From Minisyncoccota bacterium (GTDB taxonomy: Bacteria; Patescibacteriota; Minisyncoccia; Phycocordibacterales; UBA9973): a stretch of 64,000 nucleotides of DNA. How positions within the stretch are numbered: the first letter of the stretch is position 1; every line of letters starts with the position of its first letter. The notes beneath the pieces were generated by a model. That model had not been told where the DNA came from, did not search any database, and worked only from the letters and a program-made list of their open reading frames with translations. A program made the position numbers and the translations under genes. Below are positions 1 to 64,000 of the stretch, one piece after another. The DNA lies in assembly GCA_041661005.1 (NCBI GenBank), contig JBAZVG010000001.1, forward strand, positions 607,515-671,514, given 5' to 3'.

Positions 1-126
1 TGCAAGATTACTCAAGCTTAGCCAAAGGCCAAGCTGGTTATTTGTTTTTTCAAGGATAGAAGCATAATTATCCAACACTACCTTGTATTGCTCTGGGACT
101 ACTGAAACTGTAGTTATTGGTGTCAT
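1..126 (-). CDS. hypothetical protein, C-terminal part cut by window edge (reverse strand; start ATG at 126-124, MTPITTVSVVPEQYKVVLDNYASILEKTNNQ...)
   Basis: Open reading frame on the minus strand running off the left window edge; no recognisable motifs. Confidence 0.3.
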   Translation of the reverse strand, partial: MTPITTVSVVPEQYKVVLDNYASILEKTNNQLGLWLSLSNLA

Positions 127-205
127 GCGCGGATTTTAGCATAACAATTTGAAAACTCAAAATAAAGTTTTATTTTAACTATTCATCCTTCGAATTCCTC
201 AGGAT

Positions 206-1753
206 CTAAGCGACTTTCGGTCTGTATTGTATCGCTTCTAAAATATGATTCGCTTTTACATCTTCCGAATTTTCGAGGTCGGCAATAGTCCGAGCGATTT
301 TAATAACTCGATGATAAGCGCGAGCGGAGAGAGCCAAACGTTCCGCGCTGTCGTCCAGCAGATCCCTCACCTCTTCTGTGAGTTTGACCATACTTCCTAA
401 ATCTTTCACATTCATTTCGCTATTTGTGCTGATATCGCGACCAAGTTTTTTAAATCTTTTCTTTTGATTCTCGCGCGCTTTTATTACTCTCGTCTTTATT
501 TTCTCACTTTTTTCTCCCGTTCCTTCTCCACCAAGTTTTTTGTAATCCACATTACCGACAGATACCCATAAATCTATGCGATCCATTATAGGTCCAGATA
601 ATTTTCTTTTGTATCTATCCAAATCAGATGGCTTGCAAATGCAAGATCTTTGTTTGCTACCAGCATTACCACAAGGACAGGGATTCATTGCGGCCACCAA
701 TATAAAATTCGAAGGGAAAATGGCCGAACCTTTGGCGCGAGAAATTGAAACAATGTTATCTTCGAGGGGCTGTCGGAGCGATTCGATTACTCTTTTTTCA
801 AATTCTGGAAATTCATCTAAAAACAAAACTCCTCGATGCGCGAGCGTTACTTCTCCGGGTTTTGGATATGTTCCTCCACCGATCAATGAAACATAAGATG
901 AAGTGTGATGTGGGGCTCGAAATGGCGGGAAGCAAACCAACTCTCCTCTCGTAGCTCCTGCCACGGAATGAATACCAGTTATTTCCAACACTTCTTCGGT
1001 GCTCAAGTCCGGCAACAATCCTGAAAAAACTCTAGCAAGCATCGTCTTGCCTGTGCCGGGAGGGCCATACATGGCGATGTTGTGTCCGCCGGCGGCGGCA
1101 ATTTCGAGTCCACGCTTGGCGCCTTCTTGTCCGCGAATGTCAGAAAAATCCCCTCCTTTTATTTCTCTTTTATAAATTATTTTGGTTTCCGGTTGCACTA
1201 AAATTTTCTTTTTTTTATTTTCCAAATTTTTTTTACCTTCATCAATATGTTCTATAACTTCTTTTAAACTGTTTGCTCCGAAAATTTTTATACCCTCCAC
1301 CAATGCCGCTTCTATCGCATTTTCTTTTGGTAAATATATTTCTTCATACCCCCGTCTTTTAGCTTCTTCTGCAAGTGGCAAAGCCCCACGTATGCTACGA
1401 AGCATCCCATCCAACCCGAGCTCACCAAGAAAAATTTTTTTCTCTGAATTAAATTTAATATCACCAGTAGCCTTGAGATACGCGATAGCAATCGCCAGAT
1501 CAAAAAACGGCCCTTCTTTTTTTAGATCAGCCGGTGAAAGCGAAACTATTATTTTTTGATTTTTTGCTTTTGGAGATTTAAAACCAGAATTTTTTATCGC
1601 TCCGCTTACTCTGTCTTTGGATTCATCCACAGCCTTATCGGGTAAACCAACCACAGAAAAAGTGTGAAGTCCTTTGGACAAATCCACCTCAATCGTCACA
1701 ATAACTCCCCGGAGTAGATTGACTTGCGCCGAGTAAACTTTAGCGAAGCTCAT
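206..1753 (-). CDS. comM: Mg-chelatase-like AAA+ ATPase ComM/YifB family
   Basis: 515 aa; Walker A GPPGTGKT; Lon-like N-terminal domain; C-terminal ChlI-like region; full-length ORF. Confidence 0.9.
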   Translation of the reverse strand: MSFAKVYSAQVNLLRGVIVTIEVDLSKGLHTFSVVGLPDKAVDESKDRVSGAIKNSGFKSPKAKNQKIIVSLSPADLKKEGPFFDLAIAIAYLKATGDIKFNSEKKIFLGELGLDGMLRSIRGALPLAEEAKRRGYEEIYLPKENAIEAALVEGIKIFGANSLKEVIEHIDEGKKNLENKKKKILVQPETKIIYKREIKGGDFSDIRGQEGAKRGLEIAAAGGHNIAMYGPPGTGKTMLARVFSGLLPDLSTEEVLEITGIHSVAGATRGELVCFPPFRAPHHTSSYVSLIGGGTYPKPGEVTLAHRGVLFLDEFPEFEKRVIESLRQPLEDNIVSISRAKGSAIFPSNFILVAAMNPCPCGNAGSKQRSCICKPSDLDRYKRKLSGPIMDRIDLWVSVGNVDYKKLGGEGTGEKSEKIKTRVIKARENQKKRFKKLGRDISTNSEMNVKDLGSMVKLTEEVRDLLDDSAERLALSARAYHRVIKIARTIADLENSEDVKANHILEAIQYRPKVA

Positions 1754-1772
1754 GATGATTTTGCAATCTACA

Positions 1773-2129
1773 CTAATTTTTTAAATGTTCTTTACAAGTT
1801 CGAGCAGCTGGGTTTGCTTCTAAGCGCGTTATTTCTATATTTTTTTTGCATACTTCACACTTGCCGAAAGATTCCCTATTTATCCCCTTGAGCGCTTTTA
1901 AAATATTGTTCAATCTGGGCCCTAGAGTTTTAATCATAGAACTTCTTGCCTCAAAATCTTCGAATCTGTCTGCCATGTCATTTTGATCCGACTCTGGAGA
2001 ATCCAACTCTTCTGGAATCGCCTCCCATTCGAGAGTTTCAGTGTTTAATTTGCCCATACCTCGCAACTCCTCAAGCAAAAGATCTCTTTCAGTTTCCAAT
2101 TCTTCTTTAATTTTTTTCTTGTCTAACAT
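1773..2129 (-). CDS. DksA/TraR-family C4 zinc-finger protein (alternative start at 2228)
   Basis: C-terminal CxxC-x17-CxxC (CEVCKKNIEITRLEANPAARTCKEHLKN) after a coiled-coil. The annotated ORF start at 2423 overlaps the divergent gene, so the internal Met at 2129 (118 aa) or 2228 is preferred. Confidence 0.65.
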   Translation of the reverse strand: MLDKKKIKEELETERDLLLEELRGMGKLNTETLEWEAIPEELDSPESDQNDMADRFEDFEARSSMIKTLGPRLNNILKALKGINRESFGKCEVCKKNIEITRLEANPAARTCKEHLKN

Positions 2130-2259
2130 AAGCAAATAATAGCATTTTAATTTTGCATAGCAAGTATCAGTCTTCTCCCATACCAATGGAAACATCCCAT
2201 CTTCCGCCAAACCGCCACCTATGGTCATTTCGGCAAAAAAAATCTTCCGTGGAAGAAAA

Positions 2260-2288
2260 TTGAGAAAATTAAATAGAACTAGTACAAT
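2260..2288 (+). promoter_or_regulatory. sigma70-like promoter TTGAGA-N17-TACAAT placed 6 nt before the ATG at 2295 (leaderless transcript likely)
   Basis: -35 TTGAGA 2260-2265, 17-nt spacer, -10 TACAAT 2283-2288, start codon 2295. Confidence 0.4.
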
Positions 2289-2294
2289 ATATGT

Positions 2295-3107
2295 ATGGGA
2301 ATTGAACAACCAAAAGCAAACAAATCTGAGAAGGAAAGTTCTCCTAAAAAAAGAAAAGGCATTTTTAATAAAATAGTGAACGTTGTGGCTCTTGGAGCCA
2401 CCCTTGTAGGTGGAAAACTTCATGCAGAAGATTCACAAAATTCTTCAACAACTACTAACCCTACCACCGAAAGTGGAGGAAAATTGGCTGATGCGGAAGC
2501 TGTACAGAAAATAAGAGAAAAACTTGGTGTTCAGGAACCGAAAGTGGAAAGTGATTCAGAGCCTGGTCACATATGGAGTTCTGCTGACGCAAAAATATTT
2601 CAAACTTTGAGAGAAAAAACATTTTTTGATGGAAGTATGGAAAAACACATTAGAGAAGGTATACAGAAAGAGAGAGAATTAAAGGAAAAAGGTTTAGTTG
2701 AGAAAAATAAATTACCGAGCAATCCGGACCAACAAACAACAGGCTCGTCGAGTTGGGCACGCAATGTGGTTAAACATGCAAAAATTTTACAAGAAGGCGT
2801 ACGCGACCAAGAAGACGTAATGAATCTCATATACAAATCGTTTGGGTCTTTTGTCTATCGCTTTCAAAATCCGGATCCTGTGCTGGGAGATTCCATAAAT
2901 GAAATTATGAGAGAAAAGGAAAAACTTATAGAATGGGATAGATCAGGCACAAAAGCGGATTTTAAATCAATATCGGAAGAAGCAAACGAATTAAAAGAAA
3001 TTTTTCAAAAACTTACAAAAGAACATGGTATTCATCCAATCAATATTCGAAACGAGGTTGAAATGTTGAGTGAAATATCTCAGAAATGCGCGGAAAGGGC
3101 AAAATGA
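2295..3107 (+). CDS. hypothetical protein (Lys/Glu-rich, 270 aa)
   Basis: Long ORF with a promoter-like element upstream; no recognisable domain. Confidence 0.5.
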   Translation: MGIEQPKANKSEKESSPKKRKGIFNKIVNVVALGATLVGGKLHAEDSQNSSTTTNPTTESGGKLADAEAVQKIREKLGVQEPKVESDSEPGHIWSSADAKIFQTLREKTFFDGSMEKHIREGIQKERELKEKGLVEKNKLPSNPDQQTTGSSSWARNVVKHAKILQEGVRDQEDVMNLIYKSFGSFVYRFQNPDPVLGDSINEIMREKEKLIEWDRSGTKADFKSISEEANELKEIFQKLTKEHGIHPINIRNEVEMLSEISQKCAERAK

Positions 3108-3130
3108 AAATAAAAGTAAATCTTTCTTTT

Positions 3131-4015
3131 TTATTTTTTTATCTGAGTCGAGGAGAGACGAAACATTATCTCTTTCCCGGCATTTTTGGCATTAGTTATG
3201 ATGATAGAATTATCGTTTGCAAAAATATACATCATCACCATTTTACCACCATCGTCATACAAGATACGCGCATTCTTGTTCTCAACAACTCCGTCTTCAA
3301 AACTTTTTGTAAAGAGGTATTTTATCTCAGATGAAATATCTACCCAAAAAAAATCTTTTAAATCAAGAAACATCTTTTCTTCCCATGCACGCAAAGCGTC
3401 AAAAGTATCGACGACAGAGCGCACTTTGATCAAAATGAAAAAATCTTTACCCGCTGATGGATCAGATTGGATTTCTTCATTGACCACACCCATCAAAAAA
3501 TTATCTCCAACAAAAACATCACCGAGAAGCGGGTCAACTTTAGGCTGAAAATTTCCCTTTATAAGTTCAAAAAACCTTCTCAAGCCTATGATCTTTTTAT
3601 CTTCAGTCAGATAAATCCCTTCAATTCCACCCTTTTTTACTTCTGTTCTTTTGATTTCATTAACGACAGTTTGAATAATTTCTTCTCTTTTCAAACCCTT
3701 CACCTCAATGAAAGCGCTCTTGTCATTAAAAATGAGGGGTGTAAATTGCTTTTCGATGGGGACAGTAGGAACTTCTTCACTGAAAAAGAAAAAAATTAGT
3801 GTAACTAAAGATATCGAAAAAAATAAAAAACTAAAAAACATAAAAAGTTTGTTTTTTTGCGACTCTGGAGACAAATCCATTTTTTCTTTCTCGTGTTTTC
3901 CTTCTTCGTAAATTATTTTTTTTATCAGCCCGCTTTTGTCATCCTCAATCACCTTCGCCATATCTCCAGCATAAGTTTGAACAATTTTATTTTGTATTTT
4001 ATTATCTTTTTCCAT
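3131..4015 (-). CDS. hypothetical single-pass membrane protein
   Basis: 294 aa; one strong TM helix (LFMFFSFLFFSISLVTLIFFFF) after a ~50-aa cytoplasmic N-terminus. Confidence 0.5.
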   Translation of the reverse strand: MEKDNKIQNKIVQTYAGDMAKVIEDDKSGLIKKIIYEEGKHEKEKMDLSPESQKNKLFMFFSFLFFSISLVTLIFFFFSEEVPTVPIEKQFTPLIFNDKSAFIEVKGLKREEIIQTVVNEIKRTEVKKGGIEGIYLTEDKKIIGLRRFFELIKGNFQPKVDPLLGDVFVGDNFLMGVVNEEIQSDPSAGKDFFILIKVRSVVDTFDALRAWEEKMFLDLKDFFWVDISSEIKYLFTKSFEDGVVENKNARILYDDGGKMVMMYIFANDNSIIITNAKNAGKEIMFRLSSTQIKK

Positions 4016-4108
4016 TTTCTATAAAATAAATAGTTTTAATTTTTTAGAATGGTCTGGCTGGGAGAGGGACACGGAAAACCGAGGACCTTATAAAAAATTG
4101 AAAACTAT

Positions 4109-6250
4109 TTATTTTTTAAAGAAATTACTGTCCGCCTCTTTGATAGAAAGACCAATTCTCCCTTTTTCCCTATCAATAGATATAACTTTCACGGGCACTA
4201 TCATACCCTCCTTTATTATATCGCTAACTCGCTCGACACGAAATGGGGCTAATTCAGATATGTGCACCATACCATCTGTAAAAGCATTCAACTTAACAAA
4301 GGCCCCAAAGTCGGCTATTTTTACAACTTCTCCTTTTAATATTTCTCCCACAGCATACTCGTGCGTCATTTCCAAAACTATGGACTTGGCTTTCTCTGCG
4401 GAATCACCTTTCCCTGTGAAATAGACAGTTCCATCATCTTCAATGGTGATCTCTGCTCCAGACTTTTCCTTGATCTCCTTTATAGTTTTTCCGCCACCTC
4501 CTATCACCATGCCTATCATGTCCGGATTTATTTTAATAATCAATATCTTTGGAGCGTTTGGCGATATGTCAGCGCGAGGAATTTTAATTTCTTTTTCAAT
4601 TTTGTCTAAAATAATCGCTCTGGCGGCCTTCGCTTGCAACATTGCTTCACCCAATATTTTTATCGGCACACCTTCTACTTTTACATCGAGCTGTATAGCA
4701 GTGACCCCAACCCTCGTGCCTGCAACTTTGAAATCCATGTCTCCATAGTGATCCTCAGGACCTTGGATGTCAGTCAAGATTTTATATTCATCATCAGACT
4801 TATGCATCAATCCCATCGCGATACCAGCGACAGGCGCCTTGATCGGAACTCCGCCATCCATTAATGCCAAAGTCGAAGCGCAAATCGAAGCTTGAGAAGT
4901 AGAACCATTGGAAGCCATTGATTCAGACACTAGACGAATTGTATATGGGAATTCCAAAGCAGAAGGCAAAACCATCGCGAGCGCTTTTTCAGCCAAAGCG
5001 CCATGACCCACTTCTCGACGATTTGTAAATCCTGCTCGTCCTGTTTCTCCCGAAGAATATGGTGGAAAATTGTAATGATGCATGAATCTTTTTTCAGCTT
5101 TCGTCTGCATCCCATCAATCATGTGTCTATCTTCAGGACCGCCCAATGTCAGCACCGATAAGACATGTGTCCCCCCTCGGTAAAAAATCCCGGAACCGTG
5201 CAAGACAGACGAAACCCCTCCAGCTTGAGCGTAAAGATCTCGAAGCTCATCCATTTTTCTACCATCAGCTCGTTTGTTTTCTTCGATAGCGCTCTGGTGC
5301 AGAATATCGTTTTCTGTATCATCAAACAAATTGTCTTCCGAACTAAAATCTTCTCTCTCAGTATATTTGTCTGCAACCATTTTATTCCAAATGCTATGAA
5401 GCTCGTCGATTTTTGCCTTGCCCACGCCAGAAAATATAGCATCAGACATTTTAGGCAGAATGTTTTCGTTAAATAATTTAACCGATTCAGGATCTATTTC
5501 TTCTTTCGCAATGACTCTTTTTTCTTTACCTATTTCTTTTACAATTTTCTTTTGGAAGTCTTCCAATTTGGCGATCTCTTCACTTGCCCGAGTCAAAGCT
5601 ACCTCCAATTCTTTTTCATCAGTCTGATGAGCTGAAGCTTCAATCATATTTATATTTCCATTTTTACCACAGACAGTAATATCAAATTTATATTTGGCAT
5701 CGTCTACCCTCCAGCTATACGGAGCGTTAACTATCAAACTATCGTCACTTGACTCATGGGAAGCTTGCTTTCCTTCGGGGTCATATTTTCCAATACGCAC
5801 ACAACCAACTGGACCATTCCATGGAATATTAGAAACCGCGAGCGCGAGCGAAGCGGCGTTTACTGCTAAAATTGTCGGATCATTATCGTCAACAGAAATT
5901 ACAGTCACTATCACTTGCACCGCATGGCGAATCGATTGATCAAAAAGCGGACGCAAAGTCCTATCAATAACTCGACTGGCAAGTATCGCATCTTCGCTTG
6001 GCTTGCCTTCTCTTTTTACAAACTTCGAACCTGAAATTTTACCCGAAGCGTAAAATCTTTCCACATAATCCACTGTCAAATTAAAAAATCCCAAGCCATT
6101 TTGCTTGTCTTTAGACATACAAGCAGTGGCTAGAACTATCGTCTCGCCATACTTCAACATCACTGACCCATGGGCTTGCTCTGCCAAATCTGTAAAAATA
6201 GCAGTCAAATTTTTTCCACCAATCTCCACACTATATTCTTTTTTTTGCAT
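4109..6250 (-). CDS. pnp: polyribonucleotide nucleotidyltransferase (PNPase)
   Basis: Two RNase PH domains, KH and C-terminal S1 domain. The start MQKKEY at 6250 is preferred over the upstream in-frame Met at 6313. Confidence 0.92.
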   Translation of the reverse strand: MQKKEYSVEIGGKNLTAIFTDLAEQAHGSVMLKYGETIVLATACMSKDKQNGLGFFNLTVDYVERFYASGKISGSKFVKREGKPSEDAILASRVIDRTLRPLFDQSIRHAVQVIVTVISVDDNDPTILAVNAASLALAVSNIPWNGPVGCVRIGKYDPEGKQASHESSDDSLIVNAPYSWRVDDAKYKFDITVCGKNGNINMIEASAHQTDEKELEVALTRASEEIAKLEDFQKKIVKEIGKEKRVIAKEEIDPESVKLFNENILPKMSDAIFSGVGKAKIDELHSIWNKMVADKYTEREDFSSEDNLFDDTENDILHQSAIEENKRADGRKMDELRDLYAQAGGVSSVLHGSGIFYRGGTHVLSVLTLGGPEDRHMIDGMQTKAEKRFMHHYNFPPYSSGETGRAGFTNRREVGHGALAEKALAMVLPSALEFPYTIRLVSESMASNGSTSQASICASTLALMDGGVPIKAPVAGIAMGLMHKSDDEYKILTDIQGPEDHYGDMDFKVAGTRVGVTAIQLDVKVEGVPIKILGEAMLQAKAARAIILDKIEKEIKIPRADISPNAPKILIIKINPDMIGMVIGGGGKTIKEIKEKSGAEITIEDDGTVYFTGKGDSAEKAKSIVLEMTHEYAVGEILKGEVVKIADFGAFVKLNAFTDGMVHISELAPFRVERVSDIIKEGMIVPVKVISIDREKGRIGLSIKEADSNFFKK

Positions 6251-6413
6251 TTTTTTCTTGCCCCGAGCGAAGTCGAGGGGAGTTCGTATCCAGACTACAG
6301 TGTTGTTCCGCAATTTTGGAACACTACTTTGTGTCTAGACGCGAACCGATTAACTAATAAAATCTAATCAACTTATGATCATTATAGCATTTTTAGACTA
6401 AAAGGCAATGAAA

Positions 6414-6689
6414 TTAAAAAAGTTCTGAGTGAGTACCTATATCGAATAACACCAGAACAAGTTTATTTCCTTCAATCCTGTATATTAGTAAAATATTACC
6501 TTGAATATGGCATTCTCTATATCCATCATATTCACCATGCAAGTTGTGGTCTTGATAAATTGAACCAAGTTTCTCTTCTCTACATAAAGCATCAATGATT
6601 TTATTCAGTTCTGTTTCATTAAATTTACCAGAATGTTTTAATTTCTTAAAAGACTTTTCGTATTGCTTTGTTGGAAAAGGTATAAGCAT
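6414..6689 (-). CDS. yafQ: type II toxin, YafQ/RelE-family mRNA interferase
   Basis: 91 aa; C-terminal ...GYRECHIQGNILLIYRIEGNKLVLVLFDIGTHSELF is typical of the YafQ/RelE fold; lies 3 nt downstream of its antitoxin. Confidence 0.8.
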   Translation of the reverse strand: MLIPFPTKQYEKSFKKLKHSGKFNETELNKIIDALCREEKLGSIYQDHNLHGEYDGYRECHIQGNILLIYRIEGNKLVLVLFDIGTHSELF

Positions 6690-6691
6690 TT

Positions 6692-6958
6692 CTATCTTTT
6701 CATAATATCATCGTGCATTTCTTTTGCCGATGCATATCCTTTGCCATTTTTTATTACCCAATTAAATTCTTTGTCCCATCTTTTCCTATTAGCTCTTGTT
6801 TTCGTAGTGCTAGGTACAAAGGGCATACACTGATCAATTGCTACTTGATTTAAAAACATTTTCATACCAGAAGACATATCAATACCCATACCTTTAAATG
6901 CCTTTTGGGCTCTTATTTTAGTGGGACTATCTATTCTAATTTGTATTGTTGTGTTCAT
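6692..6958 (-). CDS. dinJ: type II antitoxin, DinJ/RelB family
   Basis: MNTTIQIRIDSPTKIRAQKAFKGMGIDMSSGMKMFLNQV resembles the RHH DinJ N-terminus. The internal Met at 6958 avoids overlap with the RT gene. Adjacent to yafQ. Confidence 0.75.
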   Translation of the reverse strand: MNTTIQIRIDSPTKIRAQKAFKGMGIDMSSGMKMFLNQVAIDQCMPFVPSTTKTRANRKRWDKEFNWVIKNGKGYASAKEMHDDIMKR

Positions 6959-7019
6959 ATACATAGCATATACCCCTGTAATGACAATGTCAATACATAA
7001 AAATATGTAAACACTTTTA

Positions 7020-8069
7020 TTACTCATTCAACCAAAACCAAAATTTATTTTGTATTTCCTGGCTTAGTTTATAAGCGTTCGCATGAGATAAAACACCAAG
7101 ATAAGATTGAAGGGAAGAACGAAGAGTCAACTCACTGACTTGCCCATTCCTATAACGATTCACATTTTCTTTCAGCTTCCTAAAAATTCTTTGTTTCGTT
7201 TTTGTTCTCAACTTAATATGTTCAGGCAAAATGACGTAGCCGAGAAAATCAACGCCACGGATATGTTTAGTGATATGAACTTTTTTAGGATGGAGTTCAA
7301 GACATAATTTTGTTTCCAAAAAATCTTGTATCGCCGGAATTAAATTTTTTAGGTATGTCTTATCCGTAGAAATTATTATGAAGTCATCAGTGTAGCGTGC
7401 GTAGTATTTTATTTTCAATTCATGCTTAACGAACTGGTCAAATTCATTCATATAGATATTGGCAAAAATCTGCGATGTCAGGTTGCCGATCGGCACACCC
7501 CGGCGATCAAAGAGATTTCTTTTGTTCGTCTCAAAGCTCTCGATGATTTCTCGCATGAGTTTCATCACTTTTTCATCCCTGATTCTTTTTTCCAGAATGC
7601 CGAGCAAAACATTATGATTCACAGAATCAAAAAACTTTCTGATGTCGCATTTCAGAGCATAACACCGGCGGGTACTATTTTGACTTACGGAGCGAGTCAT
7701 CTCTACAACCTTTTCCATCCCTTTGTGAGTTCCTTTACCGACACGACAAGAAAAAGAATCAGGAATAAAGGTCGGCTCAAATATCGGATTAAGTACATTA
7801 AAAATAGCGTGGTGGAGAACGCGGTCGCGGACAGTCGCTTTATGAATCCGGCGCAGTTTCGGGTCATGAATCCAAAACCCTTTATACGGTCCATGTTTGT
7901 ATATTCCGCTCTTTAAATCCCTATAAAGATCGAAAATGTTTTTTTCGAGATTAAGTTCAAAATCGCTGACGTCTATCCTGTTTCTTTTGTCCGCTTTAAA
8001 CATGTCCCATGCGCGAAATAATGAAGAAGGAGAAATTATTAACCAATATAAATCTTTATAGAATTTCAT
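7020..8069 (-). CDS. diversity-generating retroelement reverse transcriptase
   Basis: 349 aa; RT motifs including YARYTDDFII (YxDD) and the DGR-specific motif-4 PIGNLTSQ (IGxxxSQ); sits next to avd, TR and VR. Confidence 0.9.
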   Translation of the reverse strand: MKFYKDLYWLIISPSSLFRAWDMFKADKRNRIDVSDFELNLEKNIFDLYRDLKSGIYKHGPYKGFWIHDPKLRRIHKATVRDRVLHHAIFNVLNPIFEPTFIPDSFSCRVGKGTHKGMEKVVEMTRSVSQNSTRRCYALKCDIRKFFDSVNHNVLLGILEKRIRDEKVMKLMREIIESFETNKRNLFDRRGVPIGNLTSQIFANIYMNEFDQFVKHELKIKYYARYTDDFIIISTDKTYLKNLIPAIQDFLETKLCLELHPKKVHITKHIRGVDFLGYVILPEHIKLRTKTKQRIFRKLKENVNRYRNGQVSELTLRSSLQSYLGVLSHANAYKLSQEIQNKFWFWLNE

Positions 8070-8072
8070 TTT

Positions 8073-8423
8073 ATGAATGACCTAGATATCCCCATCTTAA
8101 GAAAATCCTACGACCTGTACAAAGAATTTTACAAACTAAGATTAGTAGTACCAAAACAAGATCGCTATGTTCTTTGGCAGAAATGCGAGAATACTTTGAT
8201 CACCGTCTTAGAAGGTGCATTGCTTGCCAGTCAGCAATCTAAAATGGAGAAACTACCAACACTGGAAAGAACCAGCGTTAAGCTAAACTTCCTGAAAGTT
8301 TGTGTTCGCCTTATGAAAGACGTCAAAGCTATTAATTCCAAAACTTATATCGTCATCGAAGCAGATCTCGACGAGATTGGAAAAATGCTTGGAGGGTGGA
8401 TTAAATCCACAAAAGAGCGTTAA
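8073..8423 (+). CDS. avd: DGR accessory variability determinant (Avd, four-helix-bundle family)
   Basis: 116 aa; the C-terminal EADLDEIGKMLGGWIKSTKER resembles BPP-1 Avd (EVGRILGSWIARVNRK); divergent from the RT gene with 3 nt between the two start codons. Confidence 0.8.
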   Translation: MNDLDIPILRKSYDLYKEFYKLRLVVPKQDRYVLWQKCENTLITVLEGALLASQQSKMEKLPTLERTSVKLNFLKVCVRLMKDVKAINSKTYIVIEADLDEIGKMLGGWIKSTKER

Positions 8424-8424
8424 C

Positions 8425-8456
8425 AGAAACTCCCACGATTTAAGGTGGGAGTTTCT
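8425..8456 (+). terminator. hairpin just after the avd stop (agaaactcccac-N8-gtgggagtttct), T-rich 3' flank
   Basis: Perfect 12-bp inverted repeat starting 2 nt after the avd stop; lies between avd and TR. Confidence 0.45.
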
Positions 8457-8478
8457 TATGAGAGAAGATGGAAATGCC

Positions 8479-8586
8479 GGGAGGCGCCAACACCGACGTT
8501 GTCGTTCTGGTTACCATTCCAGTTGTTGACATTGAGACCGTTCTCGTTGAAGTTACCGACGCACGAGACGTTACCAGCGTTGACCT
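8479..8586 (-). repeat. DGR template repeat (TR), sense on the minus strand
   Basis: 108 bp homologous to 9083-9190. On the minus strand it reads QVNAGNVSCVGNFNENGLNVNNWNGNQNDNVGVGAS with 12 AAC/AAT codons. Not inside any plausible ORF. Confidence 0.85.
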
Positions 8587-9000
8587 AACGTATATTGCTT
8601 GTTTTCATCCGTGTCACCAAGAATTGAGTTTTACCGTTTTTGCAAACCTATATACTCTTTCCTTTGTTTTAGATATAAAGTTCCAAACCTTATATCAGAT
8701 TTAATTTGGAAGCATCTGTATAAACAGAACTTCACTAAAAACAAGCAAGAATTTCCATCTCTATTCTTAATCGCACTCTACTGTGATCCGTAGACCATTA
8801 GTATTCCGGCGATATCTCAAGATGAGATATCTCGCGAGCTTGAACCGTAATCCAAACTACATTAGCAAGATGTAAATATATTAACTTAATGTATATAAAA
8901 TAGAAAGACCTCGCGAGAAGCAGAGCTTTCACGAGGTCTGACGAACCTCGTGGTTCGTATTTGTTATAGACAAGATAATATAAGAATCACCCACATCAGA

Positions 9001-9033
9001 GCCTCCGCGCCCCAGAAAAAATGGCGCGGAGGC
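9001..9033. promoter_or_regulatory. GC-rich hairpin (11-bp perfect stem gcctccgcgcc/ggcgcggaggc, 11-nt loop), 27 nt past the target stop and 50 nt from the VR 3' end
   Basis: Inverted repeat seen directly; no U-run on either strand, so not a canonical intrinsic terminator; position matches DGR hairpin/cruciform elements. Confidence 0.5.
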
Positions 9034-9059
9034 TCAAGTAGTCAAGAGGAGCAAATCCT

Positions 9060-9707
9060 CTAGGCTACAAGGGTCACTTTCAGGGAGGCGCCAACACCGA
9101 CGCGGTCGCCCTGGAGACCACCCCAGCCGATGACAGAGAGACCGTGCCCGCCGAAGATACCGACGCACGAGACGTCACCAGCGTTGACCTGCGCGGTCTT
9201 CACGGTACGCTCGGCGCAGGCCGCCCAAACGTTCGGGTTGGACCGCTTTCCGGTGCGACGATAGACGAGGATATCCTTGGTCACTTCGGCGATGGTCGTC
9301 GGCACTTCGTACTCAGGGGGCAACATCGCCACCTGCTCTTCGGGCGTCTTGCTCGTCGAGCCGGGAACAATTTCCCTGAGCATGATGTACAAACGCGGTT
9401 CGAGTACCGCGATGTCCGTGTGTGGCTGACCCACATGCCACGGATTTGTGTTGAAGTAGAACTTCGGCTGTCCGTCCGCCGAATGTAGCTCAAGCCACTT
9501 CGCGACCGTGAGCGGATTGCCGTCGAGCGCCGGCATCCCCATGAAGGCGAAGTGAGTGTCTTTCACCAGTTTGCCCTTGTTGAAGGGGCAGGCGCTCATG
9601 AGGACTTCCTCGACCGCCGGGCCCAACTTTTCAGTTGGGCCGTAGTAACTGACCCAGTCGGCTTGACCGAAGATGCGAACTCGGAGGTCCTGCGTTGTGC
9701 TTGTCAT
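9060..9707 (-). CDS. DGR variable (target) protein, VR at the C-terminus
   Basis: 215 aa; ~60% GC ORF in a ~35% GC context; the last 36 codons are the VR (9083-9190). Confidence 0.8.
   Translation of the reverse strand: MTSTTQDLRVRIFGQADWVSYYGPTEKLGPAVEEVLMSACPFNKGKLVKDTHFAFMGMPALDGNPLTVAKWLELHSADGQPKFYFNTNPWHVGQPHTDIAVLEPRLYIMLREIVPGSTSKTPEEQVAMLPPEYEVPTTIAEVTKDILVYRRTGKRSNPNVWAACAERTVKTAQVNAGDVSCVGIFGGHGLSVIGWGGLQGDRVGVGASLKVTLVA
9083..9190 (-). repeat. DGR variable repeat (VR)
   Basis: 108 bp; 19 differences from TR, all at TR adenine positions (minus-strand sense). AAC in TR becomes GAC/ATC/GGC/CAC/CTC/CGC in VR, and AAT becomes TCT or GGT. Confidence 0.85.
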
Positions 9708-9765
9708 TGCTTTATCCTTTCGGTTGCCAGATTCGCTCTGGCTTTTGTTGCGGCCTGTCTCAGTT

Positions 9766-9850
9766 GAGAGACGAGCCCTCTGTCGCCAAATAAATTATTG
9801 GCTCAAAAAGTTTACCCGTCCCGTCGCTTTAGCGAAGGAGGGCTCGTCTC
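9766..9850 (-). promoter_or_regulatory. 13-bp perfect inverted repeat (gagacgagccctc ... gagggctcgtctc) enclosing two small hairpins, in the 5' leader of the DGR target gene
   Basis: Seen directly; nested stems gccaa-taaattat-ttggc and cgc-ttta-gcg. Confidence 0.35.
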
Positions 9851-9945
9851 ATGTAGGGATTCTTGTAAAAGAGCAGTTCTTTAAACTGTTTTTAGTATAA
9901 CATGAAAGAGGACAACCTGTCAAGAAAATTTAGAAATGTCTTTTT

Positions 9946-10455
9946 CTATTTCACCCCGATCAAATACTTGCGAGGATTCTCGGAAAGATCTACGAAGTCG
10001 TCTACCGCTTCGCGAAGCTTACCGGAAGTTGATTGACTAAACGAGACGACTTCTACTTGCACCCCCATCGTCTGCAAGTATTCCACGAGTGGAACAAAGT
10101 CTCCATCACCAGAAACGATAACCGCAGAGTCGAGGCGAGGCGACATTTTGATAGCGTCTACTGCGAGCCCCACGTCCCAATCCGCCTTCTTGCTTCCCCC
10201 GGCGAATATTTGCAAGTCTTTTGTTTTAGTTTCGATACCGAGCTTGGACAACGCTTCAAAGAAATTCTTTTCATCCCCTGCTTCGGTAGTGATGACATAC
10301 GCCACTGCGCGCACAAGCTTCCTGCCCGCCACTGCATCGCGCAAAACCGCGCCGAAATTTACTCGCGCTTTATATAAATTGCGAGCCGAATGGTATAAAT
10401 TTTGAGTATCAATAAAAACCCCAACCCTCTGTTCTTTATGTTTTATTACTGTCAT
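9946..10455 (-). CDS. NYN-domain (LabA-like, COG1432) protein
   Basis: MTVIKHKEQRVGVFIDTQNLYHSARNLY... then VIVSGDGDFVPLVEYL; the internal Met at 10455 is preferred. Confidence 0.75.
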   Translation of the reverse strand: MTVIKHKEQRVGVFIDTQNLYHSARNLYKARVNFGAVLRDAVAGRKLVRAVAYVITTEAGDEKNFFEALSKLGIETKTKDLQIFAGGSKKADWDVGLAVDAIKMSPRLDSAVIVSGDGDFVPLVEYLQTMGVQVEVVSFSQSTSGKLREAVDDFVDLSENPRKYLIGVK

Positions 10456-10489
10456 GTAATTATTATAGCAGATATTAAAATTTGTCGCA

Positions 10490-10590
10490 GGCGTACTTTT
10501 TAGAAAGCCTTGCGCAGGCTGACGAGCCGAGCAGTTCGCTGGCAAAGCTTTGCCAGATAGATTGCTTTATGAAAAGTATGCCAAGAAAGA
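10490..10590 (-). repeat. intergenic TIR/hairpin repeat family 1, copy A (reverse orientation)
   Basis: Shares ~100 bp with 13517-13609 and 23539-23631; 18-bp terminal inverted repeats; central variable hairpin ctggcaaagctttgccag. Confidence 0.7.
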
Positions 10591-10600
10591 ATTTTAATAT

Positions 10601-10864
10601 CTAAACGAGTTCAACCTTCTTCATCAAAGCGTTGTAGCGAGCCTTGTTTGTTCTTTCCAAATATTTCAAATGAGTGCGTCTGTTGGCCACCATCTTGATC
10701 AAACCCCTTCGAGAATGATTGTCTTTCTTGTGTTTCTTTAAATGTTTTGCCAATTCATCAATCGCCGCAGAAATAATAGCCACCTGCACCTCTGGAGAGC
10801 CTGTGTCCTTATCATGAATCTGATTTTTCTTTATAATTGTCTGCTTTTTCTTTACTGCTAACAT
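10601..10864 (-). CDS. rpsO: 30S ribosomal protein S15
   Basis: TGSPEVQVAIISAAIDELAKHLKKHKKDNHSRRGLIKMVANRRTHLKYL matches the S15 consensus; internal Met at 10864 (88 aa). Confidence 0.9.
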   Translation of the reverse strand: MLAVKKKQTIIKKNQIHDKDTGSPEVQVAIISAAIDELAKHLKKHKKDNHSRRGLIKMVANRRTHLKYLERTNKARYNALMKKVELV

Positions 10865-10962
10865 ACAAAGGATAATAGCATAAACTGGCAAAAATTGCAA
10901 TCCCACCCTCTCCTCAAGATTTTTTGTATAAAATATATTGTGCGACATGGTAGAATATATTC

Positions 10963-11949
10963 ATGGCATCAATTAAAGATCTAAAAAACCAATTTCTTGA
11001 ATATATAGAAATAGAAAAAGGACGAGCGATAAGAACCGTAGAAAATTACGATCATTATTTGACTGTATTTCTGGAGCAGACAAAAATTACAGACCCCAAA
11101 AACATAACCGACGATAAAGTCCGAGACTTTCGTATTTGGCTCAATCGTCAACCCGCATTGCCGGAGCACATGCGAGGCAGGTCCACTGGAAACAATCGCG
11201 TGACAGGCGACACCATAAAAAAGAAAACACAGAATTATTATTTAATAGCTCTCAGAAGTTTCCTAAAATTTTTAACAAAAAGAAATATTAATTCCCTACC
11301 GGCAGACCATATAGAGCTCGCAAAAATCAGTGAAAGACAAATAGACGTAATTTCTCAAGAAGAATTGAAAAGACTTTTAGACGCTCCGAATCAAGAAAAA
11401 AATCCTGAAAGAAAAGCTCGCGACAAGGCAATACTAGAGATGCTTTTTTCCACCGGTTTGCGTGTTTCTGAACTGTGTTCGTTGAAAAATGATTTAGATC
11501 TGCATTTAGACGAATTTTCTATCCGTGGAAAAGGAGGAAAGGTCCGCGTAGTTTTCTTGTCTGACGAAGCCAAGAAGGCGGTGAAAGATTATTTAACTTT
11601 GCGAAAAGACATGTCGGACGCTCTTTTTGCAAAAGTAAATGATGAAACTTTTAAAGGAAAAAATTTGAATCAAAAAAAGAATAACTCAGAAATAGAAGAT
11701 GGCCTAACTCGCCGTTCGATAGAAAGAATTGTAAAAAGATACGCCACGATCGCCGGCATATCCAAAAAAGTAACTCCCCATGTGATTCGTCATGTCTTCG
11801 CGACTGACCTCTTAAGCAACGGCGCAGACATTCGTTCTGTGCAAGCCATGCTCGGCCATGCCAACATAGGTACTACACAAATATATACTCACGTGACGGA
11901 CAAACATTTGCGGGATATACACAAGAAATATCATGGCATCAATAAATAA
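10963..11949 (+). CDS. xerC: tyrosine recombinase XerC/XerD family
   Basis: 328 aa; C-terminal HVIRHVFATDLL...GHANIGTTQIYTHV (R-H-R-Y catalytic residues); extended -10 TGgTAGAAT lies 6 nt before the ATG. Confidence 0.88.
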   Translation: MASIKDLKNQFLEYIEIEKGRAIRTVENYDHYLTVFLEQTKITDPKNITDDKVRDFRIWLNRQPALPEHMRGRSTGNNRVTGDTIKKKTQNYYLIALRSFLKFLTKRNINSLPADHIELAKISERQIDVISQEELKRLLDAPNQEKNPERKARDKAILEMLFSTGLRVSELCSLKNDLDLHLDEFSIRGKGGKVRVVFLSDEAKKAVKDYLTLRKDMSDALFAKVNDETFKGKNLNQKKNNSEIEDGLTRRSIERIVKRYATIAGISKKVTPHVIRHVFATDLLSNGADIRSVQAMLGHANIGTTQIYTHVTDKHLRDIHKKYHGINK

Positions 11950-11969
11950 GGTATAATAAATTCATAAAT

Positions 11970-12623
11970 ATGGATTATTCAAAACACAAAGATTACTACA
12001 AAACGGCATATCAAAATGGCACTGACATTTGGACGCACTTGCCGGTCAAGACAAGGGGCGTAAAGAAATTGATAGAAAAACTGCCTCCCGGTGGATCTAT
12101 TTTAGACATCGGTTCTGGGCGTGGACTTATTGCAAAAAATTTGGCAGAAATGGGTTTTAAAGTTATCGGTATAGATTTCGAAGGAGATGTCGTGAGGAAA
12201 GTAAACGAGGAAATAAAAAACTGGAAGCTGGAAGGCAAGTTGAAATTCATAGAAGCAGATGTCTTTGACATACCCTTCACAGATGCTAGCTTTGACGGAG
12301 TTTGTGATTTTGGATTATTGGAAAATTTATACCAAGGAGACTGGGAGCTTTATGCAAATGAGATAAATCGCATCTTGCGACCGGGTGGATTTTATTTAAA
12401 TGTTTCCTTATCGCGCAAAACGAAAGATTTCTTAGACTTCTCCCCTATCAATTCTAAAAATGGAGAACTTGAAAAAGATGACGTGCACTATCATTTTTTC
12501 GAAAAAGAAGAGATTGTAAATATCTTTAACAAAAAAATGACATTAGTTTCCGATAGCATAGAATTTTCAGAAAAACCAAGAGAGGTGGCGCTACTGCAAA
12601 CACTTTTCCAAAAGAAAAAATAA
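11970..12623 (+). CDS. class I SAM-dependent methyltransferase
   Basis: Motif I ILDIGSGRGLIAKNLAEMGFKVIGIDF. Confidence 0.75.
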   Translation: MDYSKHKDYYKTAYQNGTDIWTHLPVKTRGVKKLIEKLPPGGSILDIGSGRGLIAKNLAEMGFKVIGIDFEGDVVRKVNEEIKNWKLEGKLKFIEADVFDIPFTDASFDGVCDFGLLENLYQGDWELYANEINRILRPGGFYLNVSLSRKTKDFLDFSPINSKNGELEKDDVHYHFFEKEEIVNIFNKKMTLVSDSIEFSEKPREVALLQTLFQKKK

Positions 12624-12650
12624 AATACAAACCTCTCCCCGCCTTTGGCA

Positions 12651-12680
12651 CCCCTCTCCATTCTACGGAATGGAGAGGGG
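12651..12680 (+). terminator. GC-rich hairpin (cccctctccatt-ctacg-gaatggagagggg) after the methyltransferase stop, next to the xth promoter
   Basis: 12-bp perfect stem; an extended -10 gTGTATAAT follows at ~12690. Confidence 0.35.
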
Positions 12681-12707
12681 TTGGGGGTGAGGGTGTATAA
12701 TAGAACA

Positions 12708-13514
12708 ATGCGATTAGTTTCTTGGAACGTAAACGGGATAAGGGCAGTGCATAAAAAAGGACTTCTTATGCCTTTTATAAAAAAACATAAACCAGATATT
12801 TTTTGTATCCAAGAAACCAAAGCACAAAAAGATCAGAGCGAGGTAGATCTGTCAGACTATGAAGAATATTGGAACTCAGCTACACGCAAAGGATACAGTG
12901 GCACCGCAATATTTGTACACAAATCTTTTGAGAAACCACTCGCTGTCACACTCGACTTTCCACAGAACATTGTGAAACAATATAATTTGTCTACCGATAA
13001 TTTTGGAGATGTGAATGCTGAAGGCCGAGTTTTAACTTTAGAATTTAAAGATTTTTATATTGTAAATGTTTACACACCAAATAGTAAACGTGAACTCACA
13101 CGGTTGAAACTCAGACATAAACAATGGGACCCTGCCTTTCTTGAATACATGAAAAACCTAGAAAGGCGGGGCAAGTCCGTCATTTTCTGCGGAGATTTAA
13201 ATGTTGCGCACACACCTGATGATCTTGCGAATCCAGAAACCAATCACACGACGCACGGTTTCACAGACGAGGAACGTGAAGGAATCCAAAATGTAATCGA
13301 TTCCGGTTTCACAGATACTTTTAGAATGTTTACAAATGGAAACGGACACTATACATGGTGGAGTCCTTTTAGAAATGCGCGAGCGAGGAACATAGGGTGG
13401 AGAATAGATTATATTTTCGTAAGCTCTGAATTATTAAAGAAAATAGTGAGCTCAAAAATATTTCCTGAAGTTTTAGGTTCTGATCATTGTCCGATTGTGC
13501 TTGAAATGTCTTAA
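12708..13514 (+). CDS. xth: exodeoxyribonuclease III (AP endonuclease, EEP family)
   Basis: MRLVSWNVNGIRA... with a C-terminal histidine motif; internal Met at 12708 preferred. Confidence 0.88.
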   Translation: MRLVSWNVNGIRAVHKKGLLMPFIKKHKPDIFCIQETKAQKDQSEVDLSDYEEYWNSATRKGYSGTAIFVHKSFEKPLAVTLDFPQNIVKQYNLSTDNFGDVNAEGRVLTLEFKDFYIVNVYTPNSKRELTRLKLRHKQWDPAFLEYMKNLERRGKSVIFCGDLNVAHTPDDLANPETNHTTHGFTDEEREGIQNVIDSGFTDTFRMFTNGNGHYTWWSPFRNARARNIGWRIDYIFVSSELLKKIVSSKIFPEVLGSDHCPIVLEMS

Positions 13515-13516
13515 AA

Positions 13517-13609
13517 ACTCTTTCTTGGCATACTTTTTATAAAGCAATCTATCTGGCGTTGCTACGCCAGCGAACTGCTCGGCTCGTCAGCCTGCGCAAG
13601 GCTTTCTAA
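13517..13609 (+). repeat. intergenic TIR/hairpin repeat family 1, copy B
   Basis: Starts 3 nt after the xth stop; central hairpin ctggcgttgctacgccag (compensatory relative to copies A and C). Confidence 0.7.
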
Positions 13610-13664
13610 AAAATACGCCTGCAACGAGTTTTTAACTAAAGAGTTTTGTGCTATTATTTTAACT

Positions 13665-14327
13665 ATGAATCATAGTAGACTAGATCAGCTTTCAGACGGA
13701 ATATTTGCCATCGTGATGACTATTCTCGTCTTTCAGATTGAGCTACCGACAATCTGGGGGCCGATAGATAACCTAGGACTCTGGAACGAAATTGCAAAAT
13801 TACTTCCAGTATTTTTGAGCTACGCTTTGAGCTTCGCCATTCTTTATACTTATTGGCGAGCGCATCATTTCTTTGTAACTATTTACGCCAAAAATGTTGA
13901 CTCAATGCTCATAAACATCAATGCCCTATTTCTCATGCTGATAAGTTTGATACCCTTTTCATCCAGCATCCTCGGACAATTCAGCAAGAATGAATTGCCG
14001 ATAATAATATTCGGAGTACATACGATTTTGATCGGGCTCACCTTGTATTGGATGCGAAGATACGTCTTGTATTCTGAACATATAAAAAATCCAGAAATAA
14101 CCAAACGCGAAATTCGCGGTAGCACCGTTCGCACTTTGGCACCCGTAGTCTTTGCCATCATTGCCATACCGCTTTCTTTTTTCAGCATAACTCTTTCTCT
14201 TATTTTGTTCACTTTGGCTGTTATTTTCAATCTGTCCTCATATAGCACTCGTCTTTTCGAAAAAATAATGAAAGCAATTCATGGCTTCATGTTCGGAGCT
14301 GACATAAAAGGCCACTTCGCAGACTAA
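13665..14327 (+). CDS. DUF1211/TMEM175-family membrane protein (putative K+ channel)
   Basis: N-terminal RLDQLSDGIFAIVMTILVFQIELP signature and multiple TM helices. Confidence 0.7.
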   Translation: MNHSRLDQLSDGIFAIVMTILVFQIELPTIWGPIDNLGLWNEIAKLLPVFLSYALSFAILYTYWRAHHFFVTIYAKNVDSMLININALFLMLISLIPFSSSILGQFSKNELPIIIFGVHTILIGLTLYWMRRYVLYSEHIKNPEITKREIRGSTVRTLAPVVFAIIAIPLSFFSITLSLILFTLAVIFNLSSYSTRLFEKIMKAIHGFMFGADIKGHFAD

Positions 14328-14355
14328 AAATGCTGGTTTTTAGGTAGAAAAATTT

Positions 14356-16041
14356 ATGCAAAAAATTTGCCAGACATGTAAAAAAAATTTTGAAATAAGG
14401 GATGAAGATTTAACTTTTTATGAACAGGTAAAAACTGTTCCCCCACTTGATTGCCCTGACTGCCGTATGGCAAGACGGTTAGTTTTCCGTAACGAGAGAA
14501 CTTTTTATAAAAGACCTTGTGATCTTTGCAAGAAAGACATGATTTCCTTGTATGACGACAAATCGTCCTTTTTGTCATATTGCCACGATTGTTGGTGGAG
14601 CGATAAATGGGATCCAAAAAGTTTCGCCCAAGATTATGATCCGAACAAAACATTTTTTGAACAATTTAGAGAATTACAAAAAAAGGTGCCGAGAATTGGT
14701 TTGATGGTCTTAAATAATGTAAGAAGTGAATACACAAATGGCGCAGCCGAAAATAAAGATTGTTATCTGATTTTTGCCGCTGATTATAATGAAGATTGTC
14801 TGTATGGAAGACTGCTTCAAAGGAATAAAGGATGTGTAGACTGCGCTTTCCTGCACGAATCCGAGCTTTGTTATGAATGTATAGACACTAGAGGATGTTT
14901 CAAATGCATGTTTTGCGAGCAATGCCAATCTTCAACCGATCTTTTATTCTGCTACAACATGCGCAATTCAAATAATTGCATTTTCTGCACGAACGGAAGA
15001 AATGTTTCCAACGCAATCCTTAACGTAAAGTATACAAAAGAAGAATATGAAGAAAAGAAAAAGGAAATCCTTTCCAGTTATGACAGCATCGAGCAAGCGA
15101 AAAAGGAATTTGCAGAACTAAAGAAAAAAACTATTGTAAAATACGCTTCACAAACCAAATGCCACAATGTGACTGGCAACTATTTACATAACTGCCATCA
15201 AGGAATAATGCTCTATGACACTTACGACTCAAAAAATTGTTCTTACATGACGGACACAGAAAATCCGACAGATAGCATGGATTGCAATAATTTTTACTAT
15301 AAATCAGAATTTTGTTATAACGTTATGGGGTCAATCCAAATGAGTAAAGTTAAAAATTGCGCATTCGGTTTTTACTCAAATGAAACAGAATATTGCGAAA
15401 ATTGTTACAACCTGACAAGTGCATTTGGATGTTCCGCTATTCGTAAAGGTGAATATATGATTTTGAATAAACAATATTCTAAGGAGGAATACTATGAACT
15501 TAGAGCAAAAATTGAAGAGAGTATGAGAAAAGAAAATGTTTACGGACAATTTTTTCCAGCCAGTCTAGCCCCTTTCGGATATAATGAGACACTTGCACAC
15601 GAATATTTCCCTCTAACTAAAGAAGAAGCGCTTAAAAGAGGTTTCAGATGGCAAGAAAGAACTACCGGCACCTACGGTAAAGAAACAATCAAAGAAAATG
15701 ATATGCCGAAGACTATCGGAGAAGTCACTGAAGATATTTTAAACCAAGTTTTGGTGTGTAAAGACTGCAAAAAGAATTTTCGCATCACAAAATCCGAATT
15801 GGACTTTTATAAAAGAATGAACATCCCCCTTCCCCACAAAGATTTCGAATGCCGACATCAAGATAGGATGAAGAAACGCAATCCACGTAAACTTTGGCAC
15901 AGAAAATGCATGAAAGAAGGTTGTCAAAATGAATTCGAAACCTCCTACTCCCCCGACCCGCGCTACGCCGAAGGCTCCGGCGAGGCGAGCCGTCCGGAGA
16001 TAGTGTATTGCGAGACTTGCTATCAGCAGGAAGTGTATTAA
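14356..16041 (+). CDS. cysteine-rich protein with homologous N- and C-terminal zinc-ribbon modules (paralog of 59195-60916)
   Basis: 561 aa; ~50 Cys; modules CxxCKKxFxIxxxDLxFYxxxxxPxPxxCxxCR at both ends; central CxxC repeats; shared C-terminus ...KLWHRKCMxxGCxNEFETSY...RPEIVYCxxCYQQEVY. Confidence 0.6.
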   Translation: MQKICQTCKKNFEIRDEDLTFYEQVKTVPPLDCPDCRMARRLVFRNERTFYKRPCDLCKKDMISLYDDKSSFLSYCHDCWWSDKWDPKSFAQDYDPNKTFFEQFRELQKKVPRIGLMVLNNVRSEYTNGAAENKDCYLIFAADYNEDCLYGRLLQRNKGCVDCAFLHESELCYECIDTRGCFKCMFCEQCQSSTDLLFCYNMRNSNNCIFCTNGRNVSNAILNVKYTKEEYEEKKKEILSSYDSIEQAKKEFAELKKKTIVKYASQTKCHNVTGNYLHNCHQGIMLYDTYDSKNCSYMTDTENPTDSMDCNNFYYKSEFCYNVMGSIQMSKVKNCAFGFYSNETEYCENCYNLTSAFGCSAIRKGEYMILNKQYSKEEYYELRAKIEESMRKENVYGQFFPASLAPFGYNETLAHEYFPLTKEEALKRGFRWQERTTGTYGKETIKENDMPKTIGEVTEDILNQVLVCKDCKKNFRITKSELDFYKRMNIPLPHKDFECRHQDRMKKRNPRKLWHRKCMKEGCQNEFETSYSPDPRYAEGSGEASRPEIVYCETCYQQEVY

Positions 16042-16048
16042 TTTAAAT

Positions 16049-16909
16049 CTATTTAAGTTTCTGAAATTCTTTAATAAATTGAAGTGGATTCACAGAAGCA
16101 TTGCCGACTTTAATAGCAAAATGGAGGTGCGCACCCTCTACATCTGCTCCCTGATCGCCCGAATAGCCAACAATTTCGCCTGCTTTTATTTTTGATCCAG
16201 CTTGCACCAAAACTTTTGAAAGATGTAGATATTTTGAAATAACTCCATCACCATGATCTATCACAACTGTCGGCCCTTCTAAATACAGTGCCTTACTTTC
16301 ACCCCAGAGAATAATACCGTCGGAAATCGCATAGACCGGCGTGTCAATTTTTGCGCGTAAATCCACTCCTTGATGTGTGGTTGAGTAATTGGTATAAATC
16401 CTTTTATATCCAAACGGACTTGTGGTCGTCATAGTATCAAGTGGATCTCTGAAGATTGATTTCCAAAGCTTGGGTTTCGTTTCTGTAACTACCTTAGTAA
16501 GTAAAGCTACAAGTGGAGCTTTGTCTTTTAATACGACCTCCTGCTTTGCTTTAGGAAGCGTCGCAAATTTATATGCTGTTTTTGTCACAGTTTTTTTGTA
16601 AGTTCCTAATTTTACCTGAATAACTCTCCTATCTAATTCTTTTTCACCTTCTTTAATTCGAAGATTATAATTACCGAGTTGCTTGCTCACGTCAACCGCA
16701 ATAAGAGTATACTTTCGATCACCATAATCAAAAACCGGCATTTTTACACCACCAAACAATACCGAAGTTGTCGTCGAAAAATATATCGGATACAAAAGCA
16801 CCTCCCCTTGTTTCACAGTTAAAAGAGCGGCATCCGATTCATGACTAAATCCCAAAATACATGACAAAAAAATTAGAAAGATGAAAAATCTTGCGCTAAA
16901 ATTATTCAT
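16049..16909 (-). CDS. M23-family metallopeptidase (LytM-like), secreted
   Basis: Signal peptide; HxxxD ... HLHF catalytic motifs. Confidence 0.85.
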   Translation of the reverse strand: MNNFSARFFIFLIFLSCILGFSHESDAALLTVKQGEVLLYPIYFSTTTSVLFGGVKMPVFDYGDRKYTLIAVDVSKQLGNYNLRIKEGEKELDRRVIQVKLGTYKKTVTKTAYKFATLPKAKQEVVLKDKAPLVALLTKVVTETKPKLWKSIFRDPLDTMTTTSPFGYKRIYTNYSTTHQGVDLRAKIDTPVYAISDGIILWGESKALYLEGPTVVIDHGDGVISKYLHLSKVLVQAGSKIKAGEIVGYSGDQGADVEGAHLHFAIKVGNASVNPLQFIKEFQKLK

Positions 16910-16921
16910 ACTGCTATCATA

Positions 16922-18631
16922 TCATTTCCGCACTCCATGTTTGGTATGTAACTTTTCCACCTCTTTTTCTTCGAGCTCTTCTTTTTTTTCTTTTCCTTTA
17001 TCCCCAAGCGCTTTGAGCTCTTTGTCACTGAGTTTGTCAAAAGATTTCACTAATTCAGACAATTTTTCTACTGTATTTTTCTCTGGATTATCTAAAACTT
17101 CTTCTAGTAAAGCATGCAAGATCCACCCCATTCTGGGTCCCGGCTTGATTCCAAGCTCTTTTATCATGAATTCCCCATTGATTTTCAGCTGTCCGACAGA
17201 AATAGGGTCTCGAAGCGCCTCTTCAATCATTGCAAAATACTTGCGCAAGCGATATGGCGCTTCTTTTTTCTTCATTCCTACCCTGTCGCACTCACGGACA
17301 TTCATCAAAAGCCAAATATTATCCACGCCGACTTTTGTAATAATCCTACGCACAGCAGAAAGTGTGATTAATTCTGTATCTGAAAAAAACATATGGTTGC
17401 GAACAAGTTTTTCCACAAGATCAATTTCTTTTTTGGGAAATTTCAATCTCTCCATTATTTTTTTTACCATTCGCGCGCCGACAACTTCATGGCCGTAGAA
17501 AGTATATTTTTTCTTTGAAGCCTGCCTCGACAAAAATTCTGGGAGCCGTATCGGTCCCCTGTCCTCTTGACTCCAAGGGCGAAGGCGGGAGAATTTTTCG
17601 GTCGGGGCAGGCGAAAAAATTCGTCTTGTTTTCGGCTTGCCGATATCGTGAAAAAGCGCAGAAAGCCTTATTTCTAAAGGCCAATTCTTGTCTGCGGCAT
17701 GTTGTAGGGCATGAAGCAAATGATCCCAAACATCATAAATATGCTCGCCTAATTGTTCACACCTTATCCCCTCTTCTAATTCCGGAATTATATTTTTTAA
17801 CAATCCAAATTTTTGCAACATTAAAATTCCACTCGCAGGATTTTTAGACATTATTATTTTTACAAACTCATCACGAATTCTTTCCTCAGATATTTTTTTT
17901 ATTAAATCAGAATTTTTTAAAATACTTTCTGTTGTGAGATATGACACAGAAAAATCAAGTTGACAAGCAAAGCGAACAGCGCGCAACATTCGCAGAGCAT
18001 CTTCTTGAAATCTTTCATCCGGCTCCCCTACTGCTCTTAATGTTTTACTCTCAATGTCCTTTATACCACCAAACAGGTCAATAACATGTCCGTTATCTTG
18101 TCCTTGATGCCTGCCCGCCGTAGATTTAGCGGAGGCGGGTCCTTTATCTATCCGAAGAGCTAGAGCATTGACCGTGAAATCACGTCTCTTAAGGTCATCT
18201 TCTAGTCTAGTACTGAATCTAATTTCATCGGGGTGTCGGAAGTCGCTATATTTTGCTTCAATTCTATATGGTGTAACTTCAATAATGCTATATTCTGATG
18301 TTGTTTCACGAATAACGTCACCCGGAGATGTTTCTCGTGAAACATCCGTCTTGTTTGTTTCACGCGGAACGTCCTGAGTATGCCCGAAAGATGAAACGCA
18401 TACACCAACAGTACCAAAGGTATTTTCATAGATAGTCTTTTTAAAAAGACCCATAATCTGATCTGGTTTAGCGTTTGTTGTAACATCCCAATCGTTCGGT
18501 TTTCTAGACATTATAAGATCACGAACACAACCACCAACTAGATATGCTTCAAAACCAGCTTTTTCAAGCACACTAGTTACATGTGAAACTTCTTTAGGTA
18601 TCTTTTCGATGATATTTTTAAGATTAGTCAT
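16922..18631 (-). CDS. cca: CCA tRNA nucleotidyltransferase / poly(A) polymerase family with HD domain
   Basis: GGCVRDLIM...DWDV head domain and a C-terminal HD domain; contains an in-frame repeat insertion (see 18297-18380). Confidence 0.85.
   Translation of the reverse strand: MTNLKNIIEKIPKEVSHVTSVLEKAGFEAYLVGGCVRDLIMSRKPNDWDVTTNAKPDQIMGLFKKTIYENTFGTVGVCVSSFGHTQDVPRETNKTDVSRETSPGDVIRETTSEYSIIEVTPYRIEAKYSDFRHPDEIRFSTRLEDDLKRRDFTVNALALRIDKGPASAKSTAGRHQGQDNGHVIDLFGGIKDIESKTLRAVGEPDERFQEDALRMLRAVRFACQLDFSVSYLTTESILKNSDLIKKISEERIRDEFVKIIMSKNPASGILMLQKFGLLKNIIPELEEGIRCEQLGEHIYDVWDHLLHALQHAADKNWPLEIRLSALFHDIGKPKTRRIFSPAPTEKFSRLRPWSQEDRGPIRLPEFLSRQASKKKYTFYGHEVVGARMVKKIMERLKFPKKEIDLVEKLVRNHMFFSDTELITLSAVRRIITKVGVDNIWLLMNVRECDRVGMKKKEAPYRLRKYFAMIEEALRDPISVGQLKINGEFMIKELGIKPGPRMGWILHALLEEVLDNPEKNTVEKLSELVKSFDKLSDKELKALGDKGKEKKEELEEKEVEKLHTKHGVRK
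18297..18380. repeat. GTTTCACG / CGTGAAAC palindromic repeat family 5, three tandem units in frame in cca (encodes VPRET...VSRET...VIRET)
   Basis: tgtttcacg x2 plus palindrome gatgtttctcgtgaaacatc; the same core recurs at 19163-19190 and 19381-19400. Confidence 0.5.
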
Positions 18632-18641
18632 TCAATTTTTG

Positions 18642-18715
18642 TGCACCCGGGGGGAGTCGAACCCTCAACGACCGCTTCGAAGGCGGGTATGATATCCATT
18701 TCACTACGGGTGCAA
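18642..18715 (-). tRNA. tRNA, probably Arg (anticodon TCG), non-canonical
   Basis: Cloverleaf with acceptor GCACCCG/CGGGTGC, T-loop TTCGACT, anticodon loop CTTCGAA; one mismatch each in the anticodon stem (27:43 C.T) and the T stem; no encoded CCA. Confidence 0.5.
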
Positions 18716-18894
18716 AATTATTTAATAATCAGTTAATTATACACTAATTCGAAAAATCCACAAATAACTCTTATTTTACAAGCCAATTAAGGAATTGCTT
18801 TAGTTCAAAAAAAATATTATAATCAAAGCACATTTTTATTTTAGGAAAAGAATTTAAAATGTTTTTATTGTTCCTTGTTACATAAATAAATTTT

Positions 18895-18965
18895 GCGGTC
18901 ATCGATTAATGGTAGGTCAGGACATTGCCAATGTTCAGGTTGGAGTTCGATTCTCCATGGCCGCA
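18895..18965 (+). tRNA. tRNA-Gly (GCC)
   Basis: Acceptor GCGGTCA/TGGCCGC, anticodon stem GGACA/TGTTC with loop TTGCCAA, T arm TGGAG-TTCGATT-CTCCA. Confidence 0.7.
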
Positions 18966-19162
18966 CAAAGTGATGTCCTTTATAAATTTTCGGTGATATC
19001 TTGAAAAATAAGCTTTTATTCTAAACTGTGGATAACTATGTTGGTAATGTTTATAAAGGACACATTCAGAGTTTGTCTTTAAAGTACTTTTTTGACTAAA
19101 ATACGTTGCAAAATAAGGATACCCGCCTTGCCGTCGAGGCAGGTTTCAATAAAAGACACTAA

Positions 19163-19190
19163 ATTTCAAGTATTTGTTTCACGTGAAACA
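19163..19190. repeat. perfect 28-bp palindrome tatttgtttcacgtgaaacaaata (family 5 core) just upstream of yraN
   Basis: Seen directly. Confidence 0.45.
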
Positions 19191-19203
19191 AATACAATAA
19201 TAA

Positions 19204-19629
19204 ATGCCAAAAGTATTTACCTCAGAAACACAAAAGATAGGAGAAATAGGTGAAAATATAGCCGTAAAGTTTCTCATGAAACGTGGTTTTTCTATACTGG
19301 ATCGTAATTACACGAAGAAATGGGGAGAAATAGACATAATAGCCGAGAAATCAAATAAACTCTATTTCATCGAGGTTAAGAGTGTTTCTCGTGAAACACT
19401 AAATACTTTTATTCCAAAATCTTTTAGTGACTCTGATGAAAGATATGAACATAGACCAGAAGATAACATGCATCCGTGGAAATTAAAAAGAATGGCGCGA
19501 ACAATCCAAACTTATATTTTATCTAAAAATCTAGATGAAAGAGAATGGCAAGTAGATTTGTTGGTTGTTTATTTATGTAAAAAAGAAAAGATGGCAAGAG
19601 TAAAAGTAGTAAGTGATATTATTTTATAA
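19204..19629 (+). CDS. yraN: YraN-family (UPF0102) endonuclease-like protein
   Basis: GEIGENIAVKFLMKRGFSILDRNYTKKWGEIDIIAEKSNKLYFIEVKS matches the YraN core; contains a family-5 palindrome at 19381-19400. Confidence 0.7.
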   Translation: MPKVFTSETQKIGEIGENIAVKFLMKRGFSILDRNYTKKWGEIDIIAEKSNKLYFIEVKSVSRETLNTFIPKSFSDSDERYEHRPEDNMHPWKLKRMARTIQTYILSKNLDEREWQVDLLVVYLCKKEKMARVKVVSDIIL

Positions 19630-19651
19630 AGACATTTTTAGCGATAATTTG

Positions 19652-19725
19652 TGGTGCGGGATAGGAGAATCGAACTCCTGTCCACAGTTTGGAAAACTGT
19701 TATTTTACCATTAAACTAATCCCGC
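19652..19725 (-). tRNA. tRNA-Gly (TCC) with encoded CCA
   Basis: GCGGGAT...anticodon loop TTCCAAA...GGAGTTCGATTCTCC...ATCCCGCACCA. Confidence 0.85.
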
Positions 19726-19729
19726 AATG

Positions 19730-19800
19730 TCGGGCCGCTGGGAATTGAACCCAGTCTAAATGCTCCCAAAGCACTTGTACTACCGGTATACTACGGCCCG
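19730..19800 (-). tRNA. tRNA-Pro (TGG)
   Basis: CGGGCCG acceptor, anticodon loop TTTGGGA (G37), T arm CTGGG-TTCAATT-CCCAG. Confidence 0.8.
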
Positions 19801-19901
19801 TAATTTCTTTAACTGTGCCAGTTTAACACAAAAATTTTTTAAATTCTACCTAATTCAATTCTCCTAAAAACTATTTTTATACAGTCTATTTCTCTTTCGT
19901 C

Positions 19902-21170
19902 CTATTTAGCCCAACTCCAATCAGCTCCAGGATTTTTAGCGCCGAAAATTTCAAAGTGAATGTGGGGGCCAGTTGATTTGCCCGTAGAACCCACAAGACC
20001 GACAACATCTCCTCGGTCAACTTGTGCGCCAGTGTGAGTTATGACTTTGCTCATGTGAGCATACAAGGTTTTTGTGCCGTTTGAATGTTGAATTATCACC
20101 ATATTTCCATAACCTCCACCACAACGTGTCTGACCAACCTTACAGCCTGTCTTGACTGCTGTTACGATTCCTGGAGCAGATGCATAAATATTGGTACCAG
20201 TTGGAGCTCCAATATCTATACCTCTTCTGCCCGGACCATGAAGACCTTGAGTTTTGTGGCCAGTTGGAAGGGGATTAATAAAATATCCTATTATATTTTT
20301 CAATGAGCTAGTAGCATAGTAGTTTTTATCCTTGATTTCATTAGCTTTTAGGTTTGGCGATGGAATATCACCTCCTTCATCGGCCATATTGCCATTTGGA
20401 ATCATCAGTTTGTCTCCGATTGCAAGTTTGGTGGCTTCGTTGATGTCGTTGTAAAAAGTAATATCGTCCACATCCACCTTATACAATTTGGCTATGCTCT
20501 GTATTGTCTGCCCCTTAGTAACCGTATGTTCAATACCAGAAATGGGTAAGATGAAGAGCACATCACCCTCGATAATCTTGTCGCTTTTCTTCATATCGTT
20601 GGCCCAGAGGATGGTATTCACTGAAACTTCGAACATATCGGCTATGGCGGATATGGAATCTCCTTTTCTTACAACATAAACACTGGTTTCCATGGCAGAA
20701 GGATCCACAACATCTTTTCCACTGTAGACTCCCATGGGGCCGGTGGCTGGTAAAAGAGCATTGTTAGAGACAATGTTATCTGCGTTATCTACATCAACAA
20801 TGCCTCCTTTGTCTTTTTGGCTAACATCTTTTAATTTTTTATCTTCATAGACTGAAGCAGAAGAGATATTGGCCTGAAGAAGCGCTATGGTTCCAGAAGT
20901 TTGACTAAACTGAGTCGGATCAACAGTTGCCGTCTTCGCGCTGGCATTGTCACCCAAGATTGAAGACAAAAACCCGGCTTGAGCTCTTGTAGGCATAGAG
21001 GGCAACAAAACAACCCCAAACAATAGGGTAAGAGCGAAAATAGAGCTGTATATTTTAAATGAGTGTTTTATAAAACAAACGAATATCGTAAGAGTTCCTT
21101 CCCAGCCCTCGATTAAACATTGTAAAATAAGGGTGGAATTACAGGACGACCAGAATAGTACTGCAAACAA
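19902..21170 (-). CDS. LysM-domain M23 peptidase (secreted cell-wall hydrolase)
   Basis: Two LysM repeats and a C-terminal M23 domain (HxxxD, HIHFE); TTG start at 21170; hydrophobic signal-like segment. Confidence 0.85.
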   Translation of the reverse strand: MFAVLFWSSCNSTLILQCLIEGWEGTLTIFVCFIKHSFKIYSSIFALTLLFGVVLLPSMPTRAQAGFLSSILGDNASAKTATVDPTQFSQTSGTIALLQANISSASVYEDKKLKDVSQKDKGGIVDVDNADNIVSNNALLPATGPMGVYSGKDVVDPSAMETSVYVVRKGDSISAIADMFEVSVNTILWANDMKKSDKIIEGDVLFILPISGIEHTVTKGQTIQSIAKLYKVDVDDITFYNDINEATKLAIGDKLMIPNGNMADEGGDIPSPNLKANEIKDKNYYATSSLKNIIGYFINPLPTGHKTQGLHGPGRRGIDIGAPTGTNIYASAPGIVTAVKTGCKVGQTRCGGGYGNMVIIQHSNGTKTLYAHMSKVITHTGAQVDRGDVVGLVGSTGKSTGPHIHFEIFGAKNPGADWSWAK

Positions 21171-21307
21171 AAGGTTCTCACGATGGTTACTATCACTTCT
21201 AGCTTTCGGTCAATTTATGCCATGCCTCTCTTCAGAACTATACCTTCAAAGTACCTCAAAAAAATACTAAAGTCAACGATGGTGTGGATAACTTTAGAAA
21301 CTAAAGT

Positions 21308-23527
21308 TTGTGTTATATTTCAAGTGTGACCACAGACACACAACATTTTTTTGGACTAAACAATAAACAAAAAGAAGCGGCGATGCACATAAGCGGTCCG
21401 CTTCTTATTATTGCAGGGGCGGGTGCGGGAAAAACTAAAACAATAACGCATAGAATTGTGAATTTGATAAAAAACGGAGTCGCCCCAGAGAGAATTTTAG
21501 CGGTTACGTTCACAAATAAAGCAGCAAAGGAAATGCGGGAACGGATTATCGCTGAAATTAAGAAAAATTCCCACGAAGCAGGGGGCCAAGAAAAAACCCC
21601 ATTCGTCAGCACGTTTCATTCATTGGGGGTCTATATCATAAAAGAAAATGCCAGATTGCTGGGATTAACCAAGCACTTTACGATTCTAGATGAAGGAGAC
21701 GCGACATCACTCATAAAAGAAATACTAAAGGAGTTAGGAATAGATCCGAAACAATATGATCCAAAAAAAATAAAAAATATAATATCTCGCGAAAAAGGAA
21801 AATTCACACATTTGTCAGACTATGCAGAGAGGGAAAGGGGAACATATGGTTTGATGGTAACGCAAGTTTGGGGTTTATATGAAAAACAAAAAATGAAAGA
21901 AAATTCGCTAGACTTCGATGATCTGCTTTTAAAGGCGACGAAATTGTTAAAGGACAATCTGGAAATAAGGAAAATTTATCAGGAGAAATGGGAATATATT
22001 CATATCGATGAATATCAAGACACAAATGAGGTGCAGTATTTGATGTCTAAAATGTTAGCGGAAAATAATGAAAATATCTGCGTAGTTGGAGACGCAGACC
22101 AAAACATCTACTCCTGGCGCGGAGCAAATTTGAAAAACATTTTAAGTTTCGAGAAAGATTATCCGAGTACAAAGATAGTTTTATTAGAAGAGAATTACAG
22201 ATCAACTCAAAACATCTTGGAGGCGGCCAATGTGGTAATTAAAAAAAACAAATACAGGCCAGACAAGAATTTATTCACAAAAAACAAAACTGGCGAAAAA
22301 ATAGGCCTATATGAAGCACTCGATGAAAGCGATGAGTCTGATTTTGTCGCGACAAAAATTCTAGAGATTTTAGATGGCTCGCCTGCGAGAGAAATATCCT
22401 CGGACTCACCACGAAAATTTTCTGCTGAAAATTTTCTCTGTCCGTCGTCGCCACTCCTACCAAGGGTTCCCTCGAGGACATTTCTCTCTTCGGCTGATAA
22501 CGCAGTAAGTTTCCTTGAGCGGGGTGTCTCGCAGGCTGACGAGCCGAGAGGCAGCGCTCCGCGAGCGCGCGGAGACAGCGACCCCGCTGAGACAGCACCT
22601 GCTCCCTTGTCCGAAATCGCTATATTATATCGCGCTAATTTTCAGTCGCGGGCGCTAGAAGAAGCAATGCTGAAATACAATATCCCATATCAAGTTTTGG
22701 GCGTTAAATTTTTCGAAAGACGTGAAATAAAAGACACCTTGGCATATCTTCGCGCAGCGCTAAACCCCGACAGTTTGTCGGACATAAAACGAATAATTAA
22801 TTTCCCTGCGCGAGGTATCGGCAAGGTTACTTTGGCTAAAATTTTTGCCGGACAAAAAGAAAACTTGCCAATTAAGGTAAAAATTAAAATAAATAATTTT
22901 TATAAAATATTAGAAGAAATAAAAGAAAAAATAGAAAGCGAAAAAGCAAGCAAAGCGATAAAATTTGTAGTAAAAAGGTCAGGCATCGAGACAGAACTCT
23001 CATCTGGCACCGAAGAAGATATGGAGAGGTTTGAAAACATAAAAGAACTCGCCACACTAGCGCTAAAATATGATAATCTGGAGAATGGTCTTGGTGTAGA
23101 AAAGCTTTTAGAAGACGCCTCACTCGCGTCAGATCAAGATTCACTGATTATCAGCGAACCCGCCTCCACCAAAGGCTTCGGCGAGGCAAAGGAAAAAAAG
23201 AAAGGAGAAAACTCTGTGAAATTAATGACCGTGCATGCTTCAAAAGGATTGGAGTTTAAGTATGTCTTTGTTGCCGGATTAGAGGATGGACTTTTCCCCA
23301 ACCAAAGACGCAACGAAGAAGTGGATAAGGATAGTGAAGAAGAGCGTAGACTTTTTTATGTGGCGATCACTCGCGCTAAAGAAAAATTATTCTTATCGTT
23401 CGCGAATTTCCGCACCATCTTCGGAGCGCGCAACATCAACGCTCCATCAGAATTTATATCGGACATACCAGCAGATTTATTGGAAAAAGAGGGAGAAAAA
23501 GATAGAATAAAGACAATTTATATATGA
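21308..23527 (+). CDS. uvrD: ATP-dependent DNA helicase UvrD/PcrA family
   Basis: LNNKQKEAAMHISGPLLIIAGAGAGKT (motifs Q/I); motifs through VI present; carries a ~220-bp in-frame repeat insertion; TTG start. Confidence 0.88.
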   Translation: MCYISSVTTDTQHFFGLNNKQKEAAMHISGPLLIIAGAGAGKTKTITHRIVNLIKNGVAPERILAVTFTNKAAKEMRERIIAEIKKNSHEAGGQEKTPFVSTFHSLGVYIIKENARLLGLTKHFTILDEGDATSLIKEILKELGIDPKQYDPKKIKNIISREKGKFTHLSDYAERERGTYGLMVTQVWGLYEKQKMKENSLDFDDLLLKATKLLKDNLEIRKIYQEKWEYIHIDEYQDTNEVQYLMSKMLAENNENICVVGDADQNIYSWRGANLKNILSFEKDYPSTKIVLLEENYRSTQNILEAANVVIKKNKYRPDKNLFTKNKTGEKIGLYEALDESDESDFVATKILEILDGSPAREISSDSPRKFSAENFLCPSSPLLPRVPSRTFLSSADNAVSFLERGVSQADEPRGSAPRARGDSDPAETAPAPLSEIAILYRANFQSRALEEAMLKYNIPYQVLGVKFFERREIKDTLAYLRAALNPDSLSDIKRIINFPARGIGKVTLAKIFAGQKENLPIKVKIKINNFYKILEEIKEKIESEKASKAIKFVVKRSGIETELSSGTEEDMERFENIKELATLALKYDNLENGLGVEKLLEDASLASDQDSLIISEPASTKGFGEAKEKKKGENSVKLMTVHASKGLEFKYVFVAGLEDGLFPNQRRNEEVDKDSEEERRLFYVAITRAKEKLFLSFANFRTIFGARNINAPSEFISDIPADLLEKEGEKDRIKTIYI
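22389..22486. repeat. TIR-bounded repeat family 2 (reverse orientation) inserted in frame in uvrD
   Basis: Termini gagaaatatcctcggac ... gtcctcgaggacatttctc; core gacggacagagaaaattttcagcagaaaattttcgtggtgagtccgag shared with 24020-24133 and 56167-56256. Confidence 0.7.
22521..22585. repeat. palindromic repeat family 3 (GGGGTGTCTCGCAGGCTGACGAGCCGAG...GGAGACAGCGACCCC) in frame in uvrD
   Basis: Shared with 62263-62327 and 62690-62754 (reverse); inner stem ctccgcg/cgcggag. Confidence 0.7.
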
Positions 23528-23538
23528 AACTCTTTCTT

Positions 23539-23631
23539 GGCATACTTTTTATAAAGCAATCTATCTCCGCAAGCTTGCGGAGCGAACTGCTCGGCTCGTC
23601 AGCCTGCGCAAGGCTTTCTAAAAAGTACGCC
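23539..23631 (+). repeat. intergenic TIR/hairpin repeat family 1, copy C
   Basis: Starts 12 nt after the uvrD stop; central hairpin ctccgcaagcttgcggag. Confidence 0.7.
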
Positions 23632-23656
23632 TGCAACGAATTTCATAATTAAAAAT

Positions 23657-24727
23657 ATGATATATAAAGCTAAAAAATCGTTAGGACTAAAAAACGAACA
23701 CGTTTTCGTCCGAGCCAAAAAGGCTTTAGGACAAAATTTCCTGAAATCGGAAATGGCCTTGCGAAAAATTATTGAAGCGGGAGAAATAAAAAAAGATGAC
23801 ATAATCCTTGAAATAGGTCCGGGCAGGGGAGCGCTAACAAAAAAGCTTTTGGAAAAAGTTTACCCCGCCACGGCGGGGCAAGGATTTGTGATAGCAGTAG
23901 AAAAAGATTATGAACTTTTTGAATTTTTAAAAAATAAATTTGAAAGTGAAATAAAATTAGGTTCTCTCGTGCTGGTGCAAGATGACATACTGGATTTTGA
24001 TATAACAAAAGTTGGGCAAAATATTCTCGAGCGAACCCTTGGTAGCAGAAAATGTGCTGGGGGCACATTTCTGAGAGACGACGGACAGAGAAAATTTTCA
24101 GCAGAAAATTTTCGTGGTGAGTCCGAGAATATTTTGCCCAATTTAAAACGCTACAAAATAATCGCCAACATCCCTTACAACATCACCGGCGCGATTTTGA
24201 AAAAATTTTTGACAGACAAACATCAGCCCGAAAGCATGGTGCTGATGGTGCAACATGAAGTTGCGACAAGAATACTCGGAAGGGGAAGCAACCCTTCGAC
24301 TCCGCTCAGGGTAAAAGAAAGCATACTTTCCATTTCGGTCAAAGCATACGGAGCTCCAAAAATGATTGCGAAGGTTGATAAAAGATATTTTTCACCAATG
24401 CCAAAGGTAAATTCAGCGATTATTTCCATAAAAAATATTTCACGCAAGAATTTTAATTCTCCTCTTGAGGAGTACTCCGACTTGGAGTCGGAGGGAGGTG
24501 GACCGAATTTATCCACCCCGTCTCGCCAGCGAGCCACCCCTCAAGAGGGGAATTTTGAAGAAAAATTTTGGGAAATAGTTAAGGCAGGCTTTGCGCACAA
24601 GCGAAAAAAGCTTTCTAGCAACCTGAAAAACATTTGTCAAAGGGCATCTTTGACAAGTTTGGGGAATAAAAGAGCGGAAGATTTGTCGCTAAAGGATTGG
24701 ATTGAACTTGCGAAATCACAAAACTAG
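23657..24727 (+). CDS. rsmA: 16S rRNA (adenine1518/1519-N6)-dimethyltransferase RsmA/KsgA
   Basis: LGQNFL, EIGPGRGALT, NIPYNI motifs; lengthened to 356 aa by two in-frame repeat insertions. Confidence 0.85.
   Translation: MIYKAKKSLGLKNEHVFVRAKKALGQNFLKSEMALRKIIEAGEIKKDDIILEIGPGRGALTKKLLEKVYPATAGQGFVIAVEKDYELFEFLKNKFESEIKLGSLVLVQDDILDFDITKVGQNILERTLGSRKCAGGTFLRDDGQRKFSAENFRGESENILPNLKRYKIIANIPYNITGAILKKFLTDKHQPESMVLMVQHEVATRILGRGSNPSTPLRVKESILSISVKAYGAPKMIAKVDKRYFSPMPKVNSAIISIKNISRKNFNSPLEEYSDLESEGGGPNLSTPSRQRATPQEGNFEEKFWEIVKAGFAHKRKKLSSNLKNICQRASLTSLGNKRAEDLSLKDWIELAKSQN
24020..24133. repeat. repeat family 2 copy in frame in rsmA (with an extra internal hairpin agaaatgtgc/gcacatttct)
   Basis: TIRs aatattctcgagc ... 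gtccgagaatatt. Confidence 0.7.
24461..24550. repeat. palindromic repeat family 4 (CCTCTTGAGG...CCTCAAGAGG) in frame in rsmA
   Basis: Shared with 31728-31802, 40784-40866 and 48989-49063; inner hairpin variant ctccgacttggagtcggag. Confidence 0.7.
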
Positions 24728-24755
24728 ACCTTCCAATTTTGTCGATTAATTACAA

Positions 24756-25757
24756 TTAGGTCGGAAGAAGAGGAGAAGAACCAACCATTGGGAGAATGGT
24801 GCCTTCGGTCTTTATGTTAACAATGCTATATGAACAAACACCGACTGGTTCATAGAATCCAAGTAGAGATTTGGAAGTAGGAGAAGCAATATTGTAACTT
24901 GCAAACCCTTGAGTTCCTTGATAATAACTGAGAAGTTTTACTCCCTTGGGAGGTAGGGGTAGCATAACTATCATAAAACTACCCATACAGGGAATAGCTA
25001 ATGCGTACGAACTACCAAATGCAAAAAACTCTGTTTGAGCTTGAGCGATAGAAGGAGTAATGCCCAACAAAGAAAGAGTTTTAGAAACAAATTTATCAAA
25101 AATAGCCAGAGGTGATTTAGGTTTAAAGTTGGTGCTTAATTTTGCTTCCTGCATGAGTAAATTTTCAAATTCTTGATTTAAGTCAACATCACTATTGGTA
25201 ACAACGTCCCTCACAGTGTCAGCCATGAGCTGGAGTTCCGTTTCCGAGGAACCATTTTTTCTATTTACTTCAACAATTGTTTCAATAGCTTGATCTAAAT
25301 TTGCAAGATTGGGGTTTACATTTTCTGTATTATTACTGTTAGTTGCTGAAACACTGTTTACAAGGGGAGCTGGCGCTAGAGGATTTGAATAACTATCGCA
25401 TTTAATACCAGTTATTGGACTGTATCCTGTTATTCCCTTACAACCTGTCGGATAATTACCTTTATCAACTAAAACACCATTGAGCGCCGAAAGAGTAAGA
25501 TGACCGACTATTCCATCAGCCACCAACCCATTATTTAACTGAAAAGCCTTGACTGCCACATTAGTTAAGGGTCCAAAACTGCCATCCGCAACCGCCCCTA
25601 CTTTTTTCTGAAGACATTTCACTTCAGCGCCCCTCGAACCCATCCTCAATGTGGTAACAATAATACAATCAACTGAAATCGGAGCTATCTCAACAGCAAG
25701 AATTGCTTGCGCAGAGGAGAAAAGAATAAAAAGAATAAATAAATAAAATAATCTCAT
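24756..25757 (-). CDS. secreted protein with peptidoglycan-binding (PG_binding_1) domain
   Basis: Signal peptide; LRMGSRGAEVKCLQKKVG...ADGSFGPLT...ADGIVGHLT. Confidence 0.6.
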   Translation of the reverse strand: MRLFYLFILFILFSSAQAILAVEIAPISVDCIIVTTLRMGSRGAEVKCLQKKVGAVADGSFGPLTNVAVKAFQLNNGLVADGIVGHLTLSALNGVLVDKGNYPTGCKGITGYSPITGIKCDSYSNPLAPAPLVNSVSATNSNNTENVNPNLANLDQAIETIVEVNRKNGSSETELQLMADTVRDVVTNSDVDLNQEFENLLMQEAKLSTNFKPKSPLAIFDKFVSKTLSLLGITPSIAQAQTEFFAFGSSYALAIPCMGSFMIVMLPLPPKGVKLLSYYQGTQGFASYNIASPTSKSLLGFYEPVGVCSYSIVNIKTEGTILPMVGSSPLLPT

Positions 25758-25972
25758 TAGAAATAATCATAACACAATCACAAAACTGAGCATAGGTCGC
25801 ATTGCACCAAAGTAAAACTAGTTTCTTTTTTGAAAAGTGTTACAATTAACTCATAATCAAAAAGTTTATTTTAAAAAATAAAAGAATATTTCTAATCGCC
25901 CTTGCGATACTTTTTCTGGTCGCGCTTTTTATCTTTAAAACAACTTCAATATTTGACAATACGGAAAGATAC

Positions 25973-26788
25973 TTGGGCGTCAATCAAGAAAATGGCTTAA
26001 GTTATAGTGGCAGTATTACGGTGGAGGACTCGGTGAACAAAGATACCGATGGTGACGGAATACTGGATTGGGAGGAAGGCCTGTGGGGAACCGATCCAAC
26101 TAAAAAAGAAACCACCCCGGGGACGAGAGATGCTGTCGCAATAGAAAATTTAAAAAAACAAACAGGCAAAGGTGTTGATCCAGAGATTTTGTCGGGAAAT
26201 GAAGAAAAATTGACGGAAACCGATAAATTCTCCAGAGAACTTTTTGCGACCATGGCCACCATCAACCAAAATGGAGTTGTCGATCAAACCACGATAGACA
26301 CTTTGAGCACTTCTTTGGCTGAAAAGATAAAAAATCCCGTAGTCAGAAAAGTTTTTTCGATTTCCGATATAAAAACAATAAACGACGACAGTTTTCAAGC
26401 TTTCACAAATTATAACAATGCTTTAAACAGCACCTTCGCAAAATACAAAGTTGGATACACCGTTGCAGATGTGTTACAGCAATTTGTAACCGATGAAAAC
26501 ACCGTTGACGCGAGCGCGCTCTTAAAACTCGGCCCGATTATAGGACAAATAAACACAATAATAGGGGGGATGACGGGAATGAATACGCCACAATCTATTT
26601 CAACTCTACATTTGAACATGATAAATTCGCTTCAACGATTGATAGAAAATTTAAGTGATATGAGGCTATATGATACGGATCCAATTGTGGCTATGGGCGC
26701 CATCAGCCAATACGACAAAAATAGCACCCTGTTAAAAACTGCCACCAAAAATCTTTTGAGCGCAATTGAACAAAAATTGAACAATTAA
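25973..26788 (+). CDS. hypothetical protein (first gene of T4SS-like cluster); probably starts further upstream with a TM helix
   Basis: TTG start in the ORF track; an in-frame hydrophobic segment 25850-25970 lacks a canonical start. Confidence 0.45.
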   Translation: MGVNQENGLSYSGSITVEDSVNKDTDGDGILDWEEGLWGTDPTKKETTPGTRDAVAIENLKKQTGKGVDPEILSGNEEKLTETDKFSRELFATMATINQNGVVDQTTIDTLSTSLAEKIKNPVVRKVFSISDIKTINDDSFQAFTNYNNALNSTFAKYKVGYTVADVLQQFVTDENTVDASALLKLGPIIGQINTIIGGMTGMNTPQSISTLHLNMINSLQRLIENLSDMRLYDTDPIVAMGAISQYDKNSTLLKTATKNLLSAIEQKLNN

Positions 26789-26796
26789 AATGGAAA

Positions 26797-28776
26797 TTGT
26801 ATAATAATATAAACAAAAAAATGATAGCCAAAGATAAAACAACGAAACTCATATCCGCTTCCTTGATTGTTTCGATGTTACTGCCTGCAGTTTTACTTCT
26901 AAACCCAAAACAAGCAGAAGCTGCGCTTCCGATCGGTGTGCCGGTGAACGATGTTGTAGCTCAAGCAACTCTCCTCGACATTGCAGGAAACACAACGATC
27001 AGTTCTGCAACCGATACCAAAAGCTGGGCACAAAAGCTTCTTGAACTGCTACTCATGGTGGCCGCTAAAAGGTTTCTGGCTCAAATGACCCAAGCGACTG
27101 TAAACTGGATAAATTCCGGTTTCCACGGAGCGCCACTTTTCATTGAAAACCCCGGATCTTTCTTTAAAGATATATCCAAATCTGAACTTAGAAGTTTGAT
27201 TGATATGATCGGCTACGACACTCTCCGGTTTCCTTTCGGCAAGGATATTGCGCTCCAAGTCATAGCGAGCTATAAAAGCCAGCTCGAAACCAACGCGCAA
27301 TACACCCTAAGCAAGGTTATTTACGATCCAGACCTCTTGGTCCGTTACAGAAACGATTTCAACATAGGCGGGTGGAACGGATTTTTGATAAATACGCAAT
27401 ATCCACAAAATAATTACCTGGGATTCAATATGATAATACAGCAAAACCTAGCAAGCAGACTGGAAGGGACATTGATGGCGCCAGCGCAACAAGTAAAAGA
27501 CATTTTGCAACAAGGAATGGGATTTTTGTCTCCGCAGACTTGTCCAAGTAATCCAAAATATAATAATGGCACAAACGAATTTCTAAAACCAAGCTTCAAG
27601 TCCACAGTAGAATATGTTCCACCATCTCCTGAACCTGCAGATACATACTTGGAACGAGATCGCGCAGCCAGAGCCGCATATCAGAACAACAAGAATGTTG
27701 AAAAGGCAAAATACATGGAAGAAAACACATGTCCAGGTGGTTTAGTTTCCACCACCCCCGGCTCAGTGGCGGCAAATCAAATATTTAACGCGCTTGATAC
27801 TCCCAGAGAATCAACCACCCTCGCTGGAGCATTGGGTAATAGTGTGGTGGACAGCGTCGCCGCTATTTTTGACGCACTGATAGGAAAACTTTTTAGCACC
27901 GGCTTGAATGCATTATCCAGCACAATAAATCCCGAGCCTTCTGTAGACAACTGGAGCTACAATGGCCAGACCCTCGACGGTGGTTACAATTACAACACAA
28001 CTACTGCTGGAACTCTGAATATCCCACAAAATGTTTCAGTCAGAGTCGGAGAATCGACCAGCACCGCCATATCCGGAGGCACAGCCCCTTATGTCATAAT
28101 CAACAAAACTCAGCCTTATTTGTTAGAACCAAAATTGGATGCAACAGTAACGAATGCTCAAATTACTGGCGCTACCCTCCGAGTAACTGGTGTCGGATCG
28201 GGACAGACTGTAGCCATGATCAGAGATTCATCTTTCCCGAACAAAATTGTTCGCGTAAAAATCACAGTAAATGCCGTCGGAGCGCTAGCGGCCTTCCCAG
28301 CGAGTATCTCGACTGGCATCAACGAACCGACTACCGCAATCATAAATGGTGGCGAAGGACCTTATTTTGTCAGAATAGAGCCTGACAATTCGATAGCCGT
28401 GGCAAATTTTGCTGATGGAAATTTGATCATAACCGGTCTCAAAAAAGGCGACACCTTTATTGAAATCGAAGATTCATCTTCGGGAACCAAGAAAACCGTC
28501 CGCATCCCTATTGTGATCAACGGCCCCGAAGATCTAGTCATTCAACAAAACGTCCTAGCCAATGTCGGCGAAGAGGTAAGCATACCGATATCGGGAGGTA
28601 TGGCTCCTTATGCCGTTACGAACCAGCAGGATGTGAGAGTGGCAAACGCGCAAATATTGCCTGCTACTCCGAACACCCTCACAATCAATGGCATCTTGAA
28701 AGGTCAAACAGAAATCCGAGTGGAAGATTCTTCAACGCCAAAGAAGGCTGTGATCGTCAGCGTTACAGTAAATTGA
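26797..28776 (+). CDS. large secreted/membrane-anchored protein with three C-terminal Ig-like (Big_2-type) repeats
   Basis: N-terminal TM/signal; ~65-aa repeats containing SGGTAPY / NGGEGPY / SGGMAPY. Confidence 0.55.
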   Translation: MYNNINKKMIAKDKTTKLISASLIVSMLLPAVLLLNPKQAEAALPIGVPVNDVVAQATLLDIAGNTTISSATDTKSWAQKLLELLLMVAAKRFLAQMTQATVNWINSGFHGAPLFIENPGSFFKDISKSELRSLIDMIGYDTLRFPFGKDIALQVIASYKSQLETNAQYTLSKVIYDPDLLVRYRNDFNIGGWNGFLINTQYPQNNYLGFNMIIQQNLASRLEGTLMAPAQQVKDILQQGMGFLSPQTCPSNPKYNNGTNEFLKPSFKSTVEYVPPSPEPADTYLERDRAARAAYQNNKNVEKAKYMEENTCPGGLVSTTPGSVAANQIFNALDTPRESTTLAGALGNSVVDSVAAIFDALIGKLFSTGLNALSSTINPEPSVDNWSYNGQTLDGGYNYNTTTAGTLNIPQNVSVRVGESTSTAISGGTAPYVIINKTQPYLLEPKLDATVTNAQITGATLRVTGVGSGQTVAMIRDSSFPNKIVRVKITVNAVGALAAFPASISTGINEPTTAIINGGEGPYFVRIEPDNSIAVANFADGNLIITGLKKGDTFIEIEDSSSGTKKTVRIPIVINGPEDLVIQQNVLANVGEEVSIPISGGMAPYAVTNQQDVRVANAQILPATPNTLTINGILKGQTEIRVEDSSTPKKAVIVSVTVN

Positions 28777-28792
28777 GAAGTTAGAAAGTAAA

Positions 28793-31267
28793 ATGAGCAA
28801 AAAAATTAAAAAAATAATTCCATATTGCCTGATACTGGTCATCTTGGCCGGACTTTTTGGACCACTAGCGCAGATTCGAGCGCAAGGTCCATCCAACGCA
28901 CAGTCGGCAGGGGCATTGGTGACAGGAATACAACAGATAAATGCAGCAACGCCAGACAAAAGTAAATCAGCATTTGAAAATGCCCTTGATGAACATTGCA
29001 GTACCATAGCGAGTGGAAGTATTGGTGGCTGTCTGGCTCAATTATTTTATTTTCTATTTTACACAATACCAACATTTTTGCTTGGATTAACGGGAAAATT
29101 ATTAAATGTTGTTATCGTCCTTTCCTTGGACAGCGCCACATACAAAACTGGCTTCATAGATCAGGCATGGACAGTTGTCCGAGACTTTTCGAATATTTTC
29201 TTCATACTTATATTGCTGTATGTAGCTATTCAAACAATCTTGGGAATGGGTCACGAGACCAAGAAAATAATAGTCCAAGTCATCATCATGGCGTTACTCA
29301 TAAATTTTTCTATGTTTTTTACAAGAGTAGTAATTGATTCATCAAATATCTTAGCGCTTGTTTTTTACAATAAATTGACTACGTCGCAGGGAGACACTCC
29401 GTCAAATATAGTATCTTTGAAAAACAAAAGTACCGTAGAAAAAGGTATAACAGAAAAATTAGTTCAAGGGTTTGATATTACAAGGTTAATTAACGCAGAA
29501 TTTTTTAAACAGGCAAAAACCAGATCGGGGTTTGCTCCAGTATCCTTATCAAGCGCCGGATATACTGGAGCCGGAGCGGTGATTGGGACTTATATATTGC
29601 CAGGAGTGGGTACTGTAATTGGTGGAATCGCAGGGTTTACGTTGGCTTGGATCAACTCTGACAAGGTGCCTCCTTCTCTGCTGATAAGCATACTGATACC
29701 AGCAGGAATCATTATGTACTACGCAATGTACGTCTTTTTCACAGCGGGAATAGCTCTCTTGTCTAGAATAATCGAACTATGGGTGCTTACAATTTTTTCA
29801 CCATTTGCCTTTATGTCTTCAAGTTTGCCTTCACTGGCAAAGTTCCCGGGTGTTGGCTGGAGTGAATGGTTAAAAAGACTTTTTGAGGTAGCTCTCTCGG
29901 CGCCGATTTTTATGTTTTTCCTATTGCTGATTTTTAAAATAGTAGATGCGGATATAACCAAAGATCTACTCTCGCCAACAAGATTAGCGAAAGATCAGTG
30001 GCTCTTAGAAACAATCGTCCTTGTATCAATCGCTGCCTTTATAATTCTAGCACTCCTACAAAAAGCTACAAAATATGCCAAGAAAGCATCGGGAGAATTG
30101 GGAGAATTAATAACGAAGGGCGTAGGTCTAGTCAGTGGACTTGCCATAGGTGGAGGAATAGGTGTTGCAGCGGCAGGTTTGCAGGGGAGCTTGGGACATT
30201 TAGGTCAGAAGGCCTACGAGTCTAAAGGGTTGGCGGAATTGGAAACAAGTAAAAAAACTGGCATAAGAGGATGGGGTGAAAGAAGTATCGGTCGTGGATT
30301 AAGGACCATCGCAGGCGGAGATGACGGCAAAGGTGGATTTGCTGGTTCAAGTTTCGACTTGAGAAAAGGCACAGCTGGTGGAATTTTGAAACTGGCATCC
30401 TCCGCCACTGGGTTTAATTTAGGAGCGCAATCTAAATTCCTCATGAAAGAAGAGGGTGGATATATGGCAGACCTAAAGAGACGAGATGCAAAAAGAAAAG
30501 AGAGAGCCGAGGGATTGCAAGAATCATCAAGCGCAAAAGCCAAAGAAGAATTGCGCGACGCAGAAGACCAGCACCAAACCCTAATGACGGTAAGCTCACA
30601 GCCAATCAAAGAAATTGAAGAAAAAATCAAGAAAGCTCGAGAAGCTAAAAAGGATGCTAAAGCGGGAGATAAAGACGCAATATCAGACAAAATTAAAAAA
30701 CTCGAAGAACAGAAAAAGGCAATCAAGAATGCTAAAGCAAAGTCAATTGAAGAAGCTGAAAAAGATGTTAAAGAAGCAACTGAAGCGGCTGAACAAGCAA
30801 AACAAGCCTTAAAAGACAACCCTGATGACAAAGCCCTTCAAGATGTGGCTTGGGATGCCAACCAAAAATTAGCTGCTACTAAAGCTGGTAGAGCTTCTGC
30901 CATATCTGCTAAGGCTCTTGGTCTCAAGCCTGAAGATATGAGATCTATTAATGATTATGAGGATAATCTGATTAAAGATGCTAAACACAAGGTGCATCAC
31001 ACGGAGGAAAGAGTCGCACGAGCCTTCTCTGAGAATATAGAAAAGCAATTAGCTTGGCCATGGAATAAGGCTGCGCGCAAAAGATCGGCACAAGACATAA
31101 GAATGGGTATCAAGCCGGAAAAAAGTCATGATGAGGGGCACGGCGCACAACACTTTTGGGGTGATTTAGCAGCAGGAGCAATAACAAATGCACTTTCTGA
31201 TCATGGACACGAAGAAAAGAGTGATAATGCTAAACCTAGTGGAGACTCACATGCACCTGGACACTAA
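28793..31267 (+). CDS. VirB6/TrbL-like polytopic membrane protein with long C-terminal coiled-coil/low-complexity tail
   Basis: Signal peptide, then ~6 TM helices, then a Lys/Glu/Ala-rich 350-aa tail; TrbL-like architecture. Confidence 0.5.
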   Translation: MSKKIKKIIPYCLILVILAGLFGPLAQIRAQGPSNAQSAGALVTGIQQINAATPDKSKSAFENALDEHCSTIASGSIGGCLAQLFYFLFYTIPTFLLGLTGKLLNVVIVLSLDSATYKTGFIDQAWTVVRDFSNIFFILILLYVAIQTILGMGHETKKIIVQVIIMALLINFSMFFTRVVIDSSNILALVFYNKLTTSQGDTPSNIVSLKNKSTVEKGITEKLVQGFDITRLINAEFFKQAKTRSGFAPVSLSSAGYTGAGAVIGTYILPGVGTVIGGIAGFTLAWINSDKVPPSLLISILIPAGIIMYYAMYVFFTAGIALLSRIIELWVLTIFSPFAFMSSSLPSLAKFPGVGWSEWLKRLFEVALSAPIFMFFLLLIFKIVDADITKDLLSPTRLAKDQWLLETIVLVSIAAFIILALLQKATKYAKKASGELGELITKGVGLVSGLAIGGGIGVAAAGLQGSLGHLGQKAYESKGLAELETSKKTGIRGWGERSIGRGLRTIAGGDDGKGGFAGSSFDLRKGTAGGILKLASSATGFNLGAQSKFLMKEEGGYMADLKRRDAKRKERAEGLQESSSAKAKEELRDAEDQHQTLMTVSSQPIKEIEEKIKKAREAKKDAKAGDKDAISDKIKKLEEQKKAIKNAKAKSIEEAEKDVKEATEAAEQAKQALKDNPDDKALQDVAWDANQKLAATKAGRASAISAKALGLKPEDMRSINDYEDNLIKDAKHKVHHTEERVARAFSENIEKQLAWPWNKAARKRSAQDIRMGIKPEKSHDEGHGAQHFWGDLAAGAITNALSDHGHEEKSDNAKPSGDSHAPGH

Positions 31268-31307
31268 AAATTTACTTGTCCCGTACTAAATTATAAAAAC
31301 AAAACAC

Positions 31308-31847
31308 ATGACTGAAAAATTAAAACAAGCAATTGAAGAAGAAATCGCAAAATTGCCCAAAGAAGGGCAAGACGCCATTGGTGCTGTTAATTGGATTAAA
31401 ATAACCGAAGAAATAGGGAAAAAGTTTTTACTGGAAAATGATGAAATAGAAGATTTTCAATTGGAAACATTATTAGTCTTGATCGGATCCGTGGACTCTG
31501 AATTCTATTCAGTTAACATCGAAAACCAAGTGGGCACGACGAAGGAAGAAGCAAAAAATATGGCCGATGAAGCTTTCCAGAAAATATTCGTTCCCATAAG
31601 AAATATTCTGGAAGAAAATATAAAGAAAGATATGAAAAATAAAAATCCGGATTGGAAACAATCTCTTGATTTTATTCTCTCGGGTGGAGACTATCTTTCT
31701 TTTATAACGCCAACACAGACAAATTCTCCTCTTGAGGAGTACCCTTTAGGGGGAGGTGGAATATCCACCCCGTCTGGTAAACCAGCCACCCCTCAAGAGG
31801 GGAACGATCAAGAAACAGTTATCCCAGTGTTTTCGATAAAAAAATAA
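31308..31847 (+). CDS. hypothetical protein (carries a family-4 repeat in frame)
   Basis: 179 aa; N-terminal region resembles the next ORF. Confidence 0.45.
   Translation: MTEKLKQAIEEEIAKLPKEGQDAIGAVNWIKITEEIGKKFLLENDEIEDFQLETLLVLIGSVDSEFYSVNIENQVGTTKEEAKNMADEAFQKIFVPIRNILEENIKKDMKNKNPDWKQSLDFILSGGDYLSFITPTQTNSPLEEYPLGGGGISTPSGKPATPQEGNDQETVIPVFSIKK
31728..31802. repeat. palindromic repeat family 4 copy (in frame, encodes SPLEEYPLGGGGISTPSGKPATPQEGN)
   Basis: cctcttgagg ... cctcaagagg termini. Confidence 0.7.
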
Positions 31848-31880
31848 ACCAACAATTAAAATCTAAGCTATAATAACACC

Positions 31881-32549
31881 ATGACAGATACAATAGACTT
31901 GTTGCAAATAAAAATAGAGAAAGCGAAAAGGGAACTTCCGTCGGAAACTTTGAACGCCATTAACGCTGTCGACTGGAAGGCGTCCATCTTGGAACTGCGA
32001 GCAAAAAAGGGATACACCTTTGAACAGTTGAGTGATCTCGAGCTTGAAACAGAATTATTGCTTTGTGGACTTGCTCGTGCAGAAGATTACCCAAAAGAAC
32101 TGGAAAAAAGAATGGGGATTTCAAAATCGGCTACTAATGATCTGGTAAATGAAATGAACAACTTGGTTTTTAGAAAAATAAGAGAAGAATTAATCAAAAA
32201 TACTGAGAGAAAAAAAATATACGCGCAAAATGAACAAAAAAACACCAGCGACTCTCAAATCCTAAAATCAGTCGGTATTGAAATCGTCGAAAAAGAAACC
32301 TTGCCAGTGGCAGAGAAACTAGAACTCACGACAGCGCCCGTGGCTGGAGAAAAGTTTAAAGAAATCAGGAAGGAAGTGTTAGAAAAGATAGAAAATCCAG
32401 AGCCCGCTCATCCGATATTGGCTCAGAAATTGTCCGCCTCAGTCCAAGCTCCAATAGTCAAAACAGATCATTCGCTAGGCAACCTGTCTAAGACAAATAC
32501 ACCAAACACCACGCCCAAAATAGATCCTTACCGCGAAATACCGGAGTAG
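31881..32549 (+). CDS. hypothetical protein (distant paralog of 31308-31847)
   Basis: 222 aa; similar N-terminal helical region. Confidence 0.45.
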   Translation: MTDTIDLLQIKIEKAKRELPSETLNAINAVDWKASILELRAKKGYTFEQLSDLELETELLLCGLARAEDYPKELEKRMGISKSATNDLVNEMNNLVFRKIREELIKNTERKKIYAQNEQKNTSDSQILKSVGIEIVEKETLPVAEKLELTTAPVAGEKFKEIRKEVLEKIENPEPAHPILAQKLSASVQAPIVKTDHSLGNLSKTNTPNTTPKIDPYREIPE

Positions 32550-32598
32550 ACACTGTGGGAGAGTAATCAGATTCATGTTAAACTTAGGTTAGTTCTCA

Positions 32599-33015
32599 AT
32601 GCAATTCAAAGTACCACAATTTTTAGATATAGAAGACAAGATCTTTGGTCCATTCACTTTCAAAGAGTTTGTTTACTTGGCAGGTGGAGCAGGTCTTTGT
32701 TTTGTGCTTTATAAATTGCTGGGGCTCGTCTGGGGCGCTATACCGATCTTGGCAGTCGGAGGATTTTCAATAGCTCTCGCTCGATATAGACCCAACAACA
32801 AACCTTTCATCAATATGATCGAGGCGGGATTTAGCTATTTAATGCAGAGCAAGCTCTACATTTGGAAAAGACGCACAAATAAAGCGAACACTAAAGAACA
32901 GAAAGAGATAGCAAATGAAAATATTGTCATGAATAGGAACACGGTAAGGTTAGGAGGGAACAAGTTGCGGGATTTGGCTTGGAGCCTGGACGTGCTTGAT
33001 TTAAAAAAGCAGTAA
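32599..33015 (+). CDS. PrgI/VirB3-like small membrane protein
   Basis: FKVPQFLDIEDKIFGPFTFKEFVYLAGGAGLCFVLYKLL matches the PrgI-family pattern; two TM helices; immediately upstream of VirB4. Confidence 0.5.
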   Translation: MQFKVPQFLDIEDKIFGPFTFKEFVYLAGGAGLCFVLYKLLGLVWGAIPILAVGGFSIALARYRPNNKPFINMIEAGFSYLMQSKLYIWKRRTNKANTKEQKEIANENIVMNRNTVRLGGNKLRDLAWSLDVLDLKKQ

Positions 33016-33024
33016 ATTAATAAT

Positions 33025-33666
33025 ATGTCTTTAAACGCAAAAGCAACTCAAGAGTTTGTGCCAATCAAGGAAGTCCGCGATGGAGTAATCGTGCTAAAAG
33101 ACGGCGGATTGCGAGCAATCATACTCGCTAATTCGGTCAATTTATCGCTAAAGTCAGGTGAAGAACAAAAGGCCACCATTTTTCAATTCCAAAGTTTTTT
33201 GAATACTTTAGATTTCGCCGTTCAGATATCGGTGCAAAGCAGAAGGCTGGATATCCGACCGTATCTATTGCTTTTAGAAGACCGAGCAAAAGTGCAAAAC
33301 GAGCCCTTGCTCAAATTGCAAACAAAGGAATACATAGAGTTCATAAGAAATTTTACCGAATCAGTAAGCATAATGACTAAAAGTTTTTTTGTGGTAGTTC
33401 CATATACGCACACTGTTTTAAGATCAGACTCCGGGATATTAAAAAGATTGTTCCAAAAAAGAAACAAAGAAGAAGCAAACACTGCAAAACAAGAAGATTT
33501 CGAGGAAAAGAGATCGCAACTGGAAGAAAGAGTAAGCGTGATCGAACAAGGGCTCAGTCGCTGTGGCATAAAATCAGCCCAGCTGGGCACGGAAGAAGTC
33601 GTGGAAGTATTTTATAAAGTATTTAATCCGGGGGAAGTGGAGGGGAAGATTAAAATTGAACAATAA
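33025..33666 (+). CDS. VirB4/TraC-family ATPase, N-terminal domain (separate ORF)
   Basis: CagE/TrbE/VirB N-domain-like; stop at 33666, next ORF starts at 33672 in another frame. Confidence 0.55.
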   Translation: MSLNAKATQEFVPIKEVRDGVIVLKDGGLRAIILANSVNLSLKSGEEQKATIFQFQSFLNTLDFAVQISVQSRRLDIRPYLLLLEDRAKVQNEPLLKLQTKEYIEFIRNFTESVSIMTKSFFVVVPYTHTVLRSDSGILKRLFQKRNKEEANTAKQEDFEEKRSQLEERVSVIEQGLSRCGIKSAQLGTEEVVEVFYKVFNPGEVEGKIKIEQ

Positions 33667-33671
33667 AGATT

Positions 33672-35519
33672 ATGGGCATATTTGATAAATTATTTAAAAA
33701 AAAAGGAAGTAACTCTTACGGAGGCGAAGCCAATGCGTCTATTCTAGCGGTATTACCGGAACAAATCTATGAATCGGCGAGTCTAGAGCTCCAAGATGTG
33801 ATCGCGCCATCAGCGCTCAAAATCGAATCAAAGTCCATAAATTTGGGCGACAAAATCGCTCGAACATTTTTTATAATATCTTACCCGAGATTTTTGACTG
33901 ACAATTGGTTTTCTCCGATAATCAATTTGGACAAAGTTTTTGATATTTCAATTTTCATCCATCCGATAGACACCTCTTTGATGCTACGACAATTTCAGAA
34001 AAAAGTTGCAGAAGTGCAAAGCCAGATAAATGTGCGTGAAACAAAAGGCATGGTACGCGATCCGATGCTTGACACTTCCTACCAAGACCTCGAAGGGTTG
34101 CGCGACAGCTTGATCCAAGCGCAGGAAAAAATGTTTGATGTCGGAATTTACATAACTATTTATGCCGATAATGAACTTGAGCTTTTCAAAACTGAAAATG
34201 AAATAAAATCCATGTTGGAATCTAAATTGATATACATCAAACCAGCGCTTTTTCAACAAGAAGACGGTTTCAAGAGCGTCATACCGATAAATACCGACTT
34301 GCTAAATATTCACCAAAAATTAAATTCGGAGCCCCTCTCGAGCGTTTTCCCGTTTATCTCTTTCGATCTGACTTCTGACAAAGGCATCCTTTACGGCATC
34401 AATAGACACAACTCAAGCTTAGTGATCTTCGATAGGTTCAGCTTAGAAAACTATAATTCAGTAACTTTTGCCAAATCAGGTTCAGGAAAATCATACGCGA
34501 CAAAATTGGAAATCCTCAGGTCTTTGATGTTTGATGTTGACGTGATAGTGATAGACCCAGAAAGGGAATACGAGTTTTTGTCTGAAGCCGTGGGTGGGAG
34601 ATATTTCAACATCTCCCTTTCTTCAGACCATCATATGAATCCGTTTGATCTGCCAATGCCACGTGAAGACGAAACGGCTGAAGATGTGTTGCGTTCAAAC
34701 ACCATTAATCTGGTCGGGCTCTTTCGATTGATGCTGGGAGGACTCACGCCCGAAGAAGATTCGATGGTTGATCGAGCCATTTCAGAAACTTATGCCATCA
34801 AGGATATAACTCCAGAATCGGATTTTTCAAATATCGAGCCTCCACTCCTTTCAGACTTTGAGATGGTGCTAGGAGGAATGGATGGAAGCGATTCGATCGT
34901 GCAACGTTTGGCAAAATACACCAAAGGCTCTTGGGCAACTTTTTTAAATAGACCAAGTAACGTGGACATCAATAAAAAGTTCATCGTCTTCTCTGTCCGC
35001 GATATGGAGGACGAATTGAAACCGGTCGCAATGTATATAATCATGCATTACATCTGGAATTCGATACGCAAAAATCTGAAAAAACGTTTACTGGTCGTCG
35101 ATGAAGCTTGGTGGATGATGAAATCCGAAGACACTGCTTCGTTCCTATATTCTATCGCCAAAAGAGGCAGAAAATATTATTTGGGACTTTCTACGATCAC
35201 CCAAGACGCGGCTGACTTCATGAAATCTCCATATGGCGTACCGATAATCACCAACTCCTCTATCCAGCTATTGTTAAAACAATCTCCGACAACTATTGAT
35301 ATACTGCAAAAAACATTCAATTTAACTGACGAAGAAAAATACCTCCTGCTCGAATCGAGCGTGGGCGAAGGCATCTTCTTTGCAGGGTTAAAGCACGTTG
35401 CCATAAAAATAATTTCTTCCTACATAGAAGATCAGATAATTACCAGTGACCCTTCGCAGATATTGTTAAATAGAAAAGCAAAAGAAGAACAAGAGGCGGG
35501 GACGCTAGTTGCAAAGTAA
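33672..35519 (+). CDS. VirB4/TraC-family conjugal-transfer ATPase, C-terminal ATPase domain
   Basis: Walker A AKSGSGKS, Walker B LLVVDEAW, conserved GLSTITQ region. Confidence 0.8.
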   Translation: MGIFDKLFKKKGSNSYGGEANASILAVLPEQIYESASLELQDVIAPSALKIESKSINLGDKIARTFFIISYPRFLTDNWFSPIINLDKVFDISIFIHPIDTSLMLRQFQKKVAEVQSQINVRETKGMVRDPMLDTSYQDLEGLRDSLIQAQEKMFDVGIYITIYADNELELFKTENEIKSMLESKLIYIKPALFQQEDGFKSVIPINTDLLNIHQKLNSEPLSSVFPFISFDLTSDKGILYGINRHNSSLVIFDRFSLENYNSVTFAKSGSGKSYATKLEILRSLMFDVDVIVIDPEREYEFLSEAVGGRYFNISLSSDHHMNPFDLPMPREDETAEDVLRSNTINLVGLFRLMLGGLTPEEDSMVDRAISETYAIKDITPESDFSNIEPPLLSDFEMVLGGMDGSDSIVQRLAKYTKGSWATFLNRPSNVDINKKFIVFSVRDMEDELKPVAMYIIMHYIWNSIRKNLKKRLLVVDEAWWMMKSEDTASFLYSIAKRGRKYYLGLSTITQDAADFMKSPYGVPIITNSSIQLLLKQSPTTIDILQKTFNLTDEEKYLLLESSVGEGIFFAGLKHVAIKIISSYIEDQIITSDPSQILLNRKAKEEQEAGTLVAK

Positions 35520-35537
35520 TACAACCCCTCCCAACCT

Positions 35538-35584
35538 CCCCTTGTCAGGGGAGGAAAAATTCGGAGTGTCTCCCTGACAAGGGG
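35538..35584 (+). terminator. GC-rich hairpin (ccccttgtcaggg / ccctgacaagggg, 13-bp stem) after the virB4 stop, before an extended -10 promoter (TGGTATAAT)
   Basis: Seen directly. Confidence 0.35.
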
Positions 35585-35620
35585 GATATAGGGGGTTGAA
35601 TTATGGTATAATTAAATTGC

Positions 35621-36610
35621 ATGAAATTTGGAAAATTTTTGTCATTATGTTTAATCGCCACGTTTGCAGTATTTGTAATTATTCCAACATACAAGGCAAA
35701 CGCTCAATCGTCTGGTGGCATCTCGATCAACATGTCGCCCTCCAATCCGGCGCCGTATGAAAACACGACTATCACCCTAAAAAGTTATGAGAGCAATCTA
35801 GACAGCGTCTTGATATCTTGGTCTATCGATGGAAAAGTTTCCTCCTCGGGTATTGGCAAAAAATCATTCTCTGTCACCGCTCCAGCCACAGGAGGGGAGA
35901 TGCGTGTTGTGGCCACAATATCTTTACCAAGTGGCCCAAAAAATATAAGTTTAACGATAAAGCCCTCTGTAATGGTTCTACTTTGGCAGGCAAACGACTC
36001 GCATGTTCCTCCTTTTTATAAAGGCAAGGCTCTACCAACCCCTGACAGCGAAGTGAAGGTTGTAGCGATGCCTGAAATAAGAAATAGTTCTGGTAATATT
36101 CCTCCACAGAACATGATCTACTCTTGGAAAAAAGACTACACCAACAACGTAGACGGTTCAGGCTATGGTAAAAGTTTTTTTCTCTACATAAACGATTATT
36201 TAGAAGACTCAAATAATATTTCAGTCGTAGTTTCGACCATAGATCAACAACTTTCATCGAATGCAAGCATAGACATAGGAACAGTCCAACCAAAAATATT
36301 ATTTTACAAAAATGACGCCAATCTTGGCACGATTTTAGAGCATTCACTGCTTAATCCTCACAAAATACAAGGAGGGGAGATATTAGAAGCAATACCTTAT
36401 TTTATTTCACCGAAAGAAATACAAAATCCGACCTTGGTCTGGAATTGGTATATCAATGACAATTTGGTAAACTTAATAAGTCCTAAAAAAAATTTAATGC
36501 CGTTGCAGGTGGAAGCAGGGACACACGGAACATCCAAACTAAGGCTCAATATTGAAAATCAAGACAAAATTTTTCAAACAGCAAATAAGGAAATAAATAT
36601 AGAATTCTAA
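35621..36610 (+). CDS. secreted hypothetical protein
   Basis: Signal peptide MKFGKFLSLCLIATFAVFVIIPTYKANA; Ser/Asn-rich. Confidence 0.5.
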   Translation: MKFGKFLSLCLIATFAVFVIIPTYKANAQSSGGISINMSPSNPAPYENTTITLKSYESNLDSVLISWSIDGKVSSSGIGKKSFSVTAPATGGEMRVVATISLPSGPKNISLTIKPSVMVLLWQANDSHVPPFYKGKALPTPDSEVKVVAMPEIRNSSGNIPPQNMIYSWKKDYTNNVDGSGYGKSFFLYINDYLEDSNNISVVVSTIDQQLSSNASIDIGTVQPKILFYKNDANLGTILEHSLLNPHKIQGGEILEAIPYFISPKEIQNPTLVWNWYINDNLVNLISPKKNLMPLQVEAGTHGTSKLRLNIENQDKIFQTANKEINIEF

Positions 36611-36616
36611 AATAGA

Positions 36617-37255
36617 ATGAAACATGTAAAATACATTTTAATACTTATAATACTAGTTGGTATATTTGGCACAATAACGCAGGTGAGTGCGCAAGGTTAC
36701 CGAATTGGAGACACAAGCACACAATCAGGCACAACAGCTGCAGATGCGATAAATGTGCAAAATGCGCGACAAATATTGAATAATCCTAATTCTACTCCAG
36801 CGCAAAGAGCTACGGCCACTGCGCAAATTAATGCAATAAATGCACAAGCGGCGGCGGCAAATCCGCCACCAACTCAAACACCATCCACTCCAGCAAACAC
36901 AAAATATCAGCTTTTGGCTCCATTGCCCGATCCATATAACAACAATCAACTGAAAAAAGAAATCAACACGACAAGCGGATTTGGCGCATATCTAAATCTG
37001 ATGATAAAAATATTTATAGGTCTTGCCGCAGTTTTGTCTGTGGTAATGATTGTAGTGGGTGGGTTAGAAGTTATGACAAGTGAGCTTTCTCACACTAAAA
37101 CAGCAGGTAAGGAAAAAATAGCGCACGCCATCTTGGGACTTGTTATAGCCCTGGGAGCTTACGCGCTTCTTTATACGATAAATCCAGACTTATTAAAGAG
37201 CGATCTGTGTATTCATCCACAAGTTTTTCAAAATGGAAAATGTGTTAATCCATAA
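36617..37255 (+). CDS. pilin-like protein (VirB2/TrbC-like candidate): signal peptide plus two hydrophobic helices
   Basis: Signal peptide, Ala/Gln/Pro-rich linker, two TM segments. Confidence 0.4.
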   Translation: MKHVKYILILIILVGIFGTITQVSAQGYRIGDTSTQSGTTAADAINVQNARQILNNPNSTPAQRATATAQINAINAQAAAANPPPTQTPSTPANTKYQLLAPLPDPYNNNQLKKEINTTSGFGAYLNLMIKIFIGLAAVLSVVMIVVGGLEVMTSELSHTKTAGKEKIAHAILGLVIALGAYALLYTINPDLLKSDLCIHPQVFQNGKCVNP

Positions 37256-37257
37256 TT

Positions 37258-38844
37258 ATGCCAAAAAGAAATTTCGTACTTTTAATAATAGTTCTGGTAA
37301 TCGCGGTAATTGCGATTTTTGGATTTTATTATTTTCAGCCGGAAACAACCGAGCCGGGAAGTGAGAATGAAAACACTGGTACAAATTTTATCTCACAATT
37401 CAATCCATTTGGAAGCAAAAAGGAACCCACAGAAACTGTCACACCTTCGGTTGAGGTCTCAGGCTATCAACCTCCTGTTGAAGACATACAAAAAAAACTA
37501 AATAAAGTTTCAACTATGCCCGTAGCAGGATTCACGGTTTTTTCCAAAGAAAGGTTAAAAGAAATACCGATAATAGTGCCAACAACAGCCCCAAGCATTC
37601 CCTACAACTTCGGTTCTGTTACTCTCAAAAATGGAAGCACTGGTGAAGCAGTTATGGAAATTCAAAGATTTTTAAACAATACGCTTGATCTTAGTTTAGA
37701 GCTTGACGGTATATTAGATGCGGAAATAATTACCACAATTAAAGAGTGGCAAAGTAATAATGATTTAGTTGCCGATGGTATCGTCGGCGCAAAAACAAAA
37801 GCGATGATGTACTCATCGGTAAATCAAGAAATAATAACAACGAAACCAAAAAAGCCATTGACTGAATTCGCGTCCGCCTTGAGATATGTTGACAGAGCGA
37901 CTGGAAATATTTACCAAACCTTCGCTGATAAAATCGAAGAAAAAAAATTCTCTGCGACCATAATACCAAAAGTGCATGAGGCATTCTTTGATAGCAAAGG
38001 AGAGTCTGTAATTATGCGTTATCTAAAAGAAGATGAGAGAACTATAGAAACTTTTGTCGGAACACTTCCGAAAGAATTGTTGGGAGGGGAGGCAAAAGAC
38101 AGTAATGAAATCAAGGGAACTTTTCTTCCAAATAATATCAAAGACATAAGCATGTCGCCCGATGGTTCGAAGATATTCTATTTATTCAATGTTGGAGACA
38201 GTGTAGCGGGCGCCACTTTTAGTTTTTTAAATAACAAAAAAGCTCAAATATTTGATTCTCCTTTTACAGAATGGCTGTCATTTTGGCCAGCTAAAAATGT
38301 TATTACCCTCACGACCAAACCTTCCGCCAATGTCCCCGGATACATGTATAGCATTGATGGGGCTGGTAAAAATTTGACCAAAGTGCTGGGTGGCATAAAC
38401 GGGTTGACTACACTAGGAAGCCCGGACGGAAAATTAATTCTTTACAGCGACAATAATTTATCACTTAATATTTATCATACAGATACAAGGAGTTCGGATC
38501 TATTAGGAATAAAAACTCTGCCAGAAAAATGTATCTGGAATAAAGGGGGGAAAGCAAACGATGTCATCTACTGCGCAGTGCCAAAATCTATTAACCTAAA
38601 CCAATATCCAGATGTTTGGTATCAAGGAGAAATATCTTTTAACGATCAGATTTGGAAAATAGATGTCAAAACAGGAAATGGAACAATGATTGTAGACCCA
38701 ATCACTGTCGATAGGGGACCTGCCTCATCGAGTCAAGGCATAGGAGAAATCGATGGCATCAAGCTTGCCTTGGATGAAAGTGAAAATTATTTATTTTTCG
38801 TGAACAAAAAAGATTCTTTTCTCTGGAAATTGGATTTGGAATAA
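37258..38844 (+). CDS. membrane-anchored protein with PG-binding domain and TolB-like beta-propeller repeats
   Basis: N-terminal TM; GEAVMEIQRFL...DGIVGAKT; SPDGSKIFY / SPDGKLILY repeats. Confidence 0.55.
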   Translation: MPKRNFVLLIIVLVIAVIAIFGFYYFQPETTEPGSENENTGTNFISQFNPFGSKKEPTETVTPSVEVSGYQPPVEDIQKKLNKVSTMPVAGFTVFSKERLKEIPIIVPTTAPSIPYNFGSVTLKNGSTGEAVMEIQRFLNNTLDLSLELDGILDAEIITTIKEWQSNNDLVADGIVGAKTKAMMYSSVNQEIITTKPKKPLTEFASALRYVDRATGNIYQTFADKIEEKKFSATIIPKVHEAFFDSKGESVIMRYLKEDERTIETFVGTLPKELLGGEAKDSNEIKGTFLPNNIKDISMSPDGSKIFYLFNVGDSVAGATFSFLNNKKAQIFDSPFTEWLSFWPAKNVITLTTKPSANVPGYMYSIDGAGKNLTKVLGGINGLTTLGSPDGKLILYSDNNLSLNIYHTDTRSSDLLGIKTLPEKCIWNKGGKANDVIYCAVPKSINLNQYPDVWYQGEISFNDQIWKIDVKTGNGTMIVDPITVDRGPASSSQGIGEIDGIKLALDESENYLFFVNKKDSFLWKLDLE

Positions 38845-38975
38845 AATTCCAAAACTTGTTGCAGGTGTAGTTTTAGATAGACATTGCGCAGGCTGTCGAG
38901 CCGAGCATAGCAAATTTTCAGCAGAAAATTATGTCGTGTCTAGATAAAACTATACCAAGAAAGAGTTTTGGAATT

Positions 38976-39485
38976 TTATATTCCCCCAACATACTTGATC
39001 ACCACTCGACGAGTATGCCCCATGCCTGTTGATTCAGTTTTTAAATCTATTGCGTCGGACAAAAATTCATGAACAATCCTACGTTCAAAAGCCGACATTG
39101 GATCGACTTCAATACTTGATTTGAAATATCTAGCCCGTTCTCCCATCATATGAGCTATCGCGCGGATATTTTCTACATGCTTTTTTTGATAGCCATTTAT
39201 ATCGATAATAATTCCCAAGCCGGACTGTAATTCCTTCCCAATCGTCTGACCTTTACTTAAAGAAGCGCGGGAAGCGGGATCTCTGGCTTCAATAATCCTG
39301 TGAACTAAATGATTTAAAGCATGCAACCCCTCGCCATCCCCTGAAATGAAAAAATGCGGTTCACTGACTTCCGCCGAAATCCACATATTTTTCGGTCCGT
39401 CTTCGGTAATTGAAATTTCTTTCAGTTTTATTGAAGTTTTTTCAATTAGTTCCTTTATTAAGCTTTGAATTTCATCTTTTTTCAT
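38976..39485 (-). CDS. jag: Jag/KhpB-type RNA-binding protein (KH + R3H)
   Basis: Conserved position downstream of yidC; R3H motif region. Confidence 0.75.
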   Translation of the reverse strand: MKKDEIQSLIKELIEKTSIKLKEISITEDGPKNMWISAEVSEPHFFISGDGEGLHALNHLVHRIIEARDPASRASLSKGQTIGKELQSGLGIIIDINGYQKKHVENIRAIAHMMGERARYFKSSIEVDPMSAFERRIVHEFLSDAIDLKTESTGMGHTRRVVIKYVGGI

Positions 39486-39487
39486 TT

Positions 39488-40222
39488 TTATTTTATAACT
39501 ATTTTGAAATTCTTCTCTTTTTTAACATAAATCTGCTGGGCCACCATAAACAAATTGCTTGTAATCCAGTACAACGCCACCGCTCCGGAAATGCTATAAG
39601 CTATAAATGCCACAACAAATGGAAAAACGTATTTCATCTGCATTTGCATGCTCTTGGCAAAACTTTCCGAGAAAGAAATAGCAGATCCACTGGCGCTTGG
39701 TGTGGAAGCAGGTTTTGGCATAAAGTGCGCCTGTAAATACTGAGATACTCCGGCCAAAATTGCTAAAACCAGGCTTTTTTTACTTATATCTAGAATCCCT
39801 AAGAAAATCATGTTGGCGTGCTCTGGCGCGTGGACAAAAGAATAAAGCAATCCACTTTGGAAATTTATCCCTTTATAAAAAACATAATACAGAGCAAAAA
39901 TTATGGGAATTTGAACCAAAACCAGAAGACAGCCAGAAAAAGGATTTGTGTTGTGTTTTTTGTAAAGTTCAAAAGTAAGGCGCGCTTGTTCTTCCTTGCT
40001 TGCCCCGCTTGCTTTGATTCTGTTAAGCTCAGGCGCGAGAATGTTCATCTCGGCTTGGCTTTCAATGGACTTCTGAGACAGCGGAAAAAGTATGACTTTA
40101 ACGAGAATAGTAAGAATTATAACGGCTAACCCGACATCTCCGCCGGGAATAATCGAAACCAAAAAAGCCAATGCGTTTAATAAAGGCTGATATAAAATAG
40201 CGTTCCAGATATTTGAAAGCAT
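39488..40222 (-). CDS. yidC: membrane protein insertase YidC (short form)
   Basis: TM core and motifs; genomic context rnpA-yidD-yidC-jag. Confidence 0.85.
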   Translation of the reverse strand: MLSNIWNAILYQPLLNALAFLVSIIPGGDVGLAVIILTILVKVILFPLSQKSIESQAEMNILAPELNRIKASGASKEEQARLTFELYKKHNTNPFSGCLLVLVQIPIIFALYYVFYKGINFQSGLLYSFVHAPEHANMIFLGILDISKKSLVLAILAGVSQYLQAHFMPKPASTPSASGSAISFSESFAKSMQMQMKYVFPFVVAFIAYSISGAVALYWITSNLFMVAQQIYVKKEKNFKIVIK

Positions 40223-40262
40223 CTTTTCATTCTATATGAAAAGATGAAAAAACGCCAGAAAG

Positions 40263-40484
40263 TTAAATTACCGGGTCAATATGATTTTTTTGCCACGGAT
40301 GACAGCGTAAAATTCTCCAAAATCCCAAATAAAGACCTTTCAAGACACCATATTTCGCTATAGCTTGTTTAGTGTATTCTGAACAAGTAGGATAAAACAC
40401 ACAGCTACGTTTAAAGAAAATAGAAATGTATTTTTGGTAAAAACTAATTAATTTTTGCAAGTATAGTCTTAATTTCATTTTCAA
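40263..40484 (-). CDS. yidD: membrane protein insertion efficiency factor YidD
   Basis: LISFYQKYISIFFKRSCVFYPTCSEYT motif. Confidence 0.85.
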   Translation of the reverse strand: MKMKLRLYLQKLISFYQKYISIFFKRSCVFYPTCSEYTKQAIAKYGVLKGLYLGFWRILRCHPWQKNHIDPVI

Positions 40485-40770
40485 GTATTAAAATATCTTC
40501 TTGATATTTTTTAAAAACAAAAACACCGGTAATCCCAAGAGGGAACTGGTTTATATATTTTTCCAAAACACGATATCCTAACCTTCTTAGAGAATTCCTT
40601 TTGACAGCCAATTTGACAACACTTTTTGGAGCGATAAAAGAAATTTTTACTTCTTGATTCCCTTGATCTTTAAAATACTTAAACGTCAAACTTGGAGAAA
40701 CTATAAATTTTCCTTCTTTAAAAATTTTCTCTATTGCCTTTTTATCGGCTCTATGTTTCTTTTGGAGCAT
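40444..40770 (-). CDS. rnpA: ribonuclease P protein component
   Basis: 108 aa, basic; RNase P protein motif RLGxxVxKK...; position downstream of rpmH. Confidence 0.85.
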   Translation of the reverse strand: MLQKKHRADKKAIEKIFKEGKFIVSPSLTFKYFKDQGNQEVKISFIAPKSVVKLAVKRNSLRRLGYRVLEKYINQFPLGITGVFVFKKYQEDILILENEIKTILAKIN

Positions 40771-40783
40771 GTATCTTTTATTC

Positions 40784-40866
40784 TCCTCTTTGAGGAGTAC
40801 CCTTTAGGGGGAGGTGGATGAATTTTCCACCCCGTCTCGCAAAAGCGAGCCACCCCTCAAGAGGGG
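40784..40866. repeat. palindromic repeat family 4 copy in the rpmH-rnpA spacer
   Basis: cctctttgagg ... cctcaagagg; inner hairpin ctcgc-aaaa-gcgag. Confidence 0.7.
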
Positions 40867-40869
40867 AAT

Positions 40870-41004
40870 CTAAACAGATAACTTTTTTCTGCCTTTTTGA
40901 CGTCTCCTCTTCAACACTTTCTTGCCAGTCTTGATTCTAGATCGAACTAAAAATCCATGGCTTCGAGCTCTCTTTCTTTTTTTAGGTTTGTATGTAAATG
41001 ACAT
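40870..41004 (-). CDS. rpmH: 50S ribosomal protein L34
   Basis: 44 aa [44 protein letters not shown] matches the L34 consensus; absent from the ORF track because it is shorter than 60 aa. Confidence 0.85.
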
Positions 41005-41155
41005 ATATCCAATACTATAATAAAATTAAACATTAGGCAACTAGGTGAATGACTTCATTAAAAAATTTGGAAGTTGCGTTATACACAGATTATCAACAAG
41101 TTTAATAACTTTCAATAAGTATCCAACATTTTACAAATAGTATAATATGTAACCA

Positions 41156-42505
41156 ATGAATACAAAACAACTTTGGAAAAATTGCCTGACAGAAATCGAA
41201 GCGGGGGTGTCAAAGGCAAACTTTAGCACATGGTTTAAGAACACATGCATTATAAAAGAGGAGACGGGTATCGTTTATATCGGCGTGCCAAATGAGTTTG
41301 TCCGCGATTGGCTTATAAACAAATATCACAAACTCATCACCAAAACCATAGCTGATGCCTATGAAAACATGCGCGCAGTGGAATATACCATCACTAAAAT
41401 AGAAGTAGACAAGCAGGAATCAGCTCCAGTAGGGGAGAATGCAAGTTATGTGAACAAAGAATTGCCCCTAAAAGACCTCTACATCAACCCTGAAGACAAT
41501 TTAAACCCTCGTTATCATTTCAATTCTTTCATTGTCGGATCTTTCAATGAACTCGCGTATGCGGCCAGTCTCGCCATAATAGACAGCCCCGGTACTAAAT
41601 ACAATCCATTCTTTATCTATGGAGGCACCGGCCTCGGCAAAACTCACTTGATTCAAGCAGTGGGAAATTCAATAAAAGAAAAATATCCAAACAAAAAAGT
41701 GCATTATATGACTTTGGAGAAATTTGCTACCGACTTTATAAATTCATTACAGAGCAACAAAGCAAACTCTTTTAAAGAAAAGTATCGCAAATATGATCTT
41801 TTAATCATCGATGACATTCAATTTATCGGAAAAATGGAAAAAATTCAGGAAGAACTTTTCCACACATTCAACACCTTCCACGAAAACAGCAAACAAATTA
41901 TTTTTTCTTCTGATAAGCACCCGAACTACATCCCTGAGCTCGCAGAACGCTTAAAATCCCGCTTTGCCGCTGGTATGATAGTGGACATATCTCCCCCAGA
42001 CTATGAGTCTCGCCTTGCGATTTTAAAAGTGAAATTGCAGGAACTTAACATTGATTTAGATCAGGAGGTATTGGAATATGTAGCTGTTTCAGTTGACGGC
42101 AACATTCGAGAACTTGAAGGGAGTTTGAATATAATAGTCTGTCAGTATCGCTTAAAAAACAGAACTTTGACGCTCACTGAAGTGAAAAATCTACTAAAAA
42201 ATAACATGAAGCCGAAAAAAAATATCGCAATAAAAGATGTTGTAAAGATAGTAAGCGAGTATTACAAGTTGGATGAAGCTTCAATTTACGAAAAAACAAG
42301 AAAAAAAGAGATAGTGAAGGCAAGGCAAGTGGTTATGTATTTACTTCGAGAAAATTTTAATGTCTCATATCCCCTAATTGGACAAAAACTTGGTGGAAAA
42401 GATCACACGACTGTGATTCACTCCTGTTTAAAAATTAAAAACGATCTAAAAACTGACCCACAACTTTTACAGGAATTAGAGCAAATACGAATAATGTTCA
42501 AATAA
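41156..42505 (+). CDS. dnaA: chromosomal replication initiator DnaA
   Basis: Walker A GGTGLGKTHL, AAA+ domain, C-terminal DNA-binding domain. Confidence 0.93.
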   Translation: MNTKQLWKNCLTEIEAGVSKANFSTWFKNTCIIKEETGIVYIGVPNEFVRDWLINKYHKLITKTIADAYENMRAVEYTITKIEVDKQESAPVGENASYVNKELPLKDLYINPEDNLNPRYHFNSFIVGSFNELAYAASLAIIDSPGTKYNPFFIYGGTGLGKTHLIQAVGNSIKEKYPNKKVHYMTLEKFATDFINSLQSNKANSFKEKYRKYDLLIIDDIQFIGKMEKIQEELFHTFNTFHENSKQIIFSSDKHPNYIPELAERLKSRFAAGMIVDISPPDYESRLAILKVKLQELNIDLDQEVLEYVAVSVDGNIRELEGSLNIIVCQYRLKNRTLTLTEVKNLLKNNMKPKKNIAIKDVVKIVSEYYKLDEASIYEKTRKKEIVKARQVVMYLLRENFNVSYPLIGQKLGGKDHTTVIHSCLKIKNDLKTDPQLLQELEQIRIMFK

Positions 42506-42636
42506 TTAAAAGTTATTAGACTTAAATTAAAAACAAAAAACTATATACAACCTTATGAAATATAAGCGAAAAAAGTTATCCACTTATCAAGGTATCTAAT
42601 AGTATTAATAGATTATATATATAAAATTATAAACAT
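42506..42636. other. candidate oriC segment (DnaA box TTATCCACT at ~42577 plus an AT-rich unwinding region)
   Basis: dnaA-dnaN spacer; a second cluster of imperfect boxes lies upstream of dnaA (41060-41110). Confidence 0.45.
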
Positions 42637-43734
42637 ATGAAACTAGAATGCAAAACTGAAGAAATAAAAAATAAAATTTCACAAGTAGAAAGAATTACTG
42701 GAAAGAATTTAACTTTACCTGTTTTAAATTCAATTCTTTTGATTGCGTCTGGTAAATCATTAAAACTCAGATCTACAAATCTAAGTTTAGGTATTGAAGT
42801 TGAAATCCCTGCCAAGGTGGAAAAGGAAGGTATTGTTGCTATTTCTGGGTCAGTATTAAATGGTATTTTTTCTAATGTTTTTCAAAATGAGAATGTTTAC
42901 TTTGAAAGCGTGGATGGTAATCTGTTAATTCAAACAAAGAAGAGTAAAATAAAACTTAAAGGCCAACCACACGATGATTTTCCAACAATACCAATGGTTT
43001 CTGGAACAAGTTTTGAGATAGATTCTAAAAAATTAGTAGATGGGATAAAATCCGTTTACTATAGTTCATCTTCATCAGATATAAAGCCTGAAATATCAAG
43101 CGTTTTCATGCACACCCAGGAAGATAATTTAATATTTGTTTCCACTGATTCATTTAGGTTGGCAGAGAAGAAAATAAAAATAAAAGGACTTCCTGAAATA
43201 GGAGGTATATTGATTCCATATAAAAACATCTCTGAAATTCTAAGAGTTTTTGGGGAATTATCTTTGACCGTAAAGGTATGTTTCAATAAAAACCAAATTT
43301 CCTTTTCATCCGATGGTGTGTATCTGACTTCACGAGTGATCGATGGAGTTTTTCCAGATTATCGTCAAATTATCCCCAAGACTTCAGGAACCAGCGCTGT
43401 TGTGCTCAAACAGGACATGTTGAATGCGCTCAAGATTTCAAATATCTTTTCAGATAAATTTAATCAAGTTAATTTAAGAGTTTCACCGCAGGAGAAAGTC
43501 TTTGAGCTTTCATCTATCAACAATGACATCGGAGAAAATAAAACGTATCTAGATGCCGCCTTAACCGGAGAGGACGTCGAACTTGGTTTTAATTACAAAT
43601 ACTTTCTAGATTGTTTCCAGTCTATCGCCACCGACAGCATGTCCATAAAATTCTCTGGAGTTAGCAGTCCTTTGATGGTGTCTCCGGTCTCCGATTCGTC
43701 ATTTACGTATCTTATTATGCCGATGAATAGGTGA
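42637..43734 (+). CDS. dnaN: DNA polymerase III beta sliding clamp
   Basis: 365 aa; three-domain clamp; conserved synteny with dnaA. Confidence 0.9.
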   Translation: MKLECKTEEIKNKISQVERITGKNLTLPVLNSILLIASGKSLKLRSTNLSLGIEVEIPAKVEKEGIVAISGSVLNGIFSNVFQNENVYFESVDGNLLIQTKKSKIKLKGQPHDDFPTIPMVSGTSFEIDSKKLVDGIKSVYYSSSSSDIKPEISSVFMHTQEDNLIFVSTDSFRLAEKKIKIKGLPEIGGILIPYKNISEILRVFGELSLTVKVCFNKNQISFSSDGVYLTSRVIDGVFPDYRQIIPKTSGTSAVVLKQDMLNALKISNIFSDKFNQVNLRVSPQEKVFELSSINNDIGENKTYLDAALTGEDVELGFNYKYFLDCFQSIATDSMSIKFSGVSSPLMVSPVSDSSFTYLIMPMNR

Positions 43735-43735
43735 T

Positions 43736-46273
43736 CTATTGCTCCACTTTAAATACCGAAACAGCTTCACTTTTGTTGTAGACGCTGTCTTGAGCAACTA
43801 TTCGCAATTCGTTTTCTGCCTGCAAGTCTTCTAACTCTTTGGGAATAAAAGAAAAACCGGAGATGGAATTGGAGGTTCCCAAGAATATATTGTTTACAAA
43901 AATATCTATTTTAGTGAGCGGATAACGACTGAAATTTGAAATTTTTATATTTATTCTTTGGTTGGGTTGATAAGTCGTAATATTGTTTGGCTCAATGATA
44001 GAGATGACTGGTTTTGATGAATCAGTATGCACGTCATCCAACATAGTTGGTTTTTCACTAGCGGTAATTGTTCTATATTTTCCTTTATTTTGCGCCCACC
44101 AATCTTGGATGGGTATTTCCCAATGATTAAATTGAGAATTGCTAGTTGGGTTTGAAGGCACCGGTCCTAAAATATCGCTTCTATCTATCCAATAGAGAAT
44201 CGAATGCATGTTGGTTATAACTTTTTCCTGCAAAGTTTCCTTTGGGGTGTTTTCGGTTGCCAATTTTCCCGAGATTTTGTCGATGAAGAAGTTTTCATTT
44301 CCCTGCCAGTTTCCTCGGATCGCTGGTTTTACTGTGGTTGGGTCAGCATCTAGATTTGGTTTGTCAAATTTTTCATTTGGCAAAGTTTTTAGCGCCTCGT
44401 TTATAAATTTATTCCAGATCGGACCTGCCACAGCCACGCCTCCTTTTTTCATCGGCGTGTTGTCGTTGTTTCCTGCCCAGACGCCCACAGCGATGGAAGG
44501 AGTATAGCCGATAGTCCAAGCGTCTTTATTGTTGTTTGTTGTTCCGGTTTTTACAGCCACATCATGTCCGGGGATGAGAAGAGCTGAATGCTGTCCGAAG
44601 GTTGGGATGCGCGCTTTTTCATCCGACAGGATGTTTGAAATAGTTAGCGCGGTATTTTCAGGCAGAACTTCTCGTGTATTTGTCTTAAATTCTTCTAAAA
44701 TTTCTCCACTGCTGTCTTCGATTTTTAAAATTCCAGTGTAGGGATTGCGAATACCGTTATTTGCAAAAACACTATAAGCTGATGTCATATCGAGGAGGGA
44801 AACTTCTCCACCTCCGATGACAAGTGTGAGTCCATATCGGCCGATATCGCCCAAAGTGCTGATGCCCATGTCTTCTGCTGTTTTCAGTGAATCTGAAAGA
44901 CCTGCCAAATAGAAGAGTTTTACCGCTATGAGGTTGATCGATTGCGCTAAAGCATCTCGGAGGGTCATCGGCCCGCGGAATTTTCCATCGTAATTGTCTG
45001 GCATGTAGCAATCTTTCTGATTGTGTCCGGGAAGAGCCTTGCCGTAAGCGTTGCAAGTGGTCTGAAATTCTGTAGGCAGGTCAAACAGCGTTGTGTCTGG
45101 GGTAAAGCCCTTGTTGAAGGCTGTGGCGTATATAAAAGGCTTGAAGGACGAACCTGGCTGTCTAGAAGCAGTAGCTACATTGAAGTTTCCATCTATTTCT
45201 TTATCAAAATAATTTCGAGAGCCGATCATTGTCAAAATCTGTCCAGTTTTCGGATCTATCGCTACCAAGCTGGCATTTTTTCCGTTCCAATTTTCTTGAT
45301 TTATCAATGCGCCTTCATTTACGATTTGTTCCCCTTTTTGTTGCAGATCATAATCCAAGGTTGTCGTGACTTTAAGCCCGCCCTTTTCTACCATTTCGTT
45401 GCCATATTTTTGTTCGAGGTAATCTTTAATAAAGAAAACAAAATGTGGAGCCTTGATTCCGTTTGATGCTTGGGGAACAAACACCACGACTTCGTTTTTT
45501 GCCTTGTCGTGTTCTTCTTTAGAAATGAAATTTAGTTCCAACATTCTAGCCAGCACTAGATTTTTCCTAGCTTCCAACCTTTCTTTGTTCCTTCCATAAG
45601 GAGACAAAATAGTAGGGGATTGCGGGATCGAAGCCAAATATGCAGCTTCAGCGAGGGTTAAATAGAGCGGTTCTTTATTGAAATAAGTCTTACTCGCTTC
45701 TTCTATTCCGTAAATGTTTCCACCATAAGGAGCCTCGTTCAAATAATATTCCAAGATTTTTTCTTTTGGCATCGATCCGTCTATTTTGACCGCTAAAAAC
45801 CACTCCTTCATTTTTCTGACATAGCTGACTTTTTGCGTCAGAAGGGTGTTTTTCACCAATTGCTGGGTTATCGTCGAACCTCCTCCACCTATTCCAATGT
45901 GAAATATATTAGAAAGAACCGCTCGGATGGTGGAAGTTATCCGCACTCCTTTGTGGTTATAAAATTCGGAATCTTCAATAGCCACCGTGGCGTTTTTGAT
46001 GTTTATTCCCATTGCATCTCCCGAGATGTCTGTTCTTTTTGTGTCTCGATGCATGTCGTAAAGCAAGATTTCTCCTGTCTTGTCATATATTTTGATGGAA
46101 TTCTGTATTTTTCTGTCGTTGAAAGAATTAAAATCTGGAATCTTCATAGAAGAAATCAAAAGCATTAGCATTCCAAGCGTTAAAATGAAAATACTGACCA
46201 AAAGCACTATCAAATTCTTCCAGAATTTCTTGTTTTTTGCGATTTCTTTGAAAGCTCGAAATATTTTTCTCAT
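43736..46273 (-). CDS. class A penicillin-binding protein (transglycosylase + transpeptidase; PBP1A-type)
   Basis: N-terminal TM, GT51 motifs (GGSTITQQ), transpeptidase SxxK/KTG motifs, C-terminal extension. Confidence 0.9.
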   Translation of the reverse strand: MRKIFRAFKEIAKNKKFWKNLIVLLVSIFILTLGMLMLLISSMKIPDFNSFNDRKIQNSIKIYDKTGEILLYDMHRDTKRTDISGDAMGINIKNATVAIEDSEFYNHKGVRITSTIRAVLSNIFHIGIGGGGSTITQQLVKNTLLTQKVSYVRKMKEWFLAVKIDGSMPKEKILEYYLNEAPYGGNIYGIEEASKTYFNKEPLYLTLAEAAYLASIPQSPTILSPYGRNKERLEARKNLVLARMLELNFISKEEHDKAKNEVVVFVPQASNGIKAPHFVFFIKDYLEQKYGNEMVEKGGLKVTTTLDYDLQQKGEQIVNEGALINQENWNGKNASLVAIDPKTGQILTMIGSRNYFDKEIDGNFNVATASRQPGSSFKPFIYATAFNKGFTPDTTLFDLPTEFQTTCNAYGKALPGHNQKDCYMPDNYDGKFRGPMTLRDALAQSINLIAVKLFYLAGLSDSLKTAEDMGISTLGDIGRYGLTLVIGGGEVSLLDMTSAYSVFANNGIRNPYTGILKIEDSSGEILEEFKTNTREVLPENTALTISNILSDEKARIPTFGQHSALLIPGHDVAVKTGTTNNNKDAWTIGYTPSIAVGVWAGNNDNTPMKKGGVAVAGPIWNKFINEALKTLPNEKFDKPNLDADPTTVKPAIRGNWQGNENFFIDKISGKLATENTPKETLQEKVITNMHSILYWIDRSDILGPVPSNPTSNSQFNHWEIPIQDWWAQNKGKYRTITASEKPTMLDDVHTDSSKPVISIIEPNNITTYQPNQRINIKISNFSRYPLTKIDIFVNNIFLGTSNSISGFSFIPKELEDLQAENELRIVAQDSVYNKSEAVSVFKVEQ

Positions 46274-46293
46274 TGGTAGAATTATAGCAGAAA

Positions 46294-47490
46294 ATGTGGT
46301 ATAGTCCGAATATTGTGAAAATAATAACAGATGAAAAAAAAATAGATGAAATTTTAAATCGCGGAGTTGAAGATATTTTCATAAAAGAAAGCTTAAAGAA
46401 AAAAATGCTCTCCGGAAAAGTTCTCCGCGTTAAGTTTGGCATTGATCCGACTGGCCCCAAGATACATTTAGGCAGAGCTGTTCCGCTTAGAAAATTACGT
46501 CAATTTCAAAACTTGGGACATAAGGTTGTTATACTTGTGGGCGATTTTACCGCCACTATTGGAGATCCGTCGGACAAGCTTGAAAAGCGACCGATGCTGA
46601 CGACAGCAGAAATAAAAAAGAATATGAAAGATTACAAAAGTCAGCTTGGTAAGATAATTGATCTAAAAAAAGCTGAGTTTGTTTATAACAGCAAGTGGCT
46701 CAGTAGGCTTGGTTTTGCTGAAATTTCCGAATTAGCTGAAAGTTTTTCCGTTCAGCAGATGTCCAGTCGCAGAAATTTCAAAGACAGAATTGAAAAAGGT
46801 GAAGAAGTTTCTTTGCGTGAGTTTTTGTATCCCATTATGCAGGGATATGACAGCGTGGTGGTGAAAGCGGATGTGGAAATCGGAGGTTTTGATCAGTTAT
46901 TCAATTTAAAAGCAGGTAGAGTTATTCAGAGACATTACAAAATGCCCGAACAGGATGTTTTAACGGTGCAAATGCTCGAAGGCACGGATGGTAGAAAGAT
47001 GTCCAGCTCTTGGGGAAACGTGATTTCGATTGTGGATGAACCGAACGATATGTTTGGAAAGATTATGGCTGTGCGCGATGAACTTATTTCAAAGTATTTT
47101 AAACTTTGCACGGATATTTCTGACTCTGAGATTCCAAAAAGCGAAAATCCCCGCGATTTAAAGATGCGTCTTGCTTATGAAATAGTAAAAATCTATCATG
47201 GAGAAAAAAAAGCGCAGGGGGCTCAAGAAAATTTCATCAATACTTTCCAAAAAAGAGAGATTCCAGAAGAAATGGAAGAAATAAAAGCTAACGCGGGAGA
47301 ATTGTTGAGTGAAGTCCTGGTTAAAAATAAAATTTTAGCATCAAAAGGCGAATGGCGCAGGCTTGTTCTAGGGAACGCAGTGCATGATTTAGAAAAGAAT
47401 AGTGTTATAACAGATCAAAATATGAAAATTGCAGAAAATCTGAAACTAAAAATTGGCAAGAAAAGATTTCTAAAAGTTTTAGTGAGTTAA
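46294..47490 (+). CDS. tyrS: tyrosine--tRNA ligase
   Basis: HIGH-like ...HLGRAVPL and KMSSS motif; S4-like C-terminus. Confidence 0.9.
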   Translation: MWYSPNIVKIITDEKKIDEILNRGVEDIFIKESLKKKMLSGKVLRVKFGIDPTGPKIHLGRAVPLRKLRQFQNLGHKVVILVGDFTATIGDPSDKLEKRPMLTTAEIKKNMKDYKSQLGKIIDLKKAEFVYNSKWLSRLGFAEISELAESFSVQQMSSRRNFKDRIEKGEEVSLREFLYPIMQGYDSVVVKADVEIGGFDQLFNLKAGRVIQRHYKMPEQDVLTVQMLEGTDGRKMSSSWGNVISIVDEPNDMFGKIMAVRDELISKYFKLCTDISDSEIPKSENPRDLKMRLAYEIVKIYHGEKKAQGAQENFINTFQKREIPEEMEEIKANAGELLSEVLVKNKILASKGEWRRLVLGNAVHDLEKNSVITDQNMKIAENLKLKIGKKRFLKVLVS

Positions 47491-47504
47491 ATATTTTTTA
47501 GTTG

Positions 47505-47645
47505 CTATTTATCTTTATCTGGGTCCTCTTCGTCCAATCCAAAGTCAGGTATTTCTTCTGGCATATCCAACGGCTCGCCTAATTCATCTTCATCAGCGCC
47601 AACTTTAAAACCATCTTCTACTTCTTCATTTTCATCGTAACTCAT
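47505..47645 (-). CDS. small highly acidic protein (46 aa)
   Basis: MSYDENEEVEDGFKVGADEDELGEPLDMPEEIPDFGLDEEDPDKDK; below the ORF-track size cutoff. Confidence 0.25.
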   Translation of the reverse strand: MSYDENEEVEDGFKVGADEDELGEPLDMPEEIPDFGLDEEDPDKDK

Positions 47646-47840
47646 AGTGTTTATTATTTTTAATTAATTATTATTAATAATTTTACTATTTTTCATCTGA
47701 AGTATTCATTTTGTCTTCAGTGAAAACAAACTCCATGTTGGAATTTCTTCTTTTGTAACAAAATCTAAAACGGTTGGCAATAGCAAAAAGACCTAAGATG
47801 TGGATAACCCCGAACCAGAGCAAGCTCGGTACGGGGCAGG

Positions 47841-48344
47841 CTAAACTTTTTGATGCGCGAACGCAGTGAGCGCGATGGCGATAGCGTCTAATTCGTCATC
47901 AGATTTTTTATTTTCTTCTATATCCACTAAAATTTTAACCATTTTTATCACTTGTTCTTTATCCGCTTTTCCATAGCCGGTTGTTGCCATTTTTATTTGG
48001 GGTGGGGAAGCCTCAAAGATGCGCAGTCCGGCGAGGGCTCCTTCATAAACCACAACTCCGCGCGCTTCGGCGACTCGCATGACCGTCTTTTGATTTGTAT
48101 TTAAAAACAAAGTTTCTATTGCTAAAATTTCTGGTTTATATTCTTTTATTATTCTGCGCACTTCTTCGCCGATCAGGCGCAATCTCTCGGGAAATTCCAA
48201 CTTTGCAGAAGTTTTAAAACATTCAGAAAAAATGACACGTTCCCTGCCAAAAGCGGAGTCGAAGGGTTTGTTGCCCTGTTTGGTCTTTTCTAATATTGCC
48301 ACTCCCAGCCTTTCAAATCCGGGGTCTATTCCTAAAATTCTCAT
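47841..48344 (-). CDS. ruvC: crossover junction endodeoxyribonuclease RuvC
   Basis: MRILGIDPG... with catalytic acidic residues. Confidence 0.9.
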   Translation of the reverse strand: MRILGIDPGFERLGVAILEKTKQGNKPFDSAFGRERVIFSECFKTSAKLEFPERLRLIGEEVRRIIKEYKPEILAIETLFLNTNQKTVMRVAEARGVVVYEGALAGLRIFEASPPQIKMATTGYGKADKEQVIKMVKILVDIEENKKSDDELDAIAIALTAFAHQKV

Positions 48345-48548
48345 ATTTTGAAGTTTAACATAACTTATCTAATAATAGTGATATTATATATAAGGCATTG
48401 TTCTTTATCAGTAGAGCTAGGGCACATTATAAGTGCATAAGGGTGTTTAATGGGACGTTCTTCTGATCCCAGAACATGCAGGGAGTTGGCCCTTGGAGTC
48501 TCTGTTGAGTGAACCAACTTTCACTCAACATCAAGTCGTTCGGACCGA

Positions 48549-48570
48549 GAAAGCCTGACGGCTTTTTTAT
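48549..48570 (+). terminator. intrinsic terminator (aagcc-tgac-ggctt + T6) ending a ~170-nt plus-strand transcript that has no ORF
   Basis: Stem-loop plus U-run seen directly. Confidence 0.5.
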
Positions 48571-48706
48571 TTGCCCAGCTTCGTTGAGTTTTCCACAGTC
48601 AGAATTTGACATATATATATATCGGTTCATTATTTAAGTGAACAGCTCTTTGACGCGATTCGGAACATTAAGTCGGATCTAAAGTGAGGGGCTGTCTAAG
48701 AAACAT

Positions 48707-48865
48707 ATGCCGAACAAACTGCTCGTTGGCTTCGCCAACATCAATGGTCAGATTCAGGCTTCGCGTGGCGCGCTCGACTGCACCCAGGCGGCTCATCCGG
48801 CGGCCACCATCGTGGCCATGAGCGACAACAACAATCCGGTGCGGCGCTTTGGTAGCACCGCGTGA
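48707..48865 (+). CDS. small ORF (52 aa) in a ~60% GC island; coding status uncertain
   Basis: MPNKLLVGFANINGQIQ...; preceded by a TTGACA-N17 promoter-like sequence at 48608; overlaps an 86-aa ORF on the opposite strand. Confidence 0.25.
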   Translation: MPNKLLVGFANINGQIQASRGALDCTQAAHPAATIVAMSDNNNPVRRFGSTA

Positions 48866-48988
48866 TCGAAGATCTGCCCGAGCTCCGGGAGGGGTCTGAC
48901 AAGACCCCTCCCATCCATCAAAGTCCACTAGTTGGACTCTTTCACTGAAGGAGCACTAGTGGCTTTTTCTTTTACCTTTTTTATTATT

Positions 48989-49063
48989 CCCCTCTTGAGG
49001 GGTGGCTCGCTTGTGAGACGGGGTGGATATCCCACCTCCCCCTAAAGGGTACTCCTCAAGAGG
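48989..49063. repeat. palindromic repeat family 4 copy overlapping the ruvB 3' end (supplies the last codons and stop)
   Basis: cctcttgagg ... cctcaagagg. Confidence 0.7.
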
Positions 49064-50090
49064 AGAATGGAAACCCTAAATGCTCATACGATGCCTTGGT
49101 GGCGACACGTCCGCGCGCAGTGCGCTCCAATAATCCGAGTTGAATTAAATACGGTTCGATTACTTCTTCGACGGTGGCTTCTTCTTCGGACATAGCAGCT
49201 GCCATAGTTTTTAACCCCACCGGTCCGCCCTTGAATTTTTCAATTAATATTTCCAAGAATTTTCTATCGGAAGAATTAAGCCCTATGTCATCGATCGCGA
49301 GCATATTCAATGCCTCTTTTACTATTTTCTGATCTAAACTTTTTTTATTGTCCTTTTTACTTACTTGAGCAAAGTCACGACAACGCTTCAAGAAATAATT
49401 TGCGGTGCGAGGAGTAAATCTGCTTCTCTTGGCGATCTCTGCTAAAGCCTCTTTTTCTAAAATAATATCTAAAAGTTTACTTGACCGCTCGATTATTTTT
49501 GCAATTTCTTCATTGGAATAAAATTCCAATCGGAAAACTCCGCCGGAGAATCGTGAACGAAGTGGAGAGGAGATCAAAGCCACTCGAGTAGTCGCTGCTA
49601 TCAAAGTAAAAGGCGGGAGGTCTAATTGAATAGTGCGAGCAGATGGACCTTTGCCGATGATGATGTCTAAAACACCAGACTCCATGGCTGGGTAAAGTAT
49701 TTCTTCAACCATTTTATTTAGTCTGTGAATCTCATCGATAAAAAGAATGTCGCCCGGAGCAAGGTTCGTGAGGATAGATGCCAAATCTCCCACTTTTTCG
49801 ATTGCCGGTCCGGAAGTTATTTTCATTTGCCGACCGGTTTCTTTTGCTATGAGATGCGCCAGAGTAGTCTTGCCCAAACCTGGAGGTCCGTAAAAAAGGA
49901 TGTGTTCTGGAATGTGTCCACGCTCCTCTGCCGCTCGCAAAAGGATTTTTACGTTGTCTTTTATGTGTTTTTGACCGATGTATTCATCGAAGCGGGTAGG
50001 GCGCAAGGTTTGATCCAGTACCACGTCTTCAGTTTTGCTTGCCCCGCCTTGGCGTGGGTCTTTTTCTTTGGAGGTTGACATTAGTTTCAC
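49056..50090 (-). CDS. ruvB: Holliday junction branch migration ATPase RuvB
   Basis: Walker A GPPGLGKTTLA, sensor motifs, winged-helix C-terminus. Confidence 0.92.
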   Translation of the reverse strand: MKLMSTSKEKDPRQGGASKTEDVVLDQTLRPTRFDEYIGQKHIKDNVKILLRAAEERGHIPEHILFYGPPGLGKTTLAHLIAKETGRQMKITSGPAIEKVGDLASILTNLAPGDILFIDEIHRLNKMVEEILYPAMESGVLDIIIGKGPSARTIQLDLPPFTLIAATTRVALISSPLRSRFSGGVFRLEFYSNEEIAKIIERSSKLLDIILEKEALAEIAKRSRFTPRTANYFLKRCRDFAQVSKKDNKKSLDQKIVKEALNMLAIDDIGLNSSDRKFLEILIEKFKGGPVGLKTMAAAMSEEEATVEEVIEPYLIQLGLLERTARGRVATKASYEHLGFPFSS

Positions 50091-50399
50091 AATATGCTAT
50101 ACTGATCAAGTAGTACATTTATCAACACAGTATCAACATAGCTATACACATTATAGCATTTGTGGTACTTTCAATATAGTATAATTGTTTTTAAGGAGTC
50201 ATGCGCAAGAAGGCATTAATCTCTAAGCAATCAGCCATCGGTTATACGAATTTGCATAGGACGTTTTGGTCCGCCTCTGGCGCGACTGGTGCTATCCTCT
50301 AATAATTTGTTACTCTTGGAGCCTAGCTTCAAAAGGATTGTTTAGAGATTAATGCTTTTTTCTTTAGCGAGAAAACTGCACCAAGAAAGATTTTTTTCG

Positions 50400-51056
50400 C
50401 TAAACAATTTCTTTTCGGTGTAGTTCAGAAAACAAAGCGACGGTTTTGCCAAAATCTTTTTCCGCAACTATGAAAATTAATTCTGTGGGTGTGGACACGA
50501 GTTCTTCAATGTTAATCCGGGCGCGAGCCGTTACTGAAAGGAGTGAGAAAAAAACATTCGGCGTGCCGAAAACTTCTGGTCCATAAGAGATTCCGATGGC
50601 GGCAAAATTGTGATTAACCCACTTTGGTTTTATTTTAAAATGTTGCAATATTTTACTTTCTAAATTTGATGAACAGATGATGTCTATTTCTGCTGTACCC
50701 ATGGTTGTCGTAAAAAAGTCTTCTTGAGTCACAGATATATTCTTGTGAAGAGATTCAAATTTTTCCATGAGTTTATTTGAGTTTTCATAAGCTATTTCTG
50801 AAAGAGGAAGTTTGGTCGTTATATTTTTTATTGCCACTTCATGAACGAGGGGTTTTTCTTTTTTAAATTCCTTACGCAGGCGCGATAGGGAAACCACCAA
50901 ACTTGTGATGGTTACTTGTTTTTTTGCGCGTTCCTCGACGGCTGGTTTTATGCGGTGCGCGTAACTGCTCATATTCATGTAGCCGTTAGTCAAAGCAAAG
51001 CAGGCTTCTACTTCTTTGAGCACTATTTCTCGCACAATTGGTTGTATCTTGATCAC
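50400..51056 (-). CDS. hypothetical protein (possible ACT-like regulatory domain)
   Basis: 218 aa; weak resemblance only. Confidence 0.4.
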   Translation of the reverse strand: MIKIQPIVREIVLKEVEACFALTNGYMNMSSYAHRIKPAVEERAKKQVTITSLVVSLSRLRKEFKKEKPLVHEVAIKNITTKLPLSEIAYENSNKLMEKFESLHKNISVTQEDFFTTTMGTAEIDIICSSNLESKILQHFKIKPKWVNHNFAAIGISYGPEVFGTPNVFFSLLSVTARARINIEELVSTPTELIFIVAEKDFGKTVALFSELHRKEIV

Positions 51057-51173
51057 TTGTGTATTCTAACAGATTTTACAAAAAGTCCAAATCTTTAAGT
51101 GGATGTAAAAAAAATTTACTATATTCGATAAAGCGAACATACTTCTTGTGTAAAAAAATATTATAAATTATTT

Positions 51174-52088
51174 ATGAAAAAATTGTCACAAAGTTTGCTT
51201 GATGTCATAGGAAATACGCCTTTGGTCAAAGTTCCATTTAAAAGCGAAGCAAAAATTTTTGCCAAATTAGAATATTTAAATCCAGGAGGAAGTATCAAAG
51301 ACCGTTCGGCGCTCTTCATGATCGAAGAAGCGGAGAAAAAAGGTTTGCTGAAGCCCGGCGGAACGATAGTCGAATCTTCTTCTGGGAATCAAGGTGTGGC
51401 TTGCGCTATGATCGGAGCAACTAAAGGATACAAAGTCATTATCACTGCTTCTCCGGCCATGAGTGAAGAAAAAGTAAAAACCATCAAGGCTTATGGAGCG
51501 AAAGTCATAATGTGTCCCGCTGTTTCTATCCTTGACCCCGCAAGTCGTCATAGTCAGGCATCTATAATTGCAAAAAATACCCCAAACTCTTTTATGCCAG
51601 ATCAATATTTCAATCTTTCCAATCCAAAGGCTCATTACACGAGTCTGGGCCCAGAGATTTGGCGACAAACCAATGGAAAGATTACCCATTTTTTTGCAGC
51701 GGCTGGAACTGGTGGAACAATAAGTGGCGCAGGGAAATTCTTAAAAGAAAAAAATCCTAAAATTAAAATCATGGCTGTCGATGTCGATACATCTTTTCAT
51801 TCCACCAAAGGACATCCATCACCATACAGGATGGAGGGCATCGGGATTGATTTTGAAACTCATTGTCTCAATGAATCTGTGATTGATGAATTTTTCCCAG
51901 TTTCAGATGAAAATGGACTTGATATGCTCAAAGTTATGGCTTCAAATTATGGTTTGCTTGTTGGCACGGGCAGTGGGGCGGTAGCTTATGCTGTTCAAGA
52001 ATATTTAAACAAACTAACCAAAGATGATGTGGTGGTGATGCTGTTTGGCGACTCCGGCCGGGCGTATCTGTCAAAAAACTATTTTTAA
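51174..52088 (+). CDS. cysK: PLP-dependent cysteine synthase/cystathionine beta-synthase family enzyme
   Basis: NPGGSIKDR lysine motif, GTGGT nucleotide-binding loop. Confidence 0.85.
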   Translation: MKKLSQSLLDVIGNTPLVKVPFKSEAKIFAKLEYLNPGGSIKDRSALFMIEEAEKKGLLKPGGTIVESSSGNQGVACAMIGATKGYKVIITASPAMSEEKVKTIKAYGAKVIMCPAVSILDPASRHSQASIIAKNTPNSFMPDQYFNLSNPKAHYTSLGPEIWRQTNGKITHFFAAAGTGGTISGAGKFLKEKNPKIKIMAVDVDTSFHSTKGHPSPYRMEGIGIDFETHCLNESVIDEFFPVSDENGLDMLKVMASNYGLLVGTGSGAVAYAVQEYLNKLTKDDVVVMLFGDSGRAYLSKNYF

Positions 52089-52176
52089 CAGATTTAACAA
52101 AAAGATTGAGTTTCATGGTGGATGTTAAAAAAATTAACTTAAAATGACGAAACTGATATTTTGTATGAAACCTTAA

Positions 52177-52368
52177 TTGAACAAATTTATGTGTGATAAA
52201 AATAGAAGTCTCGTTACAAGCGAGATCACGAGGCAAGTTAACCTTCGAGAAGAACTCCGTTTGTCGGCTTTGACTCTTAGATTGCAAGGGGTTACAAGGT
52301 CCAACATATGGAAATTAGTCAAGGAGGAACGCGCTCGACGAAAATCGAGATATAGGCCAAAATACTAG
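52177..52368 (+). CDS. small basic protein (63 aa) followed by its own terminator hairpin (agccggc ... gccggct)
   Basis: Possible HTH-like region; low information. Confidence 0.3.
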   Translation: MNKFMCDKNRSLVTSEITRQVNLREELRLSALTLRLQGVTRSNIWKLVKEERARRKSRYRPKY

Positions 52369-52477
52369 CCTGAACAATCATCAACTGAGAGCCGGCGATG
52401 CAAAGCCGGCTTTACTCTTCGTTCAAATCCACCACACTCCGCACTTCTTCAGTGAGTTCAACGATTTTATCATTTAG

Positions 52478-52514
52478 CATTAGTAAGCGGTCGCACACTA
52501 TTGCTAAATTAGCG
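52478..52514. repeat. 37-bp direct repeat, copy 1 (agcatta-gt-aagcggtcgcacactattgctaaatt), with 9-bp inverted arms
   Basis: Identical except 2 nt to 53088-53124; the two copies flank the PaaX-like gene. Confidence 0.65.
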
Positions 52515-53072
52515 CAAATTAAATTTTTTCATTAGGTGTAGTTGATTATCTATCTTTTCAGCTAAAATGAAACGCACGTATCTTCTTGCATTATAAAATT
52601 CCAAAATAAATTCAATTTCTTTATTGCAAGGATAAGGGTATACCAATACGGACTTTTGAAGCTCAATAAGGCCAACTTCCCGAAAATGCAACCGAAGTGA
52701 ATCACGTAATCTTTTTAATTTTTCAGGGATATCAAACATAACTACTCGCCATTTACCGTCCCACTTTGCTGGTTTTTTTATTTCTATTTTATCAATATTG
52801 AATCGTAACGCTTTTTGTTTGCCATTTTCATTTAAAATAAAAGTTGTTGTTCCATCTTTATTTTCCTTTTCTTCTATTAAATGAGAAGTATACAGTGAAT
52901 TGATTGCTCTTTCTAAAGCTTGGCGGTTTATATTTTTCCATTCTTTCGGTATTTGCTTTAAAATCCAGAAATGTTTTTTGGGTGATTTTGTTAAACCAAG
53001 TGCAATGCCAGCGGAAAGCAACAAGAGAGCTTTCTTTTTAATATTTCCTATTCTTGGTTCATTGTGTCCCAT
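52509..53072 (-). CDS. PaaX-like transcriptional regulator (wHTH + PaaX_C-like WDGKWRVVMFDIPE)
   Basis: WDGKWRVVMFDIPEKLKRLRDSLRLHFREVGLIELQKSVLVYP matches the PaaX C-domain signature. Confidence 0.55.
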   Translation of the reverse strand: MGHNEPRIGNIKKKALLLLSAGIALGLTKSPKKHFWILKQIPKEWKNINRQALERAINSLYTSHLIEEKENKDGTTTFILNENGKQKALRFNIDKIEIKKPAKWDGKWRVVMFDIPEKLKRLRDSLRLHFREVGLIELQKSVLVYPYPCNKEIEFILEFYNARRYVRFILAEKIDNQLHLMKKFNLR

Positions 53073-53087
53073 CTCTTTATTATAGCA

Positions 53088-53124
53088 TTAACAAGCGGTC
53101 GCACACTATTGCTAAATTGATTCT
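53088..53124. repeat. 37-bp direct repeat, copy 2
   Basis: See 52478-52514. Confidence 0.65.
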
Positions 53125-53141
53125 AAAAAACAATTTTTATA

Positions 53142-53411
53142 TCAGACCTTTTTAAAAAATTTGTACAAAAATCTTAATATTTTTTCACATATTGCTGCCA
53201 AAATAAATATCCAGATAAATTCTATTATCCAAAAAATGACTGAAAAAAGAACATTAATCTCATTGAATATATTCGTGAAAAAAATCGGAGCTAATAATAT
53301 ACTCATATAAATATCAATAATTCTGGAATGTAAATAAAACAAACCCACCACTGGACTTATGGAGAGTACAACAAAAATAATTACCCTTAAAAAATTTACT
53401 TTTTTACTCAT
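53142..53411 (-). CDS. small membrane protein (2-3 TM helices)
   Basis: 89 aa hydrophobic ORF between the repeat and pilB. Confidence 0.35.
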   Translation of the reverse strand: MSKKVNFLRVIIFVVLSISPVVGLFYLHSRIIDIYMSILLAPIFFTNIFNEINVLFSVIFWIIEFIWIFILAAICEKILRFLYKFFKKV

Positions 53412-53414
53412 ACT

Positions 53415-55112
53415 TTATTCCTCACTCAAATCCACCACACTCTGTACTTCTGCGAGCGAGGTGATGCCATTTAAGATTTTAACTATACCATCCTGACGCA
53501 TAGAGAGAATGCCCTGAGAACGCGCCACTTTTTTGATTTCATGTTCGTTGGGGCTTTCTGGAATTATTTTTTCTATCGCTTCGTCGGTTTTGATCGCTTC
53601 GAAAATGCCTATTCGTCCCTTGTAGCCTATGTTGTTGCATTTTTCGCAACCGACAGGGGAGAAAATTTTGAAAGATTCATCTGGTTTTATATTATATTTT
53701 GAAAGATCCTTGCCTTCATCTTTTATACTGTCCAAGACTAATTTTATAGTCTTGCTTTCTTCTTCGGTTGGATTATTTTCTTTTTTACAAAATTGGCAGA
53801 GTTTGCGGACCAAGCGTTGAGCGATGGAGAGAGATAGGGCTGAAACTAAGATCTTTGGATTAACTCCTAGGTCAATGAGACGGGGGATGACGCCAGCGGC
53901 GTTGTTGGTGTGTAGGGTGGAGAAGACTATGTGACCGGTGAGGGCAGACTGCACGGCAGTGTCGGCTGTTTCTTTGTCGCGGATTTCTCCGACCATCACT
54001 ACGTCTGGATCTTGACGCAACGCGCTACGTAACCCTTCTGCGAAAGTGTAGCCTCTCTCTTCATTTGTCTGAGTTTGGGTGATGCCAGTCAGGTGATATT
54101 CTATCGGATCTTCGATGGTGATTATTTTAATCTCTGGTGAATATATTTTTCGAAGAAATGCGTATAAAGTGGTAGTCTTTCCACTTCCAGTAGGGCCGGT
54201 AATCAAGATCAAGCCGTTCGGTTTTACTATTTCTTGTTGTATTACAGAAAATAGATAAGGTTCTATTCCCATATCCTCCAGTTCTATCTGGATAGATTTC
54301 GGATCAAGAATTCGCATGACTATCGATTCACCATATGCGCCGGGAATGAGAGACGCGCGGATGCTCAATTCTTCTTTTTCTTCCATGATGCTGAAACGAC
54401 CATCTTGAGCTATTTTTGAAGTGAGTTTCATGCCCGAGAGAAGTTTGATACGCGAATTTAACAAGCGATATATATCAAGTCCGAAAAAATTTATATCTTG
54501 AAGCACTCCATCCAGACGCAACCGCAACCTCCCTCTATCCTTTTCTGGTTCTATATGTATATCCGAAGCCTTGATGGCTATCGCGCCAGCCAAGATGATT
54601 TCAAGCAAGCGGGAAATTTTATGAATTTTATTTCCCTCCAGAGCTTCCATTACCAACTTTTCTATATCTTGCATGCGTTCGATGCTTTTTGCAGTATCTC
54701 TCAGAACTTCGGGGGAGATATCCAACCCTCCTATTTTTGAATCCTCAGCCATTGAAATTTCTTTATACCTATTCCAGACTTTATTCAAACTTGCGTTTGA
54801 AGCCATGTAAAAAGTGGGCGTTAAATTTTTTCCTTCCGCCACTTCTTTTAGTGTTTTCAAAAGATCAGGTGTTGGTGTGCGTACGGCTATGAAAATATTT
54901 TTTCCAAAAAGTTTAAAAGGCGCGACTTTCATTTGAGTAGCGTCTTTTTCGGGTATTGCTCTAAGCGCTTCATTGTCTATGCCTAGGCGATACAGGTCGA
55001 CATAGGGGAGATGGTATTTAGATTCTGCTAGTGTCGCCACTAATTCCTCTTCTTCTTGCTTACGCAAGTCATCTAGTTGTTTATTTTGTTTTTCTTCATC
55101 AAAATCGGACAT
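53415..55112 (-). CDS. pilB: type IV pilus / type II secretion assembly ATPase (PilB/GspE family)
   Basis: Walker A GPTGSGKTTT, Asp box, His box, tetracysteine motif CEKCNNIGYKGR. Confidence 0.9.
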   Translation of the reverse strand: MSDFDEEKQNKQLDDLRKQEEEELVATLAESKYHLPYVDLYRLGIDNEALRAIPEKDATQMKVAPFKLFGKNIFIAVRTPTPDLLKTLKEVAEGKNLTPTFYMASNASLNKVWNRYKEISMAEDSKIGGLDISPEVLRDTAKSIERMQDIEKLVMEALEGNKIHKISRLLEIILAGAIAIKASDIHIEPEKDRGRLRLRLDGVLQDINFFGLDIYRLLNSRIKLLSGMKLTSKIAQDGRFSIMEEKEELSIRASLIPGAYGESIVMRILDPKSIQIELEDMGIEPYLFSVIQQEIVKPNGLILITGPTGSGKTTTLYAFLRKIYSPEIKIITIEDPIEYHLTGITQTQTNEERGYTFAEGLRSALRQDPDVVMVGEIRDKETADTAVQSALTGHIVFSTLHTNNAAGVIPRLIDLGVNPKILVSALSLSIAQRLVRKLCQFCKKENNPTEEESKTIKLVLDSIKDEGKDLSKYNIKPDESFKIFSPVGCEKCNNIGYKGRIGIFEAIKTDEAIEKIIPESPNEHEIKKVARSQGILSMRQDGIVKILNGITSLAEVQSVVDLSEE

Positions 55113-55221
55113 TACATGAATTATAGCAACAAATGAGGAGCATAAACAAATTTATTTGTTTAATGTCCGAGTGCTGTTGCTATATGGTAATCCATATATC
55201 TTAAATGGTATTATTTACATA

Positions 55222-57723
55222 ATGCCTAAAGAAGACAATCAGGATTCTAAAACATTAGTTTTGTTGGATTCTCACGCCATAATTCATCGTGCGTATCACG
55301 CCTTACCAGAATTTTTGTCGTCAAAAGGAGAACCCACTGGGGCCTTGTATGGCCTTGCAAGCATGTTGATGAAGATAGTTACTGATTTAAAACCAGACTA
55401 TATCGTGGCTTGTTATGATTTGCCGGAAAAGACTTTTCGTCATTTAGCTTATGATGATTACAAGGCTGGACGAGCGAAAACAGATGACGCTCTGATCTTG
55501 CAGTTGAAAAATTCTCGCCAGATTTTCGAGGCATTTAATATTCCTATTTATGACTGTTCGGGTTTTGAGGCGGATGATGTATTGGGAACGATATGCGAGC
55601 AGATGAAGAAAAATAATGGGACTAAGGTAATCATTGCTTCGGGTGATATGGACACAATGCAGTTAGTAGACGACAAGAGAGTCCAGGTTTATACCCTCAA
55701 AAAGGGAATTAATGAAACAATTTTATATGATGAAGATGCAGTTGTGGCCCGTTTTGGATTTAAGCCTCAACTTTTGCCGGATTACAAAGGATTACGTGGT
55801 GATCCATCAGATAACATTAAAGGTATCAAAGGGATTGGAGAAAAAACAGCAACTACACTGATTACGACTTTTGGCAGTATCGAAGAAATTTACAACAAAA
55901 TAAAAAAAGACGAAGAATCTTTCATTAAAGCTGGCATCACTCCTAGAATGATCGAGTTAATAAAAAATAATGAAGAAGAAGCGCTCTTTTCAAAAACTTT
56001 AGCCAAGATTCGAACTGATGTTCCGATAAATTTTCTTTTGCCCCAGAAAACTTTTTGGGAAAATGTAAATCCAGAAAAAATAGAGAAAACTTTTGCCTTG
56101 TTTGAATTTAGAAGCTTATTTGGACGTTTGAAAAACTTCTTTAGCGGACAGAAGACACACGAGGAGAATGTTCTCGAGCGAACCCTTGGTAGGAGTGACG
56201 ACGACGGACAGAGAAAATTTTCAGCAGGAAATTTTCGTGGTGAGTCCGAGAATATTCTCTCGAGTGAGGATTCTAAAGGTATAGATTCTCTGAAACTTCA
56301 AGAAGCTAGCATTGCTCTTTGGCTTGTAAATTCAGATATCTCAAATCCACAACTCGAAGATGTTTTAATGTTTGCCCGCCTAGACTCGGCGAGGCTGGCC
56401 AGCACAGATTCTTTTGATGTTGCGTATGAGCAAATTTTTAAGACTCTGAAAGAAAAAAAGCTTGATAGAGTTTATGAAGAAATAGAACGTCCAATAATGC
56501 ACATAGTCAAAGAGATGGAAGATTATGGAATTTTGATAGATAAAAAATATTTTGAAAATTTATCAACGGAGTATCATCGAGAATTAGATAAATTAACTGC
56601 CAAAATATACAAGATGGCTGGCACAGAATTCAATATCAATTCACCCAAACAGATGGGGGAAGTTCTTTTTGAGAAAATGGGCATGAAGTCCGGAACAAAA
56701 TTAGCCAAGAAAAATGCGAGTGGCAACTTTTCTACCAAAGTTTCAGTATTAGAAGAACTTGAAGAAGCAAACCCAATAATCAAAGAAATACTTGCTTACC
56801 GAGAATTGCAAAAATTGCTTTCCACTTATATTGATGTAATTCCTAAAATGGTTGGCGCTGATGACAGACTACATGCAATATTTTTGCAAAATGGCAGTAC
56901 CACTGGAAGATTCTCCTCGCAGGATCCAAATTTGCAGAACTTGCCGATAAAAACAGAATTAGGGAAAAAGATTCGAGGTGGTTTTATCGCCCAAAAGGGT
57001 TACAAACTCTGCGCTTTTGATTATAGTCAGATTGAACTGCGTGTAGCTGCCATACTTTCGGGTGATAAAAAAATGACGCAAATATTCAAGGAAGGTAAGG
57101 ATATTCATTCAGGAGTTGCGTCTTTTGTTTTTGGTGTGCCGATAGATAAAGTTGACAGTGAAATGCGACGCAAGGCGAAGGTAATAAATTTCGGAATAAT
57201 TTATGGCATGGGAGTTTCTAGTTTACGCAAGAATCTTGGGGGTACACGAGAAGAGGCGCAAAAATTTTATGATAATTACTTTAATCAATTTTCCGGAGTG
57301 CGAGATTATTTGGAGGAAACGAAGAAGTTTGCGCTAAAAAATTCTTTTACCGAGACTTTGTTTGGCCGACGTAGATATTTTCCGAATATAAATTCCAGAA
57401 TTCCATTTTTAAAAAATATGGCCGAACGGACAGCCACGAACGCGCCAATCCAAGGCACAGCCACGGCGGATATTATCAAGCTTGCTATCAGATATGCAGA
57501 AGAGGATTTAAAAAATGCAGGACTTTTGGCACAAGTTCATCTTGTTCTCCAAATTCATGACGAGCTGGTGTATGAAATAGAGGAAGGTGTTTTAGAAAAA
57601 GCTGATGAAATAATAAAAAATGCCATGAAAAGTGTCTTGGAAAGATCATATTTGCATTATAAAACCGATATTCCACTTGAAGTGCATTCTGGCTCTGGAG
57701 ACAATTTCGGGGAGGTAAAATAG
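55222..57723 (+). CDS. polA: DNA polymerase I
   Basis: 5'-3' exonuclease domain (LLDSHAIIHRAYHA), polymerase motifs A/B/C (DYSQIELR, KxxNFGxxYG, QIHDEL); the annotated ORF starts at 55156 but the internal Met at 55222 is preferred; carries an in-frame family-2 repeat. Confidence 0.9.
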   Translation: MPKEDNQDSKTLVLLDSHAIIHRAYHALPEFLSSKGEPTGALYGLASMLMKIVTDLKPDYIVACYDLPEKTFRHLAYDDYKAGRAKTDDALILQLKNSRQIFEAFNIPIYDCSGFEADDVLGTICEQMKKNNGTKVIIASGDMDTMQLVDDKRVQVYTLKKGINETILYDEDAVVARFGFKPQLLPDYKGLRGDPSDNIKGIKGIGEKTATTLITTFGSIEEIYNKIKKDEESFIKAGITPRMIELIKNNEEEALFSKTLAKIRTDVPINFLLPQKTFWENVNPEKIEKTFALFEFRSLFGRLKNFFSGQKTHEENVLERTLGRSDDDGQRKFSAGNFRGESENILSSEDSKGIDSLKLQEASIALWLVNSDISNPQLEDVLMFARLDSARLASTDSFDVAYEQIFKTLKEKKLDRVYEEIERPIMHIVKEMEDYGILIDKKYFENLSTEYHRELDKLTAKIYKMAGTEFNINSPKQMGEVLFEKMGMKSGTKLAKKNASGNFSTKVSVLEELEEANPIIKEILAYRELQKLLSTYIDVIPKMVGADDRLHAIFLQNGSTTGRFSSQDPNLQNLPIKTELGKKIRGGFIAQKGYKLCAFDYSQIELRVAAILSGDKKMTQIFKEGKDIHSGVASFVFGVPIDKVDSEMRRKAKVINFGIIYGMGVSSLRKNLGGTREEAQKFYDNYFNQFSGVRDYLEETKKFALKNSFTETLFGRRRYFPNINSRIPFLKNMAERTATNAPIQGTATADIIKLAIRYAEEDLKNAGLLAQVHLVLQIHDELVYEIEEGVLEKADEIIKNAMKSVLERSYLHYKTDIPLEVHSGSGDNFGEVK
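56167..56256. repeat. repeat family 2 copy in frame in polA
   Basis: aatgttctcgagcg ... gtccgagaatatt TIRs; encodes ...RSDDDGQRKFSAGNFRGESENIL. Confidence 0.7.
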
Positions 57724-57724
57724 G

Positions 57725-58219
57725 GTGTTTTGTGGTAGAATAAAAAACATGGAAAATATTAATCAACCTAATGCTAGGCAATACCGTGTTCATAAAATTT
57801 TGGCGCATTCGTATACCCTTTATTTAATTTTATTTTTGATTGGTGTTTGCCTTGATATTCTTTTTAAGTTTAGAATTTTTTTAAATCCCTTTTTCATGTC
57901 GACAGGTGTTGTTTTGTTGATACTTGGCAGCTTTTTGATTATTTGGGCACAGAAAACTTCTCGAGATCTGAACATAGAGAATCTAAGCAAAGAGACTTTT
58001 CACAAAGGACCCTATCGTTACACTCGGAGCCCGACGCATTGGGGGCTTTTTATGCTGGTGCTTGGTTTTGGAATTGTGGCGAACGCTCTTTTTGTGATTT
58101 TATCCACTCTTGTTTCTTTTTCTATTTCGAGATCTATATTTTTAAAGAAGCAAGAAGATGTTCTTGCTTTGAAATACGGCGCTCCTTATTTGGAATATAA
58201 AAAATCAGTCAAACTTTAA
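57725..58219 (+). CDS. isoprenylcysteine carboxyl methyltransferase (ICMT)-family membrane methyltransferase
   Basis: GPYRYTRSPTHWG motif, multiple TM helices. Confidence 0.7.
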   Translation: MFCGRIKNMENINQPNARQYRVHKILAHSYTLYLILFLIGVCLDILFKFRIFLNPFFMSTGVVLLILGSFLIIWAQKTSRDLNIENLSKETFHKGPYRYTRSPTHWGLFMLVLGFGIVANALFVILSTLVSFSISRSIFLKKQEDVLALKYGAPYLEYKKSVKL

Positions 58220-58223
58220 TCCC

Positions 58224-58871
58224 ATGATTTATCTTTTTTCAGGAGATGACGCCAAAAGTAAATTTTCCAGTTATGAAAAATTTATAAAATCCATACCGGA
58301 GGGGCAAGACGTTTTGCATATAAGCAGAAATAATTTTGATCAAATGCAAATTGAAAGTTTGTATTCTGGTTCCAGTCTTTTTTTTGCAAAATCTACCGTA
58401 ATATTTTCTAATATTTTTGAAAATGAAGAGACCCGGGATTTTATTTTAGAGAAATTGGCTCTGATGGGCGGGCCTTCGAACTCTTTTGTCTTTTTGGAAG
58501 GAAAGTTGAACAAGCCAATACTGGACGCTTTTAGAAAAGTCCGGGGCGAAATAAACATTTTTGAATTACCGAAAGAAAAAAAAGAGAGATTTGATAATTT
58601 TTTAGTTGCCAACGCTTTTGAAAAAAAAGATAAGCTGAATGTGTGGATTTATTTTCGTATGGCGATGGATAAAGGGGTAGGAATGGAGGAGCTTATCGGC
58701 GTTCTTTTTTGGAAGATTAAAAATATGCTCTTAAAAAGAAATTTTGGCAAATTTTCTGAAACTGAACTTAAAGATTTTATCTCCCGTCTTTCTTATCTTT
58801 TGCCCCAAGCCCGTAAAGATGGGCGTGATGCCGAATCCGTTTTCGAGCAATTTTTGCTGGAAGCTTTTTAG
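58224..58871 (+). CDS. DNA polymerase III delta-subunit-like protein (HolA-like, short)
   Basis: N-terminal IYLFSGDD and overall helical composition; weak. Confidence 0.4.
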   Translation: MIYLFSGDDAKSKFSSYEKFIKSIPEGQDVLHISRNNFDQMQIESLYSGSSLFFAKSTVIFSNIFENEETRDFILEKLALMGGPSNSFVFLEGKLNKPILDAFRKVRGEINIFELPKEKKERFDNFLVANAFEKKDKLNVWIYFRMAMDKGVGMEELIGVLFWKIKNMLLKRNFGKFSETELKDFISRLSYLLPQARKDGRDAESVFEQFLLEAF

Positions 58872-58922
58872 TTATATTTTGTCTTGATTTTTGACCTTAT
58901 TTACTATATATTTTGTATTCAA

Positions 58923-58995
58923 GCGCCCGTAGCTCAGTCGGTAGAGCAGATCCCTTTTAAGGATAAGGTCGTTGGTTCGATCCCAACCGGGCGCA
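58923..58995 (+). tRNA. tRNA-Lys (TTT)
   Basis: GCGCCCG acceptor, D arm GCTC-AGTCGGTA-GAGC, anticodon loop CTTTTAA, T arm GTTGG-TTCGATC-CCAAC; 27:43 G.A mismatch. Confidence 0.8.
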
Positions 58996-59194
58996 CAAGA
59001 TTAGAAAACATTCAAACTGCTTTGAATTTTTCTAACTTGTGCGAGACGGAGACATGTTTTACTAGCAAGTAAAACTGTTGAGTCAGGGTCGTGAAAATTT
59101 TGTTTTGTCGAAAACAAAATTATTCCTGACCACAGGGAAGTTCTCGGTTTTGTTTTATAAGTATGTTTTGTCCTTAACCCCGACAGGAATCGAA

Positions 59195-60916
59195 TTAATA
59201 CACCTCCTGTTGATAACATTTTACACAGTAAACTATTTCTGGTCGCTCGGGTGCATAGGAAGTTTCAAATTCATTGGTACAGCCCTTATTCATACATTTT
59301 CTGTGCCAAAGTTTCCAGGGTAGGGTTTTCTCTAGTCTAACGAAATAGCGACAATTGGGGCAAAGACTTGGAATCGGTAAATTCATACGTTTATAAAATT
59401 TTAACTCATCGGGCATAATACGAAACGCTTTTGTGCATTGATGGGTGCATGAACCCTCATGCTCGCATTGAATAGTTTCTTTTAAAATATCTTCAGTTAC
59501 TTTAGAAATATCGTCTGCAATATCAGTATTTTTAATTGTAAATTTATAATCACGACCGACATCATCAAACCATTGATACCCCTTTTTTAATGTTTTTTCT
59601 TTTGATAATGGAAATTGTTCGTATGCCATTGTTTCATTATATGTAAAAGACGAAAGTTCTATTGGAAAAAATTCTCCAAATTTATATTTACAGCCATTTT
59701 TATCTATGTATGGCATATCTTTCATTTGTTTTTTTATTTTTTCTAATAAGAATTCGTATTCTGCTTTAGTATATTGTTTATTAAAAATGCAATTATCTAT
59801 TGAATCCAAACCAATGCAACCCAAATTATTTTTCACATTATTACAAGAATGACAATAATATGACTGCATGGTGTTCCAAGAACAAGAGACAAAACCAATT
59901 TCATAGTTACCTCTCCCGCTACAGATTGATTCGTACATTCGTTCTCCTCTCCCTGAATCAAGCATATCGTATGAATCGTTTGAAGAATTTACAGAATAAG
60001 TAACATAACGGATATTTTCTGAATTCCAAACATAAAATGATGAAAGACAATTTTTAGAATTTTCTATAAAATTTCCAGTGCAATCTTGTGCATTTATAAG
60101 TGTGGCGAAAGGAACAATAGTATTTGCTATTAATTTGTCGTATTCATTGGTAAGTTTTAATAAAGATGAACGAGATGAAATTTTTTCTTTTTTTATTGCT
60201 TCTTTGTATGCTTCTTTTGAAAGTTGCTCATTTCTAAATACGTAATTACGATTACGCTGGTTTGAAGACATAAAACAGTTTTGGCAATTCACACAATTAA
60301 AAAGAAATTTTGAATCAATACACTGATGGCATTTTGTTAAGTAAGAGCATTCATAATTATCATTTGAATCAACAGCTTCATAGCATAATTCATTGCCTTT
60401 AAAAATAAGCGAATCAAAACAGTTTTTATTATTTTTGTTTACAAAAGTTGAATAGTAAACGTGTTCTGAGGTAGTAACATTGTAAGATAAATATATATCT
60501 GAGCTTGAATATGTATAGTTAGCGTATTCACATTTCTCACCGTTACTGTTTGCCTGCTCAATGCAAAGTTGGGGAACTTTTCTTTTTAATTTTTCAAATT
60601 GGGTAAAAAAATCAACCGAAAAATCATAATCTAACCAGTAATCAAGAGGATTAAAATTATCAGAAAAATAACATTCAAGACACCAAACAGTGTAGGGTGC
60701 ATCTGCTCTATAAATTGAAACAATTTTATTCTTGCAATTATCACATTTTCTATTATATAAACTACGCACGTTAAAAGTTGCCATGCGACGTTGCAATCTA
60801 CACTCCGGACAGAAAGTTGGCGGAGGCATTTTTATCCTTTCATAAAAAGAAAAATCCTCTGGTTCTATGGTGAAATCTTTTTTGCAGTTTTGGCATATTT
60901 TAGTTTCAGATTGCAT
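59195..60916 (-). CDS. cysteine-rich zinc-ribbon protein, paralog of 14356-16041
   Basis: 573 aa; same N- and C-terminal modules and identical C-terminal end RPEIVYCxxCYQQEVY. Confidence 0.6.
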   Translation of the reverse strand: MQSETKICQNCKKDFTIEPEDFSFYERIKMPPPTFCPECRLQRRMATFNVRSLYNRKCDNCKNKIVSIYRADAPYTVWCLECYFSDNFNPLDYWLDYDFSVDFFTQFEKLKRKVPQLCIEQANSNGEKCEYANYTYSSSDIYLSYNVTTSEHVYYSTFVNKNNKNCFDSLIFKGNELCYEAVDSNDNYECSYLTKCHQCIDSKFLFNCVNCQNCFMSSNQRNRNYVFRNEQLSKEAYKEAIKKEKISSRSSLLKLTNEYDKLIANTIVPFATLINAQDCTGNFIENSKNCLSSFYVWNSENIRYVTYSVNSSNDSYDMLDSGRGERMYESICSGRGNYEIGFVSCSWNTMQSYYCHSCNNVKNNLGCIGLDSIDNCIFNKQYTKAEYEFLLEKIKKQMKDMPYIDKNGCKYKFGEFFPIELSSFTYNETMAYEQFPLSKEKTLKKGYQWFDDVGRDYKFTIKNTDIADDISKVTEDILKETIQCEHEGSCTHQCTKAFRIMPDELKFYKRMNLPIPSLCPNCRYFVRLEKTLPWKLWHRKCMNKGCTNEFETSYAPERPEIVYCVKCYQQEVY

Positions 60917-61232
60917 TAATTAATTATACCAATTCTAAGTTTATTAGGCATTTACTTCCTCTTTCTGCATAGCTTTGATAAAAAGCAGTTTATTGTATAA
61001 ACTATCCATATAGGACTTATCGGAGAATATGGTTATAATACTCTCCTGTTCTGGGCACACAAAGTCAAAAAGTGTTAATATATATAATATGCATAGAATA
61101 AATAAAACGTTGGTATATTTTTTAATATTTACGATAATAAGTTCTACGTTGGCTTATCGCATAGTGGTGAAAGCTTATAGTAACACTTTTGATGCTTATT
61201 TAACTGAATAAGCTATTTTGTGGTAAAGTGTT

Positions 61233-63662
61233 TTGATGTCCAATATACGCAAGAGTATTTTTAGATTACAGAAGCCATGGGAGCCAAGTGGTGACCAACC
61301 AGAGGCTATTTCAAAGCTTGTGGAGGGACTTGAGAAGGGGATGAAAAAGCAGACATTACTCGGGGCGACAGGCACGGGCAAGACTTTTACGATGGCAAAT
61401 GTGATAGCGCGATATAATAAACCAACTCTAGTAATAGCGCACAACAAAACTCTAGCAGCGCAACTCGCGCAGGAGTTTAAATTATTTTTTCCAGATTCCG
61501 CGGTGCATTATTTTGTTTCTTATTATGATTATTATCAGCCAGAGGCTTATATGCCTGCCTCAGATACTTACATTGAAAAAGATGCATCTATCAACAAAGA
61601 AATAGACATGCTTCGTCACGCTTCTACTCAAGCGCTACTCACTCGTCCGGATGTCATTATTGTGGCTTCTGTGTCTTGCATTTATGGATTGGGGTCGCCC
61701 GAGGAATATGAAAAGGTAAATCTGAAATTAGAAGTTGGGCAGAAGGCAGACCGAATGTCTCTGATGAAATCTCTCATTGCTATACATTTTGAACGCACAA
61801 ACGCTGATCTTACCCCTGGAACTTTTCGCTCTATTGGTTCACGAGTAGAGTTAATGCCGGTTTCTGAATCGGTAATGTATCAGATTGAAATGTCGGGTGG
61901 AATAATTTCTAAAATAACAAAAGTTGATCCAGTTTCTTCACATATTCTCAAAGAAGAAAAAAATATTTTTGTTTTTCCGGCTAAACATTTTATTACTGAA
62001 GATATAAAAAAGAAAAAAGCGTTAGTAGAAATTAAAAAAGAATTAGCGAGTCAGCTGAAAAAATTTACAAAAGAGGGAAAACTTCTAGAAGCAGAGCGAA
62101 TAAAACGTCGTACAAATTATGATCTCGCAATGATCAAAGAAGTCGGTTATTGTAGTGGAATTGAAAATTATTCTAGACATTTGTCCGGCAAAAGCGAAGG
62201 AGAACCCCCAGAAACTTTGCTTTCTTATTTTCCGCACACAGGAGCCAGTAATTTTCTTTTCCGGGGTGTCTCGCAGGCTGACGAGCCGAGAGGCAGCGCT
62301 CCGGAAGCATCCGGAGACAGCGACCCCGAAAAAGAAGAATTACTGGCTCCTGTTCCGGATTTTTTAACCATCATCGACGAATCGCATGTAACCTTACCTC
62401 AACTTCAAGGTATGTATGCAGGGGATGCTTCACGCAAGAAAACTCTCGTAGATTATGGTTTTCGTCTACCTTCTGCTAAAGACAATAGACCCCTAAAATA
62501 CGAGGAATTTCAGGAACGCATCGGACAGGTGATTTACACGAGCGCGACCCCAAGTGAACAAGAAAGAAGCCAAAGTGAACAAATCGTAGAACAAATAATT
62601 CGTCCGACTGGGCTTGTGGATCCGGAAACGGTAGTGCGTCCAGTATCTGAAGGAAAAATTTTGGGTAATGGCGAGAAATCTTCTTTTTTGGGGTCGCTGT
62701 CTCCGCGCACTCGCGGAGCGCTGCCTCTCGGCTCGTCAGCCTGCGAGACACCCCAAAAAAGAAATTTCTTTCCATACCCAGGACAGATTTCAGACTTTAT
62801 AAGTGAAGCAGAAAAAACTATCAAGAAAGGTTTTCGTGTTTTAGCTACGACGCTGACTAAAAAAATGGCGGAAGATCTAACCACTTATTTAAAAGAACGT
62901 GGATTCAAAGCTGAATACTTACATTCTGATATCAAAACAATGGAACGCATTAAAATACTTACTAGGTTTAGACGTGGAGGAAAAGGGGAACTTGCCCCGT
63001 CCCAAGCCGGAGGCTTTGGTGCGGGGTTTGATGTTTTAGTTGGAGTGAATCTTTTGCGTGAGGGGCTTGATTTGCCGGAAGTTGCGCTGATTGGCATTCT
63101 CGATGCTGACAAAGAAGGATTTCTACGTTCCGATACAGCGCTCATTCAAACTATCGGCCGAGCTGCTCGCAATAGTGAAGGCAAAGTAATTCTTTATGCA
63201 GATGTTTTGACGGGTTCAATGGAGCGGGCTCTGGGGGAGACCGTTCGCCGTCGTAATATTCAGCTTGCCTACAACAAAAAGCATGGCATTACCCCGAAGA
63301 CTATTATGAAAAAGATCAAAGATATTACTGAAGAAATGGAAAGCGAACATGGAAAAACTGTCAATGCAGAATTGGCGCTTGATTTAGAAGTCTTTAAAAA
63401 AGCTTATTCTAAAGAACTTAGTAAAGACCTGCCTCGACTAGGCAAGGCGGGCGAAAACCTTGCCCGCAAAAAAGTAAACTCTGAATTTTGGAATGAAATT
63501 CTATCAGATGAAGAAAGGGGAAATCTCATTTATGAAAAAATAATAAAGATAAAAGAACGCGAGATGAATAAAGCAGTTAAAGAATTGGATTTTGAAACAG
63601 CTGCGATTTTGCGTGATGAAATTGGAGTGCTCAAAGTGCGTTTGGAAAAGAAAGATCAATAA
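61233..63662 (+). CDS. uvrB: excinuclease ABC subunit B
   Basis: Helicase motifs (GATGTGKT), beta-hairpin, C-terminal UvrB/UvrC interaction domain; two in-frame family-3 repeat insertions. Confidence 0.92.
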   Translation: MMSNIRKSIFRLQKPWEPSGDQPEAISKLVEGLEKGMKKQTLLGATGTGKTFTMANVIARYNKPTLVIAHNKTLAAQLAQEFKLFFPDSAVHYFVSYYDYYQPEAYMPASDTYIEKDASINKEIDMLRHASTQALLTRPDVIIVASVSCIYGLGSPEEYEKVNLKLEVGQKADRMSLMKSLIAIHFERTNADLTPGTFRSIGSRVELMPVSESVMYQIEMSGGIISKITKVDPVSSHILKEEKNIFVFPAKHFITEDIKKKKALVEIKKELASQLKKFTKEGKLLEAERIKRRTNYDLAMIKEVGYCSGIENYSRHLSGKSEGEPPETLLSYFPHTGASNFLFRGVSQADEPRGSAPEASGDSDPEKEELLAPVPDFLTIIDESHVTLPQLQGMYAGDASRKKTLVDYGFRLPSAKDNRPLKYEEFQERIGQVIYTSATPSEQERSQSEQIVEQIIRPTGLVDPETVVRPVSEGKILGNGEKSSFLGSLSPRTRGALPLGSSACETPQKRNFFPYPGQISDFISEAEKTIKKGFRVLATTLTKKMAEDLTTYLKERGFKAEYLHSDIKTMERIKILTRFRRGGKGELAPSQAGGFGAGFDVLVGVNLLREGLDLPEVALIGILDADKEGFLRSDTALIQTIGRAARNSEGKVILYADVLTGSMERALGETVRRRNIQLAYNKKHGITPKTIMKKIKDITEEMESEHGKTVNAELALDLEVFKKAYSKELSKDLPRLGKAGENLARKKVNSEFWNEILSDEERGNLIYEKIIKIKEREMNKAVKELDFETAAILRDEIGVLKVRLEKKDQ
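62263..62327. repeat. palindromic repeat family 3 copy in frame in uvrB (encodes GVSQADEPRGSAPEASGDSDP)
   Basis: Inner stem ctccgga/tccggag, compensatory relative to the uvrD copy. Confidence 0.7.
62690..62754. repeat. palindromic repeat family 3 copy, reverse orientation, in frame in uvrB (encodes GSLSPRTRGALPLGSSACETP)
   Basis: Inner stem ctccgcg-cact-cgcggag. Confidence 0.7.
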
Positions 63663-63801
63663 GAAGACTTTTAGAATTATTGTGATATAGTGAATCCAGT
63701 TCAATATTATAAGGAAAGTCATTGACACCCCCTATGAGCATGGCGGGGTGTGGTTGTGTTATATCCCAGTAGTAGAGCAAAGCTCACTACGGGACAAGTG
63801 T

Positions 63802-64000
63802 ATGAGCAAAATAGATAAAAACATAGACAAAATAAGAGTTGTGGGTGCAAGAACACACAACCTTAAAAATATCACAGTTGAAATGCCACGAAACAAGATG
63901 GTGGTTATTACTGGTGTCTCGGGCTCAGGCAAGTCATCGCTCGCTTTTGACACCATTTTTGCTGAAGGCCAGAGACGATATGTGGAATCGCTTTCTTCAT
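63802..64000 (+). CDS. uvrA: excinuclease ABC subunit A, N-terminal 66 aa (cut by window edge)
   Basis: [60 protein letters not shown] (first Walker A). Confidence 0.85.

Follow-up and report, generated by a model that had tools for sequence, protein, structure and literature searches.

A gene for a minimal protein of the PaaX family, bracketed by two copies of its own palindrome, lies behind the pilus ATPase gene pilB in the window analysed here (the whole 64-kb stretch of DNA). The favoured explanation, with a probability of roughly two thirds, is that a self-contained, autoregulated gene unit entered the region just 3' of pilB long ago, with the old pilB end left behind as a relic. The gene-plus-palindromes unit is widespread in candidate-phyla-radiation bacteria and previously undescribed; no description of this protein family was found in the literature on PaaX-like proteins and on Patescibacteria. 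The features of the locus are as follows.

53415 to 55112, minus strand: pilB, GspE/PilB type IV pilus/T2SS ATPase, intact at 565 aa (ORF list; PF00437, E = 5.9e-115).
53413 to 53451, minus strand: functional pilB end including its stop codon, the first (A) of the two tail copies (repeat D1, translation).
53142 to 53411, minus strand: 89-aa ORF for a small predicted membrane protein, lineage-specific cargo between pilB and the unit (ORF list).
53083 to 53118, minus strand: upstream palindrome U, proposed operator (repeat D2; conserved in 52 distinct upstream copies).
53070 to 53087, minus strand: extended -10 promoter, spacer and ATG in a putatively leaderless arrangement (read from the sequence; cross-locus conservation).
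52509 to 53072, minus strand: gene of the 187-aa minimal PaaX-family protein (PF20803 PaaX_M, E = 6.2e-20).
52472 to 52510, minus strand: downstream palindrome D, proposed second binding site and terminator hairpin (repeat D2, inverted repeat I5, RNA fold).
52412 to 52465, minus strand: pilB-terminus relic (IVELTEEVRSVVDLNEE, then stop), copy B of the tail duplication (repeat search, translation, related loci).
52388 to 52413, no strand assigned: hairpin rich in G+C that resembles a terminator, with a 9-bp stem and a T-rich plus-strand tail; the native terminator downstream of pilB.
52086 to 52387, no strand assigned: native pilB-downstream intergenic flank, common to the empty-site relative L119 (pairwise alignment and BLAST).

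The first-pass annotation had reported a second copy of the pilB tail and a pair of nearly identical repeats at this place, and both were confirmed by repeat search. The tail duplication (D1) consists of 52410-52448 and 53413-53451, 39 nt with 85% identity at a spacing of 1003, and reaches z = 12.2 against shuffled flanks. As claimed, the relic translates to MLNDKIVELTEEVRSVVDLNEE and the real pilB end to VKILNGITSLAEVQSVVDLSEE, each before a stop codon, and the relic has one extra codon relative to the functional tail. The PilB protein itself ends in SLAEVQSVVDLSEE, and its length is equal to that of orthologues at empty sites. The other pair (D2) consists of 52475-52510 and 53083-53118, 36 nt at 94% and a spacing of 608. 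Each 36-nt repeat is itself an imperfect palindrome, and the arms of I5, 18 nt long and 2 nt apart, are 83% complementary. For D1 as for D2, the 64-kb window contains the core pattern exactly two times, whereas 100 shuffles give an expectation of 0.00. In palindrome U the arms are AGCAATAGTGTGC and GCTTGTTAATGCT, with CGACCG as the centre between them; palindrome D overlaps the stop codon of the 187-aa gene (52509-52511). The terminator-like hairpin at 52388-52413 folds on both strands, and no Rfam match was obtained for the region or related loci. A decayed second gene copy behind the second repeat, hinted at by the 609-nt spacing of repeat D3, was sought by local alignment, and such homology was not present.

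The small membrane-protein gene of the earlier description does exist between the tail copies as the 89-aa ORF, but it is no part of the conserved unit, since it was not found at any other locus compared. The ORF has no Pfam, NCBIfam or PADLOC match, a search of 1.84 billion representatives yielded just two credible homologues, with 51% and 41% identity, and its position is occupied by different cargo in other genomes.

Relatives with 86-88% identical PilB but without the unit are L104-L112, L117 and L119 (L-numbers denote homologous or comparison loci of relatives). In L119, synteny extends to both sides (polA-pilB ... 218-aa ORF-ruvB), and the same terminator hairpin comes after the pilB stop codon there as after the relic in the window; therefore, the insertion reading holds. 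Homologous terminator hairpins also come after the relics of L031 and L039, and the right flanks of these two loci and of the window fall in one cluster. Thus, the empty sites and the synteny of L119 bear out the event at the pilB end that had been suspected, but the event is neither recent nor private to this genome, as L039 and L069 have relics with the same junction as the window, and those of L010 and L031 are decayed. The insertion is, to judge from the loci compared, old and common to relatives.

The 3' end of the target gene is directly repeated at the two borders in the window (39 nt at 85%), in L039 compared with L031 and at the dnaE tail of L046. The relic of L039 is identical to the functional tail of L031 at 55/55 positions whereas the relic of L031 itself has decayed by G-to-A changes; L039 and L031 are sisters with 94% identity. 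Relics of the dapF tail lie to the left of the unit in L024, L031/L039 and L069. Among 12 dnaE-adjacent loci searched, a dnaE-tail relic was found behind the unit only in L046, where the last 10 codons specify the same amino acids with six synonymous differences. A flank repeat of L073 (z = 8.4) lies in conserved coding sequence and was treated as probable chance.

Close homologues of the protein (about 80 examined, 75-87% identical, 187 aa, from Paceibacteria) indicate how the unit is built. Nearly all of those with both flanks readable have the order palindrome, promoter, 187-aa gene and second palindrome, and in 45 distinct homologous loci a palindrome copy is located at the stop codon or immediately behind it. 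The 3' arm of the upstream palindrome supplies TGnTATAAT, which is followed by six bases and ATG. In the window, the extended -10 element TGCTATAAT occupies 53079-53087, with its TG inside the 3' arm of palindrome U, and is followed by a 6-nt spacer (53073-53078) and ATG (53070-53072). The -10 hexamer fits TAnnnT in 61/61 distinct homologous upstream regions, is preceded by TGC in 57 of the 61 and is separated from the start codon by exactly 6 nt in 49 of them. Cross-locus conservation was used in place of a generic promoter scan, which depends on a -35 element and so overlooked the conserved TGnTATAAT. From this arrangement, a leaderless promoter, operator function of the palindromes and termination at D can be predicted. 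Homology between units of different contexts starts 10-20 nt left of U and ends at the right edge of D, and the 36-nt pair brackets the gene family in every genomic context examined. Because the palindromes are components of the unit architecture, the 36-nt repeats belong to the unit and are not insertion scars.

The 187-aa protein matches PF20803 PaaX_M at residues 102-175 (E = 6.2e-20) and stops 12 residues after the match; all of its aligned homologues (22/22) have 186-189 aa. No Pfam match was obtained for its N-terminal half or for a PaaX_C domain. The secondary structure in a low-confidence AF2 model (pLDDT 59) is H-H-H-beta-beta followed by beta-alpha-beta-beta-alpha-beta, so that the N-terminal half is predicted to be a winged helix (wHTH) and the Cas2-like PaaX_M domain is presumed to be the dimerisation domain. 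The top Foldseek matches are the Cas2 structures 5ZYF, 2IVY and 3EXC (TM to target 0.59-0.66, all E >= 0.01), and E. coli PaaX (8A39) is aligned over 158 columns with a weak E-value; these fold matches are only corroborative because the model is poor. A profile search against PDB sequences returned no meaningful match. The PaaX-type identity originally given to the protein does not hold: its score for the PaaX equivalog TIGR02277 is 26.9 bits against a cut-off of 264.55, PaaX_C is lacking, and no paa genes are found among the neighbours (pilB, polA, cysK-like, ruvB, NUDIX, dnaE, dapF). By sequence, then, the protein is not a PaaX orthologue. For Cas2, TIGR01573 gives 19.1 bits against a curated cut-off of 24.5; the Cas2 models align to residues 108-142, in which D114 is an invariant Asp after the first strand of the Cas2-like domain. 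No Cas1 family member or CRISPR array is present in the annotated gene lists of L001, L113 and L115. PaaX_M is the sole domain match, without HUH/Y1 or another known transposase domain. The same genome encodes a second copy of the family, the paralogue P0074.

Palindromes and proteins were found to vary together. Pairing within the palindrome is preserved despite sequence change: paired palindrome cells amount to 87.2%, compared with 78.9% in shuffles and 23-45% in slid controls; 9/13 palindrome pairs change on both sides, and the covariation score is 0.288 vs 0.146. Proteins with the motif KRLGxTQ(R/K)K go together with AGCATTTGC arms (upstream 5' arm 12/12, upstream 3' arm 11/12, downstream 5' arm 10/12), and PRIGNLKKK-type proteins with AGCA(T/A)TA arms (47/47); the downstream 3' arm tracks the protein type poorly (4/11). 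Both specificity types were found together in one genome. More distant homologues (30-57% identity) are flanked by palindrome pairs of entirely different sequence, in which the centre CGATCG/CGRYCG is conserved. The U and D copies of one locus are more similar to each other (0.874, as high in 0/2000 shuffles) than copies of different loci are (0.768). The covariation of arms and protein, together with the palindromes of the subfamilies, supports autorepression by a protein bound to the sites that flank its own gene. The covariation of motif and arms may represent one or two independent evolutionary events only. An autoregulatory operator pair had been offered as one reading of the repeats, and it gains support from a palindrome that overlaps the gene's own promoter and whose specificity covaries with the protein. 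No further copy of the site and no regulated target other than the gene itself were seen in the 64-kb window, and the 0-3 palindrome sites per locus all adjoin the gene or its cargo. An autorepressor has no obvious need of a second site behind its own gene.

Taken as an old insertion, the locus could work and have arisen as follows. A dimer of the protein would bind its own palindrome, with the N-terminal part reading the outer arms and the conserved CGRYCG centre lying under a conserved part. Binding of the upstream copy would block the promoter, resulting in autorepression. The downstream copy would be both a second binding site and an RNA hairpin, by which the transcript would be terminated and the unit shielded from the convergent neighbour. 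The short pilB-tail copy would be the original pilB terminus, still against its native terminator, which was displaced or duplicated on arrival of the unit so that pilB retained an intact end. The ancestral target was probably a tight convergent pilB/dapF junction, of which both gene ends would have been duplicated. Patchy later spread among related lineages may have proceeded by homologous recombination using the duplicated tail, the simplest route, in which pilB would provide the left homology arm and the tail relic the right one, whereby the relic would be renewed from the recipient's own tail. Recombinational spread of this kind rests on few loci, and an arm of 55 nt is a weak substrate of RecA. 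The 89-aa ORF would be later, lineage-specific cargo.

The distribution of the unit bears on a second explanation. The unit exists in at least three recurrent contexts, beside NUDIX, dnaE and pilB, plus several rarer ones; the NUDIX and 176-aa neighbours were tested as duplicates of one another and are not. Filled and empty sites are interleaved on the PilB tree, the protein tree is not sorted by context, and identity within contexts equals identity between contexts. In L095, a third palindrome brackets a nucleotidyltransferase gene, which is divergent and shares the site. Together with unit boundaries that coincide with the palindromes and tail duplications at pilB, dapF and dnaE, such a pattern is what a new selfish or mobile element of candidate-phyla-radiation bacteria might leave. 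The wHTH/Cas2-like protein would then recognise the palindromic termini and catalyse or direct excision and integration, perhaps with cutting at the CGRYCG centre; integration at gene ends would yield long target duplications, and a neighbour gene such as the L095 nucleotidyltransferase would occasionally be relocated. The invariant D114 within the region matched by Cas2 models, and two contigs of one genome that break within the gene (L012/L015), also fit. Against this, near-identical copies within a genome were not seen, the paralogues of the two genomes compared sharing about 76-80% identity, and the three main contexts are kept across many genera, as expected under vertical inheritance. 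No short target duplication of fixed length is seen, the long ones vary and occur at a minority of loci only, and no solo palindrome remains at empty pilB sites. PaaX_M is, to our knowledge, not among the folds known from recombinases or transposases. The pilB/dapF junction has also gathered insertions of unrelated kinds (RAYT, small ORFs), and what is special may thus be the site and not the unit. A mobile element is therefore considered unlikely; if true, a Cas2-fold protein would be the key factor of a DNA-mobility system without Cas1, and a new class of element would be represented.

Rather improbable, too, is a role of the palindromes as RNA hairpins only, that is, as terminators or stabilisers that are not bound by the protein, whose target would lie elsewhere; the unit would thereby be insulated from upstream read-through and the gene's own transcript ended. 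Several properties of the palindromes agree with it. Sense-strand mismatches are biased to G.T over A.C (126 vs 12), which points to a single-stranded hairpin (RNA or ssDNA) instead of or besides a duplex operator. Palindrome D of the window folds as RNA at -15.3 kcal/mol (z = -3.58). In all three main contexts the downstream copy is located at the stop codon and faces a convergent gene, and in many downstream copies a T-run follows a few bases further on. However, this T-run does not adjoin the stem, and palindrome U of the window forms no stable hairpin, folding no better than shuffles (z = +0.26). Moreover, the predicted leaderless transcript would not include the upstream copy, and units beside NUDIX have no gene of the same direction upstream of them. 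Hairpins unbound by the protein also leave aside that the arms covary with the protein motif, that both upstream half-sites change together and that each distant subfamily has its own perfect palindrome.

Some genomic islands use the 3' end of a tRNA or protein gene as their integration site and bring a replacement end with them. The unit could likewise be a small integrative element moved by a site-specific recombinase encoded elsewhere, with the pilB tail of about 55 nt as attachment site. The identical junction in the window, L039 and L069, the pristine relic of L039 beside the decayed one of its sister L031, the protein-like differences between functional tail and relic in the window and L046, and a homology that stops just past the stop codon are in line with this. 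Nevertheless, no integrase gene is located in or beside any of about 100 loci, and no tyrosine or serine recombinase is encoded in the insert (89-aa ORF and 187-aa gene only) or in related loci. The pilB and dnaE targets would also demand different attachment sites, and homologous recombination armed by the relic covers the same facts without an extra enzyme, which leaves little probability for an integrative element. That the duplication is a recent tandem event at this locus, or an artefact of assembly, has next to no probability: the source is a metagenome-assembled genome, but the tail copies differ at 15% of positions, the relic has its extra codon, and the same arrangement is found in independent assemblies from other samples (L010, L031, L039, L069).

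With the old insertion of an autoregulated unit as the preferred reading, several implications can be drawn. In candidate-phyla-radiation bacteria, whose genomes are tiny, very few regulators have been characterised. The unit offers a compact and very widespread cis/trans module with predicted promoter, operator and terminator. Its natural specificity variants, including two types in one genome, are predicted to be orthogonal repressor/operator pairs and provide a concrete target for first binding experiments in these bacteria. Annotation can be corrected as well, since the proteins of this family, named PaaX or Cas2 in public records, are neither regulators of phenylacetate catabolism nor parts of CRISPR systems. 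From the tail relics it can be seen how insertions enter nearly gap-free convergent junctions with both genes spared; the relics also suggest that, through ordinary recombination, a duplicated gene end may take an insertion from one lineage to another.

Among known systems, an integron cassette has little in common with the unit, as no integrase is present in the annotated loci and the gene has its own conserved -10 element. RAYT/REP systems are similar in having one gene between two imperfect palindromes of roughly 30-40 bp that are specific to the gene lineage, and a genuine example exists at the same pilB/dapF junction in L117. There, the 221-aa ORF beside pilB is an IS200-like Y1 transposase (Y1_Tnp, E = 1.2e-09) with hairpins of its own; the ORFs of like size in L010 and L095 are nucleotidyltransferases unrelated to it. 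Therefore, the idea that the palindromes belong to a RAYT was dropped. The unit also differs from RAYT/REP in the lack of an HUH/Y1 domain, in the lack of visible dispersed solo palindromes and in the fusion of the upstream palindrome to the promoter.

Cas2 and VapD, nucleases of ferredoxin fold from CRISPR adaptation and toxin-antitoxin systems, share with the protein the beta-alpha-beta-beta-alpha-beta order in the C-terminal half, the weak Cas2-model matches and the invariant Asp. In contrast to them, the sequence scores are below cut-off, no cas1 or CRISPR occurs in the annotated loci, and the domain is fused to a predicted DNA-binding domain. PaaX operators have widely spaced inverted half-sites, a spacing that resembles that of the covarying outer arms of the unit. 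PaaX, the repressor of the phenylacetate (paa) catabolic genes of E. coli W (8A39), is similar in its central PaaX_M domain; an N-terminal winged helix in the 187-aa protein is a tentative prediction of the low-confidence model. PaaX is a transcriptional repressor (PMC4498308). However, it has about 305-316 aa with a PaaX_C effector domain, compared with 187 aa without PaaX_C, and it lacks the bracketing of the gene by two own sites, the putatively leaderless promoter and the restriction to own sites seen in the unit. Finally, controller (C) proteins and other small HTH autorepressors differ in domain architecture, in the lack of a second site at the gene's 3' end and in their partner operon, which the unit has only in L095; they share with it the palindrome over the own promoter and the coexistence of specificity variants.

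The sequence following pilB on the minus strand of the window is arranged as below.

55112..53415, minus strand: pilB, a GspE/PilB ATPase
53411..53142, minus strand: 89-aa ORF with no domain match
53118..53083, in minus-strand order: upstream copy of a 36-nt palindromic repeat
53072..52509, minus strand: 187-aa ORF, PF20803
52510..52475: second copy of the 36-nt palindromic repeat, overlapping the stop codon of the 187-aa ORF
52465..52412, in minus-strand order: 18-codon copy of the pilB terminus (the relic)
52413..52388: G+C-rich hairpin, following the relic in minus-strand order

The first-pass annotation had described a duplicated pilB tail and a repeat pair, and both were recovered by a repeat finder, the tail copies being 85% identical over 39 nt and the palindromic repeats 94% identical over 36 nt. 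Each repeat core occurs just twice in the 64 kb, where none is expected by chance. Its translations of the relic and of the pilB end also agree with re-translation.

Relatives of the 187-aa protein number more than 300. Identity is 75-87% for the best 120, nearly all of which are 187 aa long; their sources are Paceibacteria/Nomurabacteria genomes and metagenomes. The gene of the window itself lies in a Candidatus Paceibacterota MAG with a second copy, 80% identical. About 100 loci (L-numbers below) were fetched for comparison, and an identical arrangement can be seen at every one with readable flanks. On its 5' side the gene has a palindrome with the pattern (T)TTAGCA(T/A)TAG...CGACCG...TTAATGCTA, which directly abuts TATAAT, followed by six variable bases and ATG; a second copy is found at the stop codon or shortly 3' of it. 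Nucleotide homology between units of different contexts extends from 10-20 nt left of the upstream palindrome to the right edge of the downstream palindrome. The repeats bracket the gene at all loci with flanks, and the suggestion that they are insertion footprints is therefore wrong. In all 61 distinct upstream regions the hexamer has the form TAnnnT; 57 of them have TGC directly before it, and in 49 the gap to the start codon is exactly 6 nt, a pattern from which we infer an extended -10 promoter with a leaderless mRNA. Additionally, L001 encodes a second, more distant PaaX_M/Cas2-like protein of 164 aa (19646-20140, minus strand), 9 kb from the 187-aa unit on the same contig. In another GTDB genome (JBBUAS01), the contigs of L012 and L015 break within the PaaX-like gene, at residues 93-186 and 1-97, as expected if paralogues share an identical stretch that disrupts assembly.

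Three unit contexts are recurrent, namely NUDIX-adjacent (47 loci), after dnaE (12) and after pilB (11), besides rarer ones. Relatives with 86-88% identical PilB that lack the unit provide empty sites. In these, pilB is followed by convergent dapF after 3-17 nt (L108-L112), by a histidine-kinase-like gene (L104-L107), by small ORFs together with a true RAYT-type transposase (L117), or, in L119, by an intergenic region and then a 218-aa ORF and ruvB, as downstream in the window. The terminator hairpin after the pilB stop in L119 is the hairpin directly after the relic in the window, and the remaining flank aligns too. This shared terminator and flank mark the relic as the original end of pilB, still joined to its native terminator, and all DNA between it and the functional pilB stop as inserted. 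The insertion read from the window alone is thus borne out by the empty site, as an old event common to relatives: relics with the window's left junction (GCTAAATGAYAAA | ATY...) are also found in L039 and L069, and decayed ones in L010 and L031, so the insertion predates the window genome. In L024, L031/L039 and L069, dapF-terminus relics directly to the left of the unit suggest that the first insertion was into the tight pilB/dapF junction, with a duplication of the ends of both genes, over at least ~130 nt, that would have left neither gene broken. A relic of this kind also stands behind the dnaE-adjacent unit of L046, where it covers at least 93 nt and is frameshifted; its last ten codons specify the same amino acids with six synonymous differences.

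Several other differences were observed around pilB. The IS200-like Y1 (RAYT-type) transposase gene of unit-less L117 (5630-6358) sits between inverted hairpins of its own (GAGTTGTGAGG...CCTCACAACTC) at the pilB/dapF junction, and this junction is therefore a general insertion hotspot. On pilB's other side, AbiEii and reverse-transcriptase-like genes between pilB and polA in some relatives (L108-L111) are a defence-type insertion. The window has a cysK-like (PALP) gene (51174-52088, plus strand) between the 218-aa ORF and the pilB flank; the otherwise syntenic L119 lacks it, a second presence/absence difference. A 63-aa basic ORF without Pfam match (52177-52368, plus strand) is convergent to the unit, within the flank that is also conserved in L119, L031 and L039; a similar small basic-tailed ORF is readable in L039.

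The space from the pilB stop to the unit varies in content by locus. It holds the 89-aa membrane ORF in the window (no Pfam match; 2 credible homologues among 1.84 billion representatives), a zinc-ribbon ORF in L077 and L115, a 255-aa ORF in L085, a G+C-rich non-coding stretch in L024, a membrane ORF on the opposite strand in L031, and nothing in L010 and L083. Therefore, the 89-aa ORF lies outside the conserved unit. In L026 and L095, a nucleotidyltransferase gene is bracketed by a third palindrome copy, and the upstream palindrome forms a divergent control region common to this gene and the unit. In L095 (2187-2963; also L026), 29 nt separate the pilB stop from the third copy, and the gene (220 aa, NTP_transf_2) is on the opposite strand between this copy and the upstream palindrome; L010 has a related 221-aa ORF (5655..6320) to the right of its unit. 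The L024 stretch (1870-2090, ~220 nt) contrasts with the A+T-rich remainder of its genome and resembles a structured RNA, and Rfam gives no match for it.

Filled and empty pilB sites are interleaved on the PilB tree. The 187-aa protein tree does not sort by genomic context, and identity within contexts equals that between contexts (~77%). The L039 relic matches the functional pilB tail of L031, a sister of 94% identity, at 55/55 positions; the relic of L031 itself has decayed through G-to-A changes. Both strains carry a dapF relic, yet on the right they have the non-dapF flank type seen at the empty site L119. The simplest account would be interlineage transfer through homologous recombination, with the left crossover falling in pilB and the right one between the donor relic and the recipient's own tail; such crossovers would preserve the junction and refresh the relic. 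An unlinked recombinase acting site-specifically would leave similar footprints, as would a new kind of mobile element moved by its own protein, a minority possibility. A short cargo-region segment is also inverted between L031 (2143-2157, AGGCTCTAGACTAGC) and L039 (121-136, GCTAGTCTAGAGCCT), and the sequence to its left differs between the strains.

Across 97 distinct copies, palindrome pairing is kept in 87.2% of cells, compared to 78.9% in shuffled and 23-45% in slid controls, and in 9 of the 13 pairs both sides have changed. The two copies of one locus are more similar (0.874) than copies across loci (0.768). The arms covary with the N-terminal motif of the 187-aa protein: PRIGNLKKK-type proteins go with AGCA(T/A)TA arms (47/47), and KRLGxTQ(R/K)K proteins with AGCATTTGC-type arms in the upstream 5' (12/12), upstream 3' (11/12) and downstream 5' (10/12) positions. 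The downstream 3' arm matches poorly (4/11), which would fit frequent recombination breakpoints within the downstream palindrome. Homologues of 30-57% identity from Saccharibacteria and other CPR lineages are likewise bracketed by a paired palindrome, often perfect, with wholly different arms and the centre kept as CGATCG/CGRYCG. No further copies of the site occur in the 64-kb window. Most likely, the protein binds its flanking palindromes. Combined with the promoter overlap, the palindrome evidence supports autorepression by a dimer that would read the outer arms, and the repeats are best regarded as a putative operator pair, one of the readings offered by the first-pass annotation. Sense-strand mismatches are G.T in 126 cases and A.C in 12; therefore, a single-stranded hairpin, for example an RNA terminator, is probably also under selection. 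In the window, the downstream palindrome folds well as an RNA hairpin (-15.3 kcal/mol, z = -3.58) and the upstream one does not (z = +0.26).

One genome (GCA_964514835.1) carries two units of different protein-motif and palindrome types 8 kb apart on the same contig (L113 and L115). The L113 unit follows a 218-aa ORF, a second copy of which, 72% identical, lies on its far side with a HAD hydrolase and lysA; the window has a member of this family at 50400..51056 (minus strand).

The best supported reading is that the unit would constitute an autoregulated winged-helix repressor bracketed by its own sites. No description of such a palindrome-gene-palindrome unit was found in the searchable literature. 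The sole Pfam match of the 187-aa protein is PF20803, the central Cas2-like domain of PaaX, and no match was found among PDB sequences. A low-confidence AF2 model (pLDDT 59) displays three helices and a beta hairpin, then beta-alpha-beta-beta-alpha-beta; its best fold matches, with weak E-values, are Cas2 structures and E. coli PaaX 8A39. Asp114, directly after the first strand of the Cas2-like domain, is invariant. Cas2 models are matched weakly. Compared to PaaX, the protein scores 26.9 bits with TIGR02277 against a cut-off of 264.55, lacks the PaaX_C domain, and has no paa genes in its neighbourhood, which rules out a PaaX orthologue; the earlier label "PaaX-like" holds for one domain only. 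The domain matches, the missing PaaX_C and the modelled fold together indicate a minimal PaaX-family protein, with a predicted DNA-binding domain and a Cas2-like domain, and without an effector domain.
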